DNA from: Spirochaetia bacterium
GTDB lineage: Bacteria > Spirochaetota > Spirochaetia > SZUA-6 > Bin103
Length of the DNA: 64,000 bases
Assembly (NCBI GenBank): GCA_965203905.1
Contig: CBDBDQ010000005.1
Location: 1,856,001-1,920,000, forward strand
Reading direction: 5' to 3'
The notes under the pieces were generated by a model. The model was not told the DNA's origin, searched no databases, and worked only from the letters and a program-made list of their open reading frames with translations. The first letter of the stretch is position 1. Each line of letters begins with the position of its first letter. Position numbers and translations under genes: made by a program. Shown in pieces: positions 1 through 64,000 of this stretch.

Positions 1-623
1 CCGTTGGCCGTCGCCAGCACCTGCCAGCACCATGCATGCAGGGCATATGGGTCGGTCTTGGCGTTGGTACGCAGGTGGTCATTCTTGCGGTACAGGGCGG
101 CGCGCGCCACCTGCCAGCCGCCGGCGCGGTCGATCAGATCGCGTACCAGGCCCTCCGCCTGCTCCGCCAGGTCGGGGACAGACGGAATCCAGTGGCGCTT
201 GGCCATCTCCTTGAGCGGGAAGCGGCGCCATTGAATGTCGTCGACGGGCTGGTCGGCCATGGTACTCGGCGCTCGGAGCAGCACCTCCGCCGGAATGCCG
301 AGGTGCTGATGCAGCGCCCGCGCCATCGGCATGGTGATCGAGCGTTTGCCGGAGAGCACCTCGGAAACCTTGGCGCGGCTGCCGATGAAGCGGACCAGAT
401 CGCGCGGCGCCAGACCCTGCTGCTCCATCCGGAACTTGATCGCCGCGATGGGGCTGGGATATCCCATCGGCTCATGCTTGCTCTCGTACAGCTCGACCAG
501 GTCGACCAGGACGTCCAGCTCTTCCCCTTCCGGGCTTCCCACCTCGGCATCCATCAACTCGTCGACCCGGGCCAGCGCGGCTGCGTAGCCGGACTCCGTC
601 CGGATTGGCTTGACCTCGGCCAT
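1..623 (-). CDS. higA: HigA-type HTH antitoxin/regulator, long form (probably with a C-terminal ImmA/IrrE-like domain); runs off the window edge
   Basis: Manual translation MAEVKPIRTESGYAAALARVDELMDAEVGSPEGEELDVLVDLVELYE...IKFRMEQQGL..DL...IGSRAKVSEVLSGKRSIT; the frame stays open to position 1; lies directly downstream of higB. Confidence 0.85.
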   Translation of the reverse strand, partial: MAEVKPIRTESGYAAALARVDELMDAEVGSPEGEELDVLVDLVELYESKHEPMGYPSPIAAIKFRMEQQGLAPRDLVRFIGSRAKVSEVLSGKRSITMPMARALHQHLGIPAEVLLRAPSTMADQPVDDIQWRRFPLKEMAKRHWIPSVPDLAEQAEGLVRDLIDRAGGWQVARAALYRKNDHLRTNAKTDPYALHAWCWQVLATAN

Positions 624-624
624 T

Positions 625-945
625 TCATACCTCCTCAGCGTACGGCGCGCGCTGTACGCGCGCCACGTTCACGCCGTCATACTCGGCATGGGTTCCGACG
701 AAACGCACGTAGACGGTGCGGTATCCGTAGTTGATCTTCACCACCAACCGGTAGGCATTGCCCTTGATGTTGAACACCACGCGGTTGCCGGCGACGATGC
801 TGGCGCTCGGGTAGCGCGCCTTGACCTTGGCCGGCATATCCCAATCTGCCTGTTGCGCTTCCCGGAACCAGGCGAGCAACGGTTCTTTTGCGTCCGGATG
901 CCTTTCCCAGAACTCTCGTAGCGTCTTCTTCGCGATGACTCTCAA
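625..945 (-). CDS. higB: HigB family mRNA interferase toxin
   Basis: RVIAKKTLREFWERHPDAKEPLLAW...RVVFNIKGNAYRLVVKINY...VRFVGTHAEYD; TTG start inferred. Confidence 0.9.
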   Translation of the reverse strand: MRVIAKKTLREFWERHPDAKEPLLAWFREAQQADWDMPAKVKARYPSASIVAGNRVVFNIKGNAYRLVVKINYGYRTVYVRFVGTHAEYDGVNVARVQRAPYAEEV

Positions 946-1061
946 TCTACGTTGTTCCCAAAAAACTATCAAGTACCACGATCTCAGAATCACACAGTGA
1001 TTGTCAAATGGACGGGATGTTTGACGGGGGTGCGGTCGCGTCGTTACTCTGAGGGCGCGTC

Positions 1062-2141
1062 ATGAGCAGTTCCGCTACCGCTACCGTTGCTTCCGCACCA
1101 GCGCCGGAGGCCCGACCGGAACCGCTTCAGGTGGGCACCCGGCCGCGCATCCTCACCGGCGACCGGCCCACCGGGCCGCTGCACGTCGGCCACTACGTGG
1201 GCAGCGTCAAGAACCGTATCGAGTTGCAGGACCGGTACGAGTGCTTCTTCATCATCGCCGACGTGCATACCCTCACCACCCGGCCCGAGAAGGCGTTCGT
1301 GGGCGAGCTGGCGGACAACATCCGCGCGGTGGCGATCGACTACCTCGCCACCGGGATCGATCCCGAACGCTCCGTGATGTTCGTGCAGAGCGCGGTGCCG
1401 GAGACCTACGAGCTGAACACCCTGCTGGCGATGCTGACCACGGTGGCGCGGCTGGAGCGGGTGCCGAGCCTCAAGGAGATGGCGCAGGCGGCGCACCTGG
1501 AGGCGATGCCGTTCGGGCTGCTGGGCTACCCGGTGCTGCAGGCGGCCGACATCCTGCTGCCGCGCGCCAACCTGGTGCCGGTGGGCAAGGACAACGAGTC
1601 GCAGGTGGAGGTGAGCCGCGAGCTGGCGCGCCGCTTCAACCGCCTCTACGGGACCGTGTTCCCGGTGCCGGAGGTGCTGATCGGCGAGGTGCCCACCCTG
1701 GTCGGCACCGACGGCCAGGCGAAGATGAGCAAGAGCCTGGACAACACCATCTATCTCGGCGACGACGCCGCCACCGTGGAGCGCAAGGTGCGCGGCATGT
1801 ACACCGATCCGAACCGCGTGCGGGCGGACATCCCCGGCCGGGTGGAGGGCAACCCGGTGTTCATCTATCACGACGCGTTCAACCCCGACCGGGCCGAGGT
1901 GGAGGACCTGAAGAGCCGCTACCGCGCCGGCAAGGTGGGCGACGTGGAGGTGAAGCGCAAGCTGGCGCGCGCGCTCAACGGCTTCCTGGAGCCGATCCGG
2001 GAGCGGCGCGCGGCCCTGGAAGCCAGGCCGGAGACCGTCGCCGAGATCCTGCACGCCGGCAACCAGCGCATGCGGCGCGAGGCACGCGCCACCATGGAGC
2101 TGGTGCGCGAGGCCATGGGCTTCGGCTACCGGGAACGTTGA
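1062..2141 (+). CDS. trpS: Tryptophan--tRNA ligase
   Basis: [13 protein letters not shown] (HIGH motif), [15 protein letters not shown]. Confidence 0.97.
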
Positions 2142-2206
2142 CCGCGCCCGGCCCGGCCGGGCCCGGCCGGCCGTTACTCTGAGCAAGGACGGAACGCAAG
2201 CAAGCG

Positions 2207-4081
2207 ATGGCAAAGCACCGTTTCAAGACCGAGGTCAGCCAGTTGCTGGACCTCATCATCCACTCGCTGTACTCGCACCAGGAGATATTCCTGCGCGAGC
2301 TGGTCTCCAACGCCTCCGACGCGCTGGACAAGCTGCGCTACCTGACCCTCACCGACGAGGACTTCAAGGGCGTGCCGTTCACGCCGCGCGTCGATATCTC
2401 CTTCGACTCCGAAAGCGAGCCGAAGACGTTGACGGTGGCCGACAGCGGCATCGGCATGAGCGCCGACGAGCTACGCGACAACCTGGGCACCATCGCGCGC
2501 TCGGGAACCAGGCGCTTCCTCGACGCGATGCAGAAAGACGCCAAGGAGGGCGCCCCCGGCGACGCCAACCTGATCGGCCAGTTCGGAGTGGGGTTCTACT
2601 CCAGCTTCATGGTGGCCGACCGGGTCGAGGTGCTCAGCCTGCGCGCCGGCGAGGACCAGGCGCAGCGCTGGGTGAGCGGCGGCCGCGGCTCCTACGAGAT
2701 CACCCCCGCGGAGCGCACCGGTGCCGGCACCACGGTCACCCTGCAGCTCAACGAGGCGGGCGCCGAGTTCGCCTCGCGCTGGCAGATCGAGTCGCTGGTC
2801 AAGAAGTACTCCAATCACATCCCCTACCCGATCCACCTCCATTACACGGAGACCAAGGACGACAAGACGGAGCCGCGCAGCGAGCAGATCAACGCCGCCT
2901 CGGCGCTGTGGAAGCGGCCCAAGTCGGAGCTGAGCGACAGCGACTACTTCGAGTTCTACCGCTCGCTTTCGCACGACGACGAGGACCCGCTGCACTACGT
3001 GCACACCCACGCCGAGGGCACCCAGGAGTACACCACCCTGTTCTTCGTGCCCAAGAAGGCACCGCCCGACCTGTACTACGCCGACTACCGGCCGGGGGTG
3101 AAGCTGTACGTCAAGCGGGTGTTCATCACCGACGACGACAAGGAGCTGCTGCCCACCTGGCTGCGCTTCGTGCGCGGGGTGATCGACTCCGAGGACCTGC
3201 CGCTCAACGTGAGTCGCGAGCTGCTGCAGAAGAACCGGCTGCTGACCAGCATCCGCAACGCCTCGGTCAAGAAACTGTTGAGCGAGTTTCAGGACCTGAC
3301 CAACAACCCCGAGCGCTATACCAGCTTCGTGACCGAGTTCGGACGGCCCCTCAAGGAGGGGCTGTACCAGGATTTCGCCAACCGCGAGGCGTTGCTGGAA
3401 CTGGTGCGGTTCCGCACCACCGCCCACGACGGCCTGACCAGCCTGAAGGAATACGTGGGCCGGATGCAGTCGGAGCAGAAGGCGATCTACTACATCACCG
3501 GCGAGCGCGGCGCCAACCTGCGCCACTCGCCGCTGCTGGAGATGTACCGCAAGCAGGAGCTCGAAGTGCTGCTGATGGACGACGAGATCGACGCCTTCGT
3601 GATTCCCACCATCGGCAAGTACCAGGAGCACGAGCTGAGGTCGGTCAACCGCAGCGATACCGCGGACGACCTCAAGACCGACGGCTCCCAGGAACGCGCC
3701 AAGCAGATCGAGCCGCTGCTCAAGCGCATCAAGGAGACGCTGGGGGACCAGGTGAAAGAGGTGAAGGCCAGCGCCCGGCTGAGCGACTCGCCAAGCTGCA
3801 TCGTCGCCGACGAGAATGATCCCACGGTATCGATGCAGCACGTGCTGCGGGCCCTGGGCCAGGAGGCGGACCAGTTTCGGCCGGTGCTGGAGATCAATCC
3901 GCAGCACCCCATCGTGGCCAAGCTGGAGGCCCTGGCGGAGGACGGCGCCGAGGACGGTCTGCTGGAGGATGCCAGCCGCCTGCTGCTGGAGCAGGCGTTG
4001 CTCATCGAGGGCGCCCAGCTCGCCGATCCGGTGGCGTTCGCCGCACGCCTCAACCGGTCACTGGAGCGCGCGCTGCCATGA
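2207..4081 (+). CDS. htpG: Molecular chaperone HtpG (Hsp90)
   Basis: [38 protein letters not shown]. Confidence 0.98.
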
Positions 4082-5292
4082 CCCTGGCCGGCGCGCTGCA
4101 GTGGGCGGTGCTGGCGCTCTGCGCCTCGATGCTGCTCACCCACGGCGCGCTCGCGACGGGAGTGCTGCTCGCCCGCCGCCGCGACCGGCGCGCCCGCGCC
4201 GATTCCGCTGCCTCCTCCGGGCACCCGCCGGTGTCGGTGGTGGTGGCGGCGATGAACGAGCAGGAGGCGTTGCCGCGCCTGCTGGACTCCCTGGCCGCGC
4301 AGAGCACCACAGCCTTCGAGCTGGTGCTGGTCGACGACCGTTCCAGCGACGCCACGGCCGCGATCATGGAGCAGCACCGGGCGGCCGCACCCTACCCGGT
4401 GCGGGTGGTGCGCAACCGGCGCCCGCCGGTGGACTGCACCGGCAAGCAGCAGGCGCTGGACCTGGGGGTGGCGGCGGCCGGCGGCGAGCTGCTGTTCTTC
4501 ACCGATGCCGACTGCATCGTGCCGCGCACCTGGGTGGAACGGCTCGCGGCATACTTCGCCGCTGACCGGGAGCGCAGCGTGGGCGTGGTGTTCGGCCAGC
4601 TTGCGGTATGCTCCGCCGCCCCCGAGCGGGGTGGATTCCTGGAACGCTACCAGGCGTTCGAGCAGCCCCTGGTGCATCAGTATTCCACCGGCACCGCGGG
4701 ACTGGGCACGCCCACCGGATGTTTCGGCAACAACCTGGCGCTGCGCGCACCGGTGCTGGCCCGTATCGGAGGGTTCCGCTCGCTGGGCTACACCCTGACC
4801 GAGGATGCGGCCCTGATCGGGGCGGCGAGCCGCGGCGGCTGGGGCGTGCGCGTCGCCACCCTGCCCGCCACCCAGATCACCACCGAGCCGCAACCGAGCT
4901 GGCGCGCATTCATCAACCAGCACGTGCGCTGGAACGCCGGCGCCTTCTACAGCAGCGACCGCGCCGCGGCCTGGGGCTACCGCTACGTGACGCTGTTCCT
5001 GATCCTGAGCGTGGCGGCGGCGCCGTGGGCGCTGCTGGCGCCGTGGCTGGCGGTGCTGCCGTTCACCTCGCTGCTGAGCATCGGCACCCTGGCCACCCTG
5101 GCCGCATTGCTGTATCGCCGGCGCCGGCTGCGCGCGCTGGCGCAGGTGGTGCCCTATACCCTGTTCTTCATGGGGTTCTACGCCTATATCACGGTCCTGG
5201 CGATCGTCGGGGTGCGCACCGATTGGAAGGGGTCGCGGCTGGCGGCCACCCACGCGCCGGCGGCGCCGAACACGGATCCAGGCTCGGGGTAG
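4078..5292 (+). CDS. Family 2 glycosyltransferase, membrane-anchored
   Basis: VSVVVAAMNE, VDDRSSD, TDADC, TED, QHVRW motifs; C-terminal TM helices. Confidence 0.9.
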   Translation: MTLAGALQWAVLALCASMLLTHGALATGVLLARRRDRRARADSAASSGHPPVSVVVAAMNEQEALPRLLDSLAAQSTTAFELVLVDDRSSDATAAIMEQHRAAAPYPVRVVRNRRPPVDCTGKQQALDLGVAAAGGELLFFTDADCIVPRTWVERLAAYFAADRERSVGVVFGQLAVCSAAPERGGFLERYQAFEQPLVHQYSTGTAGLGTPTGCFGNNLALRAPVLARIGGFRSLGYTLTEDAALIGAASRGGWGVRVATLPATQITTEPQPSWRAFINQHVRWNAGAFYSSDRAAAWGYRYVTLFLILSVAAAPWALLAPWLAVLPFTSLLSIGTLATLAALLYRRRRLRALAQVVPYTLFFMGFYAYITVLAIVGVRTDWKGSRLAATHAPAAPNTDPGSG

Positions 5293-6035
5293 TGCGCCGA
5301 AGCCACCCCGTGGCGCCGGAGACCGGACGGACGGCGGCACCCGCGAGCAACCGCATCCTCGTGGTCGAGGACGATGTCGACATCATGGAGCTGATCCGCT
5401 TCAACTGCGAGAAGGAGGGCTTCGTCACCCTGGCGGCCACTTCCGCCGAGGAAGCCCTGCGCTCGGTGGAGCAGGTCTCGCCGGCACTGATCATGGTGGA
5501 CATCATGCTGCCCGGCATCGACGGCCTGGCACTGTGCCGGGTGCTGAAGTCCAACGTCATGACCCGCGGCGTGCCGATCATCATGGTCTCCGCCAAGGGG
5601 GAGGAGGCGGACATCGTGGCCGGCCTGGAACAGGGCGCCGAGGACTACATCACCAAGCCGTTCAGCCCGCGTATCCTGATCGCCCGGCTCAAGGCGGTGT
5701 TGCGGCGCCACGGCGTGGAGGTGCATGACGAGCAGGCCCCGCTTACCGTGGGCGAGCTGACCATCCATCCCGGCAGGCGTGAAGTGAAGTTCGCCGGGCA
5801 GCCGGTGCGCCTCACCGCCACCGAGTTCGCGGTGCTGCACTTTCTCGCCAACCATCCCGGCTGGGTGTTCACCCGCAACCAGTTGGTGGCGGCGGTCCAC
5901 GGCCCCGACTACCCGGTCACCGACCGTTCCATCGACGTACTCATCGCCGGGGTGCGCAAGAAGCTGGGCGCCGGCAATCGGCTCATCGAGACCGTGCGCG
6001 GCGTCGGCTATCGCTTCTCCGACCCCACCCCGTAG
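5292..6035 (+). CDS. OmpR/PhoB-family response regulator
   Basis: ILVVEDD, DIMLPG, KPFS, winged helix ending ETVRGVGY; start uncertain (GTG 5292 or 5310). Confidence 0.92.
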   Translation: MRRSHPVAPETGRTAAPASNRILVVEDDVDIMELIRFNCEKEGFVTLAATSAEEALRSVEQVSPALIMVDIMLPGIDGLALCRVLKSNVMTRGVPIIMVSAKGEEADIVAGLEQGAEDYITKPFSPRILIARLKAVLRRHGVEVHDEQAPLTVGELTIHPGRREVKFAGQPVRLTATEFAVLHFLANHPGWVFTRNQLVAAVHGPDYPVTDRSIDVLIAGVRKKLGAGNRLIETVRGVGYRFSDPTP

Positions 6036-7372
6036 TGTGGCGCTCCGGGAGCGCGGGCGAGGGGCCGCGGATGGCACTGGTCGCCGGCGCCGTGGCGGCG
6101 GTGGCCGCGCTGGGAGTGGTGACCGGAGTGGCCGCGGGGAGCGGCGGCGGCCTGCCGGTCATCGCGGCCGCCGCCGTGCTGCTGGCCGCCGCCGGCGCGG
6201 CGCTGCTGGCGGTCCGGCGTTGCTACGGCCGGCCGGCCGCGCGCAGCGCCCTGATCCTGGCCGAGGCGGCCGGGTCCGGCGGTCAGCCTGACCTGCCGCT
6301 GGAAACGGTGGCGGATGCCGCACAAGCACGGATCAGCCGTCTGGAGCTCGCCGGTCAGCGCCTGAGCGCGGTGATCGGCGCGCTGCCGCAGGGGGTGCTG
6401 GTGTTTGGCCCCGACGGCGCGCTGCTGGAGATCAACCACACGGGGGCGGAGATGATAGGAGCCGCCGCCGGTGCCAGGATGACCCTGAACAGCGGGCTCC
6501 TGCAGCAGCACGGCGTAGCCGCGGTGGCGGAGCCGGCGCTGCACCACGGCGAGCGCGCCGAGGCCGACTGCCGGATTCCCGGCCCCGAAACGCGCTGGCT
6601 GCAGGCCCAGAGTCAGCCGTTTACCAGCTCGGAGGGCGAGCGCGGCGCGCTGGTGGTGCTGCACGACGTGACGCGGCTGCGCCACCTGGAGCAGATGCGG
6701 AGCGATTTCGTGGCCAACGTGTCACACGAGCTGCGCACACCGATCACCTCGATCGCCGGCTTCGTGGAGACCCTGCTCGACAGCGAGATGTACAACGGCG
6801 CGCAGGCGCGGCACTTCCTGGAGATCATCGTCAAGCATTCGAGCCGCCTGGAAGCGATCATCGACGACCTGATGAGCCTGGCGACCATCGAGCTCGGCGA
6901 GGAGCGCCGCAGCATCACCTTCAGCGACACGGCGCTGGCTCCGGTGATCTCGGCCGCGGTGCTGTCGTGCGGCCAGCTCGCCGCGGCGGGCGGGGTCGGG
7001 TTGCAGGAGGAGTGCGATCCCGACCTTACCTGCCGCATGAACGCGCAGCTCGTGGAGCAGGCGGTCACCAACCTGCTCGACAACGCCATCAAGCACAGCG
7101 ACCGCCAGGCCCGGGTCATGGTACGAGCGCGGCGCAACGCGAGCGGCGTGCTGATCGAGGTGACCGACACCGGCATCGGCATCGCGCCGGAGCACCAGCA
7201 GCGCATCTTCGAGCGCTTCTACCGCGTGGACCGCGCCCGCAGCCGGGAGCACGGCGGCACCGGCCTCGGCCTGGCCATAGTCAAGCACATCGCCCAGGCG
7301 CACGCCGGCGACGTGAGCGTGCGCAGCACGGTGCGCCACGGCAGCACCTTTACCCTGCGCCTGCCCGGCTAG
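6035..7372 (+). CDS. PhoR-like sensor histidine kinase
   Basis: DFVANVSHELRTP, NLLDNAIK, DTGIGI, FERFYRVD, GGTGLGL; TM plus PAS N-terminus. Confidence 0.92.
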   Translation: MWRSGSAGEGPRMALVAGAVAAVAALGVVTGVAAGSGGGLPVIAAAAVLLAAAGAALLAVRRCYGRPAARSALILAEAAGSGGQPDLPLETVADAAQARISRLELAGQRLSAVIGALPQGVLVFGPDGALLEINHTGAEMIGAAAGARMTLNSGLLQQHGVAAVAEPALHHGERAEADCRIPGPETRWLQAQSQPFTSSEGERGALVVLHDVTRLRHLEQMRSDFVANVSHELRTPITSIAGFVETLLDSEMYNGAQARHFLEIIVKHSSRLEAIIDDLMSLATIELGEERRSITFSDTALAPVISAAVLSCGQLAAAGGVGLQEECDPDLTCRMNAQLVEQAVTNLLDNAIKHSDRQARVMVRARRNASGVLIEVTDTGIGIAPEHQQRIFERFYRVDRARSREHGGTGLGLAIVKHIAQAHAGDVSVRSTVRHGSTFTLRLPG

Positions 7373-7437
7373 CCTAGGCCCAACCCGGTATTCCTTGCTC
7401 GGTGCGGAGCGGGGCTCTATACTTGAGAAATCTATTC

Positions 7438-8733
<1,296 letters not shown>

Positions 8734-8748
8734 CGCTCGGGCTCAGAC

Positions 8749-9300
8749 TCAGACGGTGGCCGGTGCCGGTTTCGGGCGGTCCAGGTGGATGAGGCTGCCG
8801 ACCGCTTCCGACTGGTGCTGGTACTTGCCGCGGTAGGGACGCTCGGTGCTGCGGTCCAGTTGCGCGAACACGATCTGACAGATGCGCCGCCCGGCGCGCA
8901 GCCGGATCGGCAGCCGGTTGGCGTTGAACAGCTCCAGCGTGAGGGTGCCGTCGAAGCCGGGGTCGACCCAGCCGGCGTTCTGAATGAACAGCCCGAGGCG
9001 CCCGATCGAGCTGCGACCCTCGACGAACGCGGTGATGTTGTCGGGCAGCCTGATCCGCTCGCGGGTGACGGCGAGCAGGAACGAGAGCGGGGGGATCACG
9101 ATCTCCTCGGTGCGCAACTCGACGTAGCGCAGCTCGGTATCCAGGGTGATGCGGTCGACGGCGTTCTCGTCCACCTTGAGGAAATGATCGCCTAACGTGA
9201 GGTCGATGGAGGCGGGCTGCGACTGATCCGGTTCCAGCGGCTCCACCACTACCGCGCCCTCGGCCATGAGCTGGCGCAGGGTCTCGTGGGAGACGATCAC
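8749..9300 (-). CDS. dcd: dCTP deaminase
   Basis: QPASIDL, EGRSSIGRLG, AGWVDPGF, ICQ, YRGKYQ; AGGAGG upstream of GTG. Confidence 0.93.
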   Translation of the reverse strand: MIVSHETLRQLMAEGAVVVEPLEPDQSQPASIDLTLGDHFLKVDENAVDRITLDTELRYVELRTEEIVIPPLSFLLAVTRERIRLPDNITAFVEGRSSIGRLGLFIQNAGWVDPGFDGTLTLELFNANRLPIRLRAGRRICQIVFAQLDRSTERPYRGKYQHQSEAVGSLIHLDRPKPAPATV

Positions 9301-9337
9301 GGCGGTGCGGACCTCCTTGCTGTGCCGGGATACGCGA

Positions 9338-9348
9338 TGGAGGTTAGG
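9338..9348 (-). repeat. Degenerate direct repeat of the tRNA-Ala 3' end (possible att site of block A)
   Basis: tggaggttagg vs tggaggatagg at 27765-27775 (10/11 identical, same orientation). Confidence 0.45.
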
Positions 9349-9384
9349 TCCAAAACTCTGACGTGTCAAACCGACTCTCCACCG

Positions 9385-9530
9385 GGTAGTGCGTTAGTTT
9401 GCTTTCAGTTTTCTACGGAGGCCCGTTTCTGGTAGGTCCGGGCGTACTGGACCGCTGGCGCCCGCTCGTCGATCAGCTCGACCAGCTGCTCCAGGCTCGC
9501 TGGCCGATCCGCCAGGTCGGCCGCATGCCC
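9385..9530 (-). mobile_element. IS1-family-like right-end remnant (terminal repeat plus transposase C-terminus)
   Basis: End ggtagtgcgttagtttg resembles 42924; peptide AADLADRPASLEQLVELIDERAP...YQKR resembles the tails of these transposases. Confidence 0.6.
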
Positions 9531-9639
9531 ACTTGTACCATCGCAGACGTATGTCTGGCAAGTGGCAGCGTGAGATATTTCTATTGGGGGTAATGGGTTG
9601 AGTGCAACCGAGAAATAAGGAACGTCTTCGACTCTGCTC

Positions 9640-9921
9640 TTAACCGGCCTTCTGCTCCAGGTCGGCAACGCGGCGCTCCAGCGCCGTCAAGCGCTCATCC
9701 GTCGTCACCCGCGCCGCCGCTTGCCCTTGTACTACCTCGAAGATTCGATCAACCTTCTCTGGTAGGTCGGCCAGCGCATCTACTTTCTCGGTCAGGACCT
9801 TCTGGCCGGCCTCCAAGCTGCCAACCTTCTCAATCAGAACCTTCTGGCCAGTCTCCAAGCTGCCGAGCCTATCCTCCATACCGCCGAGACGGCGGAGCAC
9901 CTCAGCCTCGAATTCGCTCAT
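9640..9921 (-). CDS. Small coiled-coil protein with a 14-aa internal duplication
   Basis: GSLETGQKVLIEKV/GSLEAGQKVLTEKV; heptad pattern. Confidence 0.7.
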   Translation of the reverse strand: MSEFEAEVLRRLGGMEDRLGSLETGQKVLIEKVGSLEAGQKVLTEKVDALADLPEKVDRIFEVVQGQAAARVTTDERLTALERRVADLEQKAG

Positions 9922-10061
9922 CTCAAACCCCCGATTATCATGTCTTCACCTTGACACATTTGGCCGTTGTTGTCGACACCAATCGGCTGGGGGTGCATTC
10001 CGGTATTGTGGCGCCAGCCGCCAGAGAGCACGCGCGGGATTGGATCGCGGCGAATGCACCC

Positions 10062-11161
10062 CTCGATGATGGCGCGCGCGGCGGGTAGGGCGGCAGGCGG
10101 CTCCTGGCCGGCTACCGGCGGTGCAGCCGCTTCCGGAAGTCGGCCTCGCTGACGCAGGCGGTGGCGGCCGCGACGATGGCGTGGCGGGGCAGTTCGGCGA
10201 AGCCGGGCACGCCGGGGAATCCGGGCGCGAGCACGATGCCGCGCGCCGCCAACAGCGCTCGTGCAAACTCGATGCGTTCTTCCGCGCGGCCTTCCGCGCG
10301 GCTGCGGCGGCGCTGCGCGCCCAGCAGGGGGTCGTCGTCCGGGCCGGTGCCCTCCCGCTCCCCGAGCGCCGCGCCCACCCGCTCCAGTACCGCGCTGGTC
10401 GCCACCGAAAGCGTCTCCTCGTTCAGCGCCGCGTGGATCTCCGCCGCCGTCCAGCCGGGAAACGCCCGGCTCTCCGCCACCTGCCGATACGCCCCATCCT
10501 CCAGCAGGTGGATGGTCAGTCCCGAGCGCCGGCTGCGCGGCCGGCTCGGCGCACCCACATCGGGCACCTCGATCCACACTTCCGGGAACCCCCACGCCTC
10601 GTACTGCGGCAGCTTGCGCCGGCGCGCGTCGGTGCTGTGGTCCACTTCCAGCACCACGTCCGGGAAGTCGTGCTCGCCAACCGTCAGCACCGGACGCGGC
10701 AACCGGGCGCGCGCCGGGTGCAGGTACACCGACTGGTCCGCCTGCATGATGAGGCGCGGCTCGCCGTGCGCGTCGCGCTCGGTGAGGTCGGTGCTGCCGA
10801 AGCACTCCACCGCCCCACCCCGCACCTGGGCGATGCGCTCGGCCAACGCGGTCAAGCCATGCGCGGGGCCTTCGTGCCAGGAGCTGACCGGATCGCAGAT
10901 CCAGGCGGTCTCGGAGACGCTGTCCCAGTATTCCAGCCGGATCTCGCAGTCGTCCAGTTCCTCGCGCGGCAGGCGCACCGGCTTGCAGCCGGGGAAGTCC
11001 GCCGCCGTGGGCGGCTGGACGCCGGGCGCCGGGTCCGCGGGCTGAGCCGTTCCCGGCGCCTCGACCGGCGCCTCGACCTGCGGACCGAGCGGGCGTACCG
11101 AAGCCATGCCGGCACGGTACGGCATTCCACCGGCCCGCTGCAACCGCGCGCTCGATGATGG
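10062..11161. mobile_element. Putative Uma2 gene cassette bounded by the 11-bp direct repeat CTCGATGATGG
   Basis: Repeat at 10062-10072 and 11151-11161; outer arms GAATGCACCC (10052) and GGGTGCATTC (11160); inner arms CGCGCG. Confidence 0.65.
10112..11107 (-). CDS. Uma2 (DUF820) family PD-(D/E)XK endonuclease with an Rpn-like C-terminal tail
   Basis: SSWHE, QADQSVY, PDVVLEVD, KLPQYEAWGFPEVW, SRAFPG; tail RAEGRAEERIEFARALL. Confidence 0.85.
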   Translation of the reverse strand: MASVRPLGPQVEAPVEAPGTAQPADPAPGVQPPTAADFPGCKPVRLPREELDDCEIRLEYWDSVSETAWICDPVSSWHEGPAHGLTALAERIAQVRGGAVECFGSTDLTERDAHGEPRLIMQADQSVYLHPARARLPRPVLTVGEHDFPDVVLEVDHSTDARRRKLPQYEAWGFPEVWIEVPDVGAPSRPRSRRSGLTIHLLEDGAYRQVAESRAFPGWTAAEIHAALNEETLSVATSAVLERVGAALGEREGTGPDDDPLLGAQRRRSRAEGRAEERIEFARALLAARGIVLAPGFPGVPGFAELPRHAIVAAATACVSEADFRKRLHRR

Positions 11162-11462
11162 GTGCATTCAAGTGAGTCACTACCTCCACCACGTCGGGTG
11201 GTCGAAGAGGATGGCCCGGCCGTGGCCGGCGGCGCACCCGGCTATGGAAAGGTGTTCGCAAGTGCGACAGTGGTGCCGCGTTCTGCGCCGACGCCGGTCG
11301 GCGATCGTTACCGTCTTTCCATGCAAGGAGATCCGGCGTTGCACGGGGAGCGCGGCGGGGCCGACTGTTGCGGAGTGCGACAGTTGGCCGATGCCGTTGC
11401 GAACCACTGCATCGTGCGTGAAGTGATGCCCCCGAAATGACTTGCGCTGCGGTTGCGGGTGC

Positions 11463-11479
11463 TTGGCATGGTTCCTGCT
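11463..11479 (+). promoter_or_regulatory. Sigma54 (-24/-12) promoter of the adhesin operon
   Basis: TTGGCATGGTTCCTGCT: GG-N10-GC, close to consensus TGGCAC-N5-TTGC. Confidence 0.7.
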
Positions 11480-11491
11480 TTACAAGTGGCC

Positions 11492-14400
11492 ATGCGAACT
11501 CTCACGGTCACTGGCGAAAGAACGGAACGATTGCGACTTGCGGTGCCGGCCGCCATCCTGCTTGCGCTGGCGGCGCTGCTCGGTGCGCCGCAGGGCGTGG
11601 CGGCCGAGTCACTGGACCCGGGAACGGTGGTGGCGGCGCAGGTCGAGGAGTCCGAGCCCGCGCCGGTGTTCGACGAGGGCGCCGCGGCAACTCGCCAGGT
11701 GGCCGAGAGCGCGAACGCCGGGGTCCACGTCGGTGGCCCGGTCACCGCTACCGCCGCCGATGACAACGACGCCGCGCTGACCTACTCGCTCAGCGGCGCC
11801 GCCGAGTTCACCATCGACGCGGCCAGCGGACAGATCAGGGTCGCCGGCGGTGCGGCGCTCGACTTCGAGACCAAATCCTCCTACCTGGTGACGGTGGGGG
11901 TCAGCGACGGCAAGGACGCCTCCGGCGACCCCGACGCCGCCATCGACGCCACCATCAGCGTCACCATCGCCGTGACCGACGTGGACGAGCCGCCGCCGGC
12001 GCCGGTCGCGCCTGCCGTGACCCGGCCGGCCAGCGCTCCCGAGACCTCGCTGGATGTGACCTGGACGGCGCCGGACACGACCGGCAGGCCGCCGCTCACC
12101 GACTACGACGTGCGCTATCGGGTGCCGGGCGAGGGCTGGAGCAGCGCGGTGCACGACGGCACCGCCACCACCACGACGCTCACCGGCCTGATCGCGAACA
12201 CCACCTACGAGGTGCAGGTGTCGGCTTCCAACGCCGAGGGCGGCGGCCCGTGGTCGGAGTCCGGATCGGGGACGACCGCGTTGGAGATACTGGAGCCGTC
12301 CCCGGTGTTCGACGAGGGGGACGTCGGTTCACTCCGCCAAGTGGCCGAGAACTCCGCCGCCGGGACCGCGGTGGGTCACCGCGTCACCGCTACCGATACC
12401 AACGACGCCATCCTGACCTACGCGCTCAGCGGGGCCGACGAGTTCACCATCGATGCGTCCAGCGGCCAGGTCAGGGTCGCCAGCGGCGCGGTGCTGGACT
12501 ACGAAGAAAAGGATTCCTACGTGGTGACGGTGAGCGTCAGCGACGGCAAGGACCAACACGGCTACCCCGACCCCGCCACGGACGACACCATCAGCTTCAC
12601 CATAGAGTTGATCGACGAGCTGGAGCCGCCGCCGGCGCTTGCGCTCCTCGTCGTGAGCGCGTCAGCCGCCAATCCCCAGACCTCGCTGGGGGTGGACTGG
12701 TCCGCTCCGGACATGACCGGTCGGCCGCCGCTCAGCGGATACGACGTGCGCTATCGGGTGCAGGGCAGCACCGGCTGGAGCCGCGCCGCGCACGACGGCA
12801 CCGCTACCACCGCGATGCTGGACGGCCTGACCGCGGGCACCACCTACGACGTGCAGGTAAAGGCGATCAACGACGAGGGCAGCAGCCCGTGGACGTCCGT
12901 CACCGCGACGACCGCGGCGGAGGTCACGGAACCGCAGTCGGCTCCGGTGTTCGACGAGGGGGCCGCGACGACGCGCCGGGTGGCCGAGAACACCCCCTGG
13001 GGGCACAGGGTAGGTGACCGCGTAACCGCCACAGACGCCGACGGCGACGCGCTCACCTACGCGCTCAGCGGAGCCGACCAGTTCACTATCGACGCGGCCA
13101 GCGGCCGGATCTACGTGGCGCGGGAGGTGGTGCTGGACTACGAGACGACCACCTCCTACACGGTGACGGTGAGCGTCAGCGACGGGAAGGACCTCGACGG
13201 CAACGCCGACGCCGCCACCGACGCCACCATCAGCGTCACCATCTACGTCACGGACCAAACGGAGAAGCCGCCCCAGCTTGACGGCCCAACGGTAAGTCCG
13301 CGGGCCGACGATGCGGAGACCTCTCTGGACGTGGCCTGGTCCGCTCCGGACATGACCGGCAAGCCGGCCATCACGCGCTACGACCTGCGTTATCGGCCGA
13401 AGACGCCCGACAACGGCTGGAGCACCGCCACGTACGACGACACCCGCACCAGCACCACCCTCACCGGCCTGATTCCGGGCACCACCTATCTGGTGCAGGT
13501 GCGGGCCACCAACGCCGACGGCAGCAGCGAATGGTCGGACCACGGCGAGGGGACGACCGCGGAGGCGAGCACGAACTCCGGGCCCACCAACGTGGAGCCG
13601 AAGTTTCTCGCTAACAATGCGCTACGCACGGTTGCCGAGAACTCCGGCGTGGGGACGGCGGTCGGTGAACCGATTGCCGCCACCGACGCCGACGCCGACA
13701 CGCTGACCTATTCGCTCTCCACGCCGCCCGACTCGAGGGACCCCATGTTTACCATCGACGCGGCCAGTGGCCAGATCAGAGTCGCCAGCGGCGCGGTGCT
13801 GAACTACGAAGACGCAGTCGCTCGCCGCCACAGCATGACGGTCTGGGTGACTGACGGCAAGAGCTCCACCGGCGGCGTCGATGCCAGCGGTGACGTCTCC
13901 ATCGCCGTCATGATCGACGTGTCCGACGAGTTGGAGCCACCGCCCACCCTTGCCGCGCCCTCCGTGACCCCCACCGCCAGCGCCCCCCAGACCTCACTGG
14001 ACGTAACCTGGGTCGCTCCGGACATGACCGGCAAGCCGTCGATCGACACCTTCGACGTGCGCTACCGGGTGCAGGGCCACGCCGCCTGGAGCACCATTTA
14101 CGCCAGCTTCCGGCTCATCGTCGGTGGCGCCGAAGGACAGTTGCGGACAGCAACGCTCGAAGACCTAATCGCGGGCACCACCTACGAAGTGGAGGTTCGG
14201 GCGACCAACGACGAGGGCACCAGCCCGTGGTCGGACGCCGGCACGGGGACCACGGCGGCGGAGGTCAGGGAGTCCAATCCGCCTCCGGTGTTCGACGAGG
14301 GCACCGCGGCATTCCGCCAGGTGGCGGAGGACTCCGGCTCCGGGAGCGCGGTCGGCGAGCCCGTCATCGCGACCGACTCCAACGACGACACGCTGGCCTA

Positions 14401-17400
14401 CTCCCTCGGCGGGGCCGACGAGTTCACGGTGGACGCGGACAGCGGCCAGATCCGGGTTGCCAGCGGCGTGGTGCTGGACTTCGAAGCGCAACCCTCCTAC
14501 ACGGTGACGTTGAGCGTCAGCGACGGGAAAGACCTCGACGGCGACTCCGACGCCACCGCGGACGCGACCATCAGCGTCACCATCGACCTGACCGACGTGA
14601 ACGAGCCGCCGCCGACACCGGCCGCGCCTTTCGTGACCACGCCGAGCAGCGGCGCGCAGACGTCGCTGGACGTGTTCTGGACCGCCCCGGACATGACCGG
14701 CAGGCCGCCGATCACCGACTACGAGGTGCGCTACCGGGTGCAGGGCTCCACCGGCTGGAGCGGCGGGGCGTACCGCGGCATCAGCACCAGCACCACGCTC
14801 ATCGGCCTGTTCGCGGGCGCCACCTACGAGGTGCAGGTACTGGCGAGCAACGCCGAGGGCAGCAGCCCGTGGTCGGCTTCCGGTACGCGGACGACGGTCG
14901 CGGCGCAACAGAAGTCGGGACCCAACGAGGCTCCGAGGTTCGATCAGGGCGCCTCGGTAGTCCGCAAGGTGGCCGAGAACGCCGCGGCCGGGACCGCGCT
15001 CGGTGCCGCCGTGACCGCCTTCGATCCCGACGGCGATACGCTGATCTACTCGCTCAGCGGTTCCGACCAGTTCACCATCTCGGCGGCCGGCGGCCAGATC
15101 AGCGTGGCGCCGGGCGCGGGGCTGGACTTCGAAGCCAACCCCTCCTACACGGTGACGGTGAGCGCCAGCGACGGCAGGGACGACGACGGCGGCGCCGACG
15201 CCACCGCGGACGCCCACGTCAGCGTCAGCATCGAGCTGATCGACGTGGCCGAGTTGCCCACCGCGCCCGCCGCCCCCGTCGTACGCAGGTCGGGCAGCGA
15301 TCCGGAGACCGCGCTGGACGTGAGCTGGGTGGCACCGGACATGAGCGGCAAGCCACCGATCACCGACTACGACGTGCGCTACCGGGCGCAGGGCAGCATC
15401 GGCTGGAGCAACGCCAACCACGACGGCCCCAACCGCAACATTACGCTCAAGGACCTGGCCGCGGGCACGCCCTACGAGGTGCAGGTGCTGGCCAGGAACG
15501 AAGACGGCAGCAGTCCGTGGTCGGCTTCCGGCAGGACGGCGCTCAAGGACTACGAGCCGGCTCCGGCGTTCGACGAGGGGGCCGCGGCAACCCGCCGGGT
15601 GACCGAGAACTCCCGCGCCGGGACCGCGGTCGGCGCGCCGGTCACCGCCACCGACGCCAACGACTCCGCGCTGACCTACTCGCTCAGCGGCGCCTTGGAC
15701 TTCGCCATCGACGCGACCGGCCAGATCAGGGTCGCCAGCGGCGCCGTGATGGACTACGAAGCGCAGCCCTCCTACACGGTGACGGTGAGCGTCAGCGACG
15801 GCAAGGACCGCACCGGCAAGGCCGAAGACGACCCCGCCACCGACGCCAGCATCAGCGTCACCATCGAGGTGCGCGACGTGGACGAGCCGCCGCCGGCGGT
15901 TGGCACGCCGGTCGTGACCAGGCCGGCCGGCTCCGAGACCTCGCTGGACGTAACCTGGACTGCACCGAACATGAGCGGCAAGCCGGAGATCACCGGCTAC
16001 GACGTGCAGTACCGGGAGTCCGACACGACGGCCTGGATGCCGCACGCGTTCAGCGGTACCGGTGTGGAAACCACGATCACGCGGCTCCAGGAGAGCACCC
16101 GCTACGAGGTGCAGGTGCGGGCCAGGAACGACGAGGGCATCGGCCGCTGGTCGCCCATCAAAGCGACGCGGCCGATGGTGCAGATCAGCGGCCCGAGCGA
16201 GACCCAGACGGGGCGCTTCGCGGTCCACTTCACGGTGATGCCGGAAGACGTGGCAGACTTCGATGGCGCAGACGTCGAAGTGACCAACGGCAGCGTGGAG
16301 TCGTTCGAGCACCTCGGAAGGGGGACCTACGTTGCCCGGATCAAGCCGGAGGCAACCGGCACCGTGAGCGTGCGGGTGCCCGCGGGCAGCTTCCACGGCG
16401 ACGGCAAGGCCAACCGGGAGTCGAGTCTGTACCAGGTGGAGGTGGAGGATTCCGTCCCTTCGGTCCCCGCCGAGGTGTCGTTCGCGCTCGAGGAGAACCG
16501 CGCCGGACCGGTAGTCCTGGGTGCGATCACGGACGGCACCCCGCAGGGTGTCGGTGGCTGGACTTACACGATCGCGAGCGGCGCGGCGGGCAAGTTCGAG
16601 ATCGAGGAGGCGACCGGGCGCTTGAGCTACGTAGGGGAGGGCGAGGACTACGAGACACCGCCGTCCAGCTACACCCTGACCGTAACCACGACCAGCGTCA
16701 GCGGCCGCACCGCGTCGACCGTGGTCATGGTCCACGTCGTGAACGTCAACGAACCTCCGCAACCGGTGGGAAAGATCGCGAACTGGGTGATGCACTCCGG
16801 CGCGTCGATCACGTTCAACTCGGAGCCGTACTTCGTGGATCCGGATGGGGATTCCCTCCAATATAAGGCGGACTCGTCCGACCCCGTGGTTGCCACGGTC
16901 CAGACCTCGAGCCCGCCGGTGACGATTACCGCCCAGGCAGAGGGCAGGACGATGGTTACCGTGACGACCTGCGATCCGGCCAACGAGTGCGCAACGCAGG
17001 AGATGGAGGTTCGGGTCCTGGAGGAGAACATCGATTTCATTCCGGACGAGTTGGAGGTAAAGGAGGGCGCGCAGGAGACCTACACCGTCAATCTGCTCGA
17101 CGTGCCGCCGGGCCGGGTGACGATCACCCTGACGAGCGCCGATCCCGGCGCGGCAACGGTCTCACCCGGGCAGTTGACCTTCAACCCGGACAACTGGGAC
17201 ACGGGGCAACCGGTTACCGTTGCGGGCGTGCCGGACGCCGACCATGTCGACGAGACGGTCACCGTCATCCACTCCGCGAGCGGCATGGGTTACCGGGGCA
17301 GCGCCGAGTTCACGGTCACGGTCATGGACGACGACGTAGCGGGCGTAAGGCTCGACCCGACCGCCGTCCGCATGGACGAAGGTGCGCAGCAGTCCTATGA

Positions 17401-20400
17401 GGTCAGCCTGCTCTCGGAGCCGCGGGACGAGGTGACGGTCACCCTGACGAGCCCCGATCCCAAGGCGGTGACGGTCTCACCGGAGCGGTTGATCTTCTAC
17501 TCCGGCAACTGGGACAGGCCGCAACGGGTGACCGTCACGGCCGTGCCGGACGCCGACCATGCCGACGAGACGGTCATCGTCACTCACACCGCACGCGAAA
17601 AAGATTACCAAGAAGAAGAAGAATACAAGGACGCCAAGCTCACGGTCACCGTGGAGGACGACGAGGTGGCAGGCGTGGTGCTGAGCAAGACCGAGGTGCG
17701 CATGCCGGAGGGTGCGCAGGCGTCCTACACCGTCAGTTTGCGCTCGGAGCCGCGGGCCGAGGTGACGGTCACCCTGACGAGTGCCGATACCAATGTGGTG
17801 ACGTTCTCGCCTGCGCAGTTGATCTTCAACCCCGACAACTGGGACACGCCGCAACGGGTGACTGTCACCGGCGTCCATGACGACGACATCGAGCCCGGGG
17901 AGGACCACATCACCCACACCGGACGCGAAAAGGATTACCAAGAAGATTACCAGGGCGCCGAGTTCACGGTCACGGTCGAAGACGACGACGAAGCGGGCGT
18001 AACGCTCAACCCGAGCGCCGTACGCACGGACGAAGGTGGGCAGGAGACGAGCGCCGTACGCACGGACGAAGGCGCGCAGGTGACCTACGCGGTCAGCCTG
18101 CTCTCGGAGCCGCGGGCCGAGGTGACGATCACCCTGACGAGCGCCGATCCCAAGGCAGCGACGGTTTCACCCCTGCAGTTGATCTTCAACCCGGACAACT
18201 GGAACACGCCGCAACTGGTTACCGTCGCGGGCGTGCCTGACGACGACCACGCCGACGAGACGGTCACCGTCATCCACTCCGCGAGCGGCCCGGGTTACCA
18301 GGCCAGCGCCGAGTTCACGGTCACGGTCGAAGACGACGACGTAGCGGGCGTAACGCTCGACCCGAGCGCGGTACGCACGGACGAAGGTGGGCAGGAGTCC
18401 TACACGGTCAGCCTGCTCACCGAGCCGCGGGCCGAGGTGACGGTCACCCTGACGAGCGCCGATCCCAAGGCGGCGACGGTTTCACCCATGCAGTTGAACT
18501 TCAACCGGGACAACTGGAACGCGCCGCAACTGGTTACCGTCACGGGCGTGCCTGACGACGACCATGCCGACGAGACGGTCATCGTCAGCCACACCGCACG
18601 CGGACCGGATTACCAGGGCAGCGCCGAGCTCACGGTCACCGTGGAGGACGACGAGGTGGCAGGCGCGGCGCTGAGCAGGACGGAGGTGCGCCTGGTGGAG
18701 GGCGCGCAGGCGTCCTACACCGTCAGTTTGCTCTCCCAGCCGCCGGGCGAGGTGACGGTTACCGTGACGAGTGCCGATATCAATGTAGTGACGGTCACAC
18801 CTGCGCAGTTGACCTTCTACCCCGGCAACTGGGATCTGCCGCAACGGGTGACTGCCGCCGGCGTCCCTGACGACGACGCCGAGGACGGGGAGGTCGACAT
18901 TACCCACACCGCAAGCGGCCCCGGTTACGACGGCGGCGCCGCGGCAACGGTCACCGCCAGCGTCGAGGACGACGACGAGAAAGGCGTCACCTTCACTCCA
19001 ACCGCGATACGTATCGGCGACGGCACGACGATGCGCGGCTATGGCGTGGTGCTGGACACGGTGCCCAGCGACCGGGTGACGATCGTGCCGGAGAGCGAGG
19101 ACCCCGGCACGCTGCGCGTGACGCCGGAGCGCCTTACCTTCACGCCGGACAACTGGAACCAGCGGCAGTACGTGACCATCACCAGCTCCGAGATCTTCGA
19201 GGACCAGACCGTCCGCGTGCTCCACCAGGTGAGCGGAGCGAACTACGAGGAGATCGCAGCCGCTGCCGTAACGGTCGCCGTGGTCGACGACGAGCGCGCG
19301 CAGCGCAGTCTCCTGGCCGAGCACTGGCTGGCGCGGTTCGGCCGCACCGTAGGCAGCCACGCGGTGGACAACGTGCGCGGGCGCGTCGCAGCGACGTCGG
19401 GCGAGGCGTACGTCACCCTGAACGGGCTCCGCCTGGGCGACCTGCCGAGCGCCGCGTCCGACGCCGCGCCGGCGCCGGTGAGCGTGGCCGGGCCCGCTCC
19501 GTCGCTGCAGCAACTGGCAGGCGCCAGCGCGTTTCAGGCCGAGGGGTTTCGGCCCGGCCTGGTGCTGTGGGGCCGCGGCGCATTCACCGACTTCGAGGAC
19601 CAGCCGACAGACGACCTGGCCCTCAACGGGGACGTGCTCTCGGGCCACCTGGGAGCGGACTACCGGTTCAACCGGCAGTGGCAGGCGGGCGTGGCCGTGT
19701 CCTACACCGGCGGCGCCGGCGACGTCGCCGACCGCGAAGCGTCTGCCGACGCCGACGTGACGTCGTGGCTGGTGAGCGGCTACCCTTACGTGCGCTTCTC
19801 ACCCCTGGACGAGCTGGCGGTCTGGCTTGCGTTGGGCCTGGGCTACGGCGAGATGGAGTTGGACGACGCTCCGAGGCCGGTGCGGCCGGAGATCGCGATG
19901 TACCTGGCAGCCGCGGGCATCGACAGCACGTTGTTGACGGTGCAGCACTTCCGGCTGGCGCTGAGCGCCGACGCCTTTGCCGTGCGCATGGAGTCGTCGG
20001 ACAGTGCGCCGGCGCTGCCGGCACTGAGCGTGGACGTGCAGAGCGTGCGGCTGCTGCTGGAGGGCCATGCCAAATTGGGACTTACGTCGGTCTCGCGGCT
20101 TGAGCCGAGCCTGGAGCTGGGCGCACGTTTCGACGGCAGTGATTCCGAGAACGGCATCGGCGGCGAAGTGGGAGGCGGTCTGGCCTACGTCAACACCGCA
20201 CTCGGCTTGAACGTGGAGGCCCGCGGCCGCTACCTGCTCATGCACCAGGAAAGCGCGCTTCACCAGTGGGGAGCCAGCCTGATGGTGAGCCTGGCACCCG
20301 GCGGGGGTGAGGGGTTGTCGCTGTCGCTGGCACCGGCCTGGGGCGTTGCGGCGAGCGGCGGGGACGCGGCGTTGCACGACGCCGGTCAGGTGGCCGCGTC

Positions 20401-20677
20401 AGACGCCGAAGAGCAGCTCCGTGGCCTGCAGCCGGACCAGATGGACTTGGCCGTGGGCTACGGCGTGAAGGTGGGCGACCGCGGCCTGCTGACGCCGTTC
20501 GGAGAGCTGGGCGTGGCGCGTGAGGCCACGCGGATGCGGGTGGGCCTGCGCCTGGGTGGTGCGGAGTCGCCGGCGGCCGAGGCACCGCTGGAGGTATACG
20601 TCGGACGGGACGCCACCACCCAGGACGCAGCCAACCCGGAGTACCACTTCGGGCTCAACGCATCGATCCGGGCCTGA
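11492..20677 (+). CDS. Giant surface adhesin: signal peptide, about 6 cadherin+FN3 pairs, Ig-like and Calx-beta-like repeats, C-terminal autotransporter-like beta-barrel
   Basis: Repeats PVFDEG..VAEN..LDFE..DVDEPP and W.APD..PPITDYDVRYR..YEVQV.A.N.EG..PWS; LTF.PDNW.TPQ.VTV..DDD repeats; WLARFGRT helix followed by a barrel; start uncertain. Confidence 0.9.
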   Translation: MRTLTVTGERTERLRLAVPAAILLALAALLGAPQGVAAESLDPGTVVAAQVEESEPAPVFDEGAAATRQVAESANAGVHVGGPVTATAADDNDAALTYSLSGAAEFTIDAASGQIRVAGGAALDFETKSSYLVTVGVSDGKDASGDPDAAIDATISVTIAVTDVDEPPPAPVAPAVTRPASAPETSLDVTWTAPDTTGRPPLTDYDVRYRVPGEGWSSAVHDGTATTTTLTGLIANTTYEVQVSASNAEGGGPWSESGSGTTALEILEPSPVFDEGDVGSLRQVAENSAAGTAVGHRVTATDTNDAILTYALSGADEFTIDASSGQVRVASGAVLDYEEKDSYVVTVSVSDGKDQHGYPDPATDDTISFTIELIDELEPPPALALLVVSASAANPQTSLGVDWSAPDMTGRPPLSGYDVRYRVQGSTGWSRAAHDGTATTAMLDGLTAGTTYDVQVKAINDEGSSPWTSVTATTAAEVTEPQSAPVFDEGAATTRRVAENTPWGHRVGDRVTATDADGDALTYALSGADQFTIDAASGRIYVAREVVLDYETTTSYTVTVSVSDGKDLDGNADAATDATISVTIYVTDQTEKPPQLDGPTVSPRADDAETSLDVAWSAPDMTGKPAITRYDLRYRPKTPDNGWSTATYDDTRTSTTLTGLIPGTTYLVQVRATNADGSSEWSDHGEGTTAEASTNSGPTNVEPKFLANNALRTVAENSGVGTAVGEPIAATDADADTLTYSLSTPPDSRDPMFTIDAASGQIRVASGAVLNYEDAVARRHSMTVWVTDGKSSTGGVDASGDVSIAVMIDVSDELEPPPTLAAPSVTPTASAPQTSLDVTWVAPDMTGKPSIDTFDVRYRVQGHAAWSTIYASFRLIVGGAEGQLRTATLEDLIAGTTYEVEVRATNDEGTSPWSDAGTGTTAAEVRESNPPPVFDEGTAAFRQVAEDSGSGSAVGEPVIATDSNDDTLAYSLGGADEFTVDADSGQIRVASGVVLDFEAQPSYTVTLSVSDGKDLDGDSDATADATISVTIDLTDVNEPPPTPAAPFVTTPSSGAQTSLDVFWTAPDMTGRPPITDYEVRYRVQGSTGWSGGAYRGISTSTTLIGLFAGATYEVQVLASNAEGSSPWSASGTRTTVAAQQKSGPNEAPRFDQGASVVRKVAENAAAGTALGAAVTAFDPDGDTLIYSLSGSDQFTISAAGGQISVAPGAGLDFEANPSYTVTVSASDGRDDDGGADATADAHVSVSIELIDVAELPTAPAAPVVRRSGSDPETALDVSWVAPDMSGKPPITDYDVRYRAQGSIGWSNANHDGPNRNITLKDLAAGTPYEVQVLARNEDGSSPWSASGRTALKDYEPAPAFDEGAAATRRVTENSRAGTAVGAPVTATDANDSALTYSLSGALDFAIDATGQIRVASGAVMDYEAQPSYTVTVSVSDGKDRTGKAEDDPATDASISVTIEVRDVDEPPPAVGTPVVTRPAGSETSLDVTWTAPNMSGKPEITGYDVQYRESDTTAWMPHAFSGTGVETTITRLQESTRYEVQVRARNDEGIGRWSPIKATRPMVQISGPSETQTGRFAVHFTVMPEDVADFDGADVEVTNGSVESFEHLGRGTYVARIKPEATGTVSVRVPAGSFHGDGKANRESSLYQVEVEDSVPSVPAEVSFALEENRAGPVVLGAITDGTPQGVGGWTYTIASGAAGKFEIEEATGRLSYVGEGEDYETPPSSYTLTVTTTSVSGRTASTVVMVHVVNVNEPPQPVGKIANWVMHSGASITFNSEPYFVDPDGDSLQYKADSSDPVVATVQTSSPPVTITAQAEGRTMVTVTTCDPANECATQEMEVRVLEENIDFIPDELEVKEGAQETYTVNLLDVPPGRVTITLTSADPGAATVSPGQLTFNPDNWDTGQPVTVAGVPDADHVDETVTVIHSASGMGYRGSAEFTVTVMDDDVAGVRLDPTAVRMDEGAQQSYEVSLLSEPRDEVTVTLTSPDPKAVTVSPERLIFYSGNWDRPQRVTVTAVPDADHADETVIVTHTAREKDYQEEEEYKDAKLTVTVEDDEVAGVVLSKTEVRMPEGAQASYTVSLRSEPRAEVTVTLTSADTNVVTFSPAQLIFNPDNWDTPQRVTVTGVHDDDIEPGEDHITHTGREKDYQEDYQGAEFTVTVEDDDEAGVTLNPSAVRTDEGGQETSAVRTDEGAQVTYAVSLLSEPRAEVTITLTSADPKAATVSPLQLIFNPDNWNTPQLVTVAGVPDDDHADETVTVIHSASGPGYQASAEFTVTVEDDDVAGVTLDPSAVRTDEGGQESYTVSLLTEPRAEVTVTLTSADPKAATVSPMQLNFNRDNWNAPQLVTVTGVPDDDHADETVIVSHTARGPDYQGSAELTVTVEDDEVAGAALSRTEVRLVEGAQASYTVSLLSQPPGEVTVTVTSADINVVTVTPAQLTFYPGNWDLPQRVTAAGVPDDDAEDGEVDITHTASGPGYDGGAAATVTASVEDDDEKGVTFTPTAIRIGDGTTMRGYGVVLDTVPSDRVTIVPESEDPGTLRVTPERLTFTPDNWNQRQYVTITSSEIFEDQTVRVLHQVSGANYEEIAAAAVTVAVVDDERAQRSLLAEHWLARFGRTVGSHAVDNVRGRVAATSGEAYVTLNGLRLGDLPSAASDAAPAPVSVAGPAPSLQQLAGASAFQAEGFRPGLVLWGRGAFTDFEDQPTDDLALNGDVLSGHLGADYRFNRQWQAGVAVSYTGGAGDVADREASADADVTSWLVSGYPYVRFSPLDELAVWLALGLGYGEMELDDAPRPVRPEIAMYLAAAGIDSTLLTVQHFRLALSADAFAVRMESSDSAPALPALSVDVQSVRLLLEGHAKLGLTSVSRLEPSLELGARFDGSDSENGIGGEVGGGLAYVNTALGLNVEARGRYLLMHQESALHQWGASLMVSLAPGGGEGLSLSLAPAWGVAASGGDAALHDAGQVAASDAEEQLRGLQPDQMDLAVGYGVKVGDRGLLTPFGELGVAREATRMRVGLRLGGAESPAAEAPLEVYVGRDATTQDAANPEYHFGLNASIRA

Positions 20678-20685
20678 CGGTTGCC

Positions 20686-23160
20686 ATGAGGTCCCCAGCC
20701 GCACGCGGCACCCGCATCCTGATCGTACAGGATGAGCCCGCTGCAGCCGCCCGCCTGGCTGCGGACCTGGAAGGGCTGGGGCACACGGTGTGCGGCACCG
20801 TGGCGACCGGCTGGCAGGCGGTGGCGCAGGCCGCGGAGCTGTTGCCGGAGCTGGCGCTGGTCGATCTCGGCTGCGACGGCGCCACCGGCGAAGCGGCGGT
20901 GGAGCTGGCGGGTGAGTGCGACGTGCCGGTGCTCTACCTGGTGGGAGACACGCCCGACAGCGTATTGGAGCGGGCCGCGATGAGCGACCCGGCCGGCTAC
21001 CTGGTGCAGCCGTTCACCGCGGATCAGCTTGGATTGCAGATCGCCGCCGCGCGCACGATGCGCGGGCGCGATCGCCGGCTGCAGCGCCGCATCGCCCGGC
21101 TGCAACGGCGCTACGACCTGATGACCGCCGCGTTCGACAGCATCGAAGACGGGGTAGTGGCGGCCGATACCGCCGGCAGCATTCTGCTGACCAACACGAG
21201 CGCGGAACGCCTGTTCGGCACGACACCCGCGCCGCAGCCGCAGTGGCCCGAGGCATACGGCATGTTCCACGCCGATGGCGCAACCCGGCTGCAACCGGAC
21301 GAGGTGCCACTGGTGCGCGCCATGCGCGGCGTACAGGCGGAGGGCTTCGAGATGGTGGTGCGCAATCGGCACCACCCCGATGGGATCGTCACCACCGTCA
21401 GAATGTGCCCGTTGGGAAGCAAGGCGGGCATCGGCGGCGGCGTGGTCGTGATCCGTGACGTCACCAGGGACAGCGCCTCGGAGGCCAGTCTGCGGCGGAC
21501 GGTCGCGGACCTGGGCCGCTCGACGCGCCTCATGGACGCGGTCTTCGCCAACATCGACGACGGCGTGATCGCCTGCGACCCCGATGGCAACTACCTGATC
21601 TTCAATCGCAGCGCGGAGCGCATCATCGGCACCTATATGCCGGACGTGTCGATTGAGCACCGCTCCGAACGCTACGGGCTGTACTTTCCGGACGGCGTCA
21701 CGCTGGTGCCGTCCGAACAACTGCCGCTTACGCGCGCGCTGCGCAACGGCGAGGCAACGGACAACGTGGATATCGTGGTGCACAACGAGCATCGGCCGAA
21801 CGGCGTTCGCATCCGGATCAGCGGGCGACCGGTGGTCGACCGCGCGGGCCACAACCTCGGCGGAGTGATCGTCTTCCGCGACGTGACCTCCCTGCTCCGG
21901 AACGAGGACGAGCTGCGGCGGACGACCAACGAGCTGCAAGCTCAGCGGCGCACCATGCAGACGATCTTCGACAGCATCAGCGACGGAGTGATCGTGGCCA
22001 ACGGGGCCGGCAGGATCACCATGCGCAATCCCAACGCTGAGCGCTTCTTCGGCCCGATGCCGAGCACGCCGCCGATGGCGCAGTGGTCTCTCGTGTATGG
22101 CTGCTACCTCGAGGACGGCACCACCCCAATGCCGGTGGATCAACTGCCGCTGGTGCGAGCCATCCGCGGAGAGTCGATGGACGACGTGGCAATGTTCGTG
22201 CGCAACGAGGGCTTCCCGGACGGCCTGCACCTCAGAGCCAGCGGGCGGCCGCTGGAACACGGCCGGTCGGGCGGGGTGGTGGTGTACCGCGACGTAAGCG
22301 AACGGGTGCGCACGGAGGAAGCGCTGCTGCAGGCGTTCTCGCAGGGCCGGATGGAGGTGCTGGACACGATTCTCCACAACATCGGCAACGCCGTCAGCAG
22401 CGTCGCCGTGGGCACCGGGACCATCCGCGAGGAGCTGCAGGACGACCAGGCGCTGCGCGGGCTGCGCGCCCTGGCGCAGGCGGTGGCCGCGCAGGGCGAC
22501 GACTGGATCGGCTACCTGCAGCACGATCCGCAGGGGCGCCAGGTGCGGCCGTTCATCACCGCGCTCGCCGAGCAGTTCGGCACCCAGCACGATCGCATGC
22601 GGCGCGCCGTGGAGCGGGTCAGCGGGCGGGTGGCGCACATCGTGGACATCATCCGCACGCAGCGCTCGCTCGGCGGGCCGGCGCCGGTGTTCAAGGACCT
22701 CGACCTGCGGCAGACCGTGATCGATGCGGTCAAGGTGCTGCAGGAGTCGCTGAGGCGGCGCGCAATCAAGCTGCAGATCGACTGCGACAGCAGGCCGGTA
22801 ACGGTACGGATCCAGGAGAGCAGGTTCCACCAGATGCTGGTGAACCTGGTGAAGAACGCGATCGAGGCGATCGACGAGCAGGGACCGGGGCAAGGGGGCG
22901 TGGTGCGGATCGCGGCGCAGGTGCAGGGGGAGACGCTGCAGCTGGAGGTCACGGACAATGGCATCGGGCTGGAGCCGGAGCGCTTGCGGACGATCTTCTC
23001 GCCGGGCTACACCACCAAGCCGGAAGGCAGTGGGCTGGGCTTGCACTCGGCCGCGAACTACGTCATCGGATCGGGAGGCAGCATCGAGGCGCTGAGCGAC
23101 GGCATCGGCCACGGCACCACCATGCGCGTCAGGCTGCGCTTGCCGCCGAGCCCAGCGTGA
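20686..23160 (+). CDS. Hybrid sensor kinase: degenerate receiver, 3 PAS, HisKA/HATPase
   Basis: Repeated FDSI.DGV PAS starts, ILHNIGNA, NLVKNAIEA, DNGIG, GSGLGLH. Confidence 0.9.
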   Translation: MRSPAARGTRILIVQDEPAAAARLAADLEGLGHTVCGTVATGWQAVAQAAELLPELALVDLGCDGATGEAAVELAGECDVPVLYLVGDTPDSVLERAAMSDPAGYLVQPFTADQLGLQIAAARTMRGRDRRLQRRIARLQRRYDLMTAAFDSIEDGVVAADTAGSILLTNTSAERLFGTTPAPQPQWPEAYGMFHADGATRLQPDEVPLVRAMRGVQAEGFEMVVRNRHHPDGIVTTVRMCPLGSKAGIGGGVVVIRDVTRDSASEASLRRTVADLGRSTRLMDAVFANIDDGVIACDPDGNYLIFNRSAERIIGTYMPDVSIEHRSERYGLYFPDGVTLVPSEQLPLTRALRNGEATDNVDIVVHNEHRPNGVRIRISGRPVVDRAGHNLGGVIVFRDVTSLLRNEDELRRTTNELQAQRRTMQTIFDSISDGVIVANGAGRITMRNPNAERFFGPMPSTPPMAQWSLVYGCYLEDGTTPMPVDQLPLVRAIRGESMDDVAMFVRNEGFPDGLHLRASGRPLEHGRSGGVVVYRDVSERVRTEEALLQAFSQGRMEVLDTILHNIGNAVSSVAVGTGTIREELQDDQALRGLRALAQAVAAQGDDWIGYLQHDPQGRQVRPFITALAEQFGTQHDRMRRAVERVSGRVAHIVDIIRTQRSLGGPAPVFKDLDLRQTVIDAVKVLQESLRRRAIKLQIDCDSRPVTVRIQESRFHQMLVNLVKNAIEAIDEQGPGQGGVVRIAAQVQGETLQLEVTDNGIGLEPERLRTIFSPGYTTKPEGSGLGLHSAANYVIGSGGSIEALSDGIGHGTTMRVRLRLPPSPA

Positions 23161-25579
23161 GCCCCCGGCTTCTGATCGTTACCGCCGGCGCGGTCGCGGC
23201 GACCACCTTGCAGGAGCAGCTCCAGTATCTCGGTTATCAGGTGTGCGGAACGGTGCACGACCGCCGGGTGGTCTGCGCCCGTGCGGCGGAGCTGCGGCCC
23301 GACCTGGTCCTGATCGACCTGGCGCCCGGCCGTGAGGACGACGCCGGCGCGCTCGCGGCGGAGCTCGGCAGCGGGTTCGACGTTCCCGTGGTGTATCTGC
23401 TCACCGCGGCCGACCACGGCTCCGGCGCGGAGCTCCGGCTGCCCAACCTGTTCGGCCTGCTGCGGTATCCGTGCGGGACCCGCCAACTGCGCCTCACGAT
23501 CGGCGTCGCCCTGGCCCGCCATGGGCGCGAGCGCGGGCTGCACCGGACCATCGCCGAGCTTGAACGACGGCGCCATCTGGCCGCCTACTGCTTCGATTGC
23601 CTGCCGGACGCCTTGCTGCTGACCGGCACCGATGGCCGCCTGCTGCTGGTCAATCAGGTCGCGGCACGGATCGTCAGGGAGGCGTACGGCATATTCCGCG
23701 CCGATCGGGAGACCCCGATTGCGCTGAAGGAGCTGCTGGCCGCGCCGGCGGCCGCCGGCGGCACGATCTTCGTGCGCAGCCAGGACCAGCCGAGCGGCGC
23801 ACTCCTGAGCATCACGGTGAGCCAGCTTACGGACGGCAAGGGTGCCACGCTCGGGCGTGCCGTCATGCTCCGCGACGTGACCCGGCTCGACGAAGTGGAG
23901 GGCGGCGTGCGGCGGGCTGCCAGGGATCTGCAGCGCCAGAGCCGCCTCATGGAAGCCGTGCTGGAGAGCATCAGCGACGGCGTGATCGTGGCGGACCCGG
24001 ACGGCCGCTACGTGATCTACAATCGCAGCGCCAGGCGCATTCAGGGGCCACCCCTGTCCAGTCACGAGTCCGGCACCGCCTCTGGCGCGTACGGGTTCTA
24101 CACCCACGACCAGAGCACGCACGTTCCCGCTGACGAGCTGGCGCTGCCACGGGCGCTGCGCAACGAGGCGACCGCCAACATGGACCTCTACATACGCAAC
24201 CGGCATCGCCCGGAAGGAGCCTGGGTGCAGGTCAGTGGGAACCCGCTGCGAGACCAGTCGGGCGCCGTCCGCGGCGGCGTGATCGTCATCCACGACGTCA
24301 CTGCCGAACGCAGGACCGAGGGCGCACTGCAGCGCATGACCGACGCGCTGCGGTCGCAGACGCGGGCCATGGAGGTCGTGTTCGACAGCATCAGCGACGG
24401 CGTGGTGGCAGCCGATGGAGAGGGGCGCTTCACCCTGTTCAATTCGGCCGCCAGGCGCATGGTCGGCATGGGCATGACGAGTGCGGGCACGGACCGATGG
24501 TCGGAGCAGTACGGCATCTTCTTCGCCGACGGTGAAACCCAGGTGCCGACCGCCGAGTTGCCGCTGGTGAGAGCCATCCGCGGGGAGTCGACGGACGACA
24601 TGGCGCTGTTCGTGCGCAACGAGAGCATCCCGGACGGCGTGTACATCAGTGTCAACGGCCGCCCGCTGCGGGGAGCGCCGCGGGAGGGAGGATCCGAGGA
24701 AGCGAGAGGAGGAGTCATCACGTTTCGCGACGTAACCGAACGGGTGCGCACGGAGGAAGCGCTGTTGCAGGCGTTCTCGCAGGGCCGGATGGAGGTGCTC
24801 GACACGATTCTCCACAGCATCGGGAACGCCATCAACAGCGTCGCCGTGGGCACCGGGACCATCCGCGAGGAGCTGCAGGACGACCAGGCGCTACGCGGGC
24901 TGCGCGCCCTGGCGCAGGCGGTGGCGGCGCAGGGCGACGACTGGATCGGCTACCTGCAGAATGATCCGCAGGGGCGCCAGGTGCGGCCCTTCATCACCGC
25001 GCTCGCCGAGCAGTTCGGCAGCCAGCACGATCGCATGCAGCGCGCCGTGGAGCGGGTCAGCGGGCGGGTGGCGCACATCGTGGACATCATCCGCACGCAA
25101 CGCTCGGCCGGCGGGCCGGCGCCGGTGTTCAAGGACCTCGACCTGCGGCAGACCGTGATCGATGCGGTCAAGGTGCTGCAGGCGTCGCTGAGGCGGCGCG
25201 CAATCGAGCTGCAGATCGACTGCGGCAGCAGGCCGGTGACGGTACGGATCCAGGAGAGCAGGTTCCACCAGATGCTGGTGAACCTGGTGAAGAACGCGAT
25301 CGAGGCGATCGACGAGCAGGGACCGGGGCAAGGGGGCGTGGTGCGGATCGCGGCGCAGGTGCAGGAGGAGACGCTGCAGCTGGAGGTCACGGACAATGGC
25401 ATCGGGCTGGAGCCGGAGCGCTTGCGGACGATCTTCTCGCCGGGCTACACCACCCGCGCGGAGGGCAGTGGGCTGGGGCTGCACTCGGCCGCGAACTACG
25501 TCATCGCATCGGGAGGCAGCATCGAGGCGCTGAGCGACGGCATCGGCCGCGGCACCACCATGCGCGTCAAGCTGCGCTT
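22288..25579 (+). repeat. Near-identical 854-bp direct repeats (22288-23141 and 24726-25579) encoding the kinase cores
   Basis: Direct sequence comparison; few substitutions. Confidence 0.92.
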
Positions 25580-25622
25580 TCCCGCTGTGCCCCGCTCCCA
25601 GCCGGCGCCAGGATCGGCCGTC

Positions 25623-25628
<6 letters not shown>
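23157..25628 (+). CDS. Second hybrid PAS sensor kinase (paralogue)
   Basis: GTG start overlaps the previous stop; same architecture, ILHSIGNA. Confidence 0.88.
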
Positions 25629-27584
<1,956 letters not shown>

Positions 27585-27764
27585 TCCCCGTCCCCGTTAA
27601 ACACCCCTGTATCATATAAAACGGACCATTAACTTTACGTGTGTTTTCCAAGGAATAGAGTAGTATTATCGTAAACAACCGGGGTGGTTCTGCGCCGACC
27701 GTGATGCGCCTGAAAGGACCACAGGCCCGCGTGCTACCAGCGCGCCATGGCGTGAAGAAGTACT

Positions 27765-27837
27765 TGGAGGATAGGGGACTCGAACCCCTGACCTATTGAT
27801 TGCGAACCAATCGCTCTACCACCTGAGCTAATCCCCC
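27765..27837 (-). tRNA. tRNA-Ala(CGC), CCA not encoded
   Basis: GGGGGATTAGCTCAGGTGGTAGAGCG...TTCGCAA...GGTTCGAGTCCCCTATCCTCCA; G3:U70 alanine identity pair. Confidence 0.96.
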
Positions 27838-27889
27838 GTGGACGCGGCGCAGTATGCCATAGATCGCGCCTTACCGCCATACTGTAGCC

Positions 27890-29854
27890 ATGGGTGTTGA
27901 AGAGACGGTGACGCCCGATCTGCCGCGCCTGGTGCGGGAGCTGCCGCGGGCTCCCGGCGTCTACCTGCTCAAGGACCGTCGCGGCCGGGTGCTGTACGTG
28001 GGCAAGTCGAAGAACCTGCGCGCCCGGGTAGGCACCTACTTCAACGCCGCCGGCCCCGGTGGGGCGCGCGACATCAAGACCCACGTGCTGATGAGCAAGG
28101 TGGCGGACTTCGAGGTGATCGTGACCCAGAGCGAGTTCGAGGCGCTGCTGCTGGAGAACTCCCTCATCAAGGACCGCGCCCCGCGCTACAACATCAATCT
28201 CAAGGACGGCAAGTCCTACCCCGTCATCCGCCTGACCAACGAGGAGTACCCCAAGGTATTCCGCACCCGCACCATCGTCCTCGACGGCTCCGAGTACTTC
28301 GGGCCGTTTCCCAAGGTCAACCAGATCGACGTCTATCTCACCCTGATCGACAAGCTGTTTCCCCTGCGCAAGCGCGGCGAAGTGTTCAAGCGCCGCGAGC
28401 AGCCGTGCCTCAATTTTCACATCGGCCGCTGTGCGGCGCCCTGTGTCGGCAACATCGCGGCGCCCGACTACCGGCGGCGGGTGGCCGCGGTGCGCAAGCT
28501 GCTCACCGGGAACAGCGCCGCGCTGATCCGCGAGCTGCGTGCCCTCATGGAGCAGGAGGCCGGCGCGTTGCGCTTCGAGCGGGCGGCGGAGTACCGCGAC
28601 CAGATCCGCGCCATCGGCGAGGTGGTGGAGAGCGAGCAGGACGTGGTCGACTTCTCACGCGAGGCGCGCGACTACGTGGGCTGCCACCGGGACGGCGCGC
28701 ACTACACCGTCACCCTGCTGCCGATCCGCCACGGGGAGCTGCTCGGCAAGGAGCGCTTCCGGCTGACCGACCCGGCGCCGCCGGAGGAGGTGCTGCCGAG
28801 CTTTCTGCTGCAGTACTACGCCGGCATCCAGACCCGGCCGCGCACCGTGTTCCTGCGCCTGCCGGCCGCGGCGGCGGAGCTGCTGCAGCGGGCCCTCGAC
28901 CGTACCCTGCTGGGCGCCGGGGCCGAGGCAGCCGAGGCGGCCGCGGCGGCGGACCCCGCAGCGGCGGTTGCGCAAGCGGCACCAGGCGGCCGGCGGCCGG
29001 CCCGGCTCGCCGTGAAGGTGCCGCAGCGTGGCAAGCACGCGCGCTTCCTGCGCCTGGCGGAGCACAACGCGCGCGTGGACTGGGAGACCGGCGAGCAGCA
29101 GCGCGCCGACCGCGACGCCAGGCTCGGCGCCCTGGAGGCGCTGCGCGATGCCCTGGGCCTGGATGCCGCCCCGCGCCGCATCGAGGCGTTCGACATCTCC
29201 ACCTTGCAGGGCAGCGACACGGTGGCCTCGCTGGTGGTGTTCGTCGACGGGCACCCGGAAAAACAGTCCTACCGCCACTTCAAGCTGCGCACGCTGGGGG
29301 GCCAGGTGGACGACTTCGCGGCCATGCGCGAGGTGATCGCGCGGCGCTACACGCGCGCGGTCAACGACAACCGCCCGCTCCCCGACCTGGTGCTGGTGGA
29401 CGGCGGCAAGGGCCAGGTAAGCGCCGCGGTACGCATCCTGCGGGCGCTGGAGCTGGGCCACGTGCCGGTCGCCGGACTGGCCAAGCGCAACGAGGAGGTG
29501 TTTCTGCCGGGACGTTCCAGCCCGGTGCTCCTGCCCGACGCGTCGCCGGCCCTGCGCGTGCTGCAGAGCGCCCGCGACGAGTCCCACCGCTTCGCCAACG
29601 GCTTCAACCGCCGCCTGCGCAGCAAGCGCATCTCGCTGTCGCTGCTGGAGTCGGTGCACGGCATCGGCCGTGCCCGCAGCCGCCGCCTGCTGGAGGTGTT
29701 CGGCTCGGTGGAGGCGATGCTGGCCGAGTCGCCCCAGACGATCGCCTCGCGGGCCGGGATTACACGCGAAACTGCCGCCACACTCCTCGTCCACCTCGCG
29801 CAACAACGTGATACAGAAGAAGCTGCAGCAGCGGCTCGGTCAGCTCCTGGCTGA
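27890..29854 (+). CDS. uvrC: Excinuclease ABC subunit C
   Basis: PGVY..YVGKSKNLR (GIY-YIG), RIEAFDIS, PDLVLVDGGKGQ, RDESHRFA, HhH. Confidence 0.97.
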   Translation: MGVEETVTPDLPRLVRELPRAPGVYLLKDRRGRVLYVGKSKNLRARVGTYFNAAGPGGARDIKTHVLMSKVADFEVIVTQSEFEALLLENSLIKDRAPRYNINLKDGKSYPVIRLTNEEYPKVFRTRTIVLDGSEYFGPFPKVNQIDVYLTLIDKLFPLRKRGEVFKRREQPCLNFHIGRCAAPCVGNIAAPDYRRRVAAVRKLLTGNSAALIRELRALMEQEAGALRFERAAEYRDQIRAIGEVVESEQDVVDFSREARDYVGCHRDGAHYTVTLLPIRHGELLGKERFRLTDPAPPEEVLPSFLLQYYAGIQTRPRTVFLRLPAAAAELLQRALDRTLLGAGAEAAEAAAAADPAAAVAQAAPGGRRPARLAVKVPQRGKHARFLRLAEHNARVDWETGEQQRADRDARLGALEALRDALGLDAAPRRIEAFDISTLQGSDTVASLVVFVDGHPEKQSYRHFKLRTLGGQVDDFAAMREVIARRYTRAVNDNRPLPDLVLVDGGKGQVSAAVRILRALELGHVPVAGLAKRNEEVFLPGRSSPVLLPDASPALRVLQSARDESHRFANGFNRRLRSKRISLSLLESVHGIGRARSRRLLEVFGSVEAMLAESPQTIASRAGITRETAATLLVHLAQQRDTEEAAAAARSAPG

Positions 29855-30872
29855 GGAGGCGGGCGCGGGCGTCGAACTCCGTCAGCAGGCGGTAGATCGG
29901 CTCCATCTCGGCATCGGAGTAACGGCGGTGCGCCTCCTGGTAGGTGCGCTGCAGGCGTTTGCCGGTAATGCGCAGCTTCTGCAGCGCGGCCGCCTGGGAG
30001 CTGCGTGCGGCCAGCAGCTCCTTGAGCTGCGTCAGGCGCTGAAACTGACTCAGCAGCACGCCGATGATCTGCACCGCATCGCCACGGCGTGACAGCAGCA
30101 GCGTGGTGAGCGTCTCCAGGCTGCCCTGCAGGTCGCGTTCCGCCACCCGGTCGAACAGGGAGAACACGGTCTCTTCCTTGCTGTGGTAGAGGTACTGCTC
30201 GATATCGGGCGCCGCGATGGCGGCGCCCGCCCCGAAGAAGCTGGCCAGGTTGCCGCACAGCGCCTCCAGCGCCGCGACGTCGGCCGGGACCAGCTCCAGA
30301 ATCAGGGCGCAAGCCTCCGCATCGATACGTATCTCCCGGCTGCGGAAATAGTGCACCAGCCAGCCCTGCTTCTCGTTGTCGAACATCTCCCAGAAGATCC
30401 GGGTGCGTTGCTTGGGCACGGCACGGCTGAGGGCGGCCGGCAGGTCACGGGCCATGCCGCCGGTGGCGATGATCAGCGTGCTGGCGGGCGCCGGATCCTC
30501 GCAGTAGGCGACCAGCGCCGCAAGCTGGTTCCCCGCGCGCAGGTCCTGCGCCTCCTGCAGCAGCACGACCCGGTGGGCGACGAACAGCCCCGGCGTGCGC
30601 AGGGTCGCGACCAGGTCGATCAGGTCGGCGTCGTAGGGGAAGGCGCGCAGCATCTCGACCTCGCCGTGGCTGCCTTCCGCGGCGGCCACGATCTGCTCCA
30701 CGAAGGCGCGCTTGCGGCCCGCCTCCGGACCGAGCAGCAGGTGTACGCCGCCGACCAGGCTGCCGCCGGACCCCGCCTGGCCGCGCGCCGAGCCCCGCGC
30801 CCGCGACCGGCCCGCCGCGCGCGGCGCACGCGCCGTACGCGCCGTACCCCGGCGTTCCGGCTCAGCCGCCAC
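29760..30872 (-). CDS. holA: DNA polymerase III delta subunit
   Basis: HLLLGPEAGRK, L.TPGLF..HRVV, IFWEMFDNEK, HSKEETVFSLF; start uncertain. Confidence 0.85.
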   Translation of the reverse strand: MAAEPERRGTARTARAPRAAGRSRARGSARGQAGSGGSLVGGVHLLLGPEAGRKRAFVEQIVAAAEGSHGEVEMLRAFPYDADLIDLVATLRTPGLFVAHRVVLLQEAQDLRAGNQLAALVAYCEDPAPASTLIIATGGMARDLPAALSRAVPKQRTRIFWEMFDNEKQGWLVHYFRSREIRIDAEACALILELVPADVAALEALCGNLASFFGAGAAIAAPDIEQYLYHSKEETVFSLFDRVAERDLQGSLETLTTLLLSRRGDAVQIIGVLLSQFQRLTQLKELLAARSSQAAALQKLRITGKRLQRTYQEAHRRYSDAEMEPIYRLLTEFDARARLLSQELTEPLLQLLLYHVVARGGRGVWRQFRV

Positions 30873-30892
30873 CGCAGCGCGGTGCCGGAGCG

Positions 30893-31498
30893 TCAATAGG
30901 CACGCTGCACCGCCCGCAGCCGGCCGAGGATCCTGAGGTTGCGGGTGAACATGACCGGGTAGGCGGGATTCTCGGCTTGCAGGCGGACCCGGTTGGCTTC
31001 CAGGAAGAACCGTTTGAGAGTCGCCTCCTCGCCGATCATCACCACCACGATGTCGCCGCTGGCGGCGTGCTGCTGGCGCCGGACGATGGCGATGTCGCCG
31101 TCGAGGATGCCGGCGTTCTGCATGCTGTCGCCCTTGACCCGCAGCGCGAAGTGCTCCCCGGACCCGAGCAGCTCTCCGGACATTGCCACCGTGCCCTCGG
31201 GACTGTCCTCCGCAAACACCGGCGTACCGGCCGCAACACTGCCCAGCAGTGGCACCCGCACCAGCTCCTGGAGCCGCTCCGGCGTGCCGTCGTCGAGCAC
31301 CTCCATGGCCCGCGAACGGCCCTCGCTCCAACGCACGAAGCCCTTCTTGCGCAGTGCCTTGAGATGATCGTACGCGCCCCTCAGGGAGATCGCGAAGTGG
31401 CCGGCAAGCTCACGCACCGAGGGCGGGTACTTGTGCTGTTCAACGAACTGATTGATGAACTTCAGCACCTCGCGCTGGCGCATCGTCAAGCCTTTCAT
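30893..31498 (-). CDS. lexA: SOS repressor LexA
   Basis: LT.RQ.EVL, YPPSVREL, VAAG.P cleavage site, GDSM, EATLKR. Confidence 0.96.
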   Translation of the reverse strand: MKGLTMRQREVLKFINQFVEQHKYPPSVRELAGHFAISLRGAYDHLKALRKKGFVRWSEGRSRAMEVLDDGTPERLQELVRVPLLGSVAAGTPVFAEDSPEGTVAMSGELLGSGEHFALRVKGDSMQNAGILDGDIAIVRRQQHAASGDIVVVMIGEEATLKRFFLEANRVRLQAENPAYPVMFTRNLRILGRLRAVQRAY

Positions 31499-31558
31499 GG
31501 CTGCCCGCTCCGTCGCACGTCGGCCATTATGGTGATTGCGCCGGGATCCGCCAAGGGG

Positions 31559-31825
31559 TCACGTATCTTCGAAGCGGCGTGCGAACAACTCTTCCAGGGC
31601 GCCCACGGCGGCGCGTTCATCGCTGCCGTCGGCAATGATCTTGACCGTGGTCTGGTAGGTGGCACCCAACGTAATGATGCCCATGATGGACTTGCCGTTG
31701 ACCCGTTCGTCTCCGCTCTCCAGGAATATGTCGCAGGAGAACGCGCTTGCAGTCTGTACCAGCTTGGCGGCAGGACGGGCATGGATACCCGCCCGATTGA
31801 TAATGAGAACCTCGCGTTCGATCAA
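31559..31825 (-). CDS. ptsH: Phosphocarrier protein HPr
   Basis: GIHARPA, NGKSIMG. Confidence 0.96.
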   Translation of the reverse strand: MIEREVLIINRAGIHARPAAKLVQTASAFSCDIFLESGDERVNGKSIMGIITLGATYQTTVKIIADGSDERAAVGALEELFARRFEDT

Positions 31826-31828
31826 ACG

Positions 31829-32800
<972 letters not shown>

Positions 32801-32826
32801 CGCTGTCCCGGAGCCGCACGGGGGCG

Positions 32827-33153
32827 TCAGCCGCGCGATGCAGCGCGGTGCGGGTCGCCGTGAGAAACCTGGGTGATCCTGTCCTTTTCCTTGGCCACCT
32901 TGGCCTGGATCTTGTCGAACAGCTTGTCGACCGCCTCGATAAGGTCGTAGCCGCTGACCTTGAGATGGGTGGTCGCACCCCACCGAAAGTGGAGCGAAGC
33001 CTCGGCATGAAACAGGCTGCGTTCGCGGGTGAGGGTCAGCGCCAGGTCGACCAGATACTCGCGCGCATAGGTGAAGCGTTGCAGGCGCCGGTCGATGTGC
33101 TGCCGCTGCTGCTTCCCGAGCTCGAAGTGAACCGCTTTTACCTGAAGTTGCAT
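32827..33153 (-). CDS. hpf: Ribosome hibernation factor / sigma54 modulation protein
   Basis: HPF/RaiA-like sequence (DL.EAVDKLFDKI); directly downstream of rpoN. Confidence 0.85.
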   Translation of the reverse strand: MQLQVKAVHFELGKQQRQHIDRRLQRFTYAREYLVDLALTLTRERSLFHAEASLHFRWGATTHLKVSGYDLIEAVDKLFDKIQAKVAKEKDRITQVSHGDPHRAASRG

Positions 33154-33175
33154 ATCGTGGTATCTCCTCGTCTGT

Positions 33176-34552
33176 TCAGGTGCGTCGATAGGAGCTGTCG
33201 ATATCCAGCTCCCGGCGATACTTTGTTACCGTACGGCGCGCGATCTTCACTCCCTTCTCGGCGAGGATCTCGGCGATACGGCTGTCGGATAATGGCTTCT
33301 TGCTGTCGGACAGTGGCTTTCCCGTGACGATCTCGCGCACCATCTCCTTGACGCCCGCTTTCGAAAAGCGGGAACCCTTGGACCCCGCCCCGGAAATCGA
33401 ATTGGTGAAAAAGTAGCGCAGCTCGAAGACTCCGAACTCGGTCTGCACGTACTTGCCATTGGCCAGGCGCGACACGGTGGCCTCGTGAACCCCGACCTCG
33501 GCGGCGACATCCTTGAGCGTGAGCGGCACCAGGTACTTGGGTCCGCGGCGAAAGAACTCGCGCTGAACCTCCACCACCGCGCGCGTGACATTGAGCAGGG
33601 AGCGGTTGCGCTCATCGATGGTGCGCATGAACCAACGCGCATCCTGCAGGTTGTGATTGACGAACTTCCTCAGTTCGCGATCGGGGCTGCCGCGGCTCAA
33701 CTCCTCGAAGAACCGGCTGACTCCCAGCACCGGGATCTGTTCGTCATTGAGCAGCAGGCGGAGCTCGCCGTCGACCTGCCGCACGATGACGTCGGGGCTC
33801 ACGTAGCGCACCTGCTCGGAGCTGTAGTTGCGCCCGGGAATCGGGTCCAGCCCGCGCACGTAGTCGAGGATGGAGCGCACTTCCCGTTCCGAGATCGCCA
33901 TGACGCGCGCGATCTCCCCGATCTTGCCGCGCTCCGCCAGGTCCATGTGGTTGCGCACCAGCTCGGCGCTGCCCGGCTCCGGATGCGGGTGCACGCGGAT
34001 CTGGGCCAGCAACGAGTCGGTGAAGTCGCGGGTGCAGCAACCGGGTGGATCGAACCCCTGGATCAGCTCCATCAGCTTTCTCAGCCGTTCCGGCGGGGCA
34101 GCCCGATCCAGGGCTTCCGGCGCCTCCAGCATGAACCCGTTGTCGTCCAGGTTGCGGACCAGCAGCTCGCCGAGCAGGAACTCCTGTGCCGTGAGAGGCT
34201 GCAGCCGAAGTTGCCACAGCAGGTGCTCCTGCAGCGTCTCCGGCCGCGACAGGGCCCCCTCCAGGAATCCGCGCTTGGTGTCGTCGGAGCCGCCGCCGCT
34301 GCCGCCGTTCAGAAAGCCCGAATCGGAGGACTCGGCGAACACGCTCTCTTCCTCGCTGCCGTCCGGGGCCGCGTCCAGCGACGCGGTGGAGTTGTCCTCC
34401 AGCACCTCCAGCGCCGGATTGCGCTCCAGCTCCTCCTGGATGGTGACCTGCAGGTCCTGCAGCGGCATCGCCATCATGCGGATCGCCTGGTAGAGCTGCG
34501 GGGTCATTTTGAGACGCTGCTCCTGGCGCAGAACGGGCCGTTGCGACAACAT
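33176..34552 (-). CDS. rpoN: RNA polymerase sigma-54 factor
   Basis: MTPQLYQAI, ELERNPALE, HEATVSR, ARRTVTKYR (RpoN box). Confidence 0.97.
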   Translation of the reverse strand: MLSQRPVLRQEQRLKMTPQLYQAIRMMAMPLQDLQVTIQEELERNPALEVLEDNSTASLDAAPDGSEEESVFAESSDSGFLNGGSGGGSDDTKRGFLEGALSRPETLQEHLLWQLRLQPLTAQEFLLGELLVRNLDDNGFMLEAPEALDRAAPPERLRKLMELIQGFDPPGCCTRDFTDSLLAQIRVHPHPEPGSAELVRNHMDLAERGKIGEIARVMAISEREVRSILDYVRGLDPIPGRNYSSEQVRYVSPDVIVRQVDGELRLLLNDEQIPVLGVSRFFEELSRGSPDRELRKFVNHNLQDARWFMRTIDERNRSLLNVTRAVVEVQREFFRRGPKYLVPLTLKDVAAEVGVHEATVSRLANGKYVQTEFGVFELRYFFTNSISGAGSKGSRFSKAGVKEMVREIVTGKPLSDSKKPLSDSRIAEILAEKGVKIARRTVTKYRRELDIDSSYRRT

Positions 34553-34647
34553 GGCGTGCCCGCATGGTGGGTGAGGGGGCCCCGTTTGTCAACGAGAAAC
34601 GGGTCTGGCGGAGGCGCCGGCGCCGCCCCCGCGCGGCGCCGCTGCCG

Positions 34648-35895
34648 TCAGCGGCGGGAGCCGCTGCGGCGTCCGCGCGGGCCGCCGCGCTGCTGCTGCG
34701 CCGCGGCGGCGCGGGCGCCTTCGGGAGCCGTGGTCCGGCGGCGCAGGGTGGTCACGCTGCGGGCACGGCCGTCGGGCGCCACGTCCAGCACCACGCCCTG
34801 CAATTCCAGCAGCCCCCACGCGTCGCGTGACTGCTCGTGCACCTGATTGACGAACTTGCGCGTCTCGACCGCGGGATCGAGTCCGCCGACGGAGTGCAGG
34901 CTGCCGGTGCGCCCGCAGTGGGTGATGGCCGCGGTGCCGCCCGGCAGGATCCGCGCGTCCGCCGACAGCGTGCGCACGTGAGTACCCAGGAGGGCGCTGG
35001 CCTTGCCGTCGAGGAAGATGCTCATGGCCACCTTCTCGGCGGTGGTGGTGGCATGAAAATCCACCAGCACGATGGGGGTCTGCTGCTTCACGCGCTCGAT
35101 CAGGCCGCCCACCACTTCGAACGGATTGCGCAGGTGCACCCGGCTGAAGCCCGCCTGGCCCAGCAGCGAGATCACTCCTGCCGCGGGGCCGGGAGGCCGA
35201 ATGGGTGCCGCCGGAGCGGACTTCGCGCTCGCGCTGCCCGATCGCCCCGGCTCCGCGGCCGGCGCGGGACGGTCGCCGCCGGAAGGCGGGGTGCCACCGG
35301 AAGGCGGGGTGCCACCGGAAGGAGGGGTGCCACCGGAAGGCGGGGTGCCGCCGGAAGGCGGGGTGCCACTGGAAGGCGGGGTGCCACTGGAAGGCGGGGT
35401 GCCGCCGGAAGGCGGGGTGCCACTGGAAGGCGGGGTGCCACTGGAAGGCGGGGTGCCGCCGGAAGGAGGGGTGCCACCGGAAGGAGGGGTGCCACCGGAA
35501 GGCGGGGTGGTGGCAGGGGCCGCCGGTTGCGCGTCTGCCGGCCGCTCACGGCGCCGCTCGCCACGCTGCGCCGGCGGCCGCGGGCGCGCCACCATCCAGC
35601 CCCTTCCCGGGTTGCCGTAAGGGTAATTCGCAGGCCGCAACAGGTAGCGCGCCTGGGCGATGTGGCCCACCATGTCGCGCTTGTAGTAGGCGAAGTCGCC
35701 GGTGGTGATGACGTCCACGCCCAGCTTGTGCAGGTAGATGGAATGCCCCTTGCCGAGCCCGAAGCCGCCGGTGGCGCCTTCCGCCGCCGCGATGGTGAGG
35801 TCGATGTCCAGTTCGCGCTTGAGACCGGGCAGCAGCGCCTTGATGCAGTATACGCCGGCGCCGCCCACCACTTCGCCAATGAACAGAATGCGCAT
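34648..35895 (-). CDS. YmdB/TIGR00282 metallophosphoesterase-like protein with a low-complexity insertion
   Basis: MRILFIGEVVG, LLRPANYP..PGRG, VDFHA.TTAEK, GTH. Confidence 0.85.
   Translation of the reverse strand: MRILFIGEVVGGAGVYCIKALLPGLKRELDIDLTIAAAEGATGGFGLGKGHSIYLHKLGVDVITTGDFAYYKRDMVGHIAQARYLLRPANYPYGNPGRGWMVARPRPPAQRGERRRERPADAQPAAPATTPPSGGTPPSGGTPPSGGTPPSSGTPPSSGTPPSGGTPPSSGTPPSSGTPPSGGTPPSGGTPPSGGTPPSGGTPPSGGDRPAPAAEPGRSGSASAKSAPAAPIRPPGPAAGVISLLGQAGFSRVHLRNPFEVVGGLIERVKQQTPIVLVDFHATTTAEKVAMSIFLDGKASALLGTHVRTLSADARILPGGTAAITHCGRTGSLHSVGGLDPAVETRKFVNQVHEQSRDAWGLLELQGVVLDVAPDGRARSVTTLRRRTTAPEGARAAAAQQQRGGPRGRRSGSRR
35275..35508 (-). repeat. 13 x 18-bp tandem repeat encoding TPPS(G/S)G
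   Basis: Unit gcc(a/g)c(c/t)ggaagg(c/a)ggggt, counted from the translation. Confidence 0.95.
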
Positions 35896-36017
35896 CGGTT
35901 CCAGCATAACAGAGCCGGCGCACCCGGTCTGCTGGACCGGCAGCGCCCGCGGAGAGTACCGTCGGCGGCAGAAGCACCGGCAGCCGCTGGTACCCATGCC
36001 GTGCTTCGCCAATCGTC

Positions 36018-37205
36018 GTGCTAGCGCGTGTCCTTGAAGTCCTGTTGGTGGCCCTGAAACTGGGCGTTACCTCGTTCGGCGGGCCGGTCGCCCACATCGG
36101 CTACTTCCGCGACGAGTACGTGACCCGGCGGCGGTGGCTGGACGAACGCTCCTACGCCGACCTGGTCGCGCTGTGCCAGTTGCTGCCTGGCCCGGCCAGC
36201 AGCCAGGTCGGCATTGCCGTAGGGATGACGCGCGCCGGCATCGGCGGCGGCGTGGCCGCGTGGCTCGGCTTCACGCTGCCCTCCGCGGCGCTCCTGATCC
36301 TGTTCGGCTACGGCGTGGCAAGCTTCGAGCCGCTGGTGACGAGCGCCCTGCTGCGCGGCCTCAAGGTGGTGGCGGCGGCCGTGGTCGCGTTCGCGGTCTA
36401 CGGCATGGCACAGACTCTGGCCCCGGACCGGCGCCGCGCGACCATCGCCGTGCTGGCGGCGATCGGGATGCTGTTCTGGCGCACGCCGCTGGCGCAGGTG
36501 CTGGTCATCGTCGTTGCCGGGGGCGCCGGCTGGATGTTGCTGCGGGACACCGTGCAGGAGTCCGGAGCCGCGCCTCGCAACGCTTCCGTAGGCGTTCTCA
36601 GGAGCGTGGTCTGCCTCGCCCTGTTCCTGCTGCTGCTGCTGGGGCTGCCGCTTGCCCGGCAGCTCACGGACAGCGTCTGGCTCGGCGTGTTCGACGCCTT
36701 CTACCGCGCGGGGGCGCTGGTGTTCGGAGGCGGACACGTGGTCCTGCCCCTGCTGCAGGCGGAGGTGGTGCCGGTCGGATGGGTGAGCGGCGACCAGTTC
36801 ATCGCCGGCTACGGCGCGGCGCAGGCCGTCCCCGGACCGTTGTTCACCTTTTCCGCCTACCTGGGAACGGTGATGGCGGGACCCACGGGCGGCTGGCGCG
36901 GCGGCCTGCTTGCCCTCGGGGCGATCTTCCTGCCCTCGTTTCTGCTGGTGATCGGCATCCTGCCGCTGTGGGATCGGCTGCGTTCGGTCGGGCGCTTCCG
37001 CGCCGCGGTCGCGGGCGTCAACGCGGCGGTCGTGGGGCTGCTGCTCGCCGCGCTGTACGACCCGGTATGGATCACGGCGCTGCACGCTCCGGGCGACGTG
37101 GCGCTGGGCCTGGCCGCGTTCGGCATGCTGGCCTGGTGGAAGCTGCCGCCGTGGCTGGTGGTGCTGCTCGGCGCCGCCGCCGGCGCCGCACTCGGATCGC
37201 TTTAG
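36018..37205 (+). CDS. chrA: Chromate efflux transporter
   Basis: LGVTSFGGP, LCQLLPGPASSQ, VFGGGHVVLP, AQAVPGP. Confidence 0.95.
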   Translation: MLARVLEVLLVALKLGVTSFGGPVAHIGYFRDEYVTRRRWLDERSYADLVALCQLLPGPASSQVGIAVGMTRAGIGGGVAAWLGFTLPSAALLILFGYGVASFEPLVTSALLRGLKVVAAAVVAFAVYGMAQTLAPDRRRATIAVLAAIGMLFWRTPLAQVLVIVVAGGAGWMLLRDTVQESGAAPRNASVGVLRSVVCLALFLLLLLGLPLARQLTDSVWLGVFDAFYRAGALVFGGGHVVLPLLQAEVVPVGWVSGDQFIAGYGAAQAVPGPLFTFSAYLGTVMAGPTGGWRGGLLALGAIFLPSFLLVIGILPLWDRLRSVGRFRAAVAGVNAAVVGLLLAALYDPVWITALHAPGDVALGLAAFGMLAWWKLPPWLVVLLGAAAGAALGSL

Positions 37206-37847
37206 CCGCGTCTACTCGCAGCGGGCGCGCGTCGACGGATCGGTGAGTCCAGCATCGCCTGCAGTCGCCGGCGTCCGCCCGTCCTTCGCGCAGCCTGCGG
37301 TACTCGGCAAGGTAGTCTGAAAGCGGGGGAGGCCGATGGCGTGACGTCGCTCGTTGCAGCGAAGGCTCACCAGGGCCATCCCATGCTGAACGACGCCTGC
37401 CTGACCGCTAGCACACTGCTCGAATGCACCACGACGTCTGAATCCCGTGTGGGCGAGCGGCGATGATGGCCCCGGCGCCTGCCAGATCGCCGCCGCCTTC
37501 AGGGTGCGTGCGTTCGTTAGCTGTACGATGTGTCCAGGAATGGGTGGGTTGCCGCCCACCGACAACGCGCCGGTCTCCGCCGATGCGTTGCTGCCACGCC
37601 GGCGCCGCGGTGCAGGATTCGCAGGATTCTGCAAAAAGTGCTAAAAAAGTGCGCCGAGTACTTGACGGGTTTGGCGCTGCTCGTGACGGTCTCCTGCCGC
37701 ACGTTCCGGCCCCTCCGCCCCTTCGAACATCTCGCCACGACCTCCAGGACCGTCAGCACCCCGCCAGCGCCGGCCTAAGCCCTTCCCGGTGCCCGTCCCG
37801 GGACTTGCCTAAACCTGGCATTTCTCAACCATGTTTATATTTACGCC

Positions 37848-38040
37848 ATGGCTACCGCGACCGCTTCGGGCTTCTCCTCCTCGCTCTCCGGGCTCCCCGA
37901 CCAGGTGCTGCTGGCGCATACCAGGTCCCTCGTCCTGCACGAGCAGGCGCTGCAACTCGCCGTCCTCGACCACCTGCGCGAGATCCACGCCCGCCACCTC
38001 CACCTGCGCCGCGGGTTCTCCAGCCTGTTCGACTACGCCA
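37848..38040 (+). pseudogene. Truncated N-terminus of an HNH-endonuclease-associated family protein
   Basis: LPDQVLLAHTRSLV...VLDHLREI...RRGFSSLFDYA, then abrupt AT-rich sequence. Confidence 0.65.
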
Positions 38041-38069
38041 TTATCGCTCTTATTTATAAGTACGATAAT
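38040..38069. other. 30-bp imperfect palindrome at the left edge of block B
   Basis: attatcgctcttat-tt-ataagtacgataat (12 of 14 arm positions complementary). Confidence 0.7.
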
Positions 38070-38518
38070 AGTTTACTCATTACTCCAGTATCCCGTTATT
38101 GCTCTCGCAACCCCTTGGTGGTATCCGATCATCCTTTGACTTCCTTCGGTCTTGCGCCGAGACGCGAGCGGAGCCGGTCATCGTGACTGTGAACGGCGTC
38201 AACCGCGGCTCCGCCACCGCCGTACCCATTGCCCTCACCTTCTCGCACGCGATTGGGACACCGTCAAGACGGCAGGAACTGAGCGTTCCGACGTGACGCT
38301 GAGCCAAGCGGCGTGGCTTGAACAATTCTATTCCGGCAGCGACGATGTTCCGCGACTGGCGCCGGTGCCACAGACGCTCAGCGTGAGGTTGCCGTGCACG
38401 CGCTCGCCCACATGAACCCGAACAGCATCCAGGCGGGCCTACTTCGCGAACCGGCTAGTCCGAGCGGCGGCGAAAGCTGATGGATGCAGCCACTATCCTG
38501 CCGCAGCAGAAGGGTCTG

Positions 38519-38942
38519 TCACTCACGGCGGACGAGTTGACTGCACGGTCTGAACGTACGTGCTTGCTGTGATCGTGGCCAACTTGGCGTGAGACGGTGT
38601 ACCTGAGTGCCGGGCTTCACGTCCAGCGGCGCCACGCTCCCGCCGCGGTCCCGGTACCGGAACCAACGCCGCGGCCGCACCACCTCCTCGCCGAAGCGGT
38701 TGATGAACCGCAGGTTGCGCACCCGCTCAAAGACTGTGACCTCTCCGCCGACGCTGATCTGGTTGACGCAGGTTGGCTCGTCGAGACAGGCTAACTCCTG
38801 CACCATCGCGTCGCCGATCCAGTTCACCATCTCCAGGAGCTTGGCCTCTGCGTCCTGGAGCCCAAGCCCGCCGGCCGTTGATGCCTCCCTGCAGTTCCTC
38901 GACTAGACCCTCGGCCACTGCTGTAAGTTCTTGTGTATCCAT
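38519..38942 (-). pseudogene. Frameshifted transposase N-terminal remnant (ISKra4/ISLre2-like)
   Basis: MDTQEL...|GLQDAEAKLLEMV...LRFINRFGEEVVRPRRW.RY...APLD, split over two frames. Confidence 0.5.
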
Positions 38943-39058
38943 GGTCTACCTCCCTATGATGTGGTGTTCTGGCGTAGGTAGAAGGATTTGCTACCGCCCT
39001 TAGCGTTCGCACCCGTTTGGGTCGATGACTTGACGATTCCAACTGCTCATGATATACG

Positions 39059-40084
39059 ATGCTCGTGTCCACGGCGGCGGCGCGAGAGAAAGAGAATGGG
39101 ACGTTATCGAACAGGCAACTCGACTTGGGCGTGCACGTTCCAGAACAGTACTATTGCCGAACCGACCAGGGGAGCGTAGCAGGCGTGCTCCTTCAGGACG
39201 CTGCGGGAGCGTTGAGTTTGCTACCGTCCGGTGCCTTCAACGTAGCTCTGACGTCCCCTCCCTACTACTGGGTACGCGACTACGGGTACGAGGAGCAGAT
39301 CGGACACGAGCAATCGGTGGACGAGTACATCAACGCGCTCATGGAGGTATTCGACGAGGTGTTTCGGACGCTGCATCCGGAGGGGTGCTTCTTCCTAAAC
39401 ATAGGCGACACCTACTACTCGGGGAACGGGCAGCCACATGGTTCCGACCCCAAATGCTCCTCCAGGAACTTCCTGCGCCAGAAGGTACGGGCGGTGGATG
39501 TGAGCGGCTGGGACATCCCAAAGAAGTCGCTGATCGGGATACCATGGAAGGTCGCCTTCGCCATGCAGGATCGAGGCTGGACTCTGCGGAGTTCGATCAT
39601 CTGGAACCGATGCAATGCCTTTGTGGAGCCGACGGCGCGCGACCGACCGCACCGTCAGTATGAGTTCATCTTCCTGTTTTCGAAGGCCCGGTTCTACTCA
39701 TTTGACCGGTCCGAACTGGTAGAGGAGGACGTCTGGAACATCCCGATTGAGCGTTTTCGGAAGGCTAACCACAACGCTGCCTTTCCAAGCGAACTCGTAA
39801 GGCGCTGCATCCACCTAGGGAGTCCTGTCGGTGGACATGTGCTCGACCCTTTCGTCGGAAGCGGCACCACCATCTTCACAGCCCTCGAACACGGACGGAA
39901 CGTGGTAGGAATCGACTTGAGCAAACAGTACGTTCAGTACATCCAAGGACGATTGCGCCAAGCCGGCCATGAGACGATCAGCTGCGATACGATGAAGGCC
40001 ACGCTATCGACACCGTCTCCACTGTGGGATGAGTGGGCCGGCAACGTGGAGAACCTCCGTAAGAAAGTCATCGACAAATCCTGA
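39059..40084 (+). CDS. Amino (N4C/N6A) DNA methyltransferase, beta class
   Basis: TSPPY precedes DPFVGSGT; H.A.FP. Confidence 0.92.
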   Translation: MLVSTAAAREKENGTLSNRQLDLGVHVPEQYYCRTDQGSVAGVLLQDAAGALSLLPSGAFNVALTSPPYYWVRDYGYEEQIGHEQSVDEYINALMEVFDEVFRTLHPEGCFFLNIGDTYYSGNGQPHGSDPKCSSRNFLRQKVRAVDVSGWDIPKKSLIGIPWKVAFAMQDRGWTLRSSIIWNRCNAFVEPTARDRPHRQYEFIFLFSKARFYSFDRSELVEEDVWNIPIERFRKANHNAAFPSELVRRCIHLGSPVGGHVLDPFVGSGTTIFTALEHGRNVVGIDLSKQYVQYIQGRLRQAGHETISCDTMKATLSTPSPLWDEWAGNVENLRKKVIDKS

Positions 40085-40086
40085 CC

Positions 40087-41661
40087 ATGCGGTACTTCCC
40101 GCTGAGCTTCATCAGTTCAGCAATCGTCCACCTGTCGAGTTATAGCGCCAACTGGCTGATCCCGCCGTTCGTATTCGCGGCAAACGATGTCGATATGAGC
40201 GACGTCGTCGACATGTCCAAGAAGCACGGAACCGATCGGTTTCTCGACAAATACTTTAGCGGCGACCTGCTTGGCATTCGTCCCTATCCGTCCGGTAACA
40301 ATCTATTGCGGCCGATCATGAGGGGAAGCAGAGGAATCGACTCGGACCTGTTGATTCACCAGGACACCAAGTTATGGGGGAACATCTTCTCCTCTCGTGG
40401 TTACCGCGAGATGCGACAACGTGGGGAGATAGACGGTGAGGGATCGATCATCCGACTAACGGAGTCCTTTCAACCGAAGTTCGAGCGGGAGATTCCAGAA
40501 TCGTTCCGATTCGAATACTTTATGACATGGTTGTTTGCCTTCACGGGTTTTCCTGATAACATTATGGGCTGGGCGGCTCTGATGGAAGAGCTGCTCCATA
40601 ACCACCTAAAGATAGACCATTTCGCACCTCCATACCGTCAACGGTTCACGCTATCCGATGTTCCGCCAGCCTGGCCCAGGAGCTGGCGACAAAGGATGGC
40701 CAATAGCAGAATCATTCAGCAACTCGCACCCGCTCTCAATCGAACACTGCGGGGGGAGAACAATATAACCAGCGACACCCGGGACAGTCCTCCATCGGCT
40801 GAAAGCGCACCCTTACTCCCAGACGATAACGAAGCGTTGGTGACTATCCGGAAGTCAATATCGGATCAGTCCAGCTTCGCGTTTCTCCTGACTGGTCCGC
40901 CAGGTACTGGCAAGACGAGAACGGCCCGACAACTGGCCAGGAAGCTGACGGATGACGACAGTGATCGATCCTTGTTCTTGCAGTTCCATCCCGGATTCAA
41001 TTACGACGATTTCATAGAGGGTTTCCGCCCAAAGGCGACACGATCTGGGATTCTCTATGAGGTGGACCGCCGGCTGTTCCTCTCGTTCGCCCTAAAGGCA
41101 ACCAACGATAGCGACCGGATATATGTGGCGGTGATCGATGAGCTAAACCGCGGGGATGTAGCCGGAGTGTTCGGCGAAATACTCACGTACATCGAACCGG
41201 ACTACCGAGGCGTGTCCTTCACGCTGCCGTTCTCGGGAACCAAGCAGACGCTGCCAAAGAACCTCGTGCTGATTGCTACCGCGAATCCGTACGACCGATC
41301 CGTGACCGAGATTGACGACTCCTTGCTGCGCAGATTCTGGGTGATAGATATACAGCCGGACCGAATGCTGTTGCAGGCACACTTGAAAGAAAATGGCGTG
41401 CAGGACGGCGTGATTCGTCGGACGTTACGGCTGTTCGAGATTCTGAACGAACGGCTGCCGCACGGATTTGGCCACACGTCCTTCCTGAATGTCAGGAGCG
41501 TTGATGACCTTGCGTCGGTCTGGCTAGGGCGGATCCGGATGACCCTACGTCGCTCTATTGCGTACGACCGTGCGTTTTATCAGGAGGCGGAGGCGGAGAT
41601 CGAACAGCTACTGGAGACCAGCAGAGACGAAGGGACAGACGAAAGCGGTTCCACGTCCTGA
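40087..41661 (+). CDS. mcrB: McrB-like AAA+ GTPase with an unrecognised N-terminal domain
   Basis: GPPGTGKT, QFHP..YDDFIEG, IDELNRGD, NPYD (NxxD), LRRF. Confidence 0.88.
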   Translation: MRYFPLSFISSAIVHLSSYSANWLIPPFVFAANDVDMSDVVDMSKKHGTDRFLDKYFSGDLLGIRPYPSGNNLLRPIMRGSRGIDSDLLIHQDTKLWGNIFSSRGYREMRQRGEIDGEGSIIRLTESFQPKFEREIPESFRFEYFMTWLFAFTGFPDNIMGWAALMEELLHNHLKIDHFAPPYRQRFTLSDVPPAWPRSWRQRMANSRIIQQLAPALNRTLRGENNITSDTRDSPPSAESAPLLPDDNEALVTIRKSISDQSSFAFLLTGPPGTGKTRTARQLARKLTDDDSDRSLFLQFHPGFNYDDFIEGFRPKATRSGILYEVDRRLFLSFALKATNDSDRIYVAVIDELNRGDVAGVFGEILTYIEPDYRGVSFTLPFSGTKQTLPKNLVLIATANPYDRSVTEIDDSLLRRFWVIDIQPDRMLLQAHLKENGVQDGVIRRTLRLFEILNERLPHGFGHTSFLNVRSVDDLASVWLGRIRMTLRRSIAYDRAFYQEAEAEIEQLLETSRDEGTDESGSTS

Positions 41662-42905
41662 TGGCCGACCGTACCATCGAACTATTCGAATACGAGAGCA
41701 AGGTTTTCGGCCGGGACGAGTTCCGAGGTCCCGATGGAACCAGCTTGATCCTACCAGAAGCCCGCAAGCTGGGCGCGATAGAACTTCGCGATACCTACGC
41801 TGGAATAACCCTGATGGCCAGAGGAGTCTCTGGATACTTACGGCTGACCACTCAGCTATCACTACAGATCAACCCTCGATTCCCTATCGAAAACCTATGG
41901 CGAATGATGCTCTGGACGGACGAGCGGTACCGTCGGATGCTGCCTATTGTCCGATCGTACGCCCGCCAGGTTGACGGACCGCCTCATCTGTTGCTCGTCC
42001 GGAGCTTCTGCCATTTTCTACGATCGATACTGCGAGACGGTCTATGGCGTGCTTACCTGCCAGAGGAAGTCGAGGGGCATTTCAAGCCGAGGATCCGCTT
42101 CGGCAGGACCGTGAGCCGGTTCCTGTCGAAGGGCGATCAGAACAACGTTGTTCGCGCGGAATACATACTGTCAAACCGACTGGACGCAAACTACGCGCTC
42201 AAGGCGGCCTGCCAGAAATTCCTGCGCATCATCCCGATGAATCGTGATTGGGAACAAGAAAGGCTCGATCTTCATGAAGCGCTGAACCTCCTGGCACGAG
42301 TACCGGTCAGAGAACCACTATTTGGCCACCGCGAAATGACCCGTGGAATACCGTCCTGGCTAAGAGACGGGTATTCTAAAGCCCTCGCGGTCTACTCGCT
42401 CTATAGGGGAAACACAGGTGCCGGGTTCCAGCATGAGCTTCCTGGTATGGACATGCCGTCCTTCCTGTTCAAGCTCGACGAGATATTTGAACAGTTCGTC
42501 AGGAACTCCCTGCGAGCCAATGTGGATGGCGCCGAGGTGGTCGACGGGAACCAACGACGAATACGCCTATTCTGGACAGGCAGCGATCTTGAGGTATCTC
42601 CTGACATCATACTCCGAATCGATGGACGGACGGCCGCGATCATCGAGGTGAAATATAAACCGAAGATTAGCGAGGCCGATCGGTATCAGACGATCGCCTA
42701 CACGGTCGCCGCGGATGCCCCGATAGGGATATTGGTGTCGCCAGCGACCTCGGGCCACGACGGGTTGGACTACTTGGGGTCAGTGTCGGGACAACGCTTC
42801 TACCACTACCGGCTAGACGTTAGCACCGACCTCGATGTCAGTACGGGCAGAATGGCCAGGGAGATTATGCTAGAGTGTGATGGCATGCAAAACGCGAGCT
42901 CATGA
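41661..42905 (+). CDS. mcrC: McrC-like PD-(D/E)XK nuclease
   Basis: IFEQFV, PDII, EVKYK, DRYQ..AY; TGATG-coupled to mcrB. Confidence 0.85.
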   Translation: MADRTIELFEYESKVFGRDEFRGPDGTSLILPEARKLGAIELRDTYAGITLMARGVSGYLRLTTQLSLQINPRFPIENLWRMMLWTDERYRRMLPIVRSYARQVDGPPHLLLVRSFCHFLRSILRDGLWRAYLPEEVEGHFKPRIRFGRTVSRFLSKGDQNNVVRAEYILSNRLDANYALKAACQKFLRIIPMNRDWEQERLDLHEALNLLARVPVREPLFGHREMTRGIPSWLRDGYSKALAVYSLYRGNTGAGFQHELPGMDMPSFLFKLDEIFEQFVRNSLRANVDGAEVVDGNQRRIRLFWTGSDLEVSPDIILRIDGRTAAIIEVKYKPKISEADRYQTIAYTVAADAPIGILVSPATSGHDGLDYLGSVSGQRFYHYRLDVSTDLDVSTGRMAREIMLECDGMQNASS

Positions 42906-42923
42906 GGGATGTGCGGATCTGAC

Positions 42924-42943
42924 GGTAGTGCATCAGTTTGAAA
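42924..42943 (+). mobile_element. IS1-family-like terminal repeat
   Basis: ggtagtgcatcagtttgaaa; related to 9385 and 49905. Confidence 0.6.
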
Positions 42944-43003
42944 CCTGCTAATCTCAGACTGCAACAGCTTGACAGCGCGGTGCCGACGCTGTACACCCAC
43001 AGT

Positions 43004-43225
43004 ATGATCGGACCGAACGAGGAGAAGCGTCCAGGTGACGTGATCGCCAACGCGGTGCACGTCGCGAAGATCGCCACCGGCGAGATCGAGAAAGAGTACG
43101 TTGACCAAGCGAAGCGCGCCGGCGCTCGCAAGGGCGGAAACGCCAGGACCAACAGCCTGACGCCGGAGCAGCGGCATGAGATAGCGAAGAAGGCCGCAGC
43201 CGCCCGGTGGCGCGACCGCACCTGA
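43004..43225 (+). CDS. Small basic IS-associated protein
   Basis: KRPGDVIANAVHVAKIATGE...KGGNAR...LTPEQR.EIAKKAAAARW. Confidence 0.8.
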   Translation: MIGPNEEKRPGDVIANAVHVAKIATGEIEKEYVDQAKRAGARKGGNARTNSLTPEQRHEIAKKAAAARWRDRT

Positions 43226-44607
43226 TGCCAACGCCCAATTGGGCGAACCAGACGATATGGACCGGCGACAACCTGCTGATCATGCGCGGCATGAACTCGG
43301 CGTGCGTGGACCTGATCTACTTGGACCCGCCGTTCAACTCCAAGGCGAACTACGCGGCGCCCATCGGCTCCAAGGCGGCCGGTGCCGAGTTCAAGGACAC
43401 ATGGACGCTGCGCGACGTGGACGCCGAGTGGATCAACCTCATCGAGGCCAAGCACCCGGCACTGCACCGCGTCCTACTAGCCGCCATGACAAAGAGCGAC
43501 AAGTCGTACTTGGTCTACATGGCAGTAAGGCTGCTGGAGATGCATCGCATCCTAAAGCCAACGGGCAGCATCTACCTGCACTGCGACCCGACCATGAGCC
43601 ACTACCTGAAAGTGCTCATGGACGCAATCTTCGGGCGCGCGCAGTTCCGAAACGAGGTTATCTGGAAACGTCGGCATGGATCGGCAAGTCATGTCCACGG
43701 CGGCAAGCGGTTCGGGGTCAACAACGACAGCATTCTGTTTTACGTGGCGTCAGAACAAGCAGCATTCAGCCCTCAGTACACTTTTGACGACCCGGAATAC
43801 CAGGAATATATCGACAAGTTCTTCACAAAGACGACGGACGACGGGAGGCGCTATGCGACCGACAATTTGGCCAATCCGGCCTCGCGTCCGAATCTCATGT
43901 ACGACTACAAGGGCTATCCGCACCCGAAGAACGGATGGGCCATATCGCGCGAAAAAATGGAGGCTTGGGAAGCCGAAGGCCGGTTAGAGTTTCCCAACAG
44001 CCCAGGTGGCCGTATCCGTAGGCGCCGCTTTCTCGACGAACTCCGGGGCAAGCCCGTACAGTCAGTGTGGGTGGATATCAAGGGGATCGGGGCACACGCC
44101 ACCGAAAGGCTCGGATACCCTACTCAAAAGCCGCTGGCTTTACTGCGGCGCTTAATCAGTGCCAGTAGCGATCTGGGTGACGTGGTGTTGGACCCGTTCT
44201 GTGGGTGTGCTACTGCCTGTATAGCGGCCGAGGAGCTCGGCCGGGACTGGGTTGGTATCGACATTAGCCCGAAAGCCGCCCAACTGGTACAGCGGCGCAT
44301 GCGCGACGAGCTGGGTATGTTCTACCAGGGCGCGCACCGCACGGACATCCCCTCGCGCACCGACCTAGGCAAGCTCGCTCCGTACCGATCTCACGCCAAG
44401 ATGCTCTACGGTGAGCAATCCGGGAACTGCGCTGGGTGCGGTGAGCACTTCGAGGCGCGACACCTGGAAGTGGACCACATCATCAGTCGGCGCAAGGGCG
44501 GCACCGACCATATCGACAACCTTCAGCTACTATGCGGCTCCTGCAACCGGATCAAGGGGCACCGCGGCATGGAGTACCTGCGCGTCAAACTGCAACTTGC
44601 CGGTTGA
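43225..44607 (+). CDS. Adenine DNA methyltransferase fused to a C-terminal HNH endonuclease
   Basis: YLDPPF, YPTQKP, DPFCGC; CAGC...DHII...GG...NLQLLCGSCNRIK. Confidence 0.9.
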   Translation: MPTPNWANQTIWTGDNLLIMRGMNSACVDLIYLDPPFNSKANYAAPIGSKAAGAEFKDTWTLRDVDAEWINLIEAKHPALHRVLLAAMTKSDKSYLVYMAVRLLEMHRILKPTGSIYLHCDPTMSHYLKVLMDAIFGRAQFRNEVIWKRRHGSASHVHGGKRFGVNNDSILFYVASEQAAFSPQYTFDDPEYQEYIDKFFTKTTDDGRRYATDNLANPASRPNLMYDYKGYPHPKNGWAISREKMEAWEAEGRLEFPNSPGGRIRRRRFLDELRGKPVQSVWVDIKGIGAHATERLGYPTQKPLALLRRLISASSDLGDVVLDPFCGCATACIAAEELGRDWVGIDISPKAAQLVQRRMRDELGMFYQGAHRTDIPSRTDLGKLAPYRSHAKMLYGEQSGNCAGCGEHFEARHLEVDHIISRRKGGTDHIDNLQLLCGSCNRIKGHRGMEYLRVKLQLAG

Positions 44608-44875
44608 CGCGCAGGTCGCAGTCTTCGATGCGGCGAGCTTGTTTGCCCTTCTGGAGCGGAGCGCCGCACTGGCTTCTGCTTCCCACGTCCCCCCTACAGA
44701 CACACTCTTCGTTTCTACTGCCACGATGGAATCAAGGGAGTTGGCCGAGGCGGCGGCACTGAACGGAAAGCCGACGACCAACGGCCTCTGGGTTCTCCGG
44801 CGAAACCTGTACGGCCGTTAGTGGTTTCTTTGGTGTCGGCAGATCAGAATCTTCGATGAACGACAAATGAGGCGG

Positions 44876-45373
44876 CTATTGGATTAGGTTTGTCCTGTCT
44901 CTATACAGGACAAGATCGAGTGCCCCTGTGGAAACCTTGGCGCTTCCAAGCTGATTCCTCATGCTCACGATTAGTTCCCGGAATAGGATCATTCCGTCTC
45001 TAGTGAAGAGGTACGGAATCTCTCCGTCATACTGCCCGATTCCTTCCTCGAAGGTTCCCAGACTACTCACGACATCTTTGTCCGCGAACGCAGCAATCTG
45101 CGGTATGGCCGGAAGTCTTTTTTTAGGATCGTCGGAGACGGCAGTCAAGTACGCTTGAAACGCTGTCGCCGCCATCTCAATACGTTTCTCCTGAACGATC
45201 TGTCTGCTCACGAACAGGTTGGTAACAACGGTTCCGATAAGCGCACCCAATAGAGCAGAGACAAGCGGTGGCCACCAAGGCGCCGCAGCCACACTCACGT
45301 ATTCCGTCCTAGCCAAGACTGAAACCAAACCGTAGTGAGCAAGCTCGTCATGACGATACACATACACCGACAC
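44876..45373 (-). CDS. Hypothetical single-TM protein
   Basis: 165-aa ORF with one TM helix; GGAGG-like RBS. Confidence 0.55.
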   Translation of the reverse strand: MSVYVYRHDELAHYGLVSVLARTEYVSVAAAPWWPPLVSALLGALIGTVVTNLFVSRQIVQEKRIEMAATAFQAYLTAVSDDPKKRLPAIPQIAAFADKDVVSSLGTFEEGIGQYDGEIPYLFTRDGMILFRELIVSMRNQLGSAKVSTGALDLVLYRDRTNLIQ

Positions 45374-46322
45374 CTCATTACTGGACCTCCTGTCAGTGGG
45401 TCACCTAATCCGGGAGCGGGAAAGCCAGCATCTCGCACGACTGCCGAGAGACCCTGTATCTGAATCGCTCAGAGCCGCAATTTCGCGGTGCGTCACACCG
45501 CGTGGTGCGGTGCCCGTTGGTGTGCGCTCATGCGTGGGCGCAACGCGGCGCGTTCGCGCGGGGTGCGGCCAAGCCGCGGCCAGCACTTCTCCCCCGCCAC
45601 GTTCTACCGCCTCAATCATACGGAAAGGAGAATTCTGTGAGTGCCCTCAAAGAGGGACCTTCGTTTGGTCGGCCAGTCTGATTCTGAGTCCGCTGATCGC
45701 GACACATTTACGTTCATATCAAACTCCTGCGTAAATGTCAACCTTCCCTACAATTCTTTACAACAAAACGAATAAAGCGTCCATAACAAACCGCCCACAA
45801 AATGTCAACATGTCGCTCGCACTGTCGCTTCATATATACATGTATATATGACCGTGCTGTCTCGCCGTAAAGCCCCAGGGAGTAACAATTTACTGGATTT
45901 CGTTCAGAAAGAGCTACAATTCCCGATGAACTTGGCTCACGTGGCAGACCGCCCGTTTGTTCTGACCGAGCACGGCGCGCTGTTGGTACGAAATAACGAC
46001 GGCGTGTACCGTCCAACCTCTGGTTGTATTCGACCCCGCCGGGAGTGGGCGATGGATCGACGTGGTTATGCGGGTATCCGGGACGTACGACCTGTTGACC
46101 GCGTGGTGATTGGCCCGCCGCAGTAGGCGAAGGCCGATCACCGACAAGTGGACCCTTACCGCCGAGGATAGCGTCGCCGCAAGTGAAGCCCGTATCCACC
46201 AGCAAGACCGGATTGGCCGGCCGCATCGTCAGGCCGGCCGGAGCCGAGAGCGACAGAAACCGCCTTAACGGAAGTGAGTGGCTGGGCAGCGCGCCCATCG
46301 TCCGTGCCTCCTTGCGGGCGGG

Positions 46323-46916
46323 CTACCTGGGTAGGGCGTCACGACGATGCCGGGCGGTAGGCGGTGCCGTCGGACGGGTGTCGTTGAGCCAGGGCCAGCC
46401 CCCACCCTTGACCAGCCAAGCAAAGGCGAAGGGCAAAATCGTAAGCACCTCGGAGATGGTCACCGCACAAGCAACCCATCGCTCCGCGTGTTCGCGCTGC
46501 CAACTGAGGACAATTGATGCGAGTAGCCCCCGGACCATGATCCACAAGCATACTTTGTAGACTCTGTTGCGTGTTTGCTTCTTTCCCACACGCTCGCTTC
46601 CCTGCTGAAACTGGCAGGTGAAGTAACACATGAGCGCCATCGTTACCACGGCGCTGACGGCGTGAATCCCGTTGAGTAATGAAAAAGAGTCGTCACTGTG
46701 TTCGCGCGGGGGAAACATCCCTACGCAGATCGCCGCGACGCCCGCCAGACTGCTGATCCAATCCTCGTGTCGGGCCTCGGGGTATCCTTTGTACGCCACT
46801 AGTCCGAGGCCGATGGCGACCATGAATCCTGCGAACAGCAGGGCCAGCGGCGTGTGGTAGTAAGAGCTGAGTGCGTAGGGTATCGGCACTCTGAAGCGCC
46901 ACATCCCTACGCTCAT
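46323..46916 (-). CDS. Multi-pass membrane protein (DUF998-like)
   Basis: LSSYYHT, LVAYKGY, IHAVSA, FAWLVKG. Confidence 0.6.
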   Translation of the reverse strand: MSVGMWRFRVPIPYALSSYYHTPLALLFAGFMVAIGLGLVAYKGYPEARHEDWISSLAGVAAICVGMFPPREHSDDSFSLLNGIHAVSAVVTMALMCYFTCQFQQGSERVGKKQTRNRVYKVCLWIMVRGLLASIVLSWQREHAERWVACAVTISEVLTILPFAFAWLVKGGGWPWLNDTRPTAPPTARHRRDALPR

Positions 46917-47171
46917 CCGGTTCTCCCGGTCGGCCGGCGGGGTCTAAGTGTGGTGGGCCGACCGCACCGTTTCATTGGGGACCTCTTCATTGGGGACCTC
47001 ACCGGAAAAGGGCCAAAGAGTCAATTGACCGCCCACCCGGCAGTCCGAGGATGCAAACTCTTACGGAGCCACGACTTACAGATAACGCATCTTCATGTCA
47101 CGGACGTAAACCTACTCCGACAGATTGACATTTTCGGCTCTGCGTGATAGAGCCTCGCCAAGAGAAACACA

Positions 47172-48151
47172 ATGAGCCCCAACAATCGAAGCTCCAAGGG
47201 ACCCGGCCGGGCATACCGGAAGGGCATCTCGTTGATTGAGCTCGCCAGGATGTTCCCGGACGATGCGGCCGCGGAACGCTGGTTCAGCAAGGGCCGTTGG
47301 CCTGACGGCCCCCGCTGCCCCCACTGCCACAAGACCGAGACGGTCAAGCGGCGCACCCACCCCAGCATGCCGTACCACTGCAGCAAGTGCCGGCGGTTCT
47401 TCAGCGTGAAGGTCGGGACCGTCATGGAGAACAGCAACCTCGGGCTCCAGAAGTGGGCGTTCGCGGTGTACCTGATGGCGACGAACCTGAAGGGCACGAG
47501 CAGCATGCACCTCCACCGGGATCTGGGGATCACCCAGAAGTCCGCCTGGTTCATGGCGATGAGGATCCGTGCCTGCTGGGAGCAGGGGCGCTCGCTGTTC
47601 GATGGACCGGTCGAGGTGGACGAGGCGTGGTTCGGTGGCCGGGAGGCCAACAGCACGCCAGCAAGCGCCTCGGATCGGACTGGCGTACCGGCAAGACCGT
47701 CGTGGCCGCCGCCCGCGATCAGGCGACCGGGCAGATCACCGCCAAGGTGGTGCCGGACACGCCCCCGTGGGTACTGCAGAACTTCGTGATGGACACGGCC
47801 GAGACGACCGCCGAGGTATTCACGGACGACAACCCCAGCTACAAGCGGCTCATGTACCTGCATCGTACGGTACGGCACAGCGTCGGGGAGTACGTGAATG
47901 AGCAGGCGCACGTCAACGGCGTGGAGTCGTTCTGGTCGATGCTCAAGCGGGGCTACTACGGCACGCATCACCGGATGAGCCCGGCGCACCTACAGCGTTA
48001 CGTGGACGAGTTCGCGGGCCGGCACAACCAGCGTGATGCGGACACCGAGGTCCAGATGCTCGGCATGGTGCTGGGGATGGTGGGGAAGCGGCTCCGCTAC
48101 CGTGACGTCGCCGTCGGAAAGGCCGCTGGCAACATTCGGGCGGCTCAGTAG
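47172..48151 (+). pseudogene. IS1595-family transposase, frameshifted near 47652
   Basis: CPHC/CSKC zinc ribbon, VEVDE, TDD..SY, H.NGVESFWS.LKR, Y..EF; aac-agcac lacks one A of NKH. Confidence 0.9.
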
Positions 48152-48157
48152 CGATCG

Positions 48158-48481
48158 ATGCTCGACACTCTACTTGTTGGCTTCCAAGCGATTATTACGA
48201 TGATCTTCATCGGGATATTCATCCTCCTGGCTTTCCCGAGTGCAGCCGTAGCCGTTTGGATTCTCAACCTTTTCTCGTTCGTGATCCCCACCATCATGGG
48301 GATGATGACCATAGGGGTCGAGGACGAGATGCTCAGCGCAGCTATCTTCGGAGCAACCTTCCCTCTCACCTTATTCCTGTGGATCTCCGCCGTCGTGGCG
48401 ACCCGCAACAAGCATCAGGCTGATCTCCGCCGAGAAAGACACAGGGCTCAGGCCGAGGCGCTGACAAGATTATCGTCATGA
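48158..48481 (+). CDS. Hypothetical membrane protein (possible IS passenger)
   Basis: Hydrophobic 107-aa ORF. Confidence 0.6.
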   Translation: MLDTLLVGFQAIITMIFIGIFILLAFPSAAVAVWILNLFSFVIPTIMGMMTIGVEDEMLSAAIFGATFPLTLFLWISAVVATRNKHQADLRRERHRAQAEALTRLSS

Positions 48482-48519
48482 GCGAAAGTGTCAAGCTGAT
48501 TGACAAATATCGCACCCTC

Positions 48520-48757
48520 CTGTTAGGCTAATCCCTGGAACCGATCAGACCGCACTGGTGTCCCCGCATGTCGGGTCACCCGCGCGGAATACAACAGCCC
48601 CTCGTGTGCGGTACGGGAGTAGCTACCCAGACCCGCCGGGTGAATACGTGCGGTACGCACCAACCCTAAGGGACACCTATCGGTCGGGCAGATTCAAGAC
48701 GGCCCGGCTCCTTGCCGGGCACAACGGCTGAACGATCGGACGGTCCAACCACCTGTT
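48520..48757. other. 233-bp structured non-coding insertion flanked by CCTGTT repeats
   Basis: Nested stems (see findings). Confidence 0.5.
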
Positions 48758-49067
48758 GATCTTCCGCCTACATGAGGACGAGGAACTGCTGGACTACATC
48801 GTGGGGATGCGTCCCGAGGACAACCGTAGTACCGTCCTGATGGCGACCAACGAGCGGCTCTTCCGGTTCACCAAGAAGTTCCTGGGGGACGAGGTTGAGG
48901 AGTTCCCCTACGGGAACATCACGTCGATCGTGCTGGACCGGAAGGCCCTGACGGGCTACACCGTCACGGTGGTGGCGGCCGGCATCGCGGTCCAGATCAA
49001 GATGGTTCAGCCGAGCGATGAGCCGGAGGATATGGTGAGGGAGGTGCGGCGACGTATAGCCGCGTAG
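48756..49067 (+). CDS. Bacterial PH-domain protein (5' end possibly displaced)
   Basis: LHEDEELL, LMATNERL, EEFPYGNITSI. Confidence 0.7.
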   Translation: MIFRLHEDEELLDYIVGMRPEDNRSTVLMATNERLFRFTKKFLGDEVEEFPYGNITSIVLDRKALTGYTVTVVAAGIAVQIKMVQPSDEPEDMVREVRRRIAA

Positions 49068-49129
49068 ACTGATGATTGACTTGACAACCACATACGGTCC
49101 ACATAATAGTGGGTCCTGTCGTGAAACCG

Positions 49130-49558
49130 ATGTTCGTTCGTAAGAAGTTGAGCCTCGTGCTCCTCTTGGTGTTCGTCGGCATGGCCACCGGGTTCGCCCA
49201 AAAGCTTTCCCTCGAATCGGAGATGGCTCGATTCTACGGGGAGGTGTGGCAGAGTCACGTCGTGGGTATGATGGAGGTTCTGATCCTTCTGGACGGCTCG
49301 TACATATACATGAATGAGCCTCCGCAGTATTCACAACAGGACGGCCAATCTGTCCGTCCCCATGTGGAACAGGGGACGTGGAGCTTAGAGGTCTTTGTGG
49401 AGATCACACAGCCGTCCGTCGTCAGGTTCTACACGCTCCACTTCGTACCCGAGGCTGATGGGGAGAAATGGTCACGGGCGGCTAAAGCCGATAGGGGAAC
49501 CCTCTGTCTCGGTATAACCGGTGGTAGATGTCTTCGGATGGTTGCCCAGATTCCGTAG
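49130..49558 (+). CDS. Hypothetical exported protein
   Basis: Signal-peptide-like N-terminus. Confidence 0.6.
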   Translation: MFVRKKLSLVLLLVFVGMATGFAQKLSLESEMARFYGEVWQSHVVGMMEVLILLDGSYIYMNEPPQYSQQDGQSVRPHVEQGTWSLEVFVEITQPSVVRFYTLHFVPEADGEKWSRAAKADRGTLCLGITGGRCLRMVAQIP

Positions 49559-49887
49559 ATCAGGTCGTCAAGATTCTTGTTTCGTCCGAGTCTGATAGGT
49601 CGATTTTGAAATTACGGCCTTGGCTCCCGCTACCCGTCCTGATACGCTTGGTGACATGCCATGCCGGAGCAGGACTGCCCGGATCGCGAACAGGTCATCC
49701 AGATGCTACGGAAGGGCCGGTCGGGGCCGGGGCTGCAGGTCAAGCGTGCGCGTAGCTAGGTTCCATCGGGCCGCTTGGTCGGTGTAGACTCGGGACCATG
49801 CGCCCCAGATTTTTCCTCGAGGCCGAGACGTCCGCCATTCTCTGCACCTTCCTGGCGTGGTCCCCCATTATTCTTTACATGCCTTAA

Positions 49888-50169
49888 CTAGTCGGTCTCC
49901 CTACGGTAGTGCGTCAGCCGAGTCATCCGGTACACGAGGCGGTCCAGGGCGGCGCATCCTTTGGGGGTGATGCGGTACTCGCCCTGCTGCTCCAGATGTT
50001 CCACCAGACCCTCCTGCTTCAGCTTGTCCGTTATACCATAGGTAGCTGCTAAGCTGTAGCCAGTTTGTCGCATGCGGGCCATCACTTCCGTGGGTCCAGC
50101 TGGCTTTCGGTCCGAGAGCGCCTGCAGAAAACCCCAGTAGTTGGCTTCCAACTGTACCGAACTACTCAT
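49888..50169 (-). CDS. Small winged-helix-like protein ending in an IS-type repeat
   Basis: L.QEGLVEH..GEYRITPKG; tail LTHYR encoded by ggtagtgcgtcag (49905-49917). Confidence 0.55.
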   Translation of the reverse strand: MSSSVQLEANYWGFLQALSDRKPAGPTEVMARMRQTGYSLAATYGITDKLKQEGLVEHLEQQGEYRITPKGCAALDRLVYRMTRLTHYRRETD

Positions 50170-50285
50170 GCGGAATCCGTATCACGAACAGACGATTACG
50201 TCAATTCCATGATAGGGTACGGGCCGCAAATCACCCAGCAGTAAGTACTTGTCACTTTTCGCGGGACCCGATATGCTTTGTCGGT

Positions 50286-50492
50286 ATGTCAGGAGAACCA
50301 GAACGGAAGCCACGCGGCCGGCACCGCAAGCACCGCTGGCCGGAGCCGATCGACGCTGATCCGGAGGACATCATGCGGGCGTTGGTCCGGACGCCCCGGA
50401 AGCTGGTAGAGCGGGAGCTGGATAACCAAGACGTGATTCGCGACACGGAATTGGATGACCAGCAGGACGAGGGCACCAGCAACCCTCCCTAA
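50286..50492 (+). CDS. Small protein of the type found beside IS1595 elements
   Basis: RGR...PEPIDADPEDIMRALVRTP; followed by a tatataatttcc IS-end-like motif near 50527. Confidence 0.5.
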   Translation: MSGEPERKPRGRHRKHRWPEPIDADPEDIMRALVRTPRKLVERELDNQDVIRDTELDDQQDEGTSNPP

Positions 50493-50612
50493 GCGCTCAA
50501 TTTCGTCCTTCGCTGTTTACGACCATATATAATTTCCCGTCGATTCGGCGATTCGGCCAGGTTGCGCCCGGTCAGAGAGTCTTGAAGTACTCAGTCTGAT
50601 AGAGTACGACCC

Positions 50613-51859
50613 GTGCATCGCTTTAACTTCCTGAGACTGGCCGCCGTCCTGGTAACGGCTGCCGTGGCTTTCGTCGCCTGCGCCCACGGTCCAGGTACTC
50701 TTGAACTGCGAGGGCCTGAAGAACCATCTGGGCCCGCGGGCCCGCCTGACACCGCCCCAGCCTTCGCCGTCACGGTAGCCGATCAGACCTTCACAGAGGG
50801 CGAGCCAATCAGCCCGCTGACGCTACCCGAGGCCAGCGGCGGCAATGGACCCTTGTCTTATCCCTGGCGCCCACGGTTCCGGGCCTGACGTTCGCCGCGG
50901 CCACGCGCACGCTGAGCGGGACGCCCACCATGGCCGGAAGCTATAACGTCGAGTACAGGGTAGAGGATGGCGACGCCAACACGGCTGCCAGCGACGCTGC
51001 GACGCTTACCTTCACGGTCACGGTGGAGGAAGCGCCAGAGCCCGATACCGCGCCCAGCTTTGGCAGCCAGACGGTGCCGAACCAGAGCTACACGGTAGGC
51101 GTGGCGATCGGCGCCCTAGTGCTGCCCCAGGCCACCGGCGGCAACGGATCCCTGAGCTACTCTCTGACGCCCTCGGTTCCGGGGCTCACGTTCGACCAGA
51201 ACAGCCGCACGCTGACTGGCACGCCGACCACCGCCGGGACCCATCTCGTCCAATACCGAGTAGAGGATGGAGACAGCAACACGGCCGCCAGCGACGCTGC
51301 GACGCTCACCTTCACGATCACAGTGCAGGAACCGCCCACGCCATACGTGGGCTGCTCGTCAGACGCGGAGACGTGGCGCGGGTTGAGGGTCTGCAGCGAA
51401 CGTTCGCGGGAAGGGTACGACCGCGACGACTACGGGACCGGCTACAGGAGTCTGGAGGACGAGATCATCGCGGCGTTGCCGGCAACCATGAAGGCTGACG
51501 GCAAGGTCTACACGCCCTACTCCTGCATCGCGTTCGACATCACGTCGAGCGGGACCGCCGCCACCGACATTGAGCATGTCGTCGCGCTGGCGGAGGCGCA
51601 CGACAGCGGGATCGCTGACGATCAGCGCCGAGACATCGCCAGCGACCTCGACAACCTCACAATCGCGGATCCGACCGTGAACCGCTCGCAGAAAGGCGCG
51701 CGGGACGCCGCCGAGTGGATGCCGACCCACCACGGCGCATGGTTCGCCGAGCGGGTCATCCAGGTGAAGTTGGAATATGGGTTGACGGTCGACCCGGATG
51801 AGCGGGACGCGCTGGCGGCACTACTCGCGGGCGGAGGAGCGCAGACTGATGGCTATTGA
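50613..51859 (+). pseudogene. Lipoprotein with putative Ig repeats and a DUF1524/HNH-type nuclease; frameshift near 50860
   Basis: Lipobox FVAC; two LP.A.GGNG.LSY..PGLTF..RTL.GTPT repeats; DIEHVVALAEAHDSG..NL..VNRSQKG.RD..EW.P. Confidence 0.75.
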
Positions 51860-54800
51860 CTACGCCGCGGTCGCAAACGACCAAGCGCGGCTCAAAAGAA
51901 CCGCTACAAACAGCATCCGTACGCTCGCGCGTCTCTACGCTGATCGAGCACACTTTATATTTGAGTTATTGCAGAACGCTGAGGATGCACTCCGTCGGCG
52001 CCCCGCCGCTTGGAGCGGACCGCACACGGTGAAATTCCAGCTTTGCTCACAATCCCTCCGTGTCAGCCATTACGGCGAACCCTTCAATAATCGTGATGTG
52101 GAGAACATCTGCAGTGTCGGAGAAACAGAAAAGGAGCTTACTGACATCGGGAAGTTCGGTATTGGCTTCAAGTCGGTCTACGCGTTCACGGATCGTCCGA
52201 CGATTCATTCCGGGCCAGAGGACTTCGCCATAGAGGACTTTGTTCGACCCACTGCCGCCCCCCGCATCGACCGCGACCCAGGCGAGACAGCCATCATAAT
52301 ACCCGTTCCGGTGACGGACGAGTTGGCTCATCCCGAGATCGCTCGCGGACTTGGCAGCCTTGGCGCCTCGACACTACTATTCCTACGCGAGATCGAAGGG
52401 ATCCACTGGAACGTGGAGAGCGGTCGGTCGGGGCTCTACCTTCGGGATTCAAAGGAGATCACGCCCGGCGTTCGCGCCGTGACCGTGATGGGTAAGGAAG
52501 ACACGCAGCCGGAGCTTCATGAAGAGTGGCTAATCTTCTCGCGGGCCGTGACTACGAATGGCGGGCTGGCCGCCGGGCAGGTCGAGATTGCGTTCTCCTT
52601 GGTTAAGGACGACCAACTCCAGCTAGAGCGGATTGGACGCCTCAGGCGGTCCCCACTCGTCGTATTCTTTCCGACGGTACTTGAGACACATCTTGGCTTC
52701 CTTGTTCAAGGTCCGTACCGGACAACGCCGAGTCGCGATAACGTGCCGGACAAGGACGATTGGAATAGGCATCTCGTCGGCGAAACGGCTTTGCTCCTTC
52801 GGCAAGCCCTAAGGTGGCTGCGAGACAACGATTTCCTCGATACGAACGGGCTGGCGTGCCTCCCAATCGATTCGGCGATGTTCGGACAAGATAGCATGTT
52901 CGCGCCGCTCTACGACGCCACGAAGTCCGCACTTTCGTCGGAGTCCCTCCTTCCGCGTTTCGACGCTGGTCATGTGGCGGCCGCGCGCGCCCGGATCGGG
53001 CGCACACAGGAGCTACGCAACTTGCTCACGCCGGATCAACTCGCGGCTCTCTATGGGGAGAAACATCAGCTCGTCTGGCTGAGCGGAGACATCACGCAAG
53101 ACCGGACGCCGGAGCTCCGCCGCTACCTTATGCAGAGGCTGAACATTCCGGAACTCACGGCGGAGACCGTCATCCCGCAGCTCGGTCGAGAGTACCTCGA
53201 GAAACAATCGGACATCTGGATCGAGAGGCTTTATGAATTCTTGAGCGGTCAGCCCAGTTTGCGACAGCGGCTCGAAGACGCGCCATTGATCCGGCTGGAG
53301 AACGGCACTCACGTCCCGCCCCGCCTGGGTGGCCAGGCTCAGGCGTTCCTACCAAGTGAGGTCGCGACGGAGTTCCCGGTGGTGCGCAGTACTGTGTGTG
53401 CCAGCGAAAGGTCGCTCGAGTTCCTGCGTTCGCTAGGACTGTCCCAGCCTGATCCGGTCGACGACATCGTCCGAAACGTCTTGCCGCGGTATCGAGCGCA
53501 CGAGGCCGACGTGAACTACGCGGACTACGAAACCGACATCGGTCGAATCCTGAATGCCTTTGCCACCGACTCGAAGGGACAGCGGGAGAAACTGGAGGCT
53601 GCACTGCGAGAGTCGGTGTTCGTGATGACTGTTGACTCCGGCGATCGATCCAAAAGGGTCTCGAAGCCCGGGAAGGTCTATCTGTCAACGGAACGACTTA
53701 GAGAGTTGTTCGACGGCGTTGATCGTGTTTTTCTCGTCGACAGCGATTACCCCTGTCTCAGGGGCGACAGCATCCGCGAGCTTCTCGAATCCTGCGGCGC
53801 GACGCGGTCTCTGCGATCGGTCGCCGTCGCATGCGACTTGTCAGAGGAGTATCTGGCCGAGATCCGACGCAATGCAGGGCTTGAGCGATCCACATCGGAC
53901 AAAGCGATTACCGACTGGACCTTGCATGGCCTTGATGGGCTATTGAGATTGCTTCCGAACTTGGAACTAGTTGAGCGGAAACGAAGGGCAGCTCTGCTCT
54001 GGGAGGCACTCGTGGATCTCGAGAACCGTCGGGGCTCCAGAGCGTTCGTAGCCGAGTACTTGTGGAGTTACTCGCACGAAACGAAGACTGCCACGATCGA
54101 CGCCGCCTTCGTTAGACAACTCCTCAAAACGGAGTGGGTCCCCGATTCAGACGGTAACCTGCATGCCCCGGAGCTGGTCGCTTTCGCCACACTCGGCTGG
54201 AAGCGGAACCCGTTCCTCCTCTCCAAGATTCGCTTCAAGCCGCCGATCATTGATCAACTTGCGAAGGAAGCGGGCATCGAGCCCGGCGTCCTTGATCTCC
54301 TCAAGAAGTTGGGCGTCACCAGCGAAGCGAAACTGCGAGCTCGACTTGGTGTACCGAGGGACGACGACGCCACCGTGAGTGATTCAGAAAAAGACTTGCA
54401 GGATGTAGTCGAGAAGCTCGTTGGAACACCCAACACTACGCCGATAGTGTCGGACTCGGCCGACCAGGAACCAGTGAAGCGAGACAGCATCGGTGGTCGC
54501 GCCGGTTTCGGGGCTGGCGCAGGATCGGGCGATGAACGCAAGCCTGGTAGTCGCGCAAGTGGCGACGCAAGCACCCTTGACATAGACACGCACGCTCGGC
54601 CGACAGGAGGTAAGCGGCTACCGGGAAGCTCGGGTGGGCGACCGTTCGTCTCCTACGTTGGCGTGCACATGGAAGACGAGGTCCCCGATCCTGATGATCT
54701 CAACCAAGCGGCCCGGATGGCGCTTGAGGAGAGGGCCATCGAATTCATTTTATCGCACGAAACAGGATGGCAACGAACACCTCCTTACCACCCAGGCTTC

Positions 54801-55088
54801 GATTTATTCGAAACAGGACCAGGTGAGCAGCCGAAGCGGTGGTGCGAAGTCAAGGCTATGACCGGCAACCTCTCTGGACGCCCAGTGGCACTGTCCCGAA
54901 CGCAGTTCGATTTTGCTCGCGAGCACGGCGATGCGTATTGGCTCTACATTGTCGAGCAGGCGGGTACGGACAGCGCCCGCATCGTCCGCATCCAGGACCC
55001 GGCCGGCAACGCTCGAAGCTTCACATTTGACCACGGTTGGCGTGAAATTGCTATCTTGGATCGCGATGAAGAACGCCAAGTGGACTGA
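51849..55088 (+). CDS. Sacsin/NO-VEIN-like GHKL ATPase with a C-terminal DUF3883-type nuclease
   Basis: FELLQNAEDA, IGKFGIGFKSVY, GFDL...EVKA, Q.....GDAYWLYIV. Confidence 0.85.
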   Translation: MAIDYAAVANDQARLKRTATNSIRTLARLYADRAHFIFELLQNAEDALRRRPAAWSGPHTVKFQLCSQSLRVSHYGEPFNNRDVENICSVGETEKELTDIGKFGIGFKSVYAFTDRPTIHSGPEDFAIEDFVRPTAAPRIDRDPGETAIIIPVPVTDELAHPEIARGLGSLGASTLLFLREIEGIHWNVESGRSGLYLRDSKEITPGVRAVTVMGKEDTQPELHEEWLIFSRAVTTNGGLAAGQVEIAFSLVKDDQLQLERIGRLRRSPLVVFFPTVLETHLGFLVQGPYRTTPSRDNVPDKDDWNRHLVGETALLLRQALRWLRDNDFLDTNGLACLPIDSAMFGQDSMFAPLYDATKSALSSESLLPRFDAGHVAAARARIGRTQELRNLLTPDQLAALYGEKHQLVWLSGDITQDRTPELRRYLMQRLNIPELTAETVIPQLGREYLEKQSDIWIERLYEFLSGQPSLRQRLEDAPLIRLENGTHVPPRLGGQAQAFLPSEVATEFPVVRSTVCASERSLEFLRSLGLSQPDPVDDIVRNVLPRYRAHEADVNYADYETDIGRILNAFATDSKGQREKLEAALRESVFVMTVDSGDRSKRVSKPGKVYLSTERLRELFDGVDRVFLVDSDYPCLRGDSIRELLESCGATRSLRSVAVACDLSEEYLAEIRRNAGLERSTSDKAITDWTLHGLDGLLRLLPNLELVERKRRAALLWEALVDLENRRGSRAFVAEYLWSYSHETKTATIDAAFVRQLLKTEWVPDSDGNLHAPELVAFATLGWKRNPFLLSKIRFKPPIIDQLAKEAGIEPGVLDLLKKLGVTSEAKLRARLGVPRDDDATVSDSEKDLQDVVEKLVGTPNTTPIVSDSADQEPVKRDSIGGRAGFGAGAGSGDERKPGSRASGDASTLDIDTHARPTGGKRLPGSSGGRPFVSYVGVHMEDEVPDPDDLNQAARMALEERAIEFILSHETGWQRTPPYHPGFDLFETGPGEQPKRWCEVKAMTGNLSGRPVALSRTQFDFAREHGDAYWLYIVEQAGTDSARIVRIQDPAGNARSFTFDHGWREIAILDRDEERQVD

Positions 55089-55835
55089 CGTGATGACGAG
55101 TTTGGTATGGGATCTAGATTAGACACAATAGGATCCCTACAGGTTCTGCAAGAAGCCATTCAATAGGTTCCAAAGGTATGTAGGAATTTGGTAGGCTTGT
55201 GTCCACCAGACAGCATGTGATGTCGCTGCCCAGTTTATTCATGGCACTTTCGCCCTATAGCTGCGCAGATAGATCCGTACATTCTATCCTCAATCGAGCA
55301 AAATATGATGGCCTCTCAGGTCTATGGAGACCTGGTAAAGACAGAGAATCTGGAGCCCTCACGGATTATGATTGACAGGAATGAAACTCAAAACATATTC
55401 AACTCGGACTCTTGAGGGAAGAGTGGCCACCCCTTAGCGGCACATTCGAGAAATGAACGGCCCCGGCCCACGGGGTGTCGGATCGGGGCGGCCGGGTCGG
55501 GTGGCTCGAGAAGGGTTCAGTGGAGCAGTGAGGGCGTCGGAGGCATGCTGATCTGCCCCTGAACGCCACGATGGCCAAGCCGCAATCGGCGGGCGTGGGT
55601 CCCGTTGCGTATCGTGGCCACCACCAGGAGCTGCAGGAGAAAGTGGCCCGCCGGGATGAGGGCGACAGAAACGGCAGCTTGGAAGGCTGTTGCTTTCGAG
55701 AGAACAGGGGGATACTACTCTCAATGTACCAACACTTGGCCTCCGCCTGCGGCAGGGCCGACCTCTAACCGCAGGCGGCGAGACGGTGGCAGAAGTTGTC
55801 GACCGCCACGGCAGCGAGCTTCTGGAGCTGCCGAA

Positions 55836-56146
55836 ATGAAAGCCGCGGACGAGTCGGTCGCGTCCAGCGACACCGCGCCAGTACAGAACCCCGCCGCCGC
55901 TTATCGCGAACGCCTCCACCCGTCCGGGCGCCGCAGCATGCGCCGGGAACTCGCCACAACGAGCGGCAGGTCTACGCGACCAACGGCGGCAAGGAAGCGA
56001 TCGACGCCTGGATCGCGATCCGCGGCGGCTGGCCGGGCCCCCTGCTGTGCCCGGTCGCCAAGGGCGGGCGCATCAAGCCACGGGACATGACCGCTCAGGC
56101 TGTGATGGTGCGGGTGCGCAGCATCGCAGAGCAGGCGGGGCGTTGA
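55836..56146 (+). pseudogene. Internally deleted copy of the tyrosine recombinase-like gene at 59142
   Basis: Matches 59085-59259 joined to 59700-59885 at TCG microhomology. Confidence 0.85.
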
Positions 56147-56410
56147 CCTGGTTACCCCAATATGGGATGCTGACTCGGACGATGGGAGAAGTGGTGGGGT
56201 GTGGCATCCGGTTCCCGGACGACTACCGGCTGGGAGTGCACGAAGAGAGCGCCACCACGGCGCACATGATTCTGCTGCCCTCGAATGAGTTCAGCCGGGT
56301 TGAACTGAAATCTGCTGCTGGAGGCCATCACGGCGGCTCATCCTCTTGGTAGGATGATTGCTTGATTAACCAGACATTAAGCGGTCCAGCACAATACAAA
56401 GGACTTGGCC

Positions 56411-56776
56411 ATGCGTATTTCGATTCTGCTGATTCTTGTGGTGGCGCTGACTGGCTGCGCCACACTGTTCAACGACAAGACGCCCTCGGTCGGTATGCGG
56501 TCGAATCTGGACGCAGCCGAAGTGTATGTGAACGGGTCCTATGTAGGCGAAGCACCGATTGAGGTGGACCTGTCGATCCGGAAGGACCACACGATCCTGT
56601 TTCGGAAGGAAGGGTACCGGGACAAGACGTACAGGGTGACGAGGTCGGCGGGATTGGGGTGGATAGTCCTGGACATCCTGGGAGGGCTGGTGCCCCTGAT
56701 CGTGGACGCTGCGACGGGCGATTGGTTCATGCTGGACACGGATGAGGTGAACGTAGTTTTGCAGCCATCGGACTAG
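56411..56776 (+). CDS. PEGA-domain lipoprotein
   Basis: Lipobox LTGC; AEVYVNG.YVG.AP, KEGY; VDAATG. Confidence 0.85.
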   Translation: MRISILLILVVALTGCATLFNDKTPSVGMRSNLDAAEVYVNGSYVGEAPIEVDLSIRKDHTILFRKEGYRDKTYRVTRSAGLGWIVLDILGGLVPLIVDAATGDWFMLDTDEVNVVLQPSD

Positions 56777-56907
56777 AGATAGCTTACGCCACGGGGGTTC
56801 GAATGACGCTACGCCGCGCGGCCGATCGAGGGAATCGTCTATATACCGTCACCGTCCGTGGCGGGAAGGATTCCAACCGCACGGGGCATCTAAAGAGGAG
56901 GTTCAAG

Positions 56908-57252
56908 ATGAAGAAGTTGACCCGCGGTAGGATGGCACTAATCTTAATACTGATCGTTTGTGTAAGTTGTGCAACGACCAAGATTCCAGCCGCTACAGGT
57001 GGTAGCAAGGCCGATGCTACGGTTGTTATGGGGTATCAATACGGTGGGTTTGAAAGACCTGTCGTTGATTGGGACGATGCAGCCGAGAAAGCCACTCAGA
57101 TATGTCAGAATTGGGGATACGATTATGCTGACACCTTCGGTGGAATAATGCGCGAATGCAACGCGTTTAATGCGTACGGCTGCACCGGTTATCTTGTTAC
57201 AGTCCAGTATCAGTGCATAGATAATAAGGAAAAATCGGACCGAAATGAATAG
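56908..57252 (+). CDS. YecR-like lipoprotein
   Basis: Lipobox, ATGGSKADATV.M.Y, C..WGY..A..FGG, YQC; strong RBS. Confidence 0.8.
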   Translation: MKKLTRGRMALILILIVCVSCATTKIPAATGGSKADATVVMGYQYGGFERPVVDWDDAAEKATQICQNWGYDYADTFGGIMRECNAFNAYGCTGYLVTVQYQCIDNKEKSDRNE

Positions 57253-57991
57253 ACTCTGCGTCATCGACCACGTGCGACGCCAGAGGCGGTAACCGTGGAA
57301 GGAGAGAAGATGAAGTCCAACTTTAGGACGACCGTCTGGACGGGAATGGAAAGCCATAAGGGCATTAGCACATCTTGGTAGGATCGTCCTGGCGCATCCG
57401 GAAGACGGGAGCGTCCGCAGCAGTTGTCGATCAGCTCAGGAAGAAAGCGGAAGCAGACCGGACTGTTTGCGCCAGCCGGCATTGATTTGCGGTGTCTCAT
57501 TGATCGCGCGTTTACGGACGCCGAGATTGACGCTCTCGTTGCGTGGAGCGAGTTGGTGGCGCAGGGGGGCCGGGAGCACACGAGTGCGCCGGCACTTGGT
57601 TGATAGAAGCAGTCTTACCGGAAGTCCCGCTTGGCCGAGTTCGTTTCTGCGAATGATGGCTGCTGATCCGAAACCAGCCCTGCGCGACGGCTGCCTATCA
57701 CGAGGCAACGCGGCTGTACCGCCGGTGCCGCCGAGAAGGCGAGACGGTGCGGCGGCTGATCGCCGCCGCCAGCGGTACCGGCGTCCCGGTGCTGCGCGAC
57801 GACTCTTTCGACGTGCTGGCCCTTCACACCGAACTCGATAAATCGTCCGGTGACTGGTAAATTTCAACTTCCCGTAACTGGCCTTTCTGTCGCGCCCTGG
57901 GACCGCTGCTCCGTTGCGCCGGACGGTCATGAGTGACGCCCGCCTGCTCCGGACGCCCATTGAGGGTCCGAATTCAAGCGCTTGGTGGCGG

Positions 57992-58669
57992 TTAGCGCAG
58001 GTGGGTATAAACGGAGTACTTGGCCATTTCGGAGTCGGTCATCCAGTGCATTCCGTCGGCGGGCGCAGCCTGGAGCGTGAACCAATAGAACTCCTGGTCG
58101 ATTGCGAGCGCGCGGTAGTAGTCGAGATAAATCCGGTGGGCCTCGGCTTCGCGGGAAATGGTGGCGCCCGTCGCGGAACCGTCCGCCCAGCTATGGACCC
58201 CGATCTTGGCACCGCGTTCGACAATACGCAGGATCCCGGCCAGGAGCAGGTCGGTGCCGCCGGAAGCGACTAGGCCACCGGACGGCAGGTAGGTGATGTA
58301 GTTCGCTTCGCGCAGCATGAGACCCAACTCCAGATTGGTTGTATCGTGCGCCGAGCCGGGGACGTGGGTTAGCACGACTACACCCACGTCGGGCGCGGCC
58401 AGCAACGCCTTGTATACGCGGCGGGCGCTACGGCGGTTGACCACGCCTTTGACGTACAGAAGGTCACCGCGTACCGAAAGCCGCAATCGGTCGCCCTCAG
58501 GTTCGACAAGATCGGCACCTGTCAGGTGCTCGGCTACCGACTGTGCCAGTCGCTCCACGTCGGCGTCAGTCACCGGATCGCGGTCCGGCAACGTCAACGC
58601 CGCAGCGTGGCCGCCGCAATAGACCGCCACGCTGCATAGCAGCAGGCCGCCGGTCGCAACCACACGCAT
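57992..58669 (-). CDS. Periplasmic ClpP/crotonase-like protein (COG3904-like)
   Basis: VPGS, ASGGTDL.LAG..R, IGVHSW, MHWM. Confidence 0.7.
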   Translation of the reverse strand: MRVVATGGLLLCSVAVYCGGHAAALTLPDRDPVTDADVERLAQSVAEHLTGADLVEPEGDRLRLSVRGDLLYVKGVVNRRSARRVYKALLAAPDVGVVVLTHVPGSAHDTTNLELGLMLREANYITYLPSGGLVASGGTDLLLAGILRIVERGAKIGVHSWADGSATGATISREAEAHRIYLDYYRALAIDQEFYWFTLQAAPADGMHWMTDSEMAKYSVYTHLR

Positions 58670-59141
58670 CACACCTGCAGGCCACGCCGCGTGAGATACC
58701 GTCATAGGCGCCGGCAACGCTCAGAGGCCCAGGGCCGTGGGCGAAGTGGCCAGCGGGTCGAATCCGTTGCGTGAGAGTCGCATGAGCGCACAAGGGTACC
58801 GCGTGGCAGGCACCAGCGGCCAGCTTTTTCGGGGGACAGCGATGGTCCCATCTGCCAACGCGACGACTATCTGGTAGCGATCTTGACTGGCGCTGACCTG
58901 TACAAGGGTGGTGGGATGCGAACGCGGGGACTAGAACGTGACCAAAAGGAGCCGGACTGCCGACCAACGCGAAAGTGGTTGGAGCTCCCACCGGACCCTA
59001 TCGTCGGCGCGCCAGTCCTCGAGCCAACCCGACGGCGGGCTGGGTAGGATTGGCCTGGTGCTTTCGCCGAAACAGGGTGGTACTGAGACGGTGGCAGAGC
59101 TTGTCGACCGCCGCGGCAGCGAGCCTTCTGGGCCTGCCGAA

Positions 59142-60027
59142 ATGAAGGCCGCGGACGAGTCGGTCGCACCCAACGACTCCGCGCCAGTACAGAACCCCGC
59201 CGCCGCTTATCTCGACCGCCTCCACCCGTCCGGGCGCCTCGGCATGGAACGGGAACTCGACTGCGCAGTGGCAATCTTCACGGACGACGCCGTCACAGAT
59301 GCGACGGCGTTCGACTGGTCGCAGATAGACCTGCAGCAGGTCCAAAAAATGCGTTCGGTCATGCTCGACCGCGGCGTCGCCGCCGGCACCGTCAACCACC
59401 ATGCTCTCCGGGGTCCGGAGCACGGTGCGCATAGCATGGGAACTCGGGCTGGTAGACGACAAGACGCGGATCGCTGTCGAGGACCAACGGAACGAGAAGC
59501 CACAGCCGCGCCGGCGTGCAGGACGATACGTCCAACGGGACGAGGTTCGCCGCTTGTTCGCGGCGCTTGGTACCGATCTTATCGGCGCCCGTGATGCAGC
59601 CATGCTCGCGCTACTCTACGGCGCCGGCCTGCAGCGCTCGCAAGCAGCCGCGCTGCAGCTCGCGGACTACGACCAGGTGTCCGGAGCCATCGTCATTCGC
59701 CACGACGAGCGGCAGGTCTACGCGACAGACGGCGGCAAGGAAGCGATCGGCGCCTGGATCGCGCGCCGCGGCGACTGGCCCGGAGCCCTGCTGTGCCCGG
59801 TTGCCAAGGGCGAAAAGCTCCAGCCGAAGGCCATGACCGCCCAGGCGGTGATGGATCGGGTGCGCACCATCGCCAAGCAGGCGGGCGTCGACCCGGTTAC
59901 TCCGAACGATCTACGCCGGACGTACTTGACCCAACTGGAGCAACGGCAACTCGATGCCCGGACGAAGGGCAGGCCCGAAGGGGTGCCGGCATCCGTAATG
60001 CTGTCCGTTCCGTACCAAGCGCCCTAA
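59142..60027 (+). pseudogene. Tyrosine recombinase-like gene, frameshifted near 59398, with degenerate catalytic motifs
   Basis: GARDAAML.LLYGAGLQRSQ, TPNDLRRT; SAM-like N-terminus; no C-terminal H/Y box. Confidence 0.8.
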
Positions 60028-60156
60028 CCTAATTCGACGATCAATCCGGCGGGGAGTGAACCAGCACAGCGCTCCAGGCGACAGAAGCACTCTTAACGGC
60101 AGCGGCAGGTCACTTGGCTCATGCGCGGCGGGGCAGCGCCCGGTCACTGAAAGACG

Positions 60157-60447
60157 TCAACGGTTTTGTAGCGCCTCCAGGGCATCCACCTGGTCGCTCT
60201 CGGCGACGGACAACCGGTAATGCTTCACGGCTTCCTGCTTCGCAGCCTCGGCATTGTCCGCCTGCCACACGATGACGTACAGCTGCAGCACGATCCCTTG
60301 ATCGCCCTCGGCCTCGACCGCGAGCGCATCGCCCACTGGCAACGGGCGCCAGCGCCAGCATGCCGATTCCAACGACTCGCCAGCACGGCACGTTACCTGC
60401 AGGGTCACCATCCACTGCTTTGGACGCCGTATATCGCACTGTTCCAT
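60157..60447 (-). CDS. Hypothetical protein
   Basis: 96-aa ORF with AGGAG RBS. Confidence 0.45.
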   Translation of the reverse strand: MEQCDIRRPKQWMVTLQVTCRAGESLESACWRWRPLPVGDALAVEAEGDQGIVLQLYVIVWQADNAEAAKQEAVKHYRLSVAESDQVDALEALQNR

Positions 60448-60486
60448 CGCGGATTCTCCTTGCTGTAAAAGCCGGTCCGCGGCTCT

Positions 60487-60687
60487 TCACAGTTCTGTCT
60501 CGGCTACCCCGGTATCCTTCATCAGTCGAAGCTGAATACTGATCTTCAGATCCCTGTTTCCGTGCACCGGGACTACCACCCTGCTGCTTCCACAGGACAA
60601 GGCGTGGTGGCTTCCCCTGATTCTATCTATGACCCACCCCTTGGACTGCGGGATCCGTACAAGTCGCCGTCCTGAAACGGCTTTCAC
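60487..60687 (-). CDS. hicA: HicA family toxin
   Basis: GW...RIRGSHH, VVVPVHGNRDL; GTG overlaps the hicB stop. Confidence 0.85.
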   Translation of the reverse strand: MKAVSGRRLVRIPQSKGWVIDRIRGSHHALSCGSSRVVVPVHGNRDLKISIQLRLMKDTGVAETEL

Positions 60688-60971
60688 ACAGCAACCTGTA
60701 GGACCTCGCGGACGTTCTCTTTGGGCTCGTTCATGGCCATGTAACGCTCCGGTTTCTCGGCAACTAGCTGCTCGGCGGCCCCCGCGCCATATCCCGCGTC
60801 GATGTAGCACTGGACGGCTTCGCGGACATTCCCTTCGAGCTCGTCCATGGTCTCGGCCTGGGTGTAACACCCCGGATACTCGGGCATCTCTGCCCAATAG
60901 CCGCCTTCCTCAGCACGATACACGTGGACGGTCACCATCGAACTGCCCTCTGTCGTGTCCTGACCCGCCAT
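60684..60971 (-). CDS. hicB: HicB family antitoxin (short form)
   Basis: AEEGGYWAE.P..PGCYTQAET.DEL..NVREA. Confidence 0.88.
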   Translation of the reverse strand: MAGQDTTEGSSMVTVHVYRAEEGGYWAEMPEYPGCYTQAETMDELEGNVREAVQCYIDAGYGAGAAEQLVAEKPERYMAMNEPKENVREVLQVAV

Positions 60972-61036
60972 GCGGTCCTCCGAAGGAGGCGGTGCTGGTC
61001 AGATCCCCGATCCCCAAGCGGCCCCCAGGTAGAGGC

Positions 61037-61504
61037 CTAGACCGCCCCTCCTTCGTGGCGAAGTAGTCTGGCGAGCTCGGTGCGCACCGTCAACGGCCGG
61101 CAGGCCGAGTAGCCGGTGGCCTCCGGGGGTGCTGCCCTTTGGGCGCCGCCGTAGAACCCATCGCGGCGGTAGCAGAGCATGGTGCGGGCAGAGCACAAAC
61201 CGCCGGCGGCAGGATCGTAGGTGAGTTGAGTCTCGGGCCAGCCGGCGGCCGGCCGCAGAACCACGATGACCTGATCGGAGACGCGAGAGAGGATCCAGGA
61301 TCCGGTTTCGGCGTGGCCTAGGCCGCGGCCGTCAAGAGAGAGGCGGCGGTAGGTGCCGTCAGGTGAGAGGTGGAGCCGATCGGAGTAGGTACCCTGGTGG
61401 ATGAGCCATGTGCCGGAGAGGTTGGGGAGATCGGCATGGGCGGTAGGACTGAGCAGCAGCAGCGGAAACGCGAGCATCAGGCGGGTGTGAGGATTACCCA
61501 TCAC
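61037..61504 (-). CDS. Hypothetical exported protein
   Basis: Signal peptide ending AHA; LSGTW lipocalin-like start. Confidence 0.55.
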   Translation of the reverse strand: MMGNPHTRLMLAFPLLLLSPTAHADLPNLSGTWLIHQGTYSDRLHLSPDGTYRRLSLDGRGLGHAETGSWILSRVSDQVIVVLRPAAGWPETQLTYDPAAGGLCSARTMLCYRRDGFYGGAQRAAPPEATGYSACRPLTVRTELARLLRHEGGAV

Positions 61505-61731
61505 TGAGCGGTGCTCCTACCAGAGGAAACCATGCCGGAGCCGGAAAGTTGCATTCCGAGCGCCCCGGACGCACCGTTTCCGCTGCCCTGCGATGGGTGC
61601 GGCTTGACGGTCGCCATTCTGCCGGCACCGTTACGGCCAGCAGGATCGCAGCCATGGCGGATAGCCGCGGCACTCACGGGCGTCACCGGGAGTCCCGCGC
61701 CGGTGACCCTGAGGGGGCGACAGCACACTCG

Positions 61732-62355
61732 TTACCGGAGAAGCCTGTACGCCTTCTCCACCGTGGAGAAGATGTTCGGAATCATCGCTGACTCGAACGC
61801 GGATAAGTCGATCCGCAATATTTCGTCGCTGGGGAACGGTGCGACCATCACCGGAAAGTTGGCGAAGTCGTAAACGATTGGGGCTCTGTTCTCTGCTGTT
61901 CTCAGCATCAGTTGGATAAGATAGAAATGGATTCCCTGCATCGGCTCATCCTCAGTTCGGAGGATCTTCGCATATTGGTCCATACGGTTGTTGAATACAT
62001 CAGCAAGCGGAACGCCTAGCGATGATTGAAATGCCTGTAGGAATGTCGGGATCAGCCTCTCTTGTAGTATGCTCTGGCGATGATAATCGTACCCTTCCTT
62101 GAGATGCCATACATCAAGACGGAAGTACATATACGTTCCAAGCTCAAAAATTGTTGCGTCACCCGTGAACTTACGGCGCGTTCGATCAAGGGAATCCCGC
62201 GAATATGGCTTGGATATTGTGCGCTCAGGCATGATGCTCTTGATCAGAATTACCGCTAACCCGTCCATAACAGAATTCGGATCGTCTTCTCTCATCGTTC
62301 TCTTGGCGTATCTTATAGCCTGATTGAGCCACTGACGGACCTTTGACCTACGCAT
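61732..62355 (-). CDS. Hypothetical protein (low GC)
   Basis: 208-codon ORF with AGGAG RBS. Confidence 0.6.
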   Translation of the reverse strand: MRRSKVRQWLNQAIRYAKRTMREDDPNSVMDGLAVILIKSIMPERTISKPYSRDSLDRTRRKFTGDATIFELGTYMYFRLDVWHLKEGYDYHRQSILQERLIPTFLQAFQSSLGVPLADVFNNRMDQYAKILRTEDEPMQGIHFYLIQLMLRTAENRAPIVYDFANFPVMVAPFPSDEILRIDLSAFESAMIPNIFSTVEKAYRLLR

Positions 62356-62647
62356 GAGCCTTCTCTCCTGCAGCGAAGCGGGTGCGACGGTGGGATCTCG
62401 GAGCGGCTGGTCGCCTGTATTACCCACCGTCAGCCGGGTGCCAGTCGCCCCCAGCGTAACGGCGCAGGGTGACAACAAAAGGGATATACACGGCCATGCA
62501 CAGGGTCAGGAATACGCCCAGGGCCACGCCGCCGCCCGCGATGGCGATGGCCTTGGCACTCACGGGCGCCATCATCCTCGACTGGCGCCACGGCGTCAAG
62601 CTGGCAGTATCCCTCGCTGCCGCCGCGTGCGACAGAACCACAGTTAT

Positions 62648-63345
62648 GTGCGTCCAGCAAAGGCTGGCGCGTTCAGCGGGAGACAGACCCGCCGGGGCAA
62701 AAGCCAGAGCCCCGTAGCTTGAGTGACAGGGAGGAGGGAAACCGAGTGAACTGAAGCTCACTGACACGGCCACCGGAAGGGTGGTCGGCGAGTCACCGGG
62801 CCGTAGCGAAAGCGAACGCGCAGGTGGCCACGAAATGTTCATGCCCCGGAGGCCGAGTCTGCGTAATTGGGATGAAGGCAACATGGCGCAGCGCAGACTG
62901 GCTGAAGCGCTGCGGCACTCCGGCGTGGTGGTAGCGACGGCACGGCGACAAGGACGCGCTAAGCAACTGGAGAAGCCCTCCTCGCCCCGGCGAGAAATCG
63001 GCGGAGCAAGGTAGGCCGTATAACCGGGAGCACCGGGTGGTCGGCCGACAGGCGAGAGGGTGGCGGCGAGGCTGGTAGTACCGAGGAAGCCGGGTAACGC
63101 CGGTGGAGGGAAGCGGCCCTGCTGCCTGCGACGACTTCGACAACATGGGAGGCAGAGGCGAGATGAGAAAGGCGCCGATCGAGCTGCGGGACCTGAGACG
63201 AAGGATATACGTGAAGGCGAAGGCAGAACCAGAATGGCGATTCTGGGGCCTGTTCGTACACGTGTGCAAGATGGAGACCCTGCGTGACGGGGTGACGTTC
63301 GAGTCCATCGAGGCCAGCGAGACCGCGGCAGCGCCGCTACCTTGA
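62648..63345 (+). mobile_element. Truncated group II intron: 5' RNA domains plus the first ~60 codons of the RT/maturase (from 63163)
   Basis: GTGCG 5' end; gtagtaccgaggaagccgggtaacgccggtggagggaag domain III-like motif; MRKAPIELRDLRRRIYVKAKAEP.WRFWGL.VHVCK. Confidence 0.85.
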
Positions 63346-63804
63346 TGTTGACTGAGCGATTTTCAGCGCCTCGTACAACCTCAGCATTTCATCAACTGTG
63401 GCTACCGCACCACTACGTCTACTCTTTCTTGCAGAATCCCGAAACTGCCTTAATGAAGATATGGTCCATTTTATGTAATCATCACAGTTTGCCCTGTATA
63501 TTTTGGTCTCTATTAGAAGCTTACAATCATTCAATACAATGTCATTCTCTGAGTCGTTGGCTATGTTTTTCACTAGAATCGCCACCGATGGCTGATGGGC
63601 AAAGTGAACTCCGCTATCGCGGCATTCTATCGATATCGGCGATTGAAGAAGTCTGATAGCTTTCCCCGGGCGGCATCCAGTAAAGTACGTATCGACAAAG
63701 TCCGTCGCAAATACATAATACCCGATTAGGGATGAAAAATCTTGGGGCACTGCTGCCGTGGCGATCAGCACACTCAGAAATGCCATGACGATGATACGCT
63801 TCAT
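63337..63804 (-). CDS. Hypothetical exported protein (low GC)
   Basis: MKRII signal peptide; GGAGGAG RBS. Confidence 0.65.
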   Translation of the reverse strand: MKRIIVMAFLSVLIATAAVPQDFSSLIGYYVFATDFVDTYFTGCRPGKAIRLLQSPISIECRDSGVHFAHQPSVAILVKNIANDSENDIVLNDCKLLIETKIYRANCDDYIKWTISSLRQFRDSARKSRRSGAVATVDEMLRLYEALKIAQSTSR

Positions 63805-64000
63805 TGTTCTCCTCCTCCCGCCTTCTCGCGGATAACGTCAGCTCGGCGCTGGTACCGCCAGAGCGTCAGCAACGGGCTATGTTTTGTTCCCGGCGGGACG
63901 GCCAGCAAAGCGAGCGCACCTGAGAACCGCACTCCGTTCACCATTATCTTACCTAACCGGAATAAAGTTCGAATGGACAAATGCCTCATCGTCAAATTCG

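Follow-up and report, generated by a model that had tools for sequence, protein, structure and literature searches.

The analysed stretch of DNA, a window of 64,000 nucleotides, lies in the genome of a Spirochaetia bacterium (G000), where it corresponds to C5:1856001-1920000. It contains a 1.09-kb unit with one Uma2-family gene, bracketed by the arms GAATGCACCC and GGGTGCATTC and by an 11-bp direct repeat, CTCGATGATGG. In a first-pass annotation this unit had been described as a nuclease-gene cassette integrated into a palindromic target. All sequence features claimed for it were found where that annotation had placed them, and analysis of open reading frames and a Pfam search (PF05685) confirmed the Uma2 homologue as the only gene inside the unit. 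The symmetry claimed for the predicted circle junction was also present, but it is trivial, since (CG)n is self-complementary. The features of the locus, in window coordinates, are as follows.

9971..9976, minus strand: -35-like hexamer TCGACA, upstream of the small ORF at 9640-9921 and 14 bp beyond the left MITE's outer tip
9991..10061: left MITE, internally deleted to 71 bp, both ends present
9991-10000: GGGTGCATTC, the "third arm" of the first-pass annotation
9991-10011: promoter-seeking end of the left MITE, GGGTGCATTCCGGTATTGTGG, tip at 9991, fitting GGGTGCATTC-N6-TGTGG
10052-10061: GAATGCACCC arm of the left junction, the last 10 bp of the other end of the left MITE, tip at 10061
10062-10072, plus strand: direct repeat CTCGATGATGG, left copy, abutting the MITE tip
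10062-10070: most likely 9-bp target duplication, left copy, the first 9 bp of CTCGATGATGG
10073-10078: CGCGCG on the inner side of the left repeat
10073..10111, minus strand: 3' flank of Uma2, about 40 bp past the stop, conserved in 5/5 copies of the unit and partly in the G018 copy (another genus)
10112..11107, minus strand: Uma2-family (PD-(D/E)XK-like) gene, 331 aa, Pfam PF05685, conserved ATG at 11107
11114..11143, minus strand: putative Uma2 promoter, -35 TTGCAG (11143-11138), 18-bp spacer, -10 TACCGT (11119-11114), 6 bp to the ATG
11145-11150: CGCGCG on the inner side of the right repeat
11151-11161, plus strand: direct repeat CTCGATGATGG, right copy, overlapping the GGGTGCATTC arm
11151-11159: most likely 9-bp target duplication, right copy, CTCGATGAT, which recurs beside the other MITE end on the left
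11160-11169: GGGTGCATTC, the right arm, all that is left of the right MITE, a 10-bp stub of its promoter-seeking end
11162-11169: GTGCATTC, directly after the right repeat

The Uma2 product is a putative PD-(D/E)XK-like nuclease, as judged from its sequence. The open frame extends beyond the conserved start codon to an ATG at 11167 inside the arm, and the resulting 351-aa ORF matched PF05685 with 26.4 bits (E 5.6e-6; cut-off 27). In a six-frame search of the genome, the window gene reached 28.3 bits (cut-off 27) and the sister copies 24.2-29.5 bits. Searching the PDB sequences revealed 9y1l_A as the sole related structure, with a weak match (E 0.28); matches to polyubiquitin (3 bits each) were discarded as repeat artefacts. 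The frame is intact in all five copies of the unit, with a pairwise dN/dS of 0.24-0.83, and a 12-bp repeat within the gene, encoding AEGR or AEGH, varies in number among them. The promoter upstream of the gene is predicted, from conservation alone, to be leaderless. The pattern TTGNNN-N18-TANNNT-N6-ATG was retained in all ten Uma2 paralogues examined (three genomes), despite their differing flanks. A consensus scan for promoters and terminators called nothing within 9600-11500, and the Uma2 promoter lies below its thresholds.

The exact arm GAATGCACCC was found three times in the window (0.19 expected) and the repeat CTCGATGATGG twice (0.03 expected), numbers that were reached in none of 100 shuffles in either case. 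An exact repeat of at least 11 bp between two 900-bp flanks is ordinary in this genome, being present at 618 of 1000 random positions. The CTCGATGATGG repeat is meaningful because of its position: it lies exactly at the edge of the homology between the copies of the unit, abuts the arms and is retained in four further copies.

In the whole genome of G000, the exact GAATGCACCC occurs 38 times. Only one side of these occurrences is conserved, as ...CCAC-N7-GAATGCACCC, whereas the other side varies from copy to copy, and such one-sided conservation is the signature of a mobile-element tip. The end pattern GGGTGCATTC-N6-TGTGG was present at 44 places when mismatches were allowed, and pairs of tips were found to bound three kinds of elements: MITEs of 97-228 bp, elements of 1.5 kb and composites of 2.2-8.1 kb. 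The full insertion sequence (IS), located at C5:2122481-2124038 (1,558 bp), contains a 468-aa ORF whose product matched the ISKra4 transposase model NF033572 of NCBIfam with 239.6 bits (cut-off 205); the copy in the relative G004 scored 230.3 bits. A 225-bp MITE matches both ends of this full IS, and the MITE subfamily flanking Uma2 has only the ends of about 21 bp in common with it. The IS had at first been named ISAzo13, a name that was rejected because the ISAzo13-family transposase gene sits in a second IS nested inside a MITE. The same IS ends were detected in five congener genomes, with 47, 16, 7, 7 and 3 matches. The GAATGCACCC and GGGTGCATTC arms, previously taken for a palindromic, REP-like target, are the outermost 10 bp of the inverted repeats at the ends of an ISKra4-family IS and of its MITEs. 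Likewise, the "third arm" and the left arm, which had been paired as members of a REP-like repeat family, are the two ends of one 71-bp MITE remnant. Stand-alone palindromes of the REP/BIME type were rejected as an identity for the arms, since the 10-mers form the tips of longer elements, which range from 71 to 1,558 bp and have target duplications.

The outermost pairs of IS ends in G000 are flanked by target duplications, which are perfect over 8-9 bp in six of eight pairs and imperfect in the other two. Perfect 9-bp duplications were observed in the relatives (6/6 pairs in G004 and 2/2 in G001). No consensus that would indicate a preference for the repeat sequence was visible among the 14 duplications seen in G000 and its relatives. 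A few repeat-like flanks were found in G008, in a search that was biased towards such flanks. At five IS ends, the adjoining 8-11 bp are repeated in tandem.

Members of the ISKra4 group are described as inserting upstream of sigma-A promoters, with 13-17 bp between the -35 region and the junction of inverted repeat and genome (Guerillot et al., 2014, PMC3942029, as far as the sections consulted extend). The ends in G000 showed the same habit. When 25 ends were read outward from the tips, six had TTG at an offset of exactly 16 (binomial P = 8.6e-8, using the TTG frequency of the genome), as did three of four copies taken from G004 and G001, and the TTG always belongs to the same type of IS end. 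At several further ends, a hexamer resembling a -35 lies at 13-18 bp or, where the duplication has one additional tandem copy, at 16 bp plus the length of that copy. The Uma2 unit conforms to this spacing, the -35 of Uma2 lying at offset 16 from the MITE tip in the window copy (W) and in copies B and C. Reading in the window from the right tip toward Uma2, the order is ATCATCGAG, CGCGCGG, TTGCAG, N18, TACCGT, N6, ATG, which gives 9 + 7 = 16 bp from the right MITE tip to the -35. With the -35 at this offset, the 9 bp at the tip (CTCGATGAT on the plus strand) occupy the place where the target duplication of the IS is expected.

The CTCGATGATGG repeat is therefore best read as the target duplication of the IS. 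A target-site duplication had been among the explanations offered at first; as such it most likely stands, but the duplication, 9 bp long and 16 bp upstream of the -35 of Uma2, is that of the IS and not of a Uma2 cassette. Over 9991-10058 the window shares 97% identity with the first 68 bp of copy B's left MITE, and in a contig of run X22 a full MITE end, ...CCACACAGAAAGAATGCACCC, abuts the left repeat at the same junction. At the right stub, copies B and C run on with CGGTATTG(G)TGG..., which is the same MITE end, whereas the window showed no MITE likeness after 11169. The repeat is 11 bp long, two more than the 9 bp of the IS family, which counts against a composite transposon; the surplus GG is attributed to overlap with the right MITE tip, which begins with these two bases. 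The TCGACA hexamer outside the left MITE weakly fits the family habit of insertion 13-17 bp upstream of a -35, its -10 being poor. No outer target duplication of copy W was found.

The unit is dispersed in G000 as five copies with 93-98% identity (W, A, B, C and D). Copy B (C5:1243292-1244795) is complete, in the order MITE, repeat, Uma2, repeat, MITE. Its outer 9-bp duplication is CCGCTCGCT, and a TTGACG lies 16 bp from its outer promoter-seeking end. The two MITEs of this copy are in direct orientation and about 8% substitutions apart. Copy B moved as one composite transposon. Copies A, C and W resemble B with deletions in one or both MITEs, and copy W, with only 10 bp left of its right MITE, is a truncated fossil of such a transposon. 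Copy D (C5:6032852-6033978) differs from the others: it carries CTCGATGATG on both sides and sits in the space that separates an SDR gene from a PhyH gene, which in six congeners is variable, measures 65-720 bp and lacks the unit. Copy D is the earliest-branching copy (dS of 0.11-0.135 to the others vs 0.035-0.085 among them). No significant MITE remnants were found beside copy C (left), copy D or copy W (right); a short stretch in the left flank of copy C (GGATC-CGGC) resembles the interior of the MITE, which is suggestive only. When the flanks of copy D were compared with decayed neighbouring Uma2 units, the resemblance was weak, with P = 0.03 for the right flank and P = 0.41 for the left. 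By inspection, the hexamers CTTGGC and CTCGGC lie just outside its two repeats. The five dispersed copies, one of them inside a complete element with its own target duplication, support the view that the unit belongs, or once belonged, to a mobile element, as had been proposed for a single-gene mobile unit, but its vehicle is the IS.

Among the 35 Uma2 matches in G000, only four have arms within 1.5 kb, and all four belong to the Uma2 subfamily of the window. The flanks of all Uma2 paralogues, which had been expected to show similar junctions, thus lack arms within this distance in the other 31 matches, and the more distant paralogues also lack the left repeat. Nothing links the movement to the Uma2 nuclease itself, which had been suggested as one possible agent. 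No close-type Uma2 unit was found in ten congeners. The sister genus contains many Uma2 genes of the close type in head-to-tail arrays, with up to 19 matches per genome; these have no arms and only one repeat-like sequence. Tandem arrays of the window's own subfamily were found in four sister-genus genomes. In G018 (genus g2), two copies lose homology to the unit at or near repeat-like sequence.

Taken together, we regard it as probable that the region is a decayed composite transposon with two MITE arms derived from an ISKra4-family IS and with Uma2 as its passenger. The Uma2 unit is probably not a self-moving cassette. After the left repeat comes the 3' flank of a Uma2 gene, which means that the DNA lying upstream of the targeted promoter at first belonged to another Uma2 unit, as its end. 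From this we infer that the target of the MITE was a tandem Uma2 pair or a unit-length circle. One MITE would have inserted upstream of the promoter of a Uma2 unit lying directly downstream of another, either in a tandem pair, a setting common in relatives, or in a circle. Unequal crossing-over between units, or an equivalent duplication, would then have produced the arrangement MITE-Uma2-MITE, and the transposase encoded by the full IS (C5:2122481-2124038) may have moved this arrangement in trans. Later deletions would have stripped most of both MITEs in the window, and copy W is probably no longer mobile. The Uma2 protein would take no part in this movement. A search for a tandem pair of the exact unit, or for a MITE between two Uma2 genes, found none in G000 and the other 23 genomes of the family. 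Further points count against the composite transposon. The repeats of copy D would need either two spacers of an old array or an exact loss of the MITEs, the ends of homology in G018 are also predicted by a unit with defined ends, the consensus scan did not call the Uma2 promoter, and copy W showed no outer target duplication.

Copy D, with the repeat on both sides and without a MITE, is unexplained and keeps a small chance of an intrinsic Uma2 cassette. According to this alternative, which we judge improbable, the unit is a discrete cassette whose ends are set by CTCGATGATG(G), acting either as an att-like core for a recombinase working in trans or as a cut site of Uma2; the cassette would have entered, among other sites, a junction of abutted IS ends and later been spread by the IS. 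Copy D argues for it in several respects, since it lies in an intergenic site that is free of MITEs and lacks the unit in six congeners, has the repeat on either side, branches first and is flanked by the CTTGGC and CTCGGC hexamers; the two G018 copies whose homology stops at repeat-like sequence point the same way. It remains, however, the single MITE-free example. No other Uma2 paralogue has such junctions, and no recombinase gene was found in or next to the unit by ORF analysis or profile search. Moreover, the position of the repeat is exactly the one predicted by a 9-bp duplication and the 16-bp promoter rule, which would otherwise be a coincidence.

The intermediates that such a cassette would leave were also not found. 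Neither the predicted empty site nor the circle junction occurs in G000, and their motifs gave no matches in viral contigs. In the contigs of four public runs no such joints were found over 8700-11900, and contigs cannot show rare forms; one "between" string in these contigs proved to be the right junction of copy B and not a circle. No pair of abutted arms within 20 bp was present in the 24 genomes of the family. In a metagenome scan with the left-junction pattern, none of the 120 sequences among the matches listed was homologous to the unit, so that these are chance matches, and a scan of a genome collection with the right-junction pattern returned ten stretches, none with the unit. It is likewise doubtful that a one-gene Uma2 cassette has its genuine end, or its site of recombination, in the 10-11-bp repeat and leaves tandem arrays as a unit-length piece to re-enter the chromosome, as at copy D, with one such cassette captured by the promoter-seeking IS. 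If true, this would be the first mobility mechanism for the hugely expanded Uma2 family.

A further unlikely course of events is that a tandem dimer or circle junction of the MITE attacked a 9-bp site on a circular, unit-length Uma2 released from an array, placing the circle between two MITEs in one step. From the known behaviour of IS dimers, such an attack would yield exactly MITE, repeat, Uma2, repeat, MITE. The five ends with tandem copies of their 8-11-bp flanks suggest repeated insertion at one promoter site followed by loss of one copy, and the divergence of about 8% between the MITEs of copy B is similar to the dS between Uma2 copies. On the other hand, neither abutted ends (24 genomes) nor a circle was found, and the parts of PMC3942029 that were consulted gave no transposition chemistry for ISKra4 elements. 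Finally, that the junctions are chance repeats or a REP-like palindrome family unrelated to transposition is extremely improbable, for although 11-bp repeats between 900-bp flanks are common, the arm 10-mer is far over-represented locally, the arms belong to ends of at least 21 bp with a cognate transposase and target duplications, and the junctions are conserved in four copies.

The probable composite transposon was compared with known systems. Integron and dif-module cassettes are alike in being single-gene units, roughly 1 kb in size, that have a short repeat at each border; here, however, no attC-like or dif-like (11-6-11) site was seen by eye, no integrase gene is nearby, and both borders consist of IS tips. 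Two copies of an IS or a MITE also bound the composite transposons of the Tn10/Tn5 type and the MITE-bounded integron units of Acinetobacter. The arrangement described here shares with them two short elements in direct orientation around a passenger and one outer target duplication (copy B), and differs in that the inner junctions also have a 9-bp direct repeat. This inner repeat points away from two independent insertions and towards a single one, into a target that was tandem or circular, with a duplication afterwards.

The element that carries the Uma2 unit is of a known kind, namely a promoter-seeking IS of the ISKra4 type together with its MITEs. The ISKra4 group, which is Mutator-like (p-MULT 4), agrees with it in the transposase model, in inverted repeats and in direct repeats at the insertion sites, as well as in a fixed orientation and a fixed short distance to a sigma-70-type -35 (published 13-17, here 16), as described in the sections of PMC3942029 consulted. 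Some published members carry extra genes, according to the same sections, whereas here the passenger Uma2 lies between two MITEs and not within one element beside the transposase. Uma2 genes (COG4636, PF05685) are described as forming cassettes of paralogues and have been proposed to be solo toxins (Makarova et al., 2009, PMC2701414, in the portions consulted). The family in G000 is the same and is similarly expanded (35 matches), with head-to-tail arrangement in relatives; those portions of PMC2701414 describe no mobility vehicle, whereas here one subfamily rides on an IS-derived composite. Within the literature on Uma2 and ISKra4 that was seen, which was in part only excerpts, no report links Uma2 genes to an IS vehicle.

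The assignment of the arms to the IS removes an apparent new mobility mechanism, as IS ends abutting a passenger gene mimic a palindromic integration site. With tips 16 bp from the -35, the locus cleanly illustrates in a natural setting the rule by which ISKra4-type elements target promoters, and it shows how such an element can make a tandemly repeated gene into a MITE-bounded composite transposon. For annotation, 9991-10061 and 11160-11169 are to be labelled as IS/MITE remnants.

The same IS family in G000 also carries copies of a highly expanded HNH-nuclease gene, which suggests one way in which selfish nuclease genes multiply.

Terminal inverted repeats (tips) of ISKra4-family insertion sequences (IS) and of their MITEs were examined on contig C5 of the source genome. 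At five of these tips the 8-11 bp adjoining the IS tip was found doubled in tandem:

C5:1215068, IS tip with tandem flank repeat
C5:2210289, IS tip with tandem flank repeat
C5:2338993, IS tip with tandem flank repeat
C5:6311917, IS tip with tandem flank repeat
C5:5330654, IS tip with tandem flank repeat

Where such a tip was followed by a -35 hexamer, the hexamer stood at offset 23, 25 or 27, counted outward from the tip, which equals 16 bp plus the length of one repeat. The tandem repeats look as if the promoter site had received another insertion, which was later lost exactly.

The ISKra4 family also forms six composites in the source genome, in which a MITE is followed by a gene for a 459-aa HNH endonuclease, after which comes what remains of the 3' part of an ISKra4 copy, including the end of that copy:

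C5:4835789-4838013, HNH composite
C5:3696708-3699172, HNH composite
C5:5227230-5229446, HNH composite
C5:6513240-6515721, HNH composite
C5:2335206-2338993, HNH composite
C5:6311917-6320055, HNH composite

Perfect target duplications of 8-9 bp were present in four of the six, and imperfect ones in the other two. This genome carries a hugely expanded family of HNH genes, with about 60 matches by tblastn. At C5:2335206-2336751, a 225-bp ISKra4-type MITE holds a nested ISAzo13-family IS encoding a 406-aa transposase (NF033519, 594.5 bits), with a 4-bp overlap between the two MITE halves at the insertion point.

In the Uma2 unit, a single-gene segment of about 1.1 kb, the stretch coding for the C-terminal region of the protein contains a 12-bp repeat (AEGR/AEGH; 10280-10300 in the window and the matching positions of copies A-D), and at this repeat the five copies differ by 0, 12 or 36 bp. 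Variants common to several copies show patchy gene conversion among the five. By eye, the borders of the unit do not look like a dif site. Related genomes contain head-to-tail arrays of many diverged paralogues from the same Uma2 subfamily (78-90% identity, spaced about 1.1-1.5 kb apart), which carry conserved spacers of their own:

G020:C1:72001-92000 (L024), Uma2 array
G018 (L026), Uma2 array
G023 (L027), Uma2 array
G022 (L028), Uma2 array

The intergenic space between the SDR and PhyH genes, orthologous to the site of copy D, is an insertion hot spot: in G003 (L030, C251) two genes have been inserted there, over about 0.7 kb, and in G008 (L032, C191) the space contains a MITE that shares the GGGTGCATTC end.

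YhgA/Rpn-like (Transposase_31) genes adjoin ISKra4-related elements at three places:

C5:1213800-1213876, YhgA/Rpn-like gene left of copy A
C5:1245316-1246260, YhgA/Rpn-like gene
C5:5330250-5330450, YhgA/Rpn-like gene

The Pfam search covered the gene near copy B, and the one left of copy A was assigned by eye because it resembles the 5330-kb gene. Copy A appears to truncate the gene on its left after ...CVPQPLAA. In the window, a giant-adhesin-like ORF of 3,074 aa with many repeated domains (11453-20677) starts 280 bp rightward of the right MITE stub.
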